DNA from: Guillardia theta CCMP2712
Taxonomy: Eukaryota > Protista > Cryptophyta
Assembly (NCBI RefSeq): GCF_000315625.1
Contig: NW_005434669.1
Span: forward strand, 345,238-409,237
Length of the DNA: 64,000 nt
Direction: 5' to 3'
In this document: in pieces, positions 1 to 64,000 of the stretch
Layout of the letters: each line of letters starts with the position of its first letter
How positions within the stretch are numbered: position 1 is the stretch's first letter
Made by a program: the position numbers and the translations under genes
Notes under the pieces: generated by a model
Told to the model about the DNA's origin: nothing
Databases searched by the model: none
What the model saw: only the letters and a program-made list of their open reading frames with translations

Positions 1-1241
1 GAGGAGGAGGAGGAGGAGATAATGGTAAGGAGGATGTAAGCAAGGATAGGCTATAGGAAGAACGAGCTCGGACAGGAACGCAGAAACCTCTCGCAGCTAT
101 GTCTATCACATAAACTTGGTCTCCCCCAACTCCTTGCTTCTTCAAGTCTATCAGTCGACAGCTCAACGTCAGACCCCATGATGCTCTCCTTACTTCCGCA
201 TCTCCTTTGTCTGATTCCTTTCCCTGGTTACTTCACTCCCTCGTCTCAAGCTTCCCCTTTCCCGCCCGTCCTCTCTCCACCCTATTTCTTGCTTTCTTCC
301 ATCCCCTGTTCCTCCCTCACGTTCTTTCCACTCCCGACCGTCCATCCCTCCACTCCACTCTACTCTGCATCGCTCCTCTCCTCTCTCCTCTCCCTCTTCC
401 ATCCCATTCCCCATCGTTTCTTGTCTGCTAATTCCGCATCCCCCATGAGACATTCGTTTCGCTCGTCGATCGTCCCTCCTTCCCTTCTCCCATTCTCAAT
501 TTGATCCCTCCATGGTAAGAGAAGTATCAATTGAGCTCCTAATAGAATCGACCCAGCCCTGGCCCCTACACCTCTGGCTACACTTGCCCCTCAATCCCCA
601 CTTCCCCCTCCTCTGGCAGAATTTTTAAAATAGTTTTAGTCATGATTTGGGTTGGAACGATGTGCTTTCCATGATGATTTGAATCTTATAATTTATATAA
701 TCGAAAAATAAAGTTTTCCGATATTTAAATAACTTTTTTGAAAGTTCAAATATCTATATATCCCCCAAAAATGTTTTGAAAAGGCCGTTACGAATCTGGA
801 CGGCATTCCCTTTGACTACCCCTTGTTTTCAGTACCATTACCCCTGACGCAGACCCCACCCGTGACCTCATAAAACCTGGCGATTGAGGTAAAACTACAT
901 ATTAAATATATAAATATATATATGTTAAACCCGGACCAGGAGGGGGAAGGCAGGAAAGAGGAGGAGGAGGAGGAGGAGGAGGAGGAGGAGTACAGGGTGA
1001 AGAAGGATATGATGTGAAATGGGTGCAAACAATGAGTGTGATGCGATCATTGTCGACTGAACATGAGCGCAATCATCTCATAACGTCAACCGGCCTTGAT
1101 GGAAAAGTTGTTAAGGTGAAGAAGTCAAAGTAAGTGAACAAGTCTTGGTTGGGATCTCAGAAATGGAACTGTACGATTTTCGATCATTTATACTGCCTGG
1201 TTTTATGGGTATGAAGTGGTCAAGACTTAGTTAGTTGAGTT

Positions 1242-3500
1242 TTACTTCCGCAAAGTAAAAAACGATAACAGCATCGAAAAACTCGTAAGTCAGGGATAGC
1301 CTGAATGCAAGATGATGTCCATCGAGCAGTTGCATGCCACCTTTGAGGTGCATCCCAGAGCCTGATCATCTTCAAAGTCTCCTCATACCATCATTCTTGC
1401 GAAACTCTCCGACATCCAGCGTTCCCCCTCCCATCCCCGCACCCATTCCTCGCAGTCATTTCAGAATGGCGAAAGCATTACGATTCCCTTCCGCATGCCA
1501 ACTGCGCATGAAAAGTCTCCTCTCCTCATCTTTGGGAAAGAGACCAGGATGTTGTCCTCGGATTGGGACATGGCTCTCACTGTCCTGGTACCTTGGCAGC
1601 ACCTGTTGGTGAAGTGATCTTGGGCTGCGGATGAAATCAGTTCCGACTTGTTAGCACACAACAGGGATGAGCGACCGCTGGGTCCTTCTTGAGCTTCTTC
1701 ATCTTCCCTGTTGCGGATCCAAACCACAACGTCATCCAACGGAGGAGCTCGTTAGTCAAGGTCACCTGCTGACTGGGGGTTGCCGTCGTCAGCATCATCG
1801 GTATCCTCCCCCTCAGCCGCGTCCTCCTGCAGGAGCGATCATGCTCACGTTCCAACAGAGGTTCAGATCCTCACCTCCCCATCATCGCTGAAGGACGCTC
1901 CCTTGCCCCCACTCTTGCGCTTTCTCTTCTTCCCCTAGCACGAGGATCAGAGGGCTGCGTCCGTCAGCGCAAAGTCACCTTCATGGCGCTATCCGTGTCC
2001 TCGTCGTCAGATGAGACAGTATCGAACAGCCATTGGAAAGACTGCCATTCCTGACAAGGAGAGCTGATCAGCTCACCAACGGGCAGGCATCACCCGCACC
2101 TGTTGCCGGGCTCCTGCATTCTTAGTCTCCTTCTTCTCCAGCTCCTCTATCCTGCTCTTCAACTCCTTGATTTGCACGCTCTGCACGCCAGCGCACAAGT
2201 CAGCAGCAGTCAGTGCAGAGGTGGATGGAACTGTCAACCTGCTGTTGGATAGCTCTGCAGAGCATGTCCACGGTGGCGTTCAGCGCGTCGCGGAACTCGT
2301 TGCTGGTTGGCAGACGAGACATCAGGAATGGATCCTCGCGCATTTCGTGTTCACGCAACAGGATCAAAACAATATCAAGATTCACACATCAATGCAACAG
2401 AAGCACTCTTTCCTATGCTAAACCTGAGCAAATAATGCGTTTGACATGAAGAGAGTCCTGATCGTCCCTTCCTGCTACCTGCCTGCTACAGCTTCCTCCT
2501 CTGACCATGATGGTCCGATCTCGCCGTCTCAGATCCTAAGGTAATTTCTAACATCCTATCACATTCTAGGGCTTGCTTCCTTCCTCTTTCCTGTTTTTTA
2601 GAATAGTCTCCACCTCGATCAGAACAGATTTGCTGCGAATCCTCCCTAAACTAGCATGGAGATTATCTGGATCGGCAATTCTTGCCGATCCTCTTCGGTA
2701 TCAACCTCCAATCCTTCAAGTGTCATACTTTCTGTTACAGTCCCCTTGACCCACTCCTTCCCTACTTCACAACCTCAATCTGAGTTCCTCGCCTTTCCTC
2801 ATCCCCGCAGTTTTGCTTGATTTCCATTATCCTATACTACATTCAAGTCTTTGTCAAAATCCACTTCCATCTCCGACTTCGAAGTCATTCTCATCGTCTT
2901 CATCATCCACAACAACAACACCAGCATTCACCAACTACTGCACAATTATCATCTGCTCTTTCAATGCTGCAAAATTCATCTTCGGTTTTCAATTGCGTCC
3001 CCCATTAATCCTCCTTCGACGATGCAATCATCATTCTCTCCTATTCCTCCTCCTCCTTCATCATCATGTACATGTTTTCTTGCTTCTGCTGCTGCTGCTT
3101 CTCCTGATCATCCTGCTCCTACTATACTTTCATCTCCATAACCTCCTCTGCCTGCATTTCATGTTCTCGTGTTGCTCCGTGAGGATCATCTTCACCTTCT
3201 CCACTACCACCACCTTTCTCCGTCTCCATCATCATCACCTTCTCCACTACCATCATCATCATCATCTCCATCTCCATCTCCATCATCATCATCATCTCCA
3301 TCATCATCATCATCTCCATCTCCATCCTCATCTCCATCCTCATCTCCATCATCATCTCCATCATCATCTCCACCACCATCTCCACCACCATCATCATACT
3401 TCACCATTGTCTCACTCTCCTACTCTTACTCCGCCATCTTCTTCGCTCACCTGGCGATCTCTGTCGCCGAGAAGCTCGACAGCTTGCGCATGCCGCTCAT
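1242..3500 (-). CDS. Multi-exon hypothetical protein
   Basis: ATG at 3500 (MSGMRKLSSFSATEIA) with GTGAG donor; internal exons in ORFs 2200-2385 and 1461-1739; last exon ...DAVIVFTLRK-TAA at 1242. No family recognised. Confidence 0.5.
3226..3397. repeat. (CAT/CTC/CAC)n intronic microsatellite
   Basis: Directly visible triplet repeat in intron 1 of the minus-strand gene. Confidence 0.9.
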
Positions 3501-3682
3501 TGGTCACCCCGGCTGACCCTCATACCGACCGTCTTTGCTTCGTGATAAATACCCCCACCCATTCCAAAACAAGACCCTACCCACCAAACACTATATTCTC
3601 ATGGTAAAAAGTACCCCTTTACGGGAAGTACCGGTGGTGTTCATTTCAATGGAGAACATGGGAACAGATCGATAACCAGAAG

Positions 3683-3719
<37 letters not shown>

Positions 3720-4120
3720 ACGAAGAAGAAGAAGAAGACGCAGAAGCAGACGCAGAACAAGGAAGGGAGAGCAAGAGACAAAAAGATCGTGAGGACAAGA
3801 GGGGCGTACGGGGAGGTGGAGTGAGCAGAGACACGAAGTGTTCGGGAGCAAGGCAAGAGTATAGAAAGATTGCTAAGAGGTCAACACGAACAGGCTGCAG
3901 CTAGGATGAAGACCGAGACGGCAACTGTTCAGGGAGGAAAAGCCATGCTTGTTGTTTTGATGTACTTGGCTTGAAAATGAAAACTCCGCAGCATCTGCTG
4001 CATGACGGTGCAAAGGCACGACCGACGTATTTCCCATCTCGTCGCTGTGTGCCTTGAAAAATAACGAGGTGCAGCTTTGTTCTCCCGATCTCAGCAGTAG
4101 AATTCACAGCAAAACTTGTT

Positions 4121-6033
4121 TCAAGACGCAGCAGGCTTGAAGCGATACAAGACCATACAATAACATGCATGATCATCTACTTCATCCGAGCGCTCAGGTC
4201 CATCTGCAAAGCTTCGCATTCCTGCAGAGGCCTTCAGACGTGCAAACAGAATGGACAACAGGGAGGATAGAGGAGGGAATGAGGGGAGATGGTACGGAAG
4301 GGGGGGATGGGGGGAACACACCTGCTCCAGCGCGAGAGCGTCCATCTTATCCTTCAAGTCTGATTCGAGACGAGCTCTTGTCTGCTCCAGACGCTGAAAC
4401 ATTCTCAAGTGAGGACTCGCTCAGCTATCAAGTGCAGAGAGCAAGTACGTGGATGTCAGCAGTCTGGCGCGCCATCTCCAACTGCAGCCTTCGGATGGAG
4501 TGTTCGAGATCGCCGATCTCCTTCTCGAGCGATCTCTCGGCAGCGTCTCTCACGATCTCGTTGCCGGGCTTGCTGGTTCGGAAGCTGCATGACCAACGCG
4601 TCAGCTGCAGCATCGCTCACCCCGTTCACAGTCACTCACCTGAGCCTTGACTTAGCAAGCGCCAAAGGCCCGTGCTTATCGTTCATGCTTTGCTCCACCG
4701 AGGCCCTAGCGTCTTCCATGGTGATGATCTCGTTCGAGACGTTGGCAATCGATGCCTCGAGCTCTGACTGTCCTCATCCTCATCAGAGCCGAAACGATTC
4801 GGGGAGGAGGCACCGACCTTGAGGCGATCAGTCTCCTCCATCTTGCGCGCGAAGTTTCGCAGAACAGCCTCCCTAGTCTCTCGCTCCACGTTGAGAGCCT
4901 CTTCTTGGATGGCTTTGCTCTTTGCTCTCAGCCTCTGCGTACTTTGCTCAGTGCTGCATCAGCCCTAGCGCGAGGTGGTCTGACCTCGCACGTGGCCCTG
5001 GTACGCTCACACTCTTCACACAGGTTCTCCGTCCTCTGACGCCACATGTGTGGAAGAGAAGCCGATGGCGACCTCTTGGACTGGATGTTCGCAGCCCAAC
5101 CTGACTCCATGCGAAGAGCTTCGTTGTCAACCTGCAGGACGAGTGCACATCAGCCGAGCAATCACATGGTCAGAGCGTTACCTCGAGAGCAATGCGCTTC
5201 TGGTCGATGTCTTCCTCAAGCTTCTCACGGCAAACTTTCAACCTGGCCAGCTCTTTGTCGCATGCATCAAGAACTCCTCCGAGCATGCGAATCGAGTGCT
5301 TGGCTCCAGCGATCTGTGATACACCTCTCAGCATTCCAGGACAACTTTTTGAGAAATTCCGAACCTGCTCGTTCAAAGATCTCTCTACGGCATCACGAGT
5401 TTGCTCGCGTGTAGGTCTCTTGCTCCTGATGATAATATTCTCTTCGGCAACCTGAAGAGGATCCTGCGGGAGATTCAGAAAATCGACGAAAGCCAATTGG
5501 AGGAGTAAATCAACCTTCATCTTCTCATGGATAGCTTCAGTGCGTGAAGTCTCTTCTTCAAGCATGACGGTCTCCTTCAGTATGGCTTCCAGCTGACGTT
5601 CAGCGCGAGCCTTCAGCGCCTCAGCCTCCTTAATGTTCTTTTCAAGTGCAGATGAAGAGAGCCTGTCAGGTAAATCCGTCAACATGACTTCTGATTCCAT
5701 GTGAGCCGTGCCTGTTGTCGTTGAGCATGATTTCATCCGTGGTCCTCTGGGTTCCGAAGGACATGACCTGGAAACGGGTCAGATGCCCAACGGCAGCAGG
5801 GGTAGCGAGCTCACTCGCTGCTGTGTAGACAAGGACTGGGCTTTCCTTGCGGAGTCTACCAGACTCCTCGTGTTCCTTTCCCACTGTGAAACACAGTGAG
5901 ACGGAGCTGACAATCAGAGGGAGGGTGCAACCTGGTGTGGCATAGTCGGGGGTGAACCTCCATCCATCGGGCTTCCAGATCTCTGCAGGATTTCGGCCGA
6001 TCTCGCACTTCCATAGGAGGTGTTCAAGTCCAT
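4121..6033 (-). CDS. Tektin family coiled-coil axonemal protein (multi-exon)
   Basis: Two tektin-like halves: PLQVAEENIIIRSKRPTREQTRDAVERSL and DKHGPLALAKSR...KPGNEIVRDAAERSLEKEI (cf. RPNVELCRD), each followed by a LExDxxxKxxAL motif (LEEDIDQKRIAL, LESDLKDKMDAL). Confidence 0.85.
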
Positions 6034-6399
6034 CTATGCATGGCATGTCATGCTCAGAGCTCGAAACTTCTCACAATATTGGTATTCCAACTTCTAAAAT
6101 CATTAAACATCCTGATTCTAACCGGGGGGGGAGCCCAGCAAGCGAAAAGGCGTAGGCCGTCGAACGACCATTTCATGTCAGCTAAAATCGATCGAACAAC
6201 CACTATCGAGGACAAACAACAATCGAGGACAAATGTGTGCTCAAGACAAAACAGTGACAAACTTGGCATGCTCTGCGGATTACGAGGGGAGGAGAAGCGG
6301 GGAGGCAAGGTTAGATCAGAGTAGGATCCAGACGCCAAGCAAGGGACGCGGAGCATGCATGGCCGAGGAGGTTTGATGTCAGAGGCAACCGCAATGAGG

Positions 6400-7400
6400 G
6401 GTAGGGGAGGTAGTCTTGGCAACCCGAAGTGGGTAGGGTTTTTTATTGGGGGTAGGGGTATATCTAGGTGTGGATAAGTGGATCATGGTGTGAGAATACA
6501 GTTTATGAGTATAACAAATAAAGGATATGGTAGCAGAAAGCCTTCACATGAGGGGGAAAATCTAAAAAGTAGGGGTCTAAACACCCAAGAAGAGGGTTAG
6601 TCGAATGTGGGACCCCTCCATTCGGTCATTTGCCAATGCGATTGGTAGATGTAGCAGGATGTGGGGTGATCCTCGGCATGGGGTAGGGGTGATCACTGGT
6701 GGTGGGGGAGGCCCAGTGTAAGAAAAAGGGACTACAAAGGGTGGGTACAAATAAGATAGTTTAGCAAAGCACAGTATGGTACCGGGGGGTAGTGGTAGTT
6801 TGGGATAGGGGTGGATCGTATCAGTGGAGGGGTACTGGATGTTCAGTGAGCACTCCGGACGGTGGGTCATCGGCGGGTGTTCTTGACAAGTAGCGGATCT
6901 CATCGGTCCTGAAAGTGGACTGGGATACGGAGGGGTGGGCTTCGATGATCCCGCACCTCCGACCTCTGTGGGAGGCTAATGGCATAGTAAAGAGCAATGG
7001 CATTGAACGGCACATAGTGAATCGCAAGACTAGACCCCACCAGACTGGACTCCGGGATCAGCCTTGCTAAGTCACTGCTCTCCGAGCCTCCGAGTCCGAG
7101 CATTTAGGGTACCGTACCCCTGGTACTGACTCACACTGGGCCATTGAGGGTAGGGCACGGCATTATCATTCAAGGTTATATACATTTCACTCAACAACTC
7201 AACTTGCTTCAGGGCCTCCCGTCCTGGGCCCCGGCCGGCCCGGTGCCATACCTGGCATCATGATCCGTAATTACAGCATGTCACAGTCACTCGACATGTC
7301 ACAGTGTTTTTCAAGTTTGACAATGATCAGTGCCAGGATCACTGCCCGGGGCCTGGCCTGATCATTATCATTATCATCGGCGTCGTGCGTAGTATTTCCC
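6400..7400. promoter_or_regulatory. Divergent intergenic region: GGGGT-rich tract followed by CCGG/GGCC island
   Basis: Lies between tektin (-) and 7689 (+). GGGGT/GGGT-rich 6400-7160, CCGG/GGCC and TGATCA/GTCAC-rich 7215-7380. Regulatory role inferred. Confidence 0.45.
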
Positions 7401-7688
7401 CTTTCAACCTACGCCGCTCGGTATGCGGCCGCTCTCATCCCACCGTGGCTCAGCGAAGCTGAGACACTGCGAGGTGCCAAGCCTTCTCGACTCTCCTAGT
7501 AAAGGTTTTAAGTATAGCGCTCGGATTTCGCTGCCTCCTCCTCAGGCTTCCCGGCTAGAATCATGACCAAGTTGGCGAGCCTCGGCCTGGTTTGTCGGGG
7601 TATTCCTCTCCTTTCGGCTTTCCTCAGTTTTTAGTCAACAGTATAGCCTTTTAACGGCCGCTAGCCGGTGGGACCTTCAGAGAACGGA

Positions 7689-9430
7689 ATGGCAGATGCG
7701 CGACTAGAGCAAGAAGAGGAGGAGATGTCAGTGCTGCACACGGTGGAGGCGATCTTGCGATCAGCTGCTGAAGAGGCTCTGCGCGTGTTGGAGGAACCAA
7801 ACGGCTCGTCCTCTGCCAGTCGGCCAGTGACCTCCCTGCCGTCGGTAGCTACATGGTGGATGAGGAAGCGAGCTGCTTCTGGGATGGTTAGGGAGTCTCT
7901 GCGAGAGCAGCGCATGCCAACTGTCAGAGGCAGAGGAAGCATCGACGACGATGATGAGAAAGAAAACGTGCCGAGCAACGCTAACCCACACGAGATAGAC
8001 TCCTTCGAACCTGCAGGGGAGCCGACGAGAGCAAAGCAGCATGGAGTGGATGCCCTGGTGCAGAGCAGGAGGAGGGGGAGGGGGTCGTCGTACGTGATGA
8101 GAAAGCAATGTCGCTCCTCGATCTCCATCACCTCCTTCTCTAGGAGCGACTGGAGCAAGGGCGACTGCCGCCTGATCCGATGGAAATCTGAGGGGTCGCC
8201 GATCCAGCATGTGGGGGTGAGGCTGTGCGGGTCCTCAGGAGCCCTGCACGTCTTCGCTGCTGCCGCCCCCAACGTTGGGAAGTTTGTGTGCGAGATGCCT
8301 GAGGACGTGGCGGCTCAAGAAGGGCTGCGGGTTGAAGTGAGAGGAGCCGACCCCAAGTGCACCGAGGTTTCAACGCTCTCGCACACCTTCAGAGTTGTGG
8401 AAAGGCAGGAAAGGAGAGGGACGGATAGAAGGAGCTCTGGCTCAGCCCACCTTGCGAAAGTATGGCTGACGTTTCCTGCAAGGGAGGGATGGGCATGGCC
8501 CACCGGCATGTGCTACAACATCACCTGGAAGGTGGTAGGAGTGGTGCAGAACGTTCAGGTGGACATCCTACAGGGAGACGAGGTCCGGTTCAACGTGGTG
8601 TCCTCTGTCCTCAACATTGGGAGCTATCCATTCACTGTACCGGTAGATGCTCAAACAGGAGAGGACTTCAGGATCCGAGTTCGCTCGAGCAACAACAAGG
8701 CGATCAGGTGAGGCCTTCTCTCTTGACTGCGGACAACAAGTTCTGATGGGGTTGTTCCAGCGGCCTGAGCCCGTCTTTTGCCATCGTCCACCGGCATGCC
8801 ATGTTCGGCCTCCCTCGTAGACTTCCGACCACAGAGCCCGTGAGGAGGTTCAGGGCGATCAGGGCTCTCAGCACAGCACAGTACCAGAGGAGGGTCAGGA
8901 CCGCGTACGCGGCTCCTCCCGCATCATCGCCGGGTGGTTGGAGTGACAAGGACTGGGGAGAAGGAGGAGGAGGAGGAGGAGGAGGAGGAGGAGGAGTTAA
9001 GCAGCGAGAAGCTCGATGCAGACCTGATAGCCCAGCAGACATGCTCGTCATCAACGACTCGCCATCTGAAGTTCATGACAGCTTCTACGACGCCATTGCG
9101 TCCTTCCACAAGGACCGGGGAATGGAGGCTGGAGGGCAGAGGTCGTCGGAGAGGCCAAAGACCATGAGCTCGACGAGCACGTCACGATGGCCTCAGCACA
9201 CGAGCAAAGTCAGTCGCTCTGCGCTGCTCGTGTCTGAGATGTACGTCCAGAACCGCAGGGACCTCTTTGCCCACCAGATCGCATCCATCAGGAACCTCGC
9301 GGTGGGGCAGGAGGAGGAGGAGATGGCAGGAGCCGTTGCCATGTTTGACCGGCCGGCTGTCGGATACAGAGCCATGGCGGAAAGGGACAGGATCGACGAG
9401 CAGCGCTTTCATATTCTGCTTGACAAGTGA
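7689..9430 (+). CDS. Protein with two tandem Kre9/KNH-like Ig domains
   Basis: ORF 7668-8711 joins ORF 8801-9430 in frame across GT-AG intron 8708-8760. Repeats: WPTGMCYNITW...NIGSYPFTVP...GEDFRIRVRS and WSKGDCRLIRW...NVGKFVCEMP...LRVEVRG. Confidence 0.6.
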
Positions 9431-9679
9431 CGCGAAGGAGTATTTCTCTTCACTTATCCATGAGACATGTAAAGTGAGTGCAACAACAAAGCGTTCTAAA
9501 CCTTTCCTTTGTCTTGATTCAGAATGGTGGAAGACTTGAAAACGCCAAGAGCTGCAAGCTGCGCCAAGAACACGTCTGTTTGCTTTCTCGAGAAGCAGTT
9601 CATTTCGTATTTCAGAAACTTCTTCATTATTTCCAATGCCACACATGCGCATTTTGTATCTATGGAATTTTCATTCCTC

Positions 9680-12600
9680 TCAGTTGCATTGAAAGATTTT
9701 GAGTGCAGAGTTGACATCCCACGGCATCCAGGCGTCAGTGTCCTCGTTGTACACGTAACACATCCAATCTGAGCTGCTCTTTCCTGCTGCTTCAAGGCAT
9801 GCATGCTCGTGGAAGCAAGTCCAGACCTCCTCCTTTCCCGCAGTCATCGCTCCTCCCATACCCCCTGTTCTTACCTTGTCCTGCTCTATTAGAGGCGTCA
9901 GCGCCTGCCATGTTCGATTCTCCCTGCACGCCTGGAGCTCCCAGTAGGCGTTCTGCCGCCATGGCGCGGCGCTGCCATCGGCTGTTCCCGCACCTCCGCT
10001 GTGAGCGTCGATGCTCAAGTTGCACAGCCACTGGTCATGCCATGCCGGGCTCGAGAGGTCGAGGTGCTCCAGGTTGACAGCTGGGCTCTTGAAGCTCTCC
10101 ATCGTGATGGCTCCTGCCGGCAGCTGGTCGAACAGCTTGAAGTTCAGCTGGGAAGACCGTGAGCTCCAGCTGGGGTTGTTCCAGACGCGCACGCGCGAGA
10201 CGGCGATGCTCTGGTTGAGGACACAGGCAACGAAGTTTCCCTTGGCCGGAGCCCCTGAGTGAGCGCATGAGCAGGCGGTCTGACCCTGCACGCACCCGTC
10301 GTTGAGGAGCGGTTCGGACCCGTCTGCCTTGCCCGTGTACCAGGAGCTCGCGATGGGAAAGTTGAAGCACCGAGCATGGGTCGGGGCGACATTGACACCT
10401 CTATCATCGAAGATCTCGATCTCACACAGGTTGAGGTACTGCTGGTCCTTGCCCATCTCTATCGCCACCGCCGTTATGCCGCTGCCCGGCTTGTCCCCTG
10501 CTCCTGCCGTTGGCACCTTAGCACGCAGAGGCCCGAGGAGGGAGGAGCTCCTGGTGGCGAGAAGGACGTCAGCCATGTTTCTCAGCTCCCACTCCGCCTG
10601 CTGCTGATTCCAGCGCAGGGTGGCGTTGGAGGAGAAGTACTGCGGCCGTCCCTGCCACAGGTCAGCAGCTCTAGCGAAGACGCCGCGTGCTCCGGGGAGG
10701 TATGCGGTGATGTCGGGAAGCAGGAGAGCGGAGCAAGAGGATCCTGAGCAGACAGCCATGTCGTCGACGAAGCTCAAGGCTGTAGGAGGGCAGGACTTGC
10801 ACCCGAAGTAGCCCGAGCTCTCAACGACACCGAACGAGTCGGTAGGGCAGACCGTAGAGGACATGGAAGCTGCGAAGGAAACAGACGCTTCCTGGGGGGC
10901 AACCAGGAGGTAGGCCTCTCCGTTGACCGTCTCAAACCTTATCCTCATCGTCATCTCGCAGATGTAGGTAGCGGGAAGCTGCAGGCTGGGAAGGAAGGAG
11001 TACCCGCTCCATGCTGATGCGGCATGGACGACGGAGTGACGGGCAAGGAGGTGTATGGGGGTGACTCCGACTCCGCTGGGATCCTGCGAGTAGAGGGAGT
11101 AGATCTCCACTGAGAGATTCTGCGACCGACCCCACCAGCTCTGCCGGGGAGACAACACGATCCTCTCGATGTCAACGGGGCGCTCTAGGATGCAGAGGTC
11201 GTAGCTGCCCACCGAGGAGCCAGTGGAGTGACTGTAGGTATTGATGTCCCCGTCGTTGATGTTTCTGTTCTGCCCTGTGGACTTGTCGCCGTTGTAGTAT
11301 CCTCCTCCCACGGGGAACGAGTAGCACGTGGCGTTCTTGATCGCCAGATTCTCCCCTGGGCTGCTCTTGGAGTAGATCTCGAGCTCGGCGATGGACAAGG
11401 GCTGAGGGTCCAGCTGCCGAACGACCACGACCTGAGCCCCGTACACTTTCAGCTCCTTCCCAGCTTCACAGCAGTAGAGTCGGTTAGCTGAGATCTTATT
11501 GACGGCCTGGTAGCCGAGGGGAGCGTTGAACGCAATGGACGAGAAGGGGAAGGAGTCGTAGAGGTACAGCTCGACTCCGTTGCTGTCAAGGGGGCAGACG
11601 GTCATGTTTATGACGCCCTGCCCCTTGGGCCCCGCTAGATCTCTCGCACGCACCAGCATCCCCTTGCTGATCGACGCGTTGGCAACGCGCAAGGGGCTGG
11701 CGGGAGTGACGGTGAAGTTGGTCCGCTCGAGCGCCCTTCCCACCTCCTCCTCGCTCATGAACCGGACGGAGAGGGCGGCAGAGATGTTCTTGTTGGGAGG
11801 GCAGATCATGTTGGTGCAGTCCGAGTAGTCTGGAACGGACCGAACCTCTATCACCGGCCTGATCTTCTGCAGCACATCCAGCTGAACGTTGTCAAGCGCA
11901 GCTGGAGGGTGAGTGGCCACGAAGGTGGTCCCGGGGGCGATGGTGGAGTCGACCATGCTGGCAGTGTCGCCAGCAACGTCGTAGGTGTAGCAGACGCTCG
12001 TCATGCCGACATCAAGGTAGCTCACGTACTTGCGGTTGCAATACCTGACATCACAGTCAATATCCCATCCTCTCACCTCTCTTCTCCTGCCGTCCCCTCC
12101 TCTTCCTCTCTCCTCCCCCTTTACCTCTCCTGTCCTGTTCTCTCTCTAGTCTCCTCCTCTTCCTTCTCGTCTCCCTTGGTCCTGCTCCCTTCCCCTCTGC
12201 CTCGCTCCCTGTCCTTCAGCTCTCCCACCTCCTCCTGTCTTCTCTCCCTTCACAATAAGACGACGGATCTGCTCTCAACTACCATCCCTCCACCCGCAGG
12301 CCAAAACTCAACAAACAAGCAAGACTCACTGGACAGAGACGCCCTTCATCGTCTCAGGGTAGGAAGATCTGTAGTAGATGTACAGAAAGTCCGTCGACGA
12401 GTAAGGGATCTTCACCGCAAAGTACGGAGACCCCGAGCTGTCGGCCGTCTGACCGGGGATGACATCGGGCCTGTCGAACGCGTTCAGGCTCCCAGACCAG
12501 CTCGTCGTGCAGTTCCGGCAGAACTCCCTAGGCCCGTCGGGATGGAGGAAAGCGACGTTTTCGTCCAAGAACCACCCAAACCAGTGCTTGCAGGACGGGT

Positions 12601-13309
12601 CAAAGTGCCCGTTGGAGTTGAACCTCGAGAGCTCGTCATTAGCGTACACGCTCCCCCCAGCTGCCATCCTGGAGAACCCCTCGTACTCGGGCGTGTTGTA
12701 AGCCTTCCCAGCTCTGAACTTGGTCGTCCTCCCGTGACCCATCCCAAAGTTGTGCCCTACTTCGTGCTCCAAGATCCCAGCTGACGTCGGGTACATGGTC
12801 CAGGTGAAGCCGTTCCCAACCACCCCCAGCCCTGCCCAGTCCACTGCTGGGGGATTGATCCTCATCGCTAGGATCACGGCGTCGAACTGCCCTGCCTGCT
12901 CTGCCGTCCTCGACCCGCACGGCCCTCCACAGTAGACGAACCCTTGTGCTGAGAGTGCATTGAGACACTCCGTCCGAACTGTCGACGGGGTAGCGGACGT
13001 AGCGGGGGTTGTCATGTCTACCATCGGCATGTACTGGTACTGGAACTTGAGCAGGCCCCAGCTCGAGTCGGAGTAGAAGAGAGCTGTGTCCAGGAGCGAC
13101 TGGTTCAGATTCCCAGCTACCTCGATCGGTTCCCGTCCTGTTTCTGGAAACTTCACTCTCGCTACCATGAATCTCAGGGTTCCGTTCCTCGTGAGCGACC
13201 AGTGCGAAGGGGTCCCGTCCGGCAGCAGGTTGGAGGGATCCGACTCTGAGTGGACTAGGTGTGCGAGCATGGCGAGAAGCGGCAGGGCCGCTAGGAGGCT
13301 GGTGGACAT
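9680..13309 (-). CDS. Secreted metzincin (peptidase M11/gametolysin-like) with two F5/8-fucolectin-like domains
   Basis: Signal peptide MSTSLLAALPLLAMLAHLVHS; zinc motif HEVGHNFGMGH (HExxHxxGxxH); repeats PLSIAELEIY...DGDINTYSHS and YLNLCEIEIF...CAHS; intron ~12045-12328. Confidence 0.85.
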
Positions 13310-14409
13310 CTTTTGCACCTGTGATGACAACTCAGTCACCGAGAGGTCATTTACAACCTTGTGATCATTTTGAATCTCTGCCTCCTGAGTTGAGGTTTGC
13401 CGTGCAATAGTCTCACCTTTACCACACGCCTCCTCCTCCTCCTCTTCCTCCTCCTCCTCCTCCCCTCCTCCTCCCCTCCTTCTCTTCTATGGTCTCCTCC
13501 TCCTCCTCCTCCTCCTCCACCTCCTCCTCCCCTCCTTCTCCTCCTCCTCCTCCTCCTTTTTTGGCATCTTTTTCCATGGTCCCTTCGAATGCCCGGGGTT
13601 TGCCCCTAGTCAGAGAAGGGAGCCGATCCCCCCCGCCCCCGGGATTTGCCCAAAATTGAGGGAAAGTAACCGGTAAAATTGCCCGAATTTTCCAAAAGTG
13701 ACGAACTGAGTCTTGATTATCCTCCTTTCCCTCCCTCCCACCTTGGTCCCCCCCCCCCCCCTCCCCCCCCCCCCCCCCACTCCCTCCTTCCTCCCTCCTC
13801 CTCCTCCCTGATCTTCCTCCCTTCTCGTCCTCCCTCCTCTTTCTTGAACTTCTATCCTGTCCCTTCTTCACATGTGAACTTGCACTCCTCGTTCGACTCT
13901 CTTCATCTCCTCCCCTCTCTTGCGCGGTGCAGGTTGCTAACGTCTCTTTCCTATGACCCGCTTTCCTTCCTGATTGTAGCTCTTCGCTACCATCCTAACA
14001 TGTTGCGGACTTGATTCGACAAGGAGTCAGTCCACAAGGATGTGCTCGTTATAGTATGCCTTGCTCAATTCACTGCTATCCCATCATGTCCTCCCCTTCT
14101 CTGTCCTTCTTTCTTTCCTGACCACACCATAGTTGCTATGAACCCGCTATTTCCCGCACCTCTTGCCCTCAACCTTGCTCCCTCTCAACTTCTCCTTCTA
14201 CAACTTCCCTCCCCTCAACCCTTCCCTTCGACCATCTCCGCGCATATCGAGCATCAGTACCATTCACTCGCTTCTTACATCATCGTACAACTCAGTCTGC
14301 TAGCATACACCTTAATATAGACATGGACGGCTGACAGTCACCCGCATCTCAGCGCTCCTTGGGCGAAGACGGTGCTGAAGTTGCACCGAGCGTGAGATCT
14401 GAAACATTG

Positions 14410-17400
14410 TCAATGGCGACAAGTTCGCGCTTGTCCAACGGGCAGCTCACCAACTGAGGGTCTGATGGGCCCGGAGCTGGTCCTCGGCAGCGACGACTGA
14501 GTTATTGCGTGCGGGTCCTGAGAGAGCTTGAGGTCAGCAGAGGTTGGTGAACAGCAGGTAGGAGGAGTGTTTACCTCGGAGAAGGAGGAAGAGGAGGAGG
14601 ATAGGGAGGAGGAGCTCAGGGCTGTAGAGCTTCTCAGATTGCTCGGTGGCCTGACAGTGGAGGCAGTGACAGGTCGACCGAACGAGGATGTGGCTTCTTC
14701 CTCGGAGTCGAGGGAGAGACGAGCAGAGGAGGAGGAGGAGGAGGAGGAGGAGGTACGGGAGGAGGATGCATTCGCCTCCTCCTCCACGGCCTCGTCAAGG
14801 AAGGAAGCGCCAGTTGGACTTCTCCTGCTGGGATCGCCGCGACCCAGACGGTGACGAGCTGGGAAGGAGTCTGCTGCATGCTGGCGACGTGCTGGAGGGG
14901 CTGGACGACGGTGAGCAGCTCTCTCCTCCTGCTCTGATCATGCAGCGCGTCCTCGTCCTCCAGCAGGAACACCTTGACCATGACCCTTCCAAGGAGGAAG
15001 GCCTCCCAGTCCAGCTGCTTGTCAAGCAGGAGCTCAGTCTCCACCCCGATGTCGCACTCGGCGCAGAGGTCGGGGCGGATCTCGTCCTGGAGGAGCGACC
15101 CAGTCCAGAAGAAGGACTCTACCCTGCCGTGGAGGTGGAACTCGAGGAGGAGGAGGACGTTGACGGAGCCTGTGACGGCCTTGTGCTTGGGCTGGGAGGA
15201 GACGACGTCTTTCCATGACACCTTCCTTATGGCCTCCACGCATGCGCTGAGCCCGAAGCGTCGCAACTTCCTGCTCCTCCCTGTCTCCTGAAGGGTCGCG
15301 TCCTTCTGCTTGCACTCGTGAGGACACGTGCGAGTCAACGCGGGAAGGGAGGGAGGAGGAGGAGGAGGAGAGCAGAAGAGGAGAGCAGAAGACGCGGAGG
15401 GGAGAGGAGGGGAGAGGAGAAAAGGTAGCAGGAGGAGGAAGAATTAGGAAGAGAAAAAGATGGTTAGGATGAGAGGGCAGAAGGATGAAGGAGGAGGGGC
15501 AGCAGGAGAAATGAATTCAGACCTCTGACGAGTCGCTGCCATCATGATCCAACAGTGCAAGGTCGACTAGATCCTCTTCGAAATTCTGAAGGCCTAGTCC
15601 CTCCTCTTCGTGTCTCGATCCTCCTCTTCCTCCTCCTCCTCCTCCTCCTCCTCCTCCTCCTCCTCCTCCTCCTAGCCCCTCTCTTCCATACTTTCCCCCC
15701 TTGGTCTGCAGTGACTGGAGGTGCTCAAGGGACTCTATGAGCGGGTTGACCTGACGCGAGATCACCTCCTCCTCCTCCTCTCTCCTCCTCGTCCTCCTCG
15801 TCCTCCTCCTTCTCACCGTTCGAACCATAGCTTGCGACGTCGAGCTCATCTTGTCGATCATGTGCCTATGAAATTGTTCCATCCTCTCGTGAATGCTGTT
15901 CGTCTCCGTCAGGATGCTGACTCATACCTGCTCCTCCTTTCCTCCCCTTCCTCCTCCTCTTCCTATCTTCTCTTGCTCACCAGAAGTACACATCACCGGC
16001 AGTAAAGGGCTCAAATTCTGAGGGGTCATAATCGGGATCCTTGATGAAACTGTTTGGAAGTGATTATTATCACCATCACCATCACCATCACCATCTCCAT
16101 CATCATCCCCATCTCCATCATCTCCTTCATCTTCATAGTCATCGTCATATCTATCACCTTGCTGCGCTGCTCATTGCGTCATAACTCTCTCCGAAGTTCT
16201 CGTTGACCCAAAAGATTTCTCGGAACTGAGTTCTGATATGATCAATCCACCTACAAACATGTGAAGGCAACGCGAGGAGAACAACAAAAGAACCTGAGCA
16301 AGAGGAAGATGTCTTGTTTGAAGATATTGTGATAAATGATGGCCTGAAAACATCATCATCTTCATCATCATCTCCATCATCTCCATCATCATCTCCATCA
16401 TCATTATCGCCATCATCATCTCCATCATCATCATCATCATCATCATCTCCATCATCATCTCCAGCTCTCTGCTTCTCAACCTCTTCAGGTAGAGGATCCC
16501 TCATGTTCCTCGTGTCTGGTTTGCGAGCCAACGGGATGGTGTAGAGAATGACAGCAGCAATGAGAGGAGACACGATCTGCCAATCAAGTCAACTAGTTGA
16601 GCAAGAGGGAGGAGGAGCAAGGAGAACGAGCTAGAGAGGATAGGAAAGAGAAGGAGGAGCGAGAGAAAAGGGGAGGAAGGAATAGAATGAATTGGAGGGA
16701 GAAGGAGAAGGGAAGAGGAAGAGGAAGGGGAAGGAAAAGGAGGGAAGGGGAGGGAGGAGGAGGTGGGAGGCGTGTTGGTGTTTATGGAGGAGGGCAATGA
16801 GGGAGAATCGAAGGAGGAGGAAGAAAGTAGCCGGAGGAGCCCATCACTGACCGACAGGCCCAGGAGCAGCTGGAAAACGTTTGACGCTTCGGCAAGGGGC
16901 GAAGAGAGCCGGTAGCTCCTGTGATGGGGTTTCGCTTCCTCCTCTGCTTCCCCGTAGAAGACGTCGGAGGTCAAGAGGGAGCTGAATGCTAGCTGGACGC
17001 AGTCCCCTGCTAATGTTGAGGTGCTGCATGCGGCAGGAGAAGCTCTACCGAGGGAGGAATGGTTACCCCAAGAGGAGACGGAAATGGCGGCGGGGATGGA
17101 GGAAAGGAGGAGGAACCTGTGTCGGAGCAGGTGAGAGGGGAGGAGGAGCAGGTGAGAGGGGAGGAGGATGAGTCACATGATGACGAGAAGGAGGAGGACA
17201 GCGATGGGAGCGGAGGCCTGAGCAGGAGGACGAGTCAGAGGAGATGCCTTGAAGGCTTGATGGTCTTATACCTTGGCAAACGATCGTAGGAGGAATACAA
17301 GTGATCGGCTGCAGGAAGTGTTGAGGGGCTTCAGACATCATCGATCGAATTCCACCTTGACTTCCTGAACCTGAACGCGCCCAAGAACAAGAGCAAGGAG

Positions 17401-20400
17401 CTCAGACCTTCACAGCTCCAGTTGTCAACGTGTCTGCTTCAAACATCAACGCATGGCTCACCGTTGAGGACAGACTCAGTTGTCCTCCAGCACAGAGCTT
17501 GCGTCAGATTGTCGAGGAAAGATGACGATGAAGGTGAAGATGACTTCAACACCTTGAGGCTGAGAGAGGTTTTGACCAAGAAGAGACAAGAGATCGCAAG
17601 ATCGAAGATCGGCCAGCCCTCTCGATCAAGAAAGTCACGTAAGGCTGCAAACTGTACCTCCTCCTCCTCCTCCTCCTCCTCAGCTTCTTCCACCCTTGCT
17701 CGCCTTCGCTCGACTGCCCTTGGAATGTTCGAGATGACGAATCTGTTGCATGAGACCTGATTCGTGCTGCTTAAATGACATTCTACTCGCTCCTGATGAA
17801 GCACCTATGCCCCTCTCCCTTCCCATCACCCCCTCCCCCCCTCCCTCCCTCCCTCCCTCCCTCCCTCCCTCCCCTGCCTCTCCCTCCCTCTCTCTCACCA
17901 TCTTGAGGAAGAAAACCGTCGCCCTTGCTACCAAAGAGGTCGGATAGTAACGGACTGACCAACCCGAAGCACCTCGCTCAGTCAAGTCGCCGCCTCCTCC
18001 ACCTCCTCACCCGAGTACGCGAGCGACCAGGAGAGGTAGACGACGATGACGATCAAGGTTACGACGTCAGTCTGCTGCCTTGCCCCCTCTGCTCCCGTCA
18101 TCGTCAGCGATCGTCTTCGAACCACGAGCAACGGCAAGACCGTAGAGCGAGACGACGCGTAGGGAGATCTGCGTAAAGAGGAGCTCAGGAGACGGAGGTT
18201 GAGCGGGAGAGAGCCAAAGGGAGGATGAGAGAAGGATGTACGAAAAGGGCAGCAGGAGACAAGGAGCACAGGAGGACCAGGACCAGGACCAGGGAGAGGA
18301 GGAGCACAACCTGAGGGAGGAAAACTCCCCCTGCTGTTGACTCGAGGAAGAAGGAAAGTCGAGCTACACTTCCTGCGGGATGCGGTCAGAGGTCAAGGAA
18401 AGGGGAGGCGACATCGAACGAGCAGCGGGGTTGAGAATCCACGAGTCAAGTCCGAAGGCCTGCGAGCGAAAGTGAAGAGAGGAGGAAGAAGGAAGGAGAA
18501 GAGAGCGAAGAGAGGGAGGAGGAGGGAGGAGGGAGGAGGTCTACGGAGGAAGAACAGTCCTTAGAGAAAGAAACAGCACAACAAGCGGGAAGGAGAAGCC
18601 TGATGGAGTGAAGGAAACTATGAGCGGGGAGGGAGAGGGAGCTGACAGGGAGGGAGAGGAAGGAGGAAGAATGATTGCGTTCATCACCCTCGTGTCTCTG
18701 TCGATCCAGGAATTCGTCCTCATGCCTTGCAATGTTGACGACAGCCCGCTTCCTCCTCCTACAATGACAACAACCTCCTCCCTGCTCCCGCTCTCTGCTC
18801 TTCCTCTCAGCTCCCATCCTCCATATCCTCTCTTGACCTTCACGGTAGCTCGCAAGGGTCCCTTCCCACTCGTCGCAGCTCTTGCGAGGAGCAGGTCTGA
18901 CGGGCCTGGCCCAGCCCGTGCCGTTCCAGACTTGGTCAGGAACCTTGGAGAGGCGGTGAGGACGGCAAAAGTCGCGACTACATGGAGACTCTTGGAGGCA
19001 AGAGAGTTGAAGTTACCTTGCTGTAGCTGCTGTATGTTGAGGAGCAGGTGAGAGGGTCTGCACGAAATGTCTTATGTTCGAGGGGGCAGAAACGTTGGCA
19101 GGATTCATCAGGCACACACAACCTTGCGGGCAGTCCCCTTGTGTGATGGTGATCCCCTGTGAACCGCTGCAAGTTAAGACTGGCCGCCATGAGACTTCTT
19201 CGGACCTCGATGTTGGTCAGGCACGAGTTGAAAGGCGCGACCTGGCAGGCGGTCAGCTGGACTCTTCAGTCTCCTCTTGAGCATCACTTGGCCGGTGACA
19301 TTCAAGTCTCTGCACGTGAAATTCGCTTCCCCCTTCCTTCACCGTCATCGCACGCTCAGGACCCTCCGAGCCTCCTTACCAGCGGAAAGAAGCATTCGGC
19401 TGCGTCAGCATCGGAGTCAGGAGCAGAGAACAGGAAACGGGCTACTCAACCTCGCTGCCTCGCCGAGACAAGTTTGGAGGTGAAGGACAAGGGAGTCGGA
19501 AGTTTGTCCTGAATGTCCCCATGAGCACCTCGGATCCAGCAGCGCAGTACCGACTTGAGACAAGCTGATGGCGGAGAAACCATAGGAGGAGAAAAATCCT
19601 GTCAGAAGGCCTGGAACGACCCCGTTCAATCATGAAGTAGAGCCCAGATGTACGAGTACCATTCGTGCTTGTGTGTAGGAACTTCTTGCACCCATCATCT
19701 CCAAAAGCAGAGCATCTGCTATCAGAATGAATCGGTATGCGAGGAACATCCTTACACGTACCCTACTGCACATTCTCCTATGGTGAACCGTTTCCTGAGC
19801 ATGAAACTGTCACCCAACCACCAGCTTACTTGCTCCTGGACCTCGAGGACTCAACGTACTGCGCCAGCACACTCGGCTCCCATGGCACAGAGGCTCGCTG
19901 GAAGCAGAACTCTGTCGTCGAGATGAGCATGAGCGGGTAGACCCTTTCGAAACATCACTCTTTCGAATGGTGTTCAACGGCCTGTTGGCACAGTCAGGAG
20001 GAGGACGGCGCGCCGAGCCTTCACTCACTTGAAATGAGAAAGGATGGGATCAGAGGAGCAGTCGCCGCTCCCTCCTGCGCTCCCAACACACTCGTCAGAA
20101 CAGCCCGTCACGACGCTCTCTCTGAACCTCGATGCTGCCTCATGGTCAAGGGAGCTTCGTCGTTGGAGCTCCTCGGCTCCGATGTGTTGCTGCTGCATGA
20201 GGGCAAGAGCAGTCACGCACATCCACAGACAGCCGCGCTCCTGCTGCCCTCACCTTGTGTCGAAGAGGAACGAGCCTCGCACCAGGGATGTGGACGTAGG
20301 GAACTGCAAAGAACCAGCGGCGTCAGCAAGGTCACAGCAGAGTCAACTGAATGCCTGATTGCTCCTGGAAGCTCTTGCCGGAGGAGACGCCCTCCTGTAC

Positions 20401-21008
20401 ATAAGGGTGATCACGTACCAACAAGGAGATCTTATGGTCTTCACGTCAGCTGCTTCATCCTCCCGACCCATCTACTCGACAAGCCTTCAGCATCGGGCAT
20501 GAGAAGGGACAAGTTTCACCGGATATCGAGCCATGCCCAGAACTGAGCTGGGCTCCTGACTTCGCTGTAGGCTGACAGCTGGTCGTACGAACGTCACTGG
20601 GAGGCAACGAGCACAGTCTGAGGATGCAGTGGGAGACTCACTCGCGCTAATCTGTACAAAGATTTCTCCTGCTGTCCGAAGGCCTGAAGGTAATGAAATC
20701 TCTTTCAAGCATCTTCAAGACTCTCTGATACCTCGTTCTCCTCAGATCGTCTTGTGTTCTCAATGGTTGACAGCACGATAGCCTGTAAGTCACTTCACTT
20801 CACTTCGCTTCCACCCCTTCTGTCGGCTGATCAGCGCGACAATGCAGTACCAGCGTCAGCCACGACATCAGCCAGGGCCAGGACCTGCCAGGAGGACTGA
20901 CATCAGCAGGCTCTCATGCCATCCTCACCGTCCTCTCCGTTGCCTGTCTGGGCGCGGCCACAGCTTCGTCTTGCATGCTCGCGCCTCCTCCGGCCCGATC
21001 CACGCCAT
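14410..21008 (-). CDS. Large multi-exon membrane/extracellular hypothetical protein (may be more than one gene)
   Basis: Probable start MAWIGPEE...SWPWLMSWLTLVLHCRAD; Cys-rich PAN-like segment ECAVGCSAFGDDGCKKF near 19700-19790; hydrophobic exons near 18000, 17380 and 16550; long exon 14634-15338. Confidence 0.4.
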
Positions 21009-21049
21009 GGCGGCAACGGCTTGTCAAACGATTGACCCCCCTAACTCGG

Positions 21050-21330
21050 CGAAAGGGAACTTGCTGCCGGGGCCCCGGCTTCTCAGTAGCCGGCCCGCCG
21101 GTCCGGGGGCCCTGGACTCGGGCCGGGATCAGTGATCGGACTGAGACGGCGGTATACGCCGATCCTCATCGGCGGATCAGGAGGCGGCTACCTGCGTACT
21201 GTGTTGAGGCTACTGAGAGTGTGACACACTGGGAACTTCGGAACCCCGACGGACTGACATACGGCCCGGCCCGTTCACCGTTCCGAAGTTCAGTGCCGCC
21301 GGCGCCGGGAGTCGTTAAAAAGACGTTTAG
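21050..21330. promoter_or_regulatory. CCGG-rich divergent promoter region with 12-bp inverted repeat
   Basis: GAACTTCGGAAC (21233-21244) / GTTCCGAAGTTC (21280-21291) between divergent genes. Confidence 0.45.
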
Positions 21331-21585
21331 ATCTACCATCATCCGCGGACTACCAACACCCTTGCCCCGCTCGCATGCCGGCGGTAGCAGTCGGGTGCGG
21401 GGGGTCGCAGAGCTTCGACACAGCCCCTGCCATGCTCCTGGCGCCTCCTCGACATGCTGGTCCACCCTTAGCCCCTGTGTGCGCTGCTCTGATCCGTGAG
21501 ACCTGATACCTCTTTCGAGCCTTCTCCTCACTGCAGTGGAACAGGAACGGGAGCGTCCAGGTGAGCGAGGATCGGGAACGAGACT

Positions 21586-21616
<31 letters not shown>

Positions 21617-21771
21617 AGTAACAGGCAAAGGTCAACATGGGTGCGATAGAAAGGGCCGCCTCCGATTAGATTGGTCCTCCATAGGGAAAGCACCCATAGA
21701 CTAGGAATCTGCGAGGAGGCGTATTGTAGCACGTGAAGGATCCAGAGCTGATCGGCCGCCTTCCCTCCCCC

Positions 21772-23728
21772 ATGGGCTCGCCAACCAACTTCCTGGTCGT
21801 CTTGATGCTCTGCTTGAAGATCTCGCTATGCGCTCAGGCTGACGTGATCGCTGGGACGCCCGCCCATGTTGCCTCCAACCCGGCCGGCGTCTGCGCCGGT
21901 CAGCAGGGGTATTCATTCCTGAAGACAGTTCTACGCGGAGCGGGTGCACGGAACAAATGGAGGAGGAAGATGAATAAGAACAAACAGCAGAACCAGAAGC
22001 CCAACATGTCTGGAAACAACCAGAACACAAGGTCTGACATCATTCGCGAGGGTTGTATGAGGTTGACGATTGTATCCAAAATAGGCGAGACTCACAGGGT
22101 TCAGCATCACATCAATCATCCAACCAAGGCAACAAGCCAAGGTCAGGAGGTTTCCATGTGGACAAGGTTTTTGAACGGATGCTGTAGGCAACACGGGGGA
22201 TGGCAAAAGGGATATCGCAGTCCGAACCAGCAGGTGGATCGATGTTGTCATTGTGACAACAATGCGAGGCTGAGACGAATCATGTGATCAGTTTCAAAAG
22301 CGGCGCCAAGAGTTCTTCTCTGCCAGTGAAGCATACAGTTCTGGTGGAGACTTTGAAGAGTTTGACATGGGGGACAGTGACATGCAATCTGACAGCGATG
22401 TGAGTTTTGTTTGCCTTGTAGTAATCGCTTGCTGAGCACTGCGGTTCAGGATGAATACAGTGACTCTGAAGGATTTAGCTCGTGAGTCACGTTTGAATCC
22501 CACGGAAGTTGCTGAAAGTCGATTCAGGGAGGGCTCTACCATTTATGTTGATTCCCAAGGAAATCCCGTCGAAGGATCAGACAGGTAGGCAGGCAACTTT
22601 GCGAGCCAAGACTTTGGTTGTTGTCCTTGAATCTCTCCCTCTTCTTCCATCTTCTGACATCACTGCTTCTGTTCCCTTTTCTCTGCTACCTGCTCTTGGA
22701 CAACACAGCATGCAAGTACCTTCCGGAGAGGTTTGTCCTCGAATTGAGAACGAAATCGAATTGACAGTCACTGTCTCCAACTACAGGTCAACAACACCCG
22801 GTGCTACGACGTACTGGGGATCTCGAAGAATGCGACTGTAGATGACATTAAAAAGGCCTACAAGAAGCTTGCGCTCAAGTCTGCTTTCTTCGTGACCCGG
22901 TTGTACGTGCTGAAAGGATCCAGGTGGCATCCTGACAAGAACCCTCATAACAAGACAGCGGCAGAAGAAATGTTCAAGAAGGTTGAAGCTGTCCTATGAT
23001 GCAAACATTCCTGACGGCGCGTCATAGGTGACGGATGCATACGCAATCTTGAGCGACCCCGAGAAGAAGAAGGTTGTTCCCTCGAAGAGATTCGGCTTCT
23101 GCCGTGCAAACTGATTTCTTCCTTGACAGCTTTATGACGCACAAGGCGAAGCCGCGTTCGGAGGCGATGAAGGAGACGACAGTGGTGGTGGGCAAGGGTT
23201 CGTGAATCCTCAAGATATTTTCAATGCCTTCTTCAGTGGAGCTGGTGAGTAGCAACCCCGTCCCCTTTTCCTCTGAAATAATCTCCTCCCCTCTCCTTCC
23301 TTCTGCCAATTGCTCTCATTCTCTTTCTGCTACCCCCCCCCCCCCCCCCTCCCACTGTCGTTTCCGGCCTCTCCCAACTCTTGACTTTCCCAACTCTTAA
23401 CCAGGAGGGATTTTCGGCTTCGACGATGCTGGCAGTCAATCAGGTACCTCTTGTGAATGTCCCACGTGCCCCCGGCTCATTCCCAGCAGAGGAAGTTGTC
23501 TTCATGGATTATGAAGTCCCGAGGTAGTCCGACTTTCTTCTCCTCGTCCTCGTCACCCGTTGATTTTCTCCCAGATATGGCTCCATGCCTTCCAACGGAT
23601 ACTTCTATGTACACAAGGATGGGCCGCAGAATCGAGGCGCTGCCAGGGGACGAGGACGAGGAGGCGCGAAGAATCAACGGAGAAACAATGGTTGGGACAA
23701 GCTCCTCCCCTCTGCAATGTTGAGCTAA
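21772..23728 (+). CDS. DnaJ/Hsp40 J-domain protein with signal-peptide-like leader
   Basis: Spliced exons 22790-23150: [62 protein letters not shown], then a G/F-rich region. N-terminus [21 protein letters not shown]; linkage of the leader to the J exons is assumed. Confidence 0.85.
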
Positions 23729-25050
23729 GATGGTCTCTGAGCAGGGCAAGGAGGGGACAGAAATTCGTTCCGGGGACAGGGAAAGAGAGGGATGAGCAAG
23801 GGGCGACGTTAATGCCTCATGAAAACTTGAGATTCGGAGTATCAGAGCTACGAGATTATCCGCCGTGGAGATATTGTTTTAAGAGCTAGGTGCTCTTCAA
23901 TGAAAATGTTAGCGTAAAGGTTCCTTGGACTCTGTTCCGAAATCAGATGATGGCCGCCGGGCTACCGGCGTACGGTGCCTGACGGCCAGATGATAACACC
24001 GTCTGACAGTGACGTACCGCCGGAGAATGGCCCGCCTTGTCACTGAGCACTCCGAGCCAGGGCCTGTACTACTACCGTGACTCGTGACGGTAAGAGCCGG
24101 GGCCCGATCGGACCTGCGGCGGCCGCCGGGGCCGGGATGGCCCCGGCTGCGGCGGCCCCGGGCCGGCCCGGATGCCACCGTGTGGACTTGCCCACTCACT
24201 ACTGTAGTACGTCCTAGTAGATTTTGAAAGGAGGGGTGGATTGTCACAGCTGGGGTGGGTAGGAAACTGGAGGTTAACAGATTGTCTGTAAACAAGGGTA
24301 CTTTGAGGAGAAATGTAGGGGTTATAATTGGGTGGGGTGGTAGAGAAGGAGGGGTGAATGGGGGTGGTTAATGGGGTTATCACGTCCGGGCTGCGGGTCT
24401 GAGAGACGTGCATGTCGGGGAGTGTCGAGGGGAGGGAGAGGAGACAGGAGACAGGGGACAGGAGAGAGAGGGAAGGGAGAGGAGACAGGAGACTGGAGAG
24501 AGAGGGGGAAGTGACAGGAGAAAGGATAGAAGGGGAAGGAGAGGAGAGAGGGGGGAGGCGGGGGCGGAGAGGGGGACAAAGTGTGTGTGTGTGTGTGTGT
24601 GTGTGTGGAAAGAGAGAGAGGGAGGGAGGGGAGAGAGAGGAGGGAGAGGAGAGTGAAGAGTATAGTGCGAGAGAGGGAAAGGGGAGAAAGACACGAGGAA
24701 GGTGAGGTAGCTGAGGTAAGTGAGTAAGGACCGAGTAGATCAGAGGAGAGGAGAGAAAAGAGAAGAGAGAGGGGAGAGGGGAGAGGAGAGGGAGGATGAT
24801 TAAGGAGACGAGAGTGAGCAGAGCAAGAGTGAGCAGAGCGAGAGTGAGCAGAGCAGAGCCAAGCAGAGAGACGAGAGTAGGGCAGAGAGAAGTTTTGATC
24901 GAGAATAGGACATGAGCATGTGGAAAAGAAGATTTGAGTAGGACCGATATGTTGGGAGATTCGAAAGTTCTGCAGGGAGGAAGCGAGATCATGGATGGAA
25001 GTACGTTTTCACGTTGAGAGCAGATTTGATTCAAAGGATTCGCCTGGAGT

Positions 25051-25920
25051 ATGTTCACCCTAAGGAAACGAGCAGAGGCCGAGTTGCCGAAGCCAGGTCA
25101 GCAGCGGCTGATGGAGCATGGATGTTTGATCGTGCTACGTTGCAGTGCCCTCGAGCTCCGCTTCCGAGACTCGAAGCAGAAGTAGCAAGAAGGGTCCCGG
25201 CTTCTTCCTCTATGTGAGGGAGGGAAGGGGAGGGAGGGGAGGGAGGGAAGGGGAGGGGAGAAGGGAGGGAAAAAGAAAAGGGAGGGAGAGGAGGAGAGGG
25301 AGGGAAAAAAGGGAGAGGAGGAGGGTTTCAGCCATTGAGTGCATCCTCAAGGCTGTCGGCGCTCTGGCGATCATGATATGCTTCGAGACCTACTGGACCA
25401 TGAACGCGATGGGGGTCTCGCTAATCGACTACGTCGGGAACTCCACCGTTGTGGAGGAGACGTACAAAACACGTGAGGGAGGGCTGTTGTGTCTGAATAC
25501 AGCTGGCAGGATCAACATCGACTTGATGGAGACAGCGCTGATCTCCGAGGGGAAGCCTGCTACCTCCGACGTCGACGGGAACCTTGGTGTGTCATCCCCT
25601 TCCTCCCTGCCGCAGCCAAATCGAAGGCTGAGTCATGGTGCAGGGAAGGCGCAGGTGGTGACGTCAGAGTCCGTTGCGGTATGAGATCCCCTCTTTCTTT
25701 CCCTGTCCCTCCCGGCCGCCCGGCTCGGGGCCTCCCACCTTTCCCGACTCAGTCTGTTCAACTCGATTGAGCTGAACTTGTGGGATGATGGCAGGACTGG
25801 CTCAAAGATAGGTGGCAAGCTGCGAAAGACATGTCGGGTGAGACCTTCCTGTTGTCTCCGCTCTCTGATGAATTAGTTTGCAGGAAACCCCATCGAGGGT
25901 GAACATTGGATCGAGGTGGG
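25051..25920 (+). CDS. Small type II membrane hypothetical protein (3' end runs into gap)
   Basis: ATG 25051; hydrophobic segment AIECILKAVGALAIMICF; several short GT-AG introns. Confidence 0.3.
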
Positions 25921-25969
25921 AGGAGAGGAGGGATGGAAATGGATGAGGGGGAAGGAATCTTTCACAAGA

Positions 25970-26069
25970 NNNNNNNNNNNNNNNNNNNNNNNNNNNNNNN
26001 NNNNNNNNNNNNNNNNNNNNNNNNNNNNNNNNNNNNNNNNNNNNNNNNNNNNNNNNNNNNNNNNNNNNN
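25970..26069. other. Assembly gap (100 N)
   Basis: N run. Confidence 1.
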
Positions 26070-26177
26070 CCCCGCTCCCTCGCCCCCTCCTCCCTCGCCC
26101 CCTCCTCCCTCGCCCCCTCCTCCCTCGTCCCCTCCGCCCCCCTTTCTCCTCACAGCCTCTCGGGGGACCTTGAGAAG

Positions 26178-28040
26178 ATGGAGGGAGGCAGCAGCGCAAG
26201 TGAGGAGGGAGGGCATGTGCGCAAGAAGGATCCCAACATTATTGTGATGCTCCGACACCAGATAGCCGGGCGGGAGCAGAGCCTGCGGGAGATGAGGCTG
26301 GTGCAGCAGAGGAAGAAGCAGGAGCTGGCGGAGGTGGAGCGAGACATATCTCTGCAAGAGAAGCAGATACATGAGCTGCAGCAGTACCTGGATGCGCTGG
26401 TCAGTGGAAAGCCTGACCAAGGCAAACCTGGGAAGGAGGAGGAGGAGATATCCGTGGAGATCAAGGAGGTCGGGGACGAGTTCGACGAGATCTTGAAGAT
26501 GCTGGAGGACACTGAGAGTGAGAAGGAGGAGGAGGAGGAGGGGCACGAGCAAGGGGAGTCCATCGACGATGCCAAACTGCTGGACATCGAGACCAAGGCG
26601 TCGTCCTCGGCGAAGAAGAAAACCTACGACATCACCAAGGCTCCCTTCAACTTCGCTGTCGAGATTGAGGTCGGCAACCTCGTCCACAGCGGCTTCCTGC
26701 ACATTGCAGGGGACCTCGACGACTTCTTTGACTTCGTCCGGCGCTCGGCGCTGGGGGGCACCAGCCAAGAGGGCGGGGGCTCGCAGCAAGATGACCTGGC
26801 GAACAGGCTCTACTTCGTCGGCGGGACGTCGATGCCAAGGAAGGTGGACAAGAGTGAGGTCTTCGAGGAGATCAAGCAGCAGCACCTTCAGTCTGAGTCC
26901 TGGATCTCCCTGGGAGCTCTCCGCCTCGTCCTCCTCGAAGTCGGGCAGGATGTGGCGTCCATCGTCAAGATCCCGCCGCACAAGGGATGCCCCGATCCGA
27001 TGCCCTGGAAGCAAGGGAAGGTGCTGGGGAAGGGAGCCTTCGGGTCTGTTCACATGGCGATGAAGGGAGACGGGGAGCTGATAGCGGGTAAAGCTTGTCA
27101 ACCCCTCCTCCTCCTCCTCCTCCTCCTCCTCCTCGTCTCCTCGTCTCCTCGTCTCCTCGTCTCCTCTCTTTCCTTGCCCCTCTCCTTCTCCCTTCCTCAA
27201 TTTCTCCCTCAACGTCTCGTCTCGTCCCCTGCTCGTTCCTCTCCTCCTGCTGACTTGTCGCCTCAGTCAAGCGCATGCACATCGAAGCAGCCGACAGCTC
27301 TCTCTTCGCCGCCTTCGAGACCGAGCGGGAGCTGCTGCAGCAGCTGGATCATCCCAACATCGTCCGCTACATCTCCTCCCAAGTCGTGACCTCCTCCCTC
27401 GCCGTCATCTGGATGGAGTACGTGCCAGGGGGCTCTGTCGCCGCCATCCTCCACGCCTTCGGAGCTCTTTCGGAGGAGACGGTGCAGCACTACAGCATGC
27501 AGATCCTGGAGGGCCTCAGCTACCTTCACGCACACGGCGTGATCCACCGGGACCTCAAGCCAGGCAACATCCTCGTCACTGTCGATGGGTCGTGAAGCTC
27601 TCTGACTTCGGCGCGAGCATGTCTGTCACTGCCTCCATGCAGCAGGGCAACAGGATGAGCATCGCAGGCACTGCCAACTACATCGCGCCAGAGATGCTGA
27701 GGACAAGAGGAGACGGAGGCTACTCGTTCAACATCGACGTCTGGTCGCTCGGCATGACTGTCGTCGAGATGCTCACAGCTGCCGCCCCCTTCGAAGATTT
27801 CACGAACCAGTTTGCCATCATGTTTCAGATTGCTCAGCTCGAGGCACCCCCCGAGATCCCCAAGTTTGTAGGTGAGGATACCCGGTCCTTCCTCCTCGCG
27901 TGCCTGCAGCCAGACCCTGCCCGTCGCCCTAACGCGCAAGAGCTCTTGGGTCATGCCTTCATAAACCGATCGGCTGCGAGTGAGCGACGAAACCAACAGC
28001 AGCAGCAGCAGACCGTGCCGCAACTCCAACGCTCCAAGGT
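26178..28040 (+). CDS. STE11/MAP3K-like Ser/Thr kinase with 1-nt frameshift at ~27588
   Basis: LGKGAFGSV, AVK, HPNIVRY, MEYVPGGS, HRDLKPGN, (frameshift) KLSDFG, GTANYIAPE, DVWSLG; N-terminal coiled coil. Confidence 0.9.
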
Positions 28041-28100
28041 GGAAGAACAAAGGGTTGGGGTGGGGGAGGGGGGGGGGGGGTGGGGGGGCGACGAGGCAGT

Positions 28101-28766
28101 NNNNNNNNNNNNNNNNNNNNNNNNNNNNNNNNNNNNNNNNNNNNNNNNNNNNNNNNNNNNNNNNNNNNNNNNNNNNNNNNNNNNNNNNNNNNNNNNNNNN
28201 NNNNNNNNNNNNNNNNNNNNNNNNNNNNNNNNNNNNNNNNNNNNNNNNNNNNNNNNNNNNNNNNNNNNNNNNNNNNNNNNNNNNNNNNNNNNNNNNNNNN
28301 NNNNNNNNNNNNNNNNNNNNNNNNNNNNNNNNNNNNNNNNNNNNNNNNNNNNNNNNNNNNNNNNNNNNNNNNNNNNNNNNNNNNNNNNNNNNNNNNNNNN
28401 NNNNNNNNNNNNNNNNNNNNNNNNNNNNNNNNNNNNNNNNNNNNNNNNNNNNNNNNNNNNNNNNNNNNNNNNNNNNNNNNNNNNNNNNNNNNNNNNNNNN
28501 NNNNNNNNNNNNNNNNNNNNNNNNNNNNNNNNNNNNNNNNNNNNNNNNNNNNNNNNNNNNNNNNNNNNNNNNNNNNNNNNNNNNNNNNNNNNNNNNNNNN
28601 NNNNNNNNNNNNNNNNNNNNNNNNNNNNNNNNNNNNNNNNNNNNNNNNNNNNNNNNNNNNNNNNNNNNNNNNNNNNNNNNNNNNNNNNNNNNNNNNNNNN
28701 NNNNNNNNNNNNNNNNNNNNNNNNNNNNNNNNNNNNNNNNNNNNNNNNNNNNNNNNNNNNNNNNNN
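28101..28766. other. Assembly gap (666 N)
   Basis: N run. Confidence 1.
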
Positions 28767-30559
28767 TGACGACGGTGTCTCAGACCAACATCGCCTCCGG
28801 TTTCGTTCGCTCGATCCGGAGGATCACGAGGGAGGAGAGTGAAAGCTACACCCGCAGCAAGCAGGTCGACCTCCCTCCTCGCAGCCTTGCAAACCCACCC
28901 CTAATCCCACCCCTTATCCCACCCCTCATCTCATCCCTGCTCGTCTCCTCTCCTGACAGGCCCAGCAGGTTCAGCCGCAGATTTACGTCATGTCAGACAA
29001 GGACGGCGGCGATGACATCAGCTCCTTTCTCAAGCAGAAGGTCAGCTGGCTTCGTTCTGCCCTCCTGAAGAGCTTGACCGCCGCGCTGGCAGATGCATGG
29101 GGAGAGGGAGTCAGCTCAGATCCTCCAGAAGGAGGTAGAGGAGTGGCAGAAGCAGAACCAGCGTAGGGATCAGCCGCTGCACGAGCAGTATGAGGAGAAG
29201 AAGAGCTTTCTAGGAAAGCTGCTGAGGTGGGACGTCAACAAGGAGAAGCGGAAGAAGAAATATTCAGAGAAGGTCAGTACCTCTCCTGCATCTCATCCCC
29301 TCCTGCTTCCCCTCCTGCTCCCCTTCTTCCCCCCCTGATGCCTTCTTCCCCTCCTGCTCCTGCTCCTGCTCGATCACCTCCTTGCCCTCCTGCTCCGCTC
29401 CGTTTCCTGCTTTCGCTCCTGGTCCCTCATACTCTCCTGCAGATTCGACAACTGGAGATTTCTTTGGGGCATCTGACTGAAAAACAAGAATCAATTAAAC
29501 AGGCCGGAGGGTCTGCTCAACAACTTGCGGTTCTCCTTCGTTTAAACTATCTCATAGCACTGACACTCGCTTCCTCTCCTCTCCACTCCTCTCCACTCCT
29601 CTCCTCTCCTCTCCTCTCCTCTCCACTCCTCCCCTCCCCTCCCCTCCTCCCTGTTGCCAGGATTTGGAAAGCAAGGCCGACAGATTGGCTCAAGAGCTCG
29701 CGAACTTGCGCGCAAGGTTGTCTGCTCGTCCTCTCCTCCTCACCCTCCGCTGACTCAGCCCAGGTCCGGGCTCGAGATCTCCCTTGCCGCTCACGACGGC
29801 GCCGCCAAGAAGCAGCGATCAGGAAAGGTGCAGGTCTCTCCGTCGACCCATGCCCCTCCCACATGGAAGGAGGTCAGGTCGTTGGACAAGGCAACCATCG
29901 TGTGCGCCTCGCTTCCTACCGTAACATCCTAGCAGGACGAGATCAGCAGGGCAGAGCTCGTGCCCTCCTCGTGCCTGCGCAAGGGAGGATCGCACCATGG
30001 GCAAGTGACGTCCTGCCCTGAGTCGACCCTCTGACTCTGCTGGGCCGCAGCTGGAAAGCGATCGCTCGCTTCCACGTCGGCAACGACTACCATGGGACCA
30101 ACCAGGTCAAGGGCAGCCTCCTGCACTCCTGGACTGTCTACGTCAGGCAACCCGACGCGCAGGCCATAACCCTCAAGAGCGTTCGCTTCATGTTCTGGCC
30201 GTTGCCGGAGTCTGAGGTAGGAGAGGACGGCAGCGAGCTTTTCTCTTCTTCCTCATCCCTCCCTGCCCTCCCCTCTCTGATCTCCCTTGCAGGCTACGGT
30301 AGTGGTCAAGTCAGATCCCTTCGAAGTGTCAAAGTCAAGCTCGCATGCCTTCGACGTGGAAATCTCCATCGACGTCTCTGATCAGGTACAACGGAGCTTC
30401 ATACATCATGCGCGGCAGCCTGGTGACTGTTGAGCTCAGGTCTTCATGGTCAAGCACTTTCTCTGCCTGACTATCAGTGGGGGGTGGAGTGACGATTCCT
30501 GCAGCACCGCTGACAATGCTTTTCCCGTCTCGTTTCACATTCTTTGCATACCACCATAG
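28767..30559 (+). CDS. Coiled-coil plus C-terminal YEATS-like domain (probably the 3' half of the kinase gene)
   Basis: Spliced exons 30051-30480: FHVGNDY...HSWTVYVRQP...LKSVRFMFWP...VVVKSDPFEVSKSSSHAFDVEISI...HFLCL; stop TAG 30557-30559. Confidence 0.65.
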
Positions 30560-30680
30560 GGTGACGACATCTACGCTTCAATAGAGAATACAGAATACAA
30601 CAATGAAGAAAAATCAAAATCTACCCCATCCATGGACGATGGGAAAAGGATCCTGGGTGCTCGACTCCCTCCCTGCATCA

Positions 30681-31540
30681 TCAACGGATCGGAGAAGAGA
30701 ACGGAAGATCCGACGCAATCTGCAGATTGACCAAGGAGGATGAGTACCGCTGCCATTCGAGGTCTCGTTTCTCCTCGAAACTTTTCAGGCTTTCCTGCAT
30801 GTCTTGCCATTGTTCCCGACTCATCTTCTTTCCCTTCTCAGAGTAATTCTTCAGCACTTCCTTGTACTTGCACAGCATCTCCAGCCTCTTGCTCTCAGCC
30901 TCTTCATATCTCTTCTTGTTCTTCTCCACCTTCTCCCTCTGTCGGTAGATTTTGGATTCTTTCACCGACCTGCTACGGTCCAGAGCCTTGGAAGCACTCA
31001 TGCCCGGCAAGCTTCCAGAGAACGATCGAGATTTTTCCGAGAGCACCCGAAACCGAACAGAGTTGTTGGAGATGCTCTTCAGCCCTTTCTCCGTCATGCT
31101 GGAGATTCTTTGCTGTCTCGTTCCCTGCTGTGCTGCTTGCATGCCTCTTGGGGTGTTGCGCGATATCAAAATGCCATGATCGGACACGTCGCTGGCGGAA
31201 GGTTTTCGCAGCACCATCGTGCTGCCTACGAGCTGGGCCGGTCGAGCGGGTCTCGACTCCTCCTCGTCGTCATCCCTCGGGAATATGCAAGCATGCTGTG
31301 ACGTACATGAGCGTTCAAACGGCCCCGGGCAGGGAGGATGTGTACCTGGAAGATGTTGGAGACTGAATGTTTGGAATCAGACTCGATGTCTTCGTCAGGA
31401 TCGTGCTGAGAAAACCTGAAGGGCAGCGAATGTCCTTGCTCAACCTCCTGTACAGTCTGTCAAGTTCGGAATCAGCAACTATGCTTTCATACCCAACTTC
31501 TTGGCGTACATGGCACTGAATAAGAGCCTGAGTCATCCAT
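30681..31540 (-). CDS. Basic coiled-coil hypothetical protein
   Basis: ORF 30681-31217 with K/E-rich heptads plus upstream exon ~31345-31540. Confidence 0.5.
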
Positions 31541-31962
31541 GCTCCTGAAAACAAGAACGCAAATCAAGATGAGTGCGAATAGTAGTTTACATGTGCGACA
31601 ACCAAAGGTTGGGAGAACAACATCAGAGAGGATGAGTAGTTGCAAGTTTTCCTCTCCACTTCACAATGAGAGAAAACTAAAGGAGTCTCGTTGTGAAAAA
31701 TGATGGATCAAAGAAGAAGGTACAATGAGGAAACTTGAAAGAGCTGGATCAACAGCCATGGAAAAGCAGATTCTTCAGAAGGAGGGAGCAAAAGCGGGAG
31801 TGAAACGAGAGGGAGGACAGAGGGAGGGAGGGAGGGAAGGGGGGGAGGGGGGGAGGGAGAGAGGCAGGTAGGCAGGCAGGCACGAAGAGAGGGAGAGAGG
31901 ATGTGAGTAAGTTACAGAGAAGGAAGGGAGAAGAGAGAGTGGGGGGAGAGAGGGACGGCGAG

Positions 31963-32587
31963 GAACTATCCTGCCGGCCCTCGTCCCAACTTCGACGGCA
32001 TCACAGGGACTGGACTGAAGCACGACTGCCCCAAGGTAGCGACGCCCGCGTTGGACGGAAATCACTTGCCCGAGGTCGCTCCTCCTCCTGTATGCGACTC
32101 GACCGACAGCCTCGCAGGTGGACGTTCCTCTTGGGACGAAGTTGTGGAAGTTTGGCATGGACGTCGTCTACGCTCCTTTCTACCGCAAGTTCATGGTTGA
32201 CTTGCTGTCCGAGCATGCGAGCTGTTCTGAACCTCTCGCGCAGGTCGGGGAAGGAGAGAGGAGGTACAGGTAAGACATGCACTGCTCTTCGCTCTCCTCT
32301 TTCCTCTTGTACTCCCATGTTCCTTCACCTCAGTGTCGCTCCCGTCCTCCCCTTCCTCGCCTCACCCTGCCCCTTGTTCGTGCCCTCACCTCTCCTCCCC
32401 CTTCGCGTGCAGGTACGAGGACGCGGTGCACGCGATCCTCTCATGGGAGCCGGAGATCATCGCCCCCTGCCATGGCGACGTGGTAGAGCTCGTGCGGTGT
32501 TGGAGGTGAACGACTGACGGGGATGGCCAACAGATCCGGGGGAAAGACCTTTGCCAGCGTGTTTTGAGAGATCATTTTCTTCCCTGA
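31963..32587 (+). pseudogene. 3' half of a DUF4336 (metallo-beta-lactamase-like) gene; 5' exons not found
   Basis: Five spliced exons: NYPAGPRP...TKLWKFGMDVVYAPFYRKFM...YEDAVHAILSWEPEIIAPCHGDVIRGKDLCQRVLRDHF-TGA. Confidence 0.55.
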
Positions 32588-32729
32588 GATCGTACAAGAC
32601 TGAAACAGACATATTCCTCCTCCTCCTCCTCCTCCTCCTCCTCCTCCTCCTCCTCCTCTCCCTCTATCCTACAGCCCTCGCTATCCGTCCGCTGGCTCTG
32701 ACGATGCCCCTTCCCTCCTCCCACCTGCC

Positions 32730-35700
32730 TCAACTCCGCTTAGAGACCTCAGTGAAAGAGTTTCCGTTCTGCTGGCTGAAGGCGGAAACGAGGGTGACGT
32801 CGGAGGTGTGGCAGAGGTTCCGCATCTTGTGATGCTTTGACGCGCAGCTGGAGTACAGCTCGATACCCTTCCCGTGCCCGTTGGTCTTTGAGTAGGACCC
32901 GTTCTCCCTCCCTCCTTTCTCCTTCTCTGCCCACTTCTTGCCCTTCTCAGTCTCCCCGACTTCGTCCGCGCTGATCGGGCTGCTGGGTGACGATCGCCTC
33001 CTCCCCATCGCCTTGAGCGACGCATCGATACCCTCGAGCTTGGCGAGGATGCTCATCGTCAGCTTCTCCTGCTTGTCCAGCCGCCCGTGCAGCTCTGTGT
33101 TGTCCTCCAGCAGAAGCTTGAGGGATAACATGGTCTTGAGAGAGACGCGTTCAGTTCGGAGAGAGGAGGGAGGGAGGGAGGGAGGAGGGAAGGAGGGAGG
33201 GAGGGAGGGAGGGAGGAGGGAGGGAGGGAGGAGGGAGGGAGGGAGGAGGGAGGGAGGGAGGGAGGGAGCAGCGAGGAGCACGGAGGAGGTTCACCATGCC
33301 GAGGTTCTCGTCGAGACTGAAGGTGCAGGGGATCGCGTGGCCTGCGATGAAGAGGACGAGGAGGATGAGGAGAGGAGGGAGGGTAAAGAGAAAAATGTTA
33401 GCTCAGAGCCAGGGCGGAGGAATGTGGAAAGAGAAGAGCTAAAGAATACATCCATGAGGTGGAAAACAGAGCAGCAAGGAATGGAGGAAGGAGCGAGAGA
33501 GGAAAGATGAGAACCAACTGACAAGGGTGAGAGGGAAGGATGGGGAGGGGAGAGAGCACGAGAGTAGAATGGAGGGAGAGAGCGAGATGGGAGAGTGGAG
33601 TCGAGGAAAGCAAGCAGGGACAGCATGGTCCTGCGCACCGAGACTTCTTTGAGCAAAGCTCTTGAGGAGGTGCTTCATGCCGGAGCAGAAGCCCTCGATC
33701 TCGAGCTCGTTGCTCTCGTTGCAGTTGAGTCCGTTCTCAGTCAGCCGCTCGTACTCGTCCACCGAGAGCTTGATGTGCGGAGAGAAGGGAAGTTTCTTCA
33801 ACCCCTCATAGACCTCCTGCTGACTCGTCAGCGGCTGGAGGAGGAGGGAGAGAGGAGGGCAGGAAGGTAGAGAAAGGAGGCAGAGGGAGCGGAGAGGAAA
33901 GCAGAGAGTTCACGAGCAAGGGAGGGGAAGTTGAGGAGGAGGAGGGGATGTAACGATGGAGGGAGTAGCTGTATGGGTGCAGCGGAGGGAGTAATAAGAT
34001 CCTGCATGACCACGAGGAGGAAGACAAAGGAAACTGGAGGAGGAGAGGAGCAGGAGCAGGAGCAGGACCTGGTAGGACACTCCGCCACTGTTGTTAAGAT
34101 CCAACCTGCATGGACCTGGTCATGGAGAAGGGAGGAAGAGCAGCGCGCTTGCCTCTTGAAGAGCGAGCGGAGACGGAGATTGAGCTCCTGCGTGCTTGCG
34201 GAGTTCATGAGAGAGGTCATAAGAGGGTCCAGCGTCCTGGTGTCGTGCCGGGCGTTCTGCTCCTCGATGATCCGCTTAGCTTGCATCTCTGACTCCAGTT
34301 TGGTTGCTCGTGACAAGTTGTCGACGAGAACCTGTGGCGTGTGAGGAGAGGAGAGAGGAGGAAGTGTGAAGAGGAGCAGGGTTGAGGAGCCTGAGAAGGA
34401 GCAGGAGGGGGGAAGGAGGAGCAGGGGAGAAGAGCAGGCGGGAGGAGAGGAGGAAGCGGAGAGAGGGTAAGAGAGAACATGGGAGAGGGGAAAGTCGGGG
34501 CAGGGAAAGGGAGAGAGGGACAGGAGGAGGGCAGGATGAGAGAAAGGAGAGTCTTACAGCTGTGATAGTAGGAAGGAGCGTGAACGTGATGATGATGATG
34601 AAGGGGACGAAGAATATCTAGTTGGTGTATCGATCACTTTGCCGCCTCCTCGGAAAAAGTTTCTCCTCACCGCTGCCACCGCGTCGAGCTCGTTGGACTT
34701 TGAGACGCCTTCTGCTACCGCGATCCAGCCGTCCAGTGTGGCAATCTGATGAGCGGAAATGAGAAGAGAGAGTGGGGCGATGGGGAAAGAGATTTAAGAG
34801 GAAGGGGAAGAGGAAGGGGAAGGGGAAGGGGAAGGAGAAGGGGAAGGAGAAGGGGAAGGAGAAGGGGAAGGGGAAGGGGAAGGGGAAGGGGAAGGGGAAG
34901 GGGAAGGGGAAGGAGAAGGGGAAGGAGAAGGGGAAGGAGAAGGGGAAGGAGAAGGGGAAGGAGAAGGGGAAGGGGGTAGAAATTGAAAATACCTGTATCA
35001 TTGTGATGCTGTACGCGATGAGACAAGGATAAGTCAGAACATTGCTGAAGCATCATAAAAGCATTGATGACTCACAAGGACCGATAGAAATCTCCGAAAT
35101 GATCGGCGTCGATGTCCTTGTACAAGTTGACAGCAAAGACCTGCACGAGTTTTATCGGAAGGAAGGGATCCCTTCACATCGCTCACCGCATAGATTGCGA
35201 TCACAAGTATCATGATAGCCTGTCACTCATTGACGTCAACGAGGAAGATGGCTTGCTACCTCTTCTCTTCTCACCAACGCGCTTCCCACTGGTTTCAACG
35301 ACCAGCCAAGGGCATTCACCAGTTGCCGCATGGAGGACAGCCTGTTGGAAGATACATCAAGAATCCCCTTTCCCTTCCTTGCTCCCCCCTACAACTCCCT
35401 CCTCCCTGTTCCGTGTCCCTCACTGCTCCCCCCCACAACTCCCTCCTCCCTGTTCCGTGTCCCTCACTGCTCCCCCCCACAACTCCCTCCTCCCTGTTCC
35501 GTGTCCCTCACTGCTCCCCCCACAACTCCCTCCTCCCTGTTCCGTGTCCCTCACCTCCCCATCAGCCTCAGCCCTCGCAGGCATCGCATTAGCCTGAGAG
35601 CTTTCACAAAGTCCCCTTGCAGATTTCCTAGGGAAGCGAGAGATATCTTTGAAACAGTCAGGGAAAGAGAGGAGAGGTAGAAAGAGCGAGAACAGCATAA

Positions 35701-36776
35701 GGAAGGAGGCGGGAGGTGTTGGGAATGGGGAGGAGTAGGAGTAGGAGTAGAAGTAGGAGAGTGGAAGGGGCGGGGTAGTGCGAGAGGGAACAACAGCAAT
35801 AATGTCAGTTGCTATGGAAGTGACAGTGGTTGGAGGGGAAGAAGAGGGGAGGAGAAGTCAAGTGCGGTTGCAAGAGGAGAGTTCGCACCGCAACGATGCC
35901 AGCGTCGAACTTGTTCCAGGAGCTGCCCCAAAACTCTTTGAACCAGTGAGCATACATGTTGATCCCGAGCTCGACGGTGTATATGACGGTGAAGGCCACA
36001 TCGGCGTTCACGAAGATTTGTGCTCTGCAAGCAAGCGTCAGCCCCCGCACCGGTCAAATTCATGCCGCTCACTTGCTCGTGCCCGGCTCCGCAAGGATCT
36101 GGAGCTCGGCCACAGTGAAAGCGAAGTTGGCGACGATAACAAAGATCATCATCATCTGGAACTGCGAAGACTTGTAGATACGCGATGTCTTCTTTTTTAT
36201 CCTCATAAACCTGTTTGCCTTCACCCATTTGATAGTTGCTGCCGTCTTTGCGTTTGACACCATCACGATCCAGTCCTCACAGTCTGCCTCCGTCTTCGCC
36301 CGGAACACGTACGTCCTGCCCGAGTTGAATCCCTCCTCGATCGTGGTGACCTTGAACTCGGCGCGGAGCAGGTGCTCCGTGCCTGGCAGTGACAGGCTCC
36401 TCTTGATCTTGCGGGAGTTGGTGTCGTAGTACTCGATCTCTTTCCTATGATGGATGTCGTCATCTTGCGGAAGGTCCTCTGGCTTACACCTCGACACCAG
36501 CGCGATCTCATGCAGCGGAATGTTGTCTGCCTGCTTTTCGCCCCCGGGAAACGTGAAGGCGATGAATTGAGCTGTGAGCGCAACCCTCCTCTCCTTCCAC
36601 AACTGCCCGACGCACATGTCCAGCACATCCTCCTTGATGCACAAGTGGGAGTTGGGCATATCAGGTGATTCTTCATAGTCGTTGGAGTTGTTCAGGATGA
36701 CGTTGTTCCACTGTAGCACTTTGGTGCGCTCTCTTGATCCCTTATTGCTGAACCATTTCCTGATTGCCGCAAGCAT
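32730..36776 (-). CDS. Single-domain voltage-gated cation channel with N-terminal PH domain and C-terminal EF-hand
   Basis: PH-like WKERRVALT...GRTYVFRAKTEADCEDW; S1-S3 (IVANF, TVEL, WNKFD); S4 ALRLMRCLRGLRL; pore HFGDFYRSLITMIQIATLDGW; S6 IFFVPFIIIITFTLLPTITAVLVDN; EF loop DLNNSGGVSYQE. Confidence 0.9.
34798..34975. repeat. (AAGGGG/AAGGAG)n intronic hexamer repeat
   Basis: Directly visible. Confidence 0.9.
35380..35554. repeat. Intronic minisatellite, 4 x 43-44 bp
   Basis: Unit TGCTCCCCCCCACAACTCCCTCCTCCCTGTTCCGTGTCCCTCAC starts at 35380, 35424, 35468 and 35512. Confidence 0.95.
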
Positions 36777-37815
36777 GGCGATAGTTTCAGAGGAAATCCT
36801 TAAGTTCAGAACTGCTCTGTGAGTTGAGGGCTATTGACAAGCAGGCTGCTTATCGACATGCATACCGATCCAAAGACCTTCAGAAAATGCAAAATGTGAG
36901 ATTCTTCTCATTGAAATTTCTCTCACGAACTCAGTTCCCTTCGTACAAGACATCTACCTTCTCCTCTCACCATCGTGTCCCTCCTCTCTACTGGTCCTTC
37001 AGACATCTACCGTCCTCTCCTGCTCTCTCTCTCTCCTTCCTCGTCTGCTCCATCACATTCCTGGATATAGTCACTTGCTGCATTACTGGTGCATTCATGA
37101 TTAGATCACCCTACCCACTGAAATTGGTCACTACCCTATTTCTTTTTTCCGACCCCCTGCCCCCTATTTCCGTACTACCCACCCCTTATTTCCTAATGGA
37201 TATGCGCAACCATGTACCAGGAGCTCCCGATTCCGATGCATCTTGTTGGCTATGGGGTAGGGTGGTATCGTGTTCACTTTGGCTAGGGGGTGGGGTACAA
37301 AAGTCCAAATGTTGACTTTACTTGGCGATGGACCCATTCTTGAGGCGGGCTTGGTTCAGAAAGAAAAAAGTCAAAACTAAACTACCAACCCAAGTTACAC
37401 AAGTTCCTGCTGCTGCTGCTGCTGCTGCTCTCGTGGCTAGTAGCTCCTCCTCAAGCTGCTGCTCCTCCTCGTGCCCGGCTTCCAGGTGCCCCTGGAGGGA
37501 ATTGCTGTTGCTGGGAGCTCTTGGAACTCACACTGCCAGCAACTCCCTCCCCTCCCCGGCCTTTGCTCCTCTTCTTTCTAGTCATCACTTCCTCCTGCTG
37601 ATTTCAATATGTCCTAATTTGTATCCAATGTTTGCTAACTTATATCTCTGTTTCTCCTTTACTGCCGACCTTGCGTTCTATCCTATGCCCCTTGTTCTTC
37701 AATCTTCGACCCAATTCCTAACAAAATCTACAGGACCTCGCGATTTATGAAGACAGTATCCTTGATGTCGCCATATTAGAGTGGCAGCACAATCTCCAAG
37801 TTATATAGCATACCC

Positions 37816-40800
37816 ATGACCATGTCCATGAGCAAGACGGCAAGCATGGCCACATCGCGAGCAGCTCGCGAGGAGATGATTGTACAAGAATCTCGAGCAA
37901 GGCGAGTCAAGTTAATCCAAGACGCAATCAACCGACGGCCGAGGATTCTCATTTTCTCTGTGAGGGCTTGCGCTATGTTTGTTTGGATCCATTGCTTTCC
38001 TGTTACTTTGATTCTTTGTTTTCTTTGCTCACCTGGCTCTCTTTGACTGGTTGCTTTAGGGATGCAAGCAGAACCACTCAAGCCTGATTCCGATTCAGAT
38101 TGCCTCAATGCACGATCAAGGGTCGTTCATTCTCTGCCTGTGCGTTTGATCAAGAACATACTCTCAACGTTGACCATCTTCCTCAGGCAAGAAGATGAAA
38201 TCAGCTCCGACACGATAGCAAACCTGATCCTGCGCAACTTCATCGGATCGAGGCTGGTTGACAAGAACACCATCGAGATCTCGGACGATCATAAGCGTAG
38301 ATCGATAGTCAAGGCTGTGTGCAGAGACGAGCTTTTGCAAGGCATCGAGGGCCCCGATCTATCCACTTGGTGCTGAACGTGTCCCAGGGTATGCCATGGC
38401 AAAGAGTTTGAGAAGAGAAGACAAAACAGTCATTGTAATAGTTGTTGCATTCTTTTGCCTATCTTGTTATGATTCCGACAGAAGCAATTGAAGTGTGACT
38501 GTTTGTATAGATATTGGATATCAGCGTTGACTTCAATCATTCTGATGGCAGCTCGCCCAAGGAATATCCACACATGCTGGAGCGAGCCTGTGTCTGACTT
38601 GCTCGCAGTCAACCATAGACCAGAACAACTTGATCTTTCTGAGGACTATGGTGAGGTAAGGGCGAAGGATACCAGCAATGGAACCTTTCATTCATCAATC
38701 GACCCGTTGCAGGAAAAACTTGAAGGGCCAAGAACCGGCGCCTCGCCTTGTTTTCATATTGAGGTTTCCTGGCTACTCTGCCATCAGTATCCGGCTGATT
38801 GTCGGTGCAGGAGCAACCATCAAGACCACGACTGCCCATGGCTACCTGGTGACGCGATCGCGTGCTTCTTCCCTTGTCCTCCCAGTTGTCCTCCTCTCCT
38901 GATGCGCCGATCGTTTGTCGTCTGACGATGACAATGCGCAGAAATGATACCAGCCCATGTTCGCGAATCATTGCTGAAGAGAGCTAGAGAGCTCCCTCCA
39001 AACTTCTTGATCTCGCGCCCAGGTCCCTCCGTTAGAGATTCGATTCTTCTAAGGTCGGTTCTTGTCTTACCTTACATGCAGATGACGAGTCTGTCCTCTA
39101 CATGAACCTGTCGGAAGGGTCCAGGAGCCTGCACAAATGGCATGCGCGCGATGATTTTTCTCGCTGTTCCGCTGACCTTGTGACCGCAGGCGGGATCTGA
39201 GTTCGTACACGTCTGTTAGCCAATTCAACAAGTCGAGCACTCCCCGGTCATTTGCGGAAGATCCTCTCCTGAGGGAGCTGGAGGGAGAGCTGGGTAGGGA
39301 GGTCCGAGCCAGTTCCTACCGAGAGATGTCTGCGGTGGAGAAGGAGAACCTCACACTTGACGTGCGGCCCGCGGCAAGGGCCTTGAAAGTGTCCAGCGAG
39401 ATCTTCAAGTTGAAAGACGTCAACGTCAGCGAGCTCAGACAGGCTCACATGAGGTTTCAAGTGTTCCTCTCCCAGCAGGACCAGACCAGGGAGCCATTTC
39501 AGGTGAGGAAGAAGTTTTCAAGATCAGCTGGGGAGGATTTCTCGACATGGGGGAAGATGCAGCTGTCAGAGCTGAATGCTGAGGAGGAGAAACTTTCTGC
39601 CGACCTGGCAGAGGAGGCGGCAGCGAGTACAGCAGGGCAGAGCAGCGTTGGAAGTTTGCAAGGAGTGGAGGCTAAGGGGTCAGGTGAGTTCGACGAGCAC
39701 GGGCAGGAGAGAAACGAGCAAGATTATCCGTCGCAAGACGTGGAGCAAAGCTCCGCTACTGCCTCTCTGCCGGCTGAACAACCCAAGTGAGTGAGAGCGG
39801 GATGGAAGGGAGGCTGCTGATCGCGATCCTGCAGTGATGCAGAGACACTTGCTTCCATCCCATGCCAGCTCGACCTCTGCTTGGGTGGAGCTGAGAGCAG
39901 CGAGCATTGCGGTGTGAACAAAGAGAGCAGCCTCTTGGGATCGCGAGGAGTTGACAGCCTGGTGACGGCTGGGACCAAGGCACCTGTACAGGTGGACAGA
40001 GGGACGTCAACGCAAGAAGAGGATGCAGCCAGCGGAGAGTTCAGAGCTGCTCAGCAAATCGACGAGGCCATAGCGGCAGGAGTCCAGAGTCGAGCCATGA
40101 CGAGTCATGCTTCGTCCGAGCTCGTCCGGAACTTCACAGCTTCCTGCAGTGGAAACGAACTTGGGCACGAGGCATGGAAGATCAGGGTCGAGCCAAATCT
40201 GCAGAAGATCGATGACCCGACGACCTACTACTTACACAACCAGCAGGAGGTTTGTGTGTCCTCAAAGTGTTCCCTTTGACCGCCCCAGCAGCAGGTCTTC
40301 CAGTCTGCTAACAGCATGATGGATACGCGAATAGACTTGGAGACTCGCTTCCTCAATATTGACATATCAACTTGTCAGAACCTCTTCGTGGATTTTGTGA
40401 GCCCCTTCCCCTCTCCTAACTTCCTCTCGTTCACAACTGCTCCATTCAATTCACTCTCCGTTTTCCTCTCCATCCCTCCATCCTCTCCTCTCTCCTCTTT
40501 TTCATATCCTTTTGGAATGATCTTCACTCAGGAGCGAACGCGGAGCGTCGCGTCCATCAACACAACGATGGACTCTAGGTGTGCGGGCGAAAGTTCTCCT
40601 CAACTTGACCGGGCAGGTTCGGAAGCAGACATGCGACAGCTACCAGCGTCACCATCATCATCAACGTCACCACCATCAACATCCCACGGGAAGATCGACA
40701 AGGAACAGCCTGTAACATCAGCTCCAGAATGCAAGAAGAGGCAGCGAGCGACGCTCAACAAGAAGTCCATCGCAACTAGCTGGGGCAACTTCAGGCTTCC

Positions 40801-41275
40801 TCCTGACTCCCTTGTCTCCTCCGACGACCATCCACCCATCTTCAAGCGGCGAGCTGAGTTCAAGGGTGAGGCCTGCGTCGGGCAGAAGCTCACCATCACG
40901 GCGAAACCTCTTCCTGGGGTTCAGATCAAGGTACCCAGCTCCTCCTCTCCCTTCACAACCCTCACTCACCGTCCAGGATTTCGTCCTTCATTTCAACTGG
41001 TACAGGATCCGTGGCGAGGTAAATCATTCCTCTGTCCTCCCTCCTCCTGAATGAGGAGGAAGCAGCAGGTAGCCAGCAAGTACCTCCCCGTCGAACAGAT
41101 CCAGCAGAGCCATCGAGCCTCCTACGTCTGTACCGAGCAAGACCGCGGCTGCGGCATCCTCTGCATCTGCTCCCCTCAGTTTCCTGACGGCAGCCTGGCC
41201 TCTTGCACGCTTGCTGTCACTGACAGTCTGGTGGAGGCGGAGGAGGAGTGTCTGGACTTCCCCGTCGTAGTTTAA
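37816..41275 (+). CDS. Multi-exon hypothetical protein ending in an AIR9-type Ig-like repeat
   Basis: C-terminal exons FKGEACVGQKLTI...FNWYRI...SYVCTEQDRGCGILCICSPQFPDGS match the A9 Ig pattern. Confidence 0.55.
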
Positions 41276-41325
41276 GATAAGATGTTGTCAGCAAGGTTCA
41301 TTTTCACTGGTGGCTCTGAATCAGA

Positions 41326-41807
<482 letters not shown>

Positions 41808-42256
41808 CCGTTGTCCTGCCCTGCCTCAAACGAACGGAGTCTCCCCGACAGATTCTTTACCACAATATCGCCATAGCAGGGTGGGGTACTACGAAATATA
41901 CCCCTTCGATATCCTTTATTTTCCTATATTATGCGGTAGGGGTGCATACCCTCTAAGGGATAATTCTAAGGGGGTGGTGTGCAATGGAGGGAGACTATCA
42001 AGAGTAGCGGCGACAGTCGAGGGCTGAGGAGCTGCAGCGGCGAGAGACAGAGAGGAGAAGGAAGAGAAGAAGGAAGAGAGGAGGGAAGAGGGAAGAGAAG
42101 AGGGGAGAGGGGAGAGGGGAGAGGGCGGGGGAGAGAGAGACAGGAGAGGGAAGACGGAAGGGGTGAGGGGAGCGAGGCAGAGAGGCAGAGATTCAGGAAA
42201 GACGGAGGGATGCATTGTAGCATGTAATCATCATCTCTTCTCAACGATCGGATTCA

Positions 42257-43747
42257 ATGTCGACCAGTCAACGTGTTCGCGTTGCCTTCCTTATCGCAGC
42301 ATCTTTGATGAAGTTCCCTCAAACTTGGTCGAGAGCCACCGAGCCCTGGGTTGAGATCCTCTCTCCTCAGCCTGCTCAGCTCTTTGTCGAAGGACAGTTC
42401 TCCTCTATCATGCTTCACTTCGTCGTCCATGGCGTCGAGCTGGGAGCGGACTCAGTAGCGGCGCACGTGTTTGTCATTCGCAACGCCATATCCTACGGGG
42501 GAGACGCCTTCAGAGGGAGGGAGGAGCTCAGATCCTCTCCCCACCATGTTGTGTTGGAGCAGGAGACCAAGCTGCAGCTCGATCACCAGTGGCTGGACCT
42601 CGGGCTGCACCAGGTCAGGGTCCACCTGGTGGACATGAAACAAGGTGAGGAGCGCCGCTGGCGCGTCGTGCGAGGTGACGTGAGGCAGGGAGGGAGATAG
42701 CGGAGAGCGCATGCTTCTTCGAGGTCAGGCTGCCGGTGGAGCAGGAGGAGAAAGAAAACAAGGTTCCTGCTGAAATCATGACGGACGCGTTCGAGGACAA
42801 GGTGGTTGAGCGATGGGACCAGACGATGGGGGAGAGTGCGGAGGAAGTTCTTGCGAGGTACTCGATGCTGCACCACGACATCTTGCATGGGAAGGTCCCG
42901 GAAGAGCAGAGGAGGTACCTCGTGCTCAACCAGCAAGCTGGAGGGTTGGGAAACAGGTGGGAGCCGATGGAGATCGAGTGGAATTCTCTTAATTGTGATT
43001 GTTGTTGGAATCTTCCTAATTGATATGAAATCTTCCGTGTGCCAGATCAAATCTTTCATTGAAAATCTTGCGTGATGGTGGTGTGACGGGAGACGCAGGC
43101 TCGGGAGTATCCTATCAGGCCTTCTATTCGCGATCTTGTCCAACAGGGCTATGCTGGTCTACTGGGACGTGTCCTCGTACTTGCAGAACGGGGATGTGGA
43201 GCATGGAGGGATCCGGTGGAACTTCAAGGATGAGGAGGAGATTAAGGTAAGTCTTGACTTGTATGTTGACAGCTATCAGTGTAGACCTTTCTCTCTCTGC
43301 TGCTCGTGTGATTGTTGAGGTTGAGCCTGCCGACTTTTGTTTGTGATTGTGTGCAAACTTTTCCTGTCCTCCTCTTCCCGTTTCCTGACAGCATGTGCGG
43401 GCCAGGAGGTGATAGGGAACGCGGCTCTCGAGGGGATTCACTACACTGACATGGGGGAGCTGTCGGAGTACCTGGTGTGCGGCCGCTATGACACGTCAGA
43501 TGATGCCTCGGCAGATGTGTCTACCATGACGACAATAAGGATCACAAACCCTCACTACTACATTCCCCTAATCATGAGCAACCCCTTCTATCGCCGCAGG
43601 TTGCTGAGTGTCTTCGGGGGGAAGCCCGCCCATGTGCTCTTCAACTACCTGTTTAAGCTCGTGCCCTACTTAAAGGTCTGTGATGGATGACCGGGGAGGG
43701 AAGGATTGTTGAGATCAGCAGGAGGAGGGAAGGATTATTGAATCTGG

Positions 43748-43825
<78 letters not shown>

Positions 43826-44968
43826 GCAGGATTGTTGAGATCAGGAGGGGCAGGAGCAGGAGCAGGAGGAGAGAGGAGGAAGAGGAAGGGGAGGGAAAGA
43901 GAGAAGGAGAGCAGCGGTGAACAGTCGCAAGGCAGAGGTGATGCTAGTAATGACTGACAAGGTGGATGCTCAGGAGAAGGTCGACGCAGCAAAATCTGCA
44001 TGGAAGGGGAAGCAAATGATAGGTGCAGAGCTGGGAGACGGCATGGAGTTTGAAGATGACGAGGATGTTGTTGCCAGGTCTGCAAATCAGACAAGCTCGA
44101 TCTTGCGGGAAGATAACGCTCGAAGGCGACCTGGGTAGATACACCTGATCGCATGGTGGTGGTGGTGATGATGATGATGATGAGGAGGAGGATGGTAATG
44201 GGGAGAAAGAAATTACGAAATGTCCTGAGATCGCTACTAGATGCACAAGAGAAAAACCTGATTTGAAAGTCACTGTGGTGGCAGGAAACCGTGTGTATAC
44301 ACATGCGTACATGACGCTGGTAAGTTGATTATGATGGTGATGGTGATGAGGATGATGAGGATGGGGAAGACGATAATGATGAGCAGAAAGAGCAGGAGGA
44401 GGAGGAGGAGGAGGAAGAGGTTTGACAGGCTCGAGCAGGAGCACGAGCAGCTCTTCTACTCCTGTGCTCGCTCTCTTCGTCGAGGTTTCAAGGGAAACGC
44501 CTCCTACTTCCTCGCCACCGACCTGCCACAGGAGACGAGAAAAGGTAGAAGGAAGATGTGCGGTGAAGGAAGAAAAGTGGAGGGCAGGGCGGAGAGGCGA
44601 AAGGCGAAAGAAGAAAGGAGGAAAAGGAGAGAGGGAGGGGGGAAGGGTAGCAGGTAGACGAGGATCAGAGAGACGGAAGAGGGGGGAGGAGAAACGAGTG
44701 GGAGAGAGAAGGAAAGGGTATAGAGGGCGCGGAGGAGGAGAATGGAGGGGAGGACCGGGAGGAGAGCAGAGGACCGGGAGCTTTGTCTGCGAGTTGCAGA
44801 AGGATCCGGAGAGAATGGATGGAGATGGAAGGGACGAGGAAACGAATTTGAACCCACTCCTACCCTGCTGTGATCGGGTCCTGACAGAAGCAATTTCTCA
44901 ACTGGGAGAGGACAAGCTCTTCTTCACGCAGCTTCCCGACGAAGATGTGATCGCCTATGTCCTTGTTG

Positions 44969-45014
<46 letters not shown>

Positions 45015-46475
45015 TCTCCTTCTCCTTCTCCTGCTCCTTTCCCAGCCATCTTCGCCTCCACCTGATGGTTTATCTCTCGTCAGGTGCATGCAACGCGAGC
45101 AGCCATGGAGGAAGGGAGGACGACGAACTTTGACGGCGCTTTCATGGACATCTGGTAGACTCCATGTCAAGGGCCCAGCATGCTTGATTGAGCTCCTATC
45201 AACCTCGGTCTTCCTCAGCCGATATTGAACTTCCTCCTCATAGTCAGCTAATGTTGATTTTCTTTCTCTGTCAGCTAATGATGATTTTGTTTCTTTGTGG
45301 CTCATGTTGAATTTCTGTCTCAGTCAGCTAATGTTGATTTTCTTTCTTTGTCAGCTAATCTTGATTCTGTTGATCCCGTCTTCTTTGCCTTGCTCTTGTT
45401 GAACTCCTCTCAAAGGCTTTTGAGCGAATGTGATGACGTCATCGCAACTCCTGCATCTAGCTTTGGCTACATGGCAAGCGCAAGGTTACATGCCTCCTCC
45501 TCCTCCTCCTCCTCCTCCCCGTTTCCCTCCTCCTCCTGCTCCTCCTGCTCCTCCTGCTCCTCCTGCTCCTCCTGCTCCTCCTGCTCCTCCTGCTCCTCCT
45601 GCTCCTCCTGCTCCTCCTGCTCCTCCTCCTCCTCCTCCTCCTCCTCCTCTTCCACCTTGTTCTGCTCCCCGGTTTCCTTTGGCAGTTTCCCTCTCTTTTC
45701 CTCTTCCTTTTGCTGTCTGCACCCTCTCCCAAATTTTCTCCATCTTCTTACACAGTTGTCTGCCATCAGATCAGGAAAAGCTCCTATAACTGTGAGCAAG
45801 TGGGGGAAATGTTTTCGGGCTATCACAAGGTAAGAGAGACCAAGTCGATTACGCAGCACATGATGATGCCAATGACGATGGTGCTGGTGATGAAACGGAG
45901 AAAATCACGCAAGAGATTAAGGAGATGATGTCAGATGATTGTGATGGAGGGAACTTCGATCTCTCATAGTTTGCTCCCTTCCCCTCCTCTGATGACCTCT
46001 CAGCGAGCCCTTCTCGCATGCCTGGCTGCTGGTGAAGACGGTCTCTTGCTTCGATCGGCGCATGCTTGTCCCGGAGTTCGACATGCTGTGCCAGGCACTG
46101 GCCCTCCTCCTCTTCCTCCTCCTAAGCCCTCTGCCTCCCTCCCTTCTTCCTCCTGCCCTTCTTGCCCCACAGTTCCCCACTCGCCCCTCTTTGCTCACCT
46201 TGTGCTGATCTATCCCACCATCCTGCTCCTGCTTCTTCCTTTTCCTACCGTTGGTGCTCCCTTGCAATCCCTTGCTCAGCTGTCCGATCCTAGTCCCCTA
46301 CGTCTTCATTCCCTCTCTCTCCCCTCCATCTCTCCCTGATGACGTCACACCTCAGGATTGTGTTGTGCTTCAGTGTCCATGTGGAGATCTGACTTGTGCT
46401 AGTCACTCGGAGGTACTCATGCTCCCCTTCCCCTGCCCTCAGCCGTTTGTTCTTTACCAGCCCTGCAACCCTTGA
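42257..46475 (+). CDS. GT37 (xyloglucan fucosyltransferase-like) alpha-1,2-fucosyltransferase with N-terminal Ig-like domain
   Basis: YLVLNQQAGGLGNRLGSILSGLLFAILSNRAMLVYW; HYYIPLIMSNPFY; IGLQIR; FLATD; AFMDIWLLSECDDVIATPASSFGYMA; CFRAITR; signal-like N-terminus. Confidence 0.75.
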
Positions 46476-46485
46476 CATGATACAG

Positions 46486-46497
46486 CCTTGCCTCCCT

Positions 46498-46573
<76 letters not shown>

Positions 46574-46596
46574 TCCTGCCTGCCTGCCTGCCTGCC
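46486..46596. repeat. (GCCT)n microsatellite
   Basis: Directly visible between convergent genes. Confidence 0.95.
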
Positions 46597-46837
46597 CGAC
46601 TGTCTCCATTGCTCCACCTGACATATCCTCACCCGACTTCCTTTCGCTCACCACCCCCGCTAACTTTGAATTCGCAGCCTCCCCATCCTCTGTTTCCTCG
46701 GCAAGTAGCTCAGGTACCCGGGTGAGCGGTCCCTTACTTCAATCAACAAGAGCAGCAAACGACTTGCATTCAGTTTCCTCCTTCCCTCTCCATCCCCTCT
46801 TCTCCCTCCTCCTCCTCCTGCTCTCATCCACCTGCCT

Positions 46838-48287
46838 TTACAGCAGCTTCAGGTGATCCGTAAGTCCTTTGAACTGCTGCTCGGGCGCAGGTCCGATCGC
46901 GAGCACCTGTCCCAACATCACGAGCAGCACACGAATTATTTGCCCCCTACAGTCCTGCTCCCCGCCGCTATCTGCGTCCTCCCAGCATCCATGACAATGT
47001 AAGTGATGAGGCCCTAGCAGGACACTTGACTGCACGACACACGCAGCGGATCCCCTCACCTTGGCTCCTGCCTTCTTGGCGATCTCCCACATCTCATCCT
47101 CTGCCTCACATTCAGCCCTCCTCCCCTCTCCCTCCCCTGCTCTCTCCTCCTCCNNNNNNNNNNNNNNNNNNNNNNNNNNNNNNNNNNNNNNNNNNNNNNN
47201 NNNNNNNNNNNNNNNNNNNNNNNNNNNNNNNNNNNNNNNNNNNNNNNNNNNNNCCCTCCCCTCCTCCCTCCCCTCGCTCCTCCTCCTCCTCCTCCTCCCT
47301 CCTCCTCCTCCCTCCTCCTCCTCCTCCTCCTCCTCCTCCCTCCTCCCCCCCTCCCCATCCCCCTTTCCTCTTCTCTCATCCCTCTCTGCCGTCCAACTCC
47401 CATCAGCCTCCCCTCCTGCCTCTCCCCTCCCTCCTATCCTCCACCTGTCGGGCATTGCACGCAGATTTTCGCCTACACGCTCCTCTCAGTCCGACGTTTG
47501 CAACACACAGGGACTGCCGTCTCACCTGGCCGAACTTCTCCCACCACGTCAGCGCGGAGGGAGCATACTTCTTCCCCCTCTTGTAAGCACCCAGCACAGC
47601 ATGCTGCCATACCGCCAGTGAGTCCTACCTCAGGGCAGCTCCACATGTACCCCGCATTGCGCGGCGATCTTTCCCTTGCCCATCTTGAGCTCCTGGTTCA
47701 CCACCAGCACCTGCCCACCCTCACGTCAGGAGCATTCGCAAGGTGAAAGGAGGAGGAGGAGGAGGAGGAGGAGGAGGAGGAGGAGGAGGAGGAGGAGGAG
47801 GAGGAGGAGGAGGAGGAGGAGGAGTAGGGAGAGGACGGGAGGGCGAGGCGAGGCATGTAGCAGCACTCACCATCTTCCCAGGCCCATCGGTCATGCCGAA
47901 GTCGTTGCGTAGCTTGTTGGAACCAGCTGTCAGGATCATTCAGCGACTGTCGACACTGCAGGAGGAGCTCTGGCGACCTCCATCCTCGTCCTCATCCTCG
48001 TCGTGCATCAAAAGGCTCTTCCTATCCACAGCAGGCGCGACAATCCTTGACGCCATGAAGCCTGCAAGTGCGACCGGAGCTGTCAATCCAATACCTCCTC
48101 CTCCATCCTAACCCGCTTACACACCCTTCAGCCCTCCCACCTTCCCTTCCTTACCCCCTCCCTCCTAAGCTTTCTCTCCCCCTCTCCCCCGCCCCTCCTC
48201 CCTCTCTCTCTCCCTCCCTCCCTCTCTCCCTCCATCCCTCCCACCTGCGCAGAACGACACGGCACATGCTGCCACGAGCCCCGCCAT
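46838..48287 (-). CDS. PTH2: Peptidyl-tRNA hydrolase 2
   Basis: Spliced [31 protein letters not shown]...WEKFGQAKICV...IVMDAGRTQIAAGSRTVLAIGPAP...LTDHLKLL-TAA; N-terminal hydrophobic anchor. Confidence 0.93.
47154..47253. other. Assembly gap (100 N) in PTH2 intron
   Basis: N run. Confidence 1.
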
Positions 48288-48439
48288 TCCAATGGCCCCT
48301 GATGAGAATCCGCGAAAGATGGTGGACCATCCGATAAGACCGCCGGTGACCGCCGGTGGCTCACCGGTGGCTGAGAAGCTTCGGAACACTACACTGAACA
48401 AGCCTTCTCAGCCCAGTTTATTAGCTCTAGACTACCCCT

Positions 48440-50712
48440 TCATCTACTGCTCGAAGACACTCTGACTATCACCCTGTCCACCAGCTCCTTGAAGTGCAAG
48501 CTCTCCGTCCTCGACAGACCTCCAACCTCCTCCGGCTCCAACGGAGTCACCTGTGCTCGCATACTTCCCCGCCGGCTCCCCCTCCTCCGCTTCGACTTGA
48601 TCATCAGCTCCACCATGTCCTCTGCCGTCAGCTCCTCCTTCAAGTCCCAGTAGCTTCCCTCCTTCTCCGCCTCTTTCAGCGCCTGCAGTAGATCCTTGAG
48701 GGTCGACCGTCCTTGCAGCCGCTCCCACGCGTCCTGCGCCTCGTTGTACACCTGATGGATCAGGTCCTCGCTCCCGTGCTTCTCCACTAGCTCCTGCCGG
48801 CTCGCGTAGCTGTCCATGACGATGGCGAGCAGCATGTTGAGGATGATGAGGGAGACGACGCAGATGTAGGTGCAGACCCACGCGAAGCCCATGCTCTTGG
48901 TCGTCTCGTCGAACGCCTTCAGCTCGCTCCAGACGCTCAGGTCCGCCACAAGCAGCTCGAAGCAAGTCATCAGCGAGTCCCACAGCGTCGCAAACTCCTT
49001 GATCTGGTGCCCGAAAAGCAGCGTCCCGATGCTCGCGAACCCCAGCTCGATCATCACAAACACGATCAGAAAGTGCACAATGTCGTTGGACGCCGCAAGG
49101 AAAGTCTCCACGATGATGGCCAGGCGCGGCTGAGCGCGGATCACCTCCAGGAAGTGGATCATGATGAGAATCAGGTTGACCGAGCACAGGATCCTGTACG
49201 TCCCCAGGTGGTAGATCACCTCCTGTATCCGATCCTGCCCCGATCCCGTCAGCCGACAGCCTCCCCCTCTCTCCTCCTCCTCTCCCTTACCTGGACCTCT
49301 GCCTCATGCTCCTTGAAGCTCTTCGCGATCTCCTCGCTGATCGCCGTCGTCTCCTTGAGCAGCCCCAGGTGCCACCAGAAGCTCAGGAACACCGACAGCA
49401 CGATCGTGCCCCCCGAGATCACGTCCCACACTCCCACCTCCCTCTTGGCTATCCTCTTCCTCATACGCATCCCCTTGTCCACCATCATCGCCAGCAGACA
49501 CACGTACCACGCTGCGTCCCACCCGTACGAGCTCGCGGGGTGGAGCGTGTACGGGTCGAGGATGACGGAGCCGATCTCGAACTCGTTCTTCACGTAGCCT
49601 CCTCGCTCCAGCTTCAGCTTCAACGAGCACTGCGTGAAGGTGCTCAGCTCCCCGTTGTACAGGGTGACGACGATCCGCACGTGCTCCGTCTGCCGGTCGA
49701 TCCAGTGCCTCGCCTCGAGGTACTTGACCTGCTTCGCGATCTCCTCCTGATCCCTCTCCGGGTCCAGCCAGAAACGGTACACATCCTTCCCCTCCTCTGC
49801 CGTGAAGCCCTGCGAGTAGGAGGCAGACTGCGAGAAGTCGATAGCCTTGCTGTACTCCTCCCCTCCTAGACACTCGCCTCCTTGGGCCGGGCCGGACGAC
49901 GGCACGTAGTCCAGCGGGGGGCAGAGCTGCACGCCGAAGGGAGCGCGGTCAGCCTCCTTGCCGGCGGGGTGGCACATAGAGCCATAGAAGGCGTCGAGGA
50001 GGTGGATCTGACACTCGACGGGCCGGGCGCGTCGCTGCTCGAGCCGGATGCTGCCGAGGATCTTGTTGTACTGCATCAGCCTGCCCCACTCGCTCTTGTC
50101 CAAAGGGGACCCATCGGGGGAAGTTTGCAGGAACGTGATGGGAACGAAAACAAATTCGAACCATTTCCAGAACTCTTGGACCTCATGTATCTCTGCGAAG
50201 TGAGAGATGGCCGCGTCGTTCCTGGCGGAGAAGAGAAAGACGTGCTCCACTGACTTCTCCACCAGGCTCATGCGCTGCACGTCGACGTGGTTGAGGACAG
50301 ACAAGAAGAAGGCGATGCAGGTGAACATGACGAGGGGAATGTGCCTGCACATGTCGCGAGAGATGGCTGTGCTCTCGAGGTGCTGGAGGAGGAGTTTGCG
50401 GGGAATGGCTGTAGCCTTATTGATTACATTGCTTGTCTGAGCGCTGGGGAGCAAACGTTTCAAGCTGGATTGTGAGCTGCTAAAACTGTTCCGGAAAGAA
50501 GCTCCGAGCCCCTCGACACTCTGTTTGATTCTTTGCATCGCATAGAGCCCCCGAAACGAACCGCTGTGACTGATCTCACTTTGCTCAGCCCCTGGCGGCT
50601 GGTTTGTTGCTGTAGCAGGATCAGGGTTGAGGGTGGGCTGTATGGCGTCAGAAATAACTGAAGCATGTGAGTTGGGCGCATCGGCCGCATCCATCTCCCC
50701 GTTATGTTCCAT
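48440..50712 (-). CDS. Polycystin-2/TRPP-like cation channel, copy A
   Basis: EFWKWF, NKILGSIRLEQRR, LEARHWIDRQT, TLYNGEL, FASIGTLLFG...EFATLWDS, IILNMLLAIVMDSY; intron 49223-49290. Confidence 0.92.
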
Positions 50713-53494
50713 GGCAGCCTGTTGACCGCAAGTGGGTCGATGGATCAGTAGCAAGGGAGGGCCTGTCGGACGATCTTCTGGTCGCTAAGTCACTACCGCG
50801 AGCATCGCGACCCTCGTCGCCCGCGCGCTAGCTGCATTCCTCCACCTTTCCCCAGAAGCCGGAAAAGGGTTTTAAGGTACTAGGTTTTAAGGTACCAGAA
50901 GTAAAACTTTGAAAAACAGAATGGTCAAGTTAAAATTGCTTAAAAGAAATATTTTACAGCTCACGAAGTAAAAATACTTATATGGCTTCATCTATATATA
51001 TATATAAACATGATTTTGTACCAAGTTGTTCACCCACATATATTCCATAGTACGAATTTACATCATCAGCCCTATAGGTAATTATACAGATTTGTACATT
51101 AAAACCTTGCTTCCCCGGAAATGGCGGCCCGGGAAGTGTCCGTGCGTTGCGCCTTCTTGTCCTGATCCTCCTGCCCCCCCCTCCCATCCCTGCTGCTCCC
51201 TCTCACACTGTTTCATCTCTGACCTGAACTCACCTATCTACCTCTCTGTCTCTCACCTTTCCCCTCGCCTTCCCCTTCGTCAAACTCCTGCGATATCCCT
51301 CCCTGCCCTTGACTCTTTCTGTCTTCGCCAGTGTTGATCTGTCCTACCGTTATCCCTCAGCTCTTCCTCGACGCCCTTTACTTTGAGCTTCCTGAGCCGT
51401 CTTCTCCTCTGCTTGCTTCCTGTTCCCTGAGGACATATTGCTCCATTAGTTTTCGCGCTGCTGCCCTGAGCAGGGTTGAACGGCCCCCAACTTCTTGTTA
51501 TGGAGGAGCAAGGGGCCCAAGAAGAGATTCAGAACAACCCCAAAGATGATCCGATCAAGCGGTTCCATGCGCAGAGTGCTGCGACGTTTGCATCTACTTT
51601 CTTCAAGAGCCTCTCGATCCGGAAAGGAGATTTTCTCAGGCACCTCGAGAGCACAGCCATCTCTCGCGACATGTGCAGGCACATTCCCCTCGTCATGTTC
51701 ACCTGCATCGCCTTCTTCTTGTCTGTCCTCAACCACGTCGACGTGCAGCGCATGAGCCTGGTGGAGAAGTCAGTGGAGCACGTCTTTCTCTTCTCCGCCA
51801 GGAACGACGCGGCTATCTCTCACTTTCAAGACATACATACAGTCTACGAGTTCTGGAAATGGTTCGAGTACGTCTTCCTCGATGTTGCATTTGTGCAAAA
51901 AGATGCAGCGGGCAGGAACCTTGCCAAGAGCGAGTGGGGCAGGCTGATGCAGTACAACAAGATCCTCGGCAGCATCCGGCTCGAGCAGCGACGCGCCCGG
52001 CCCGTCGAGTGTCAGATCCACCTCCTCGACGCCTTCTATGGCTCTATGTGCCACCCCGCCGGCAAGGAGGCTGACCGCGCTCCCTTCGGCGTGCAGCTCT
52101 GCCCCCCGCTGGACTACGTGCCGTCGTCCGGCCCGGCCCAAGGAGGCGAGTGTCTAGGAGGGGAGGAGTACAGCAAGGCTATCGACTTCTCGCAGTCTGC
52201 CTCCTACTCGCAGGGCTTCACGGCAGAGGAGGGGAAGGATGTGTACCGTTTCTGGCTGGACCCGGAGAGGGATCAGGAGGAGATCGCGAAGCAGGTCAAG
52301 TACCTCGAGGCGAGGCACTGGATCGACCGGCAGACGGAGCACGTGCGGATCGTCGTCACCCTGTACAACGGGGAGCTGAGCATCTTCACGCAGTGCTCGT
52401 TGAAGCTGAAGCTGGAGCGAGGAGGCTACGTGAAGAACGAGTTCGAGATCGGCTCCGTCATCCTCGACCCGTACACGCTCCACCCCGCGAGCTCGTACGG
52501 GTGGGACGCAGCGTGGTACGTGTGTCTGCTGGCGATGATGGTGGACAAGGGGATGCGTATGAGGAAGAGGATAGCCAAGAGGGAGGTGGGAGTGTGGGAC
52601 GTGATCTCGGGGGGCACGATCGTGCTGTCGGTGTTCCTGAGCTTCTGGTGGCACTTGGGGCTGCTCAAGGAGACGACGGCGATCAGCGAGGAGATCGCGA
52701 AGAGCTTCAAGGAGCATGAGGCAGAGGTCCAGGTAAGGGAGAGGAGGAGGAGAGAGGGGGAGGCTGTCGGCTGACGGGATCGGGGCAGGATCGGATACAG
52801 GAGGTGATCTACCACCTGGGGACGTACAGGATCCTGTGCTCGGTCAACCTGATTCTCATCATGATCCACTTCCTGGAGGTGATCCGCGCTCAGCCGCGCC
52901 TGGCCATCATCGTGGAGACCTTCCTTGCGGCGTCCAACGACATTGTGCACTTTCTGATCGTGTTTGTGATGATCGAGCTGGGGTTCGCGAGCATCGGGAC
53001 GCTGCTGTTCGGGCACCAGATCAAGGAGTTTGCGACGCTGTGGGACTCGCTGATGACTTGCTTCGAGCTGCTTGTGGCGGACCTGAGCGTCTGGAGCGAG
53101 CTGAAGGCGTTCGACGAGACGACCAAGAGCATGGGCTTCGCGTGGGTCTGCACCTACATCTGCGTCGTCTCCCTCATCATCCTCAACATGCTGCTCGCCA
53201 TCGTCATGGACAGCTACGCGAGCCGGCAGGAGCTAGTGGAGAAGCACGGGAGCGAGGACCTGATCCATCAGGTGTACAACGAGGCGCAGGACGCGTGGGA
53301 GCGGCTGCAAGGACGGTCGACCCTCAAGGATCTACTGCAGGCGCTGAAAGAGGCGGAGAAGGAGGGAAGCTACTGGGACTTGAAGGAGGAGCTGACGGCA
53401 GAGGACATGGTGGAGCTGATGATCAAGTCGAAGCGGAGGAGGGGGAGCCGGCGGGGGAGCTGGATTCAGCAGGTGACTCCGTTGGAGCCGGAGG
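48529..53494. repeat. Large inverted repeat: arms ~48529-50383 and ~51640-53494, 1256-bp spacer
   Basis: Homologous positions sum to 102023 at the inner edge, the intron donor and the outer edge, i.e. no net indel. Confidence 0.95.
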
Positions 53495-53595
53495 AAGGAC
53501 AAGAGATGAAGAAAGAAGACAAACAGCACGTCAAGGTCGCGATCGAACGAGCTCTTCGCCGCTTCATGGATTCGAATGGAAAGGCGAAGCATTGA
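51500..53595 (+). CDS. Polycystin-2/TRPP-like cation channel, copy B
   Basis: Same motifs as copy A; intron 52733-52800 (GTAAGG...CTGAC...CAG). Confidence 0.92.
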
Positions 53596-53757
53596 CGCTG
53601 AGGTTGATACAAAGATGCTTGCGTGGTCAAAGCAGGCCTTTGCGGCTTCCTTTCATGGTTGCCCCTGTGAAAGGAAGGATAGACTATGTACAAGTTTTGG
53701 CAGCTGCGACTCAAAATTTTGATTGTGGTCGATCAGTCTGTGTATGCTAATGTGACA

Positions 53758-56700
53758 TCATCTCCTATTCAAGGAGCGGGCAAAATGATGATTGAAGTCA
53801 AGACGAATCAGCAAGTCCTGTAACACAGTCAATGCATTGTTGTCCACACTCTCCGCACTTCACCTGCAAGTGAGCTTGTTTGCTCCTTCCCTTCTGAAGC
53901 ATGAGATATATGACCTTGTGCTGCAAGCATCATCGTTACCTTCGTCGCTATTACCACAACTTCCCTCTCCACCACTCTAACCGTTACAAACATCATCGTC
54001 TTCTCCATCATTATCGATGTCAGCATTCTCATCACCAGTCCTCATCTCATCTCCACACAACTTCTCTGATCTCACCAGAAACCCGGTACTGTTCTCGAAG
54101 CTCGATTGAATTTTCTTCACCTGTTGTGCAAACTTGTCACTTCCCCCTCCAAGCTCAGACAAGAGAATCCTCGACCTCATCCAGAAAGTCATGCAGAGGA
54201 CCTGAAGGATGCTCTGCAAATCTATCCACTGCTCGACTGAAGTCAATGACGGAGGACAAAGCTGCACGAACGATCTCCAACACTGACGATGTGCGCTCGC
54301 TAACGCTCATCAGAGTCGCCACAAGAAGCAGAAAAAGATCAAACCTGAGCAAAGCTCTGTCTGTCACCGCTGCTAGATAAGTGTCATGCTTCTCTCTCAG
54401 GTCCTGCAGATCTTGCATCTTCTCGCTTTCCCGCAGACCCTGCTTGCCTCATGAGAGGAATGGAAAGAAGGGGAAGAGGCAGGAAAGAGCAGGGGAGGAG
54501 CGACGAACAAGGTAACAGCAGATGGAGGGCCAAGACAAGAGGGAGGGAAGGAGCAGGACAGAGGAATGACGCATGGTGCATGACCTGAAGCAACTCCTTC
54601 CAACTCGTGTGCATCATCTGAGATTGCAGGTATCCCTTGCAAGACCGTCAGACTCTCGTCACAACCGACATCAACCCTCGCCTGCATGATGGTAACGTAG
54701 TGCAGCATCTGGTGCCGGAGCGCGTGGCAGGTCGTGTGGGCGTGCGGGTGATGTTTGGAGTGCAAATTCTGAAAGGATTGTAAAAGTGTGAATTTCTAAG
54801 TGACGGCACAACACCTTCAATTGCTTCCAAGCAGTCGACAAGCAGTCAAGCGCTCTGCCCACATGTCTGTTAGTAGAGGTTGCGAGGGAAGTGCACTGAC
54901 CTTCGGATCTCAAGTACCAACCCAAGGACCCTCTGGTACTTCATCAAGCTCTCTCGGTGTATGATGATGCTTAGCGGCCATTCCACCTGCTCCACATCAG
55001 GGGAAGTTGAGCCTCTACCGCCTGCTCAGGACCTCATACGAAAGATAGAGGAAAGACTGCGAGTGCTTGTCGTCCTGCAGCTGTTGGTGCAACGACAGTC
55101 TGCGTGAGAACGGGTCTGAGTCCAAACGACTCTCAACCAGCGCCTGGACATGCGAGTAAGAACGAAAGCACGAGCGGTAAGACAGAGTTGAGAGGGGAAC
55201 ACAACAGAGAGGAGAGAGAACAGGGAAGATGGAGGAACAACGATGAGGGAACGGGAGGAGGGGACAAGGGCAAGGTGACTGAGCTGCTCCTAACCTCTTT
55301 CAGGATGTGCTGCAAGCTCTGCAGGACAGTGCCGTAGACAAAACCATCCTGCGAGTAAACGCCTCGTGCCAGCCCTCGCGCCCACAGCCCGTCCTCGGCA
55401 AAGAAGTAGCGACGCAGCGCTCGAAGGTGTCGCTCCAACTCAAGGTCGTCCAGGAAAACCCGAACAATCTCTTTGCTGACTTGCTTGTACTGCAGGAGGA
55501 TGGGGTTAACAATACAGTGCTCGATCGCCACGGGGATAGGGGTGTTGTAGTCCCCCCCCTCCTCCTCTTCGAAGTTGAGGGGCTCTGCAGATCTCGTTCC
55601 GGACTCCAGCGAGTCCATGTCAACAGAGTTCGGCTCCCCTTCACCATCCTCTTGGTCATCTTCATCATCAGAAGAGTCCTCTTGCAAAGCCTCCAGCTCC
55701 ATCAGAGAGATCTGTGACTGATCGCCAGTAGAATCTTCCGTCTGTGGCCCTCCAAAGTCAATTCTCTTCCTTGCCGCCTGCTCTGATGCCTCGCGTGCGG
55801 AATCTGTCGCTGGTCCTGCAACTCTGCGGAAAGCAAGCTCTTCACAGAATTCTTCGGCGTCTCTTGCAACTGAGTGGACTCGGTCCAGCCATGGCGTTAT
55901 GCTCATCTCACCAGCAGTCGCTTCTTCTGTTGCGCTGGAATCCACCAGCTGATCTGGAAGAGATTTTGAAGCTTGTGCCTCTCGCATGCTCCCCTCCTCC
56001 TCCTCCTCCTTCCCCCCAACATCTTCGTTGGAAGATTTCCTTTCCGTCGGGAGATGCTCAGCAGTGGTGCGCACAGAGAGATCAACGTCTGGTGCAGCAG
56101 TCGATCCACGTTCATCCTTGCTCTCTTCACTTTTGCCTTCATGTCGACGCAAAAGTTGGTCCCTCAGCTTCATCATGTCATTGATCGCCAGCTCAATCCG
56201 CTTGTCTTGCAGTCTCTTCCTCCTCGCGCTCCATGTCGCATTCCTCTCCTCATCTCTCAGCCGCTCAACCCGCAAGGAGTACTCTTCGATAATGGCTTGC
56301 GCTGCTCTCTCCTTAAGTGCAGCTAGCTCCTCCACACTAGAAGCCCCGAAGCGATCGACCTGATTGACAGTCTTCTCCTCCTCCTCCTTCTCCAGGGCTT
56401 CGCTCTTCCTCGTCCTGGCTCTCCTCTCTTCTACCTGATCCCTCAACTCTGTCCTTTGCTGCTCCTTCTCACGTTGCGCAGCTTCGAGGACGAGTGCCTC
56501 CCGTTGCTCGATGGATCTGTAGGTGGACGCGAGCTCTTGAATCTTCCTTCGGAAACCTTGTCGAGCCAGTTCCGCTTGCTTTCTCAGCTTCTTCCTCTCT
56601 TTCTTAGCCTGTGCTATCGCCACCTTTTCAATCACGTCATGGAATCTCCGATGGTACTCTGTCAATCGCAGAACATCGCTCCAGTTGTAGAAGAGCTTCA

Positions 56701-58894
56701 TAGGCGGCCGGAAGGAAATCTTAGCCAGAGGATGAGAAGGCTTGCATTTCCTTAGGACACTGAGCCCCTGTACGGTCCGAAGAATTCTCTCCCTCATGGG
56801 CTTCAAGAAATCAGGACACTGATCTTCCGACTTGAGCTGGAATGCTTTGGAGTAATGATCCTCGCTGCCTTGTGGAACCGACCGATCGTGGATCAGGAGG
56901 AATTCTCCCCCTTCCTCAGGGACTTCGGCAAAGAAGAGCTGTTGTAAAACAGTCAACACGCCAGGGAAGGAGTCGTGGAAAGGAGCGAACTTACGCATCT
57001 CGAGAGGGTCTCTAAGTAGGGGTGCATTGTGTGGCACAGGCATTTCTTCAACACGCTGTCACCGGCATCGTCTTCTATCAGCGTGTAGAGTCTGTTGAGA
57101 AGGAGCTGAGATCTTTTCAATCCTTTGGCGCTGGCGTGGGCTCTCTGTACATCGGAACAAACAAATTGCAACAAACGCAGTTGCTGTCGAAAGCGATCAG
57201 TATGACAGTAGATCTCCATCACTGTAGATTCTGTGTTGACTGCCATCCCGTGATGCTTTGCACTTGTGTCACTATTTTCCTTAAAATCTTCGTTTCCAAC
57301 TATCTGGTTCCCCAAAGCATCGAGCTCCACCCTGGATTTCTTGCTCCTCACCCTACGCCTCCGGATAGCTGCGCTCAAGTTTATCATCTTTTCTCTGTAG
57401 AATCGCAAATATTCCGAGAGAACACCGCAGAAGGAATTGACAACCTGTCCATGCAGTCAGGACCATCTGAACAAGAAAATCAAAAGCTGAAATCAAGGCC
57501 GACCTTCTCGTTAGTTGAAAGGTGTCTCGAAATGAACTGTTCGATCATGACGACGTGTGCTCCCGCATCGCACATCTCACCCAGCAGAGATGTAGTCTGA
57601 GTCACTGACCTTCCTTTCAACCGACAAGGTTTCCTCAAGCAGAAAGTACAACTCTCCTTGTCTCCTTTGAAAACTGCACTGGCAAATCCAAAGGCAAGAT
57701 ACTTCAGATCTCGCAAGACTTGCTTATCATCTATCATATCTTCGGATGCAAACTGATCACTTCCATCAGGAAGATGATAGCGGCACAACGATTCATATTC
57801 TTTGATTGGCAACTGAGTTGCTGGGTTTTGCTGTCCCCACTTTGCATTCCGTACCATATCCTCCCAGTAGCAGTTTTTCTGTTCACTGAAATCGGAATTC
57901 AAGCCTTCAATACCATTCTTATTGTAGGAGGGTTGATGAACGTGCGTATCACCGGTGATCAGAATGCTTGTCTGGAGAGCCTTCAGTTTTTGAGAGGTCG
58001 AAACATCGACATCGAGGTATGGGCGAGAGCGCGATGTCATAACGCGGAGGAGGATGTCATAGGAGAACGGCTCGCTTGCATCTAAGGAAGGAAAATCCTT
58101 GTAACAATCAACATCATGGACCTCAAAATTTGGTGATCGCTGTTGTGCGACTTCATCGAAAGAGAAGTATTGTTGAAAATGGTGACTGAAAAGCTTGCTG
58201 TCCTGTTACTATGGTCAAAACTAACGCATCGTCCAATCAAATTTACCGAATCAAAAGTTTGCGGATGAATCATAGAGAACTCGGAGCATTCTAACGCAGG
58301 TATGACAGCAAGATCTTGTTCCTTGCGCATCTGTTGCGCCGGCATGTTTGAAGCGTGGTCGGTATTGCGGAGCATCAGCAGGACCATGGCAACATTCCAA
58401 ACGGACTCATCTCCGTTCAGAGACGCGACGTTACACTTCAGCTTCTCGAGAATCATTTTCAGCGCATTTTCTCTGTCCGTGTCCCCATGTTGGCGATGGG
58501 AGTATCCCAACATCTCCACGTTCTCTTCAACATAGGACGCACTCACATGGTCGCCCACTGGCCCGAACAACAAGACATCGTACGCTCTGGAGACAAGACG
58601 GGAAACTTCCTTCTCCCTCCTCTCCGAAAAGTTCTCACACAGCCTGGTGATGCTTTGATAGGGTGAAAAACCCCTCCCACTCCCCTCAGTCTCCCATACA
58701 CCTGGCATGCTCGGCATCAGCAACTTTCCCTTGAACCAGCAGGAAATTGTATCCTCTCGCTACGTTCCGCACTCTGTTCAACTTTGCCATTCAGTCGTTC
58801 TACGCATGTTGCCGTCCATGCTGCCGTCAACATATCGCAGCACCTGCCTCTCCCTACTGTCGTCGTCGTCCTCTTTCAACTTGTCTCCCGCCAT
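53758..58894 (-). CDS. GCP6: Gamma-tubulin complex component, GCP6-like
   Basis: VLRDLKYLAFGFASAVF; long charged insertion; PIPVAIEHCIVNPILLQYKQVS...LERHLRALRRYFF; DLREKHDTYL; terminal DLLIRLDFNHHF. Confidence 0.85.
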
Positions 58895-58899
58895 TTTGG

Positions 58900-59600
58900 G
58901 ACCCTTCGGAACAATTTGCCGATAGCCAAGCCCGCCCCGGGTTCGCTGTCCGACCGCCGGGCCGGGCCGGGCCGGGCCGGGCCCGGCGGCCGCCCGGCGG
59001 CGCCGGGTTAGCCTTGGGCCGAGTCAGGACCGGTGCCGGGCGGCTCACTGAGGTGATCGAGGGTATGGTTGACCATCTGGGGGGCAAAGGGCAACTCGAG
59101 TAGCGCCGGGCCACCCCTCAGTTGACTGTAAACTGATCGTTAGCCAATGTTGCACCTCGCCTCTCAGAAAGGTGGGTAGTAGCAGATGAGAAAGGGGGTG
59201 GGGGTGAAAGTGGATCAGGTTGGACGAGGCAACGCAGGTGGAAAGTTGACGAAGAGGGCCATGGGGGTAGGGTACATCAGCACCCACTAGGTCGATTCCT
59301 TCAATGGAAGGGGTACTTTTCCCTGAGTCAGGCACGGGTGGATGATCGGACAACCCTCGACTGTAGTGTAGGGGGTGACTGAGGGGCTGAACTAGGAGTG
59401 GAGGGGTCACTGAATTACGCATAAACTCACTGCCGAAGTTACTCATGGTAGGTAGGTGGGGGTTGACATCACGGGGAGGGGTTATGGGTCCTATAGCTCA
59501 CAGGACGGGGTAGACCGAGAGGTGTCGAATTGGCTTGTTGTGACTTCACGTGGTTGCGGTAGATCAGGGGTGGGTGAGTGCGAAACTGGGTAGGGAGAAG
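58900..59600. promoter_or_regulatory. Divergent intergenic region: (GCCGG)n island then GGGGT-rich tract
   Basis: GCCGGGCCGGGCCGGGCCGG at ~58960-58990; GGGGT/GGGT-rich 59050-59600. Confidence 0.45.
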
Positions 59601-59957
59601 GAGGCGCCAATGGGATAGAAGGTGGAGAAGGAAGGCGGGAGAGCAAGAGGAATGGCGGAGGGAGCACAGACAGGATTGTCCAGGCTGGGGAGGAATGGAG
59701 GAGACGCTCAGAAGAGAAGATGCTCCTTCCCCAGGAACAAGAGATAGGATGAAAGTGAAGAAGGTTGGACAAGGACAAAGCAAGAATACTTGTTCAAAAT
59801 GTCGATGAAGAAAAACTAGACATGGGAAGAAGAGAGTCTCCAAGAGTTAGGTTATAGGTCGACAGGGTTATGGAATCGTGGGGGAATGCAGCATAGTGCA
59901 AATGGAATGAATTCCTTGTTCATTGACCTCTGAAACAAACGAATTCATGTAACGTTC

Positions 59958-61030
59958 ATGGCAGATTTCCATTCAAATACCGGTTCTGGGGATTCAAACA
60001 GCTCGAATTTCATGAAGGAAGAAAAGAGCGCGATCGAATTGCCAAGCAACAACGATGAATTCTACGGGATAGGGTTAAAGGTGGACGTGGAGAAGATTGG
60101 TGAATTAGAAAATTTTATCGTAAGAGGATTCGTGGAAGGATGCGAAAGCAAGGATTCGGAAAGCTTAGAGGTACACTCGTGTGAGCTTCATGCTCATGAT
60201 TGAAACTTTCTGCGAGCAGTCAGGAGATGTAATCAAGAAGATCGACGGGCATTGCGTTGGGGACAAGACTCTTGCGCAGGTCCTCTGCATGGTTCTGGGA
60301 CCTTGCGGCACCACCGTGACCCTCACGGTATTCGTGACTGCATTAGAGGAAGGTCTTGCTGACTTTGCTTTGTGCAAGGTTGAAAAGAAAAGCTACCAGC
60401 ACACTTTGGTTCCTGCTCAGTTCAGTTTCCTCCCATTCCACGAACAAACAATGACGTGTCGAGACGTCATCTTCAAGCATGGGTTGGCATTCTGGACTGA
60501 CCGTTCCAAACGCGACAAGTGTGATGGAATCAAAGTATTCGGTGGAGGACAACTGCCCGAGGGTTTCGAGCACCTGGAAGTGCTTCGGACATCCGTTCCT
60601 TACAACACTGTAACATTTTGGTAAGCCTAGTAAGGACGTTTGCTCAGATTGAAGTTTTGGGGAAGGAGGCTAACGAAAGTTTACAGCACTCGGAATGTGA
60701 TCTTGACACGTAAATACAAAATGCCTCCGAGCTCCCTCAAGTTGGTGAGTCGCATGGTTGTCTCGTTAACGTTTTTGACGGCAAGTTCAGCTAAAGGAAC
60801 TGGTTGGTGAAATTCCAGATTTTCGTGAGAGGCAGAGAAAACTTCGAGCACGCAGCCTAAACACGAGGAAAAAAGAGGACGTCACTCATCATTTTGTCAA
60901 GAATGATTGTCAAAACTTGATAGAATTGAGGCCAGCAAAATACATTGGTGAATGTGGTAAGATATTGATTGTATGGGTGTGCCGCTCACAGAATTGTTTG
61001 AATCAGAATGACATCACTGCAACTTCTTGA
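59958..61030 (+). CDS. PDZ-domain protein
   Basis: FYGIGLKV...IVRGFVEG...SGDVIKKIDGHCV...VLGPCGTTVTLT across intron ~60171-60219. Confidence 0.7.
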
Positions 61031-61080
61031 GCCTGAATAGCAAAGTACTCTTGTAATTTAGCATGTCTTTCCGTCTTCTG

Positions 61081-62934
61081 TTACTTTGTTTCGTTGGATG
61101 TTGCGAGACATTCGCCATCTTCTAATGAGTTTCGGCTGGTAAAATGTTGGGGAGCATCCTCGTAGATCATTTCCCAGGGTTTGTCAACCTTGTTTCCATT
61201 GCTTGTCATGAGGCGGACAGAGCCGGAAAAAAATGGGATCGTTACCTGGAGGCGCCGGAGAGATTCATTTCCTGCAAGCTGCGGGGCGGAGAGTCAGTCA
61301 CACCAGCAGCACAAGGGAATCTTCAGAAACTTTGAGAAATGCGACATGTTGTACAATATCCATCGCCTACCCTCAAAAGTTTAGCACAAGTTGGAGTTTC
61401 CATTCATTCAGACTCACCGAACGTATGAGCAAGCTTCTCTCTTTCACAAACCTTGAATTCACGTCAATCACTAGATCCTCCCGCCGCAACTGAATCTTGC
61501 TCACCACGTCGGCCACTTGTGGCCATGGTAGAAAGAGGGCCCGCTGTTGATGTCAAGCACGAAGGGGTTGAGGTCTTGGTCGATCGCGATGTCGTAGGCG
61601 ATGATGGCGAAGGCCCACCTGAAAGTGAACCTGTCAAGAAAGCAGGCGGAGGGAAGTAGAGACCTGTTGTAATACTGCGACTGCAGAAACAACCCTTTCA
61701 TCGCAAAGAAAACACTAAGAACAGCTCTCCGAATGTTTCGATTGAGTCTCGCCCAAAGTTTCTTTCCTTCCTCGGGCCCCCATTGTTGGAATAGTTCTTT
61801 GCGGAGGGTATCGAACGGCCGGATGACTCGACTGGTGTCGTTGGTGTGAGACGTTCCAAACCTCGGGTTTGTGATGTGCCTTGCTAGCAGCCTGTCCTTC
61901 TCAGGGTCGATCTTCACACCGGACAACCAATCACCTGCCTCCATCTTTAGATCATCCTTGACACTGGCTGTGAAGTTGATAGCGGAGAAACGAAGGTGGC
62001 CAGAATGAAACAGGACCAACGTCGGTTGGAAGGATGCAATCAAGATATACACTCTGCAATCAAACTTCTTGTTGTCGATCGTCCACAGCCTGCTCACTGA
62101 GAGGCTTGCTACGGTTCCCGGCCGAGGGCAGAGGTTCTTGTTTTCCCTCGCTAGCTGATCGATCTGATACCTCGTTCTGAGATGAATGTGCCGGCCTGTA
62201 GAGCCGTTTGAAGCCTTCAAGAACCACAAATCGCTGTCGTTTCTGGCGAACAAGTCATTCCTGTACAAGAAGCGCTGGCAATTACGCGAATCGTTCAGAT
62301 CTAACGTGACAGGATAGGATTGGAACGGCCTGCAGTTGTATTTCTCCTCATATTGCTGCATGCGTTCCAAGAATGTGACCTTGTTGTCTATTCCTGCCCC
62401 TAACCGTGAGATCATCAACCCAAGTTTGCCTCCGGTTGCTCTTGACCACATCACGTTCGCATACCACAGGAAGCACAGAGTTCGCTGGTTCAGGTTCCGG
62501 CGCGATGAGAGTTCGCCGGGAAAGAGCAACTCCAATGGAGGTCTTGTTGCATTCTTGGTCTCATACCCGCAAAGATTTCTCAGACGAAGTGCGCAGTTCG
62601 TGCAGATAGAACCGTCCATATAGTGGTAGTTCCCTGCTGTGAGGCCCAGTTTCGGCATTATGCCCATGGAACGAAAGCGCTGGAGAGCCATTCTGCTCTG
62701 ATTCAGAACTTGAGTATCATGTTCATAGTACAGATTTTGAAATGGCGTGGCTACCTGCTGAGAGAGGCTTCCTAACATTGTGGTGTAGACTGCTATCAGA
62801 ACAAGGATCATTGAAACAAACCTCAGCAGAGCTGAGTAAAGCTCTTGCCCCTCCCCTCCCCTCCAAGCTCTGCCGGCAAGTGACAGAGGAGAAGGCAGAG
62901 CCTCACTCTCATGGTTCCTAACACGTCGTTTCAT
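61081..62934 (-). CDS. Tubulin-tyrosine-ligase-like ATP-grasp protein with N-terminal membrane anchor
   Basis: WFLKASNGSTGRHIHL, KKFDCRVYILIAS, HITN, AYDIAIDQDLNPFVLDINSGPS, terminal WEMIYED. Confidence 0.8.
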
Positions 62935-63198
62935 CGCTGCCTCACAAAATGTTGCCCTTCAGTTAGACATTAATTTTCATTGTGCGGGCATTCGCAACAT
63001 GCACGAAGGAGGAAAGCCTCTACAGCATTCGAGGAGAAAGGGAGCACATCCATGAAGCGTCAACCTCCTTATGGCCATGCACAGGCCGCTCCTGTCTCCT
63101 CGCCAAGTGTTCCTGCATGCTGTCCTCCACAGCCTTGTTCGCCATCTCTGTGACGACGCCAGTCGGGGAGGGAACCACGGATGATGGCGGACCGTAAT

Positions 63199-63217
63199 AA
63201 AAAAGCAGATTGAAAAA
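63199..63217 (-). terminator. Pol III oligo-T terminators
   Basis: T5 and T6 runs just 3' of the tRNA on the minus strand. Confidence 0.75.
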
Positions 63218-63223
63218 GAAGAT

Positions 63224-63305
63224 CGCAATCGGCAGGACTCGAACCTGCGCGGGGAGACCCCAAAGGATTTCTAGTCCTTCGCCTTAACCGCTCGGCCACG
63301 ATTGC
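63224..63305 (-). tRNA. tRNA-Ser (AGA), 82 nt
   Basis: GCAATCGTGGCCGAGCGGTTAAGGCG-AAGGA CT AGA AA TCCTT-long variable arm-GCAGGTTCGAGTCCTGC-CGATTGCG; acceptor, anticodon and T stems pair fully. Confidence 0.97.
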
Positions 63306-63759
63306 TTCGTGTCAGGGCGCTCCGCCCATGGTTTATGTTTGCAAGGAGGAACGATATCGATACCATGAGAGAACTGAGATCGGAGGGAGGAGGCTGAGGG
63401 ATGCAGAAACAGAGACAGAGATCGGGAGAGGAGGAGGATGACATGGTGTAGGAGAAGAAGAGACGAGATGAGGAAAAGGTTCGACAAGACAAAGAAAATC
63501 TCAGTGTTTGCACAGTAAGAAAGGAAGTAAAAGGCTGATCTTGCCATGGCAGCGAGAGGGAGAGGAGCGGGGTCAACCATGAGCAGAGAGACGATGAAAA
63601 GGAAGTCGTCATATGGTGAAAATGTCTATCAGATGCTGTCTCCCCCTTCCAAGTAGTGAGATGAGGGATGGCTGCAAATTTTAGGGCGGCGGGGGGACGG
63701 GGTGTGTGGAGGGGGAGGGGGGGTTGTTTGCGGCCTGCGGGTTGTTGGTGTAGCAGTTG

Positions 63760-64000
63760 ATGTTCATGCAGGGGATGCTAAGGAGCTTTGACCAGCACGT
63801 CTCTTGCTGCCTCCTCCTAATCATCGCCGTCTCCTGCGGATCGTTTCACTCTACCGAGACCGTAACGCCCAATGGTAGCCCACTCGGATTGAGGAGGACT
63901 GTCTTCCTGTCCAGGAGCCTCCGTGCCTCAGAGACACGGCTGGGGCTACGAGGAGGATCAGATGAGCCTCGAGCACAGAACAGCAGCTGCTGCGCGCCAT
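63760..64000 (+). CDS. 5' end of a gene with signal peptide and RLGLRGG leader (truncated by window)
   Basis: MFMQGMLRSFDQHVSCCLLLIIAVSCGSFHS...RSLRASETRLGLRGGSDEP, open to the window end. Confidence 0.65.
   Translation, partial: MFMQGMLRSFDQHVSCCLLLIIAVSCGSFHSTETVTPNGSPLGLRRTVFLSRSLRASETRLGLRGGSDEPRAQNSSCCAP

Follow-up and report, generated by a model that had tools for sequence, protein, structure and literature searches.

Sex-chromosome palindromes carry inverted arms that are more than 99.6% identical around a unique spacer and undergo intrachromosomal conversion, with inversion of the spacer as a known by-product; in the human Y palindromes, gene conversion from arm to arm was reportedly found by Rozen et al. 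in 2003. Islands of divergence kept by selection inside converting duplicates are known from the primate opsin and RH genes, and models of such selected islands are said to have been developed by Teshima and Innan. Gene conversion between adjacent inverted paralogues is documented for the Caenorhabditis elegans hsp16 inverted repeat and for hsp70-7/hsp70-8 (reviewed in PMC3966223), and the passage of PMC2871787 that cites Bettencourt & Feder (2002) gives the Drosophila hsp70 genes as a case of concerted evolution. In the flip/flop mating-type switching of the yeasts Ogataea and Komagataella, a gene is expressed at one site and silenced at the other, inversion moving it between them, and both orientations have been demonstrated (PMC6692504).

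Here we describe a head-to-head pair of predicted PKD2-like (TRPP) channel genes, gene L and gene R, in the cryptophyte Guillardia theta CCMP2712, located in a window of 64,000 nt (contig NW_005434669.1, positions 345,238 to 409,237). The pair is very probably ancient, served by a short shared divergent promoter and homogenised by recurrent interlocus gene conversion. Such conversion is already well known and the G. theta pair is a further case of it, clean and well controlled, in which concerted evolution in the nuclear genome of a protist is shown directly by comparison between lineages. As in the hsp16 and hsp70 pairs, the genes are oppositely oriented neighbours separated by a short unique spacer, their near-identity extends into the intron, and paralogues within a lineage are more alike than orthologues between lineages; unlike those pairs, they encode ion-channel subunits in a cryptophyte, the converted tract is split by an apparently ancient and constrained island, and the coding ends are unconverted, giving mosaic rather than identical products. 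The arms resemble those of the human Y palindromes in being more than 99.6% identical around a unique spacer, but are about 1.9 kb long rather than 9 kb to 1.45 Mb, consist of gene parts rather than multi-gene blocks, and have no link to a non-recombining chromosome.

Organization of the locus

The inverted repeat comprises two gap-free arms of 1,863 nt, L at 48526-50388 and R at 51635-53497, which are fully collinear (paired L and R coordinates total 102023); the preliminary description had given them as about 1.85 kb with no net indel. Its count by eye of about four SNPs in the outer block also stands, as this block of 1,535 nt (99.67% L-R identity) has four internal mismatches, at L 49016, 49103, 49368 and 49640, plus one at its edge. 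The 174 nt inner block is 100% identical. The divergent cassette that had been seen to split each arm into two identity blocks is an island of about 100 nt with 56% identity across its 89-nt core, and beyond the outer block there is a 10-nt patch followed by 28 further identical nucleotides. There are no runs of N in the locus. The parts are as follows.

48526-48563, minus strand: L arm edge, a 10-nt copy-specific patch plus 28 nt common to copies and lineages (QVTPLEPEE)
48564-50098, minus strand: outer conversion block, L copy, 1,535 nt (pairwise comparison; 1,532-nt double-depth unitig in DNA runs X1 and X2)
50099-50209 (start and end approximate), minus strand: divergent island casL, TOP-domain helix 2 and loop to beta-1 (single-copy unitig depth 67; PKD2L1 alignment)
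50210-50383, minus strand: inner conversion block, L copy, end of the N-terminal region, S1 and start of the TOP domain (unitig depth 125, two copies)
50384-51639, no strand: unique centre (single-copy DNA unitig 50354-51669, depth 55)
51640-51813, plus strand: inner conversion block, R copy (pairwise comparison; unitig depth)
51814-51924, plus strand: divergent island casR (single-copy unitig depth 58.5)
51925-53459, plus strand: outer conversion block, R copy (pairwise comparison; double-depth unitig)
53460-53497, plus strand: R arm edge, mirror of the L arm edge

The unique centre contains the L-specific N-terminal coding sequence (50384-50712), the divergent promoter region, the R 5'UTR and the R-specific N-terminal coding sequence (51500-51639). 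The putative shared promoter lies at about 50844-51125, which is free of RNA contigs and flanked by two of them (50354-50843 and 51126-51669).

In DNA run X1 the outer and inner blocks each form a single unitig, at depths of 127 and 125, with casL at 67, casR at 58, the spacer at 55 and the tails at 50-70. Every junction and the 2:1 depth pattern are reproduced in DNA runs from 2011 and 2021, as read from contigs built from short words that all end at repeat edges, none spanning a block. Since the blocks are at double depth and the islands, tails and spacer at single depth in independent DNA, the repeat cannot be put down to faulty assembly. This draft assembly has N gaps in other parts of the window, which might prompt the suspicion that collapsed or mis-joined haplotypes or reads have counterfeited the inverted repeat or its identity, and the preliminary description had named assembler consensus collapse over uniformly divergent arms as an outcome that would undo its case. 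The depths run contrary to that outcome, RNA contigs and MMETSP proteins back both genes, and the same pair is present in another lineage; we regard an artefact as extremely improbable.

Gene structures, products and expression

The two genes are transcribed outwards from the centre, as RNA indicates and as had been proposed, with the following structures.

48440-49234, minus strand: gene L exon 2, S3/S4 to pore, cytoplasmic tail, stop at 48440-48442 (ORF; PKD_channel/Ion_trans matches)
49235-49290, minus strand: gene L intron, 56 nt, same sequence as the R intron (mirror of R 52733-52788; P0001, P0007, P0008)
49291-50712, minus strand: gene L exon 1, from ATG (MEHNG...) to S1 and the TOP/polycystin domain (ORF; domain matches; agreement with the N-terminus of P0008)
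51500-52732, plus strand: gene R exon 1, from ATG (MEEQG...) (ORF; domain matches; MMETSP protein)
52733-52788, plus strand: gene R intron, 56 nt, GT..AG, phase 0 (RNA joint skipping 56 nt)
52789-53595, plus strand: gene R exon 2 (ORF; domain matches; MMETSP protein; RNA)

The predicted products are of 738 aa (gene L) and 679 aa (gene R), the latter identical to the MMETSP protein P0007. The intron had been described as identical between the arms and 68 nt long; the identity holds, but the length is 56 nt according to the RNA joint and the splice junction AEVQ|DRIQEV in three transcript-derived proteins (P0001, P0007 and P0008). A polypyrimidine-CAG motif that directly precedes the inner block in each copy was considered as a splice acceptor and dismissed, the RNA contigs being collinear there with no intron. 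Gene L has a poly(A) site near 48403, marked by 3'-end reads and a poly-T loose end, and an RNA contig at 48412-48591.

Both genes match Polycystin_dom (PF20519, 57-58 bits) and PKD_channel (PF08016, 68 bits) above the Pfam curated cut-offs, and in both the Polycystin/TOP domain lies between S1 and S2 and is joined to a PKD_channel core, the arrangement that distinguishes TRPP channels; on these domain matches both are assigned as PKD2-like (TRPP) channel genes. The domain order is that of PKD2 and PKD2L1 (5Z1W, 5MKE and 5T4D), with structure alignments over residues about 85-630 at E values of 1e-26 to 1e-21 (about 1e-26 from TOP domain to pore), although the predicted algal channels share at most about 25-30% identity with them as judged by eye.

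The two genes are expressed together. In RNA run X4 there are contigs that represent the N-terminus and the cassette of each gene, the L tail, and the outer block running into the R tail, with depths of 372 for casR, 144 for casL and 23 for the L tail (CtL), and in RNA run X24 the 3' ends of both genes appear at similar depth; the single run available as raw reads consists of 60-nt 3'-end reads. The NCBI gene models at the locus are partial, and chimeras occur among the de novo transcript assemblies of the pair, so annotators and users of transcriptomes should treat both with caution.

Concerted evolution of the two genes

The preliminary description proposed that an old duplication is being homogenised by conversion, and suggested comparing dS between the arms and the same locus in related cryptophytes; both comparisons agree with its proposal. 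The second locus comes from a Guillardia-like lineage represented by two short megahit genomic contigs from two different runs, L001 and L002, which carry orthologous L-type and R-type C-tails. In the outer block 34 sites are concerted, that is, fixed between the lineages and common to both copies, against one site following orthology and none crossed, and in the C-tails 60 sites follow orthology and none is concerted. Body identity is 99.67% between L and R of CCMP2712 and 97.2-97.4% between lineages, with dS of 0.012 and 0.056-0.067 respectively. Paralogues within a lineage are thus closer than orthologues and the flanks are orthologous, as is characteristic of concerted evolution. The homogeneity reaches synonymous and intron sites, which protein-level selection does not explain, and the intron substitutions and a 3-nt indel are common to both copies within a lineage, which excludes purifying selection as the cause of the identity. 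Together with the double depth of the blocks, these site patterns strongly support interlocus gene conversion between L and R.

Megahit merges near-identical bubbles, and the identity of L001 and L002 could be partly an assembly collapse; the conclusion for CCMP2712 holds either way. The flanks of L001 and L002 are 5% divergent from CCMP2712, which argues against their being contaminants or chimeras of CCMP2712 reads. Hanusia phi can be excluded as the second lineage, since its protein differs far more over the inner block. No third lineage emerged when JGI metagenome contigs were scanned with a protein pattern, or from a degenerate DNA pattern matching the invariant YLEARHWIDRQT motif.

Very high arm identity, sharp edges and N-termini with no detectable homology would also result if a segment of about 1.86 kb had recently been duplicated in inverted orientation, the identity then reflecting youth rather than conversion. 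We give this hardly any credence: both tail types have orthologues in the second lineage, where the body is about 2.7% apart as against 0.33% between the CCMP2712 copies, dS is saturated in the island that interrupts the arms, and the tails are homologous.

Under gene conversion, recurrent non-reciprocal recombination between the inverted copies would keep about 1.7 kb per gene, intron included, nearly identical. Three modules would escape, namely the cytoplasmic N-terminus, the island of about 33 codons and the last 30-40 or so codons, and may by now be too divergent for pairing, so that the tract edges would be self-sustaining. The outcome would be two co-expressed subunits with the same pore, voltage-sensor-like domain and TOP core that differ in their cytoplasmic ends and in the outer surface of the lid. 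Two subunits differing in modules that spare the pore are a likely result of conversion, which would amount to a natural domain-swap: subunit differences erased except at the cytoplasmic ends and helix 2 of the TOP lid. This confinement suggests these modules as likely sites of specialization, which may concern partner or ligand contact, trafficking or regulation, and we infer a functional difference between the two subunits.

The divergent island and the unconverted ends

By alignment with PKD2L1, the island of about 33 codons encodes helix 2 of the extracellular TOP domain and the following loop. Between L and R its dN is 0.40 and its dS saturated, casL and casR are equidistant from a third paralogue, P0002 (19/35 aa each), and between lineages casL has a dN of 0.037 and a dS of 0.218. 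Judged by these substitution patterns, the island is ancient and under purifying selection. A hypervariable cassette was considered and rejected on the saturated dS, the equidistance and the between-lineage purifying selection. The primate opsin and RH islands are similar in that a short functional segment stays different and its flanks are homogenised; they differ in that selection against conversion would be the presumed force maintaining the G. theta island, and the cassettes seen in the second lineage are L-type alone. A short-query word search for the R-type cassette in other lineages yielded nothing beyond the partial NCBI model and a single Hanusia fragment ending before the cassette.

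A sharply bounded patch within identical sequence would also fit a short ectopic tract imported into one copy from a third, distant polycystin paralogue. This is very unlikely, given that P0002, the one other close paralogue found, lies at the same distance from casL as from casR, dS being saturated, and that each cassette is single-copy by depth.

The N-termini and C-tails had both been called unrelated. For the N-termini this is borne out, no similarity being detectable (permutation p ~0.45); past PLEPEE, however, the C-tails retain a weak, significant protein homology (p = 0.004). Because the N-termini lack detectable homology, the N-terminal module might have arisen when a partial duplication acquired a new 5' end. 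Conservation of the L-type N-terminus is seen in a Hanusia phi fragment.

Possible inversion of the centre

The preliminary description noted that crossing over within either block would bring N-terminus, cassette and C-tail into new combinations, and drew an analogy with the yeast flip/flop systems. The geometry is as it stated, an inverted repeat flanking a segment whose inversion would alter the joins, and three assemblies carry such combinations: P0001/L003 has the L N-terminus and is 100% R from the inner block on, P0008 has the L N-terminus and casL with the R tail, and genomic contig L002 of the second lineage links a casL-type cassette to the R tail and R flank. If crossovers in the inner or outer block often inverted the centre, within a culture or between strains, as a mechanism of diversity, two genes could supply up to eight N-terminus/TOP-helix/C-tail subunit combinations, the chimeric transcripts and the casL/R-tail linkage would be genuine, and the locus would be a recombinational diversifier of a sensory channel in a eukaryotic nucleus.

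We consider such frequent inversion unlikely. Both transcript chimeras begin L-specific and switch at a repeat node to the R branch, the more abundant of the two, as predicted for abundance-driven path choice by an assembler, and the reciprocal product with the L tail was not seen among the assemblies. Gene L accounts for 0.236 of the RNA at the N-termini and for 0.279 at the cassettes, so the L:R ratio is maintained over the inner block; the flipped fraction roughly estimated from these shares, about 8%, is within noise. L002 belongs to a fragmentary metagenome assembly, stops within the cassette and is equally explained by conversion that erased casR in the second lineage. The analogy fails where the yeast systems require an expressed and a repressed site between which inversion shifts genes (PMC6692504): both G. 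theta genes are found in RNA, no silencing site is evident and one orientation is known, and the locus itself shows only two polycystin genes. Nothing indicates a programmed or frequent inversion switch, and under recurrent gene conversion an occasional crossover inverting the centre would be a possible by-product.

GC content at third codon positions

GC3 is 0.86-0.91 in the blocks and 0.58/0.61 in the islands, a step that might be taken as proof of biased conversion. That argument is weakened by the single-copy paralogue, which likewise has a GC3-rich body and GC3-poor termini. The signals specific to the pair are a rise of 0.08 in the converted body (0.90, against 0.82 in the paralogue body) and the dip in the island, where the paralogue's equivalent codons have a GC3 of 0.85 (p = 0.012).

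An inverted pair of polycystin genes

The preliminary description of a head-to-head PKD2 inverted repeat without indels was borne out by a repeat search and a base-by-base mirror comparison: the repeat is gap-free, mirrored L and R coordinates sum to 102023, and no N runs occur within the locus. The pair is the sole long repeat and the sole polycystin locus within the window. The cassette said to divide each arm is likewise seen, as an island between two identity blocks.

Features of the pair (window coordinates; arms by repeat search and mirror comparison)
50712 to 48440, minus strand: gene L, 738 aa
51500 to 53595, plus strand: gene R, 679 aa (MMETSP protein P0007 has the same sequence)
48526-50388: arm L
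51635-53497: arm R
50384-51639: unique centre
Each arm: outer block, 1,535 nt, 4 internal mismatches and 1 edge mismatch
Each arm, after the outer block: divergent island, ~100 nt, core identity 56%
Each arm, after the island: inner block, 174 nt, perfect match

Each arm carries a two-exon gene, and both products exceed the Pfam cut-offs for Polycystin_dom and PKD_channel and align with the PKD2L1 and PKD2 structures at E ~1e-26. The intron, previously put at 68 nt, is 56 nt long (52733-52788 in R); one RNA contig skips exactly these bases, and AEVQ/DRIQEV is read across the splice in three transcript-derived proteins and a 45%-identical paralog. Of the other paralogs, P0002 (45% identical) is the nearest; it is encoded by a single-copy gene at L004:10022-12183 that lacks an inverted partner for 10 kb in either direction, and the intron of that gene has the same position as in the pair, but is 113 nt long. 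The NCBI models GUITHDRAFT_64210 (48440-50754) and GUITHDRAFT_84240 (51476-53595) are partial (249 and 333 aa), lacking internal pieces of the full products of 738 and 679 aa, which are backed by MMETSP transcripts. A splice-acceptor-like polypyrimidine-CAG motif directly precedes the inner block in both copies (51620-51639 and 50384-50403), ending next to its first base; RNA contigs are collinear across both sites, and the motif may be a relic of an ancestral intron, or a coincidence.

Gene conversion between the copies

Every junction of the locus is reproduced in contigs of the independent 2021 DNA run X1, in which the outer and inner blocks each form one unitig at depths of 127 and 125, compared with 67 for the L-type cassette (casL), 58 for the R-type (casR), 55 for the spacer and 50-70 for the tails. 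The same 2:1 pattern occurs in a 2011 DNA run. The near-identity of the arms is therefore a real property of the reads, which conceal no uniform divergence, the outcome that had been named beforehand as evidence against conversion. Single-base indels relative to the reference occur at 50631, 50957, 50975 and 48153 in contigs from earlier or independent DNA runs, at low depth in X2; the insertion after 48153 is at full depth in X1 and may mark a reference error in the downstream flank of L. A long (CCTGCC)n microsatellite and low-complexity (CCT)n/(AGG)n inverted repeats lie at 46489-46604 and 47254-47848, the latter repeats adjoining a 100-N assembly gap (47154-47253).

A second lineage was found as two ORFs in the protein cluster of these genes from ENA metagenome assemblies (PRJEB17505). 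It is close yet distinct, with flanks ~5% diverged from Guillardia theta CCMP2712; of its two genomic contigs, L001 has the L type of tail, and L002 has the R type together with R flank. In a four-way alignment with the two CCMP2712 copies, the tails have 60 sites grouping L with L and R with R and none with a fixed difference between lineages on which the two copies agree, whereas the outer block has 34 of the latter kind, one of the orthologous kind (at its very edge) and no cross sites. L and R differ by 0.012 at synonymous sites and the lineages by 0.056-0.067, and both copies of a lineage have their intron substitutions and an indel of 3 nt in common. The duplication is therefore older than the lineage split, and its body has been homogenised after that split, including positions that are non-coding or synonymous. 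Orthologous tails beside a concerted body thus mean conversion; selection is ruled out by the reach into such positions, and a young duplication by its age. The earlier proposal of an old duplication homogenised by conversion is thus strongly supported. Identity is 99.67% between the CCMP2712 copies and 97.2-97.4% between lineages; the 99.28% between L001 and L002 may partly reflect assembly collapse, since Megahit merges near-identical bubbles. The CCMP2712 argument is independent of that value, because without conversion the distance between its two copies cannot undercut that to the copies of the other lineage.

Adjacent paralogs in inverted orientation are well known to undergo conversion, as do the Caenorhabditis elegans hsp16 and hsp70 pairs (PMC3966223), and PMC2871787 cites the Drosophila hsp70 genes as a further example; like these, the Guillardia genes are paralogs undergoing conversion. 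The papers searched do not mention this pair, which adds a new case to a known kind.

Modules that escaped conversion

The cassettes differ at 43 of 105 nt (dN 0.40, dS saturated), lie equally far from the third paralog (19/35 aa in both cases), and casL is kept between lineages (dN 0.037, dS 0.218). The island is therefore an ancient constrained remnant, and a hypervariable region is rejected on the same three grounds. Judged from the PKD2L1 alignment and the conserved W-12-Y/F spacing, located in helix 2 of PC2 (PMC10192930), it encodes TOP-domain helix 2, one of two TOP-domain helices facing the extracellular side, and the loop to beta-1. The ends had been called unrelated; this stands for the N-termini, between which no similarity was detectable (p ~0.45), but not for the C-tails, whose homology past PLEPEE is weak yet significant (p = 0.004). 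The L-type N-terminus is conserved in a Hanusia phi fragment, and this module is therefore old. That fragment (P0012, EukProt) is a transcript piece which stops inside the inner-block equivalent, as expected of a contig if Hanusia too has two copies with a common block. The pair is a natural mosaic, in which the two subunits are told apart by their cytoplasmic ends and by helix 2 of the TOP domain.

GC3 is 0.86-0.91 in the blocks, 0.58 and 0.61 in the islands and 0.56-0.73 in the ends. The body of the single-copy paralog at L004 is likewise rich in GC3 (0.82) and its ends are poor, but its island equivalent is at 0.85; what is specific to the pair is limited to the dip in the islands (Fisher p = 0.012) and a modest rise in the body. 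The contrast is suggestive of biased conversion, although short of proof given the GC3-rich L004 body.

Inversion and expression

While the inverted pair is confirmed, flip-flop switching, in which inversion would re-pair N-terminus, cassette and tail, is unsupported and improbable. The crossover geometry is correct from the block layout, and three sequences have mixed modules: L003/P0001 joins an L N-terminus to 100% R sequence starting at the inner block, P0008 joins an L N-terminus and casL to an R-type SNP and R tail, and L002 combines an R tail and flank with a casL-type cassette. Both transcript chimeras, however, open in L-specific sequence and, on reaching a repeat node, take the commoner R branch; a reciprocal product with an L tail is absent from the assemblies, and all transcript assemblies have only the majority (R) state at an Ile/Thr site, matching the expectation for bubble-popping. 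In RNA run X4 the L share of depth is 0.236 at the N-termini (L 100, R 323) and 0.279 at the cassettes (casL 144, casR 372), and parental linkage across the inner block is therefore retained in most transcripts. For L002, which comes from a fragmentary assembly, conversion across the island, inversion and chimeric assembly are each possible, and conversion erasing casR in that lineage explains it equally well. Its cassette (L002:1-90) is identical to that on the L-tail contig (L001:1-300), and no R-type cassette was found in this second Guillardia-like lineage. Contigs end short of spanning any repeat block, and reads in the single raw run are 60 nt long. The yeast flip/flop systems once offered as an analogy are defined by exchange of expressed and repressed sites and by demonstrated alternative orientations (PMC6692504); the Guillardia pair, in contrast, shows no such exchange.

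X4 also has contigs for the L tail and for the outer block continuing into the R tail. The 3'-end library X24 has L and R ends at similar depth on opposite strands, with the L poly(A) end near 48403. No RNA contigs cover ~50844-51125, presumably a shared divergent promoter. A 5.9-kb RNA contig that includes gene R continues into the convergent gene downstream of it, and the 3' ends of both therefore overlap; it carries a 46-nt CT..AC joint at 53817-53862, the GT..AG intron of a minus-strand transcript.
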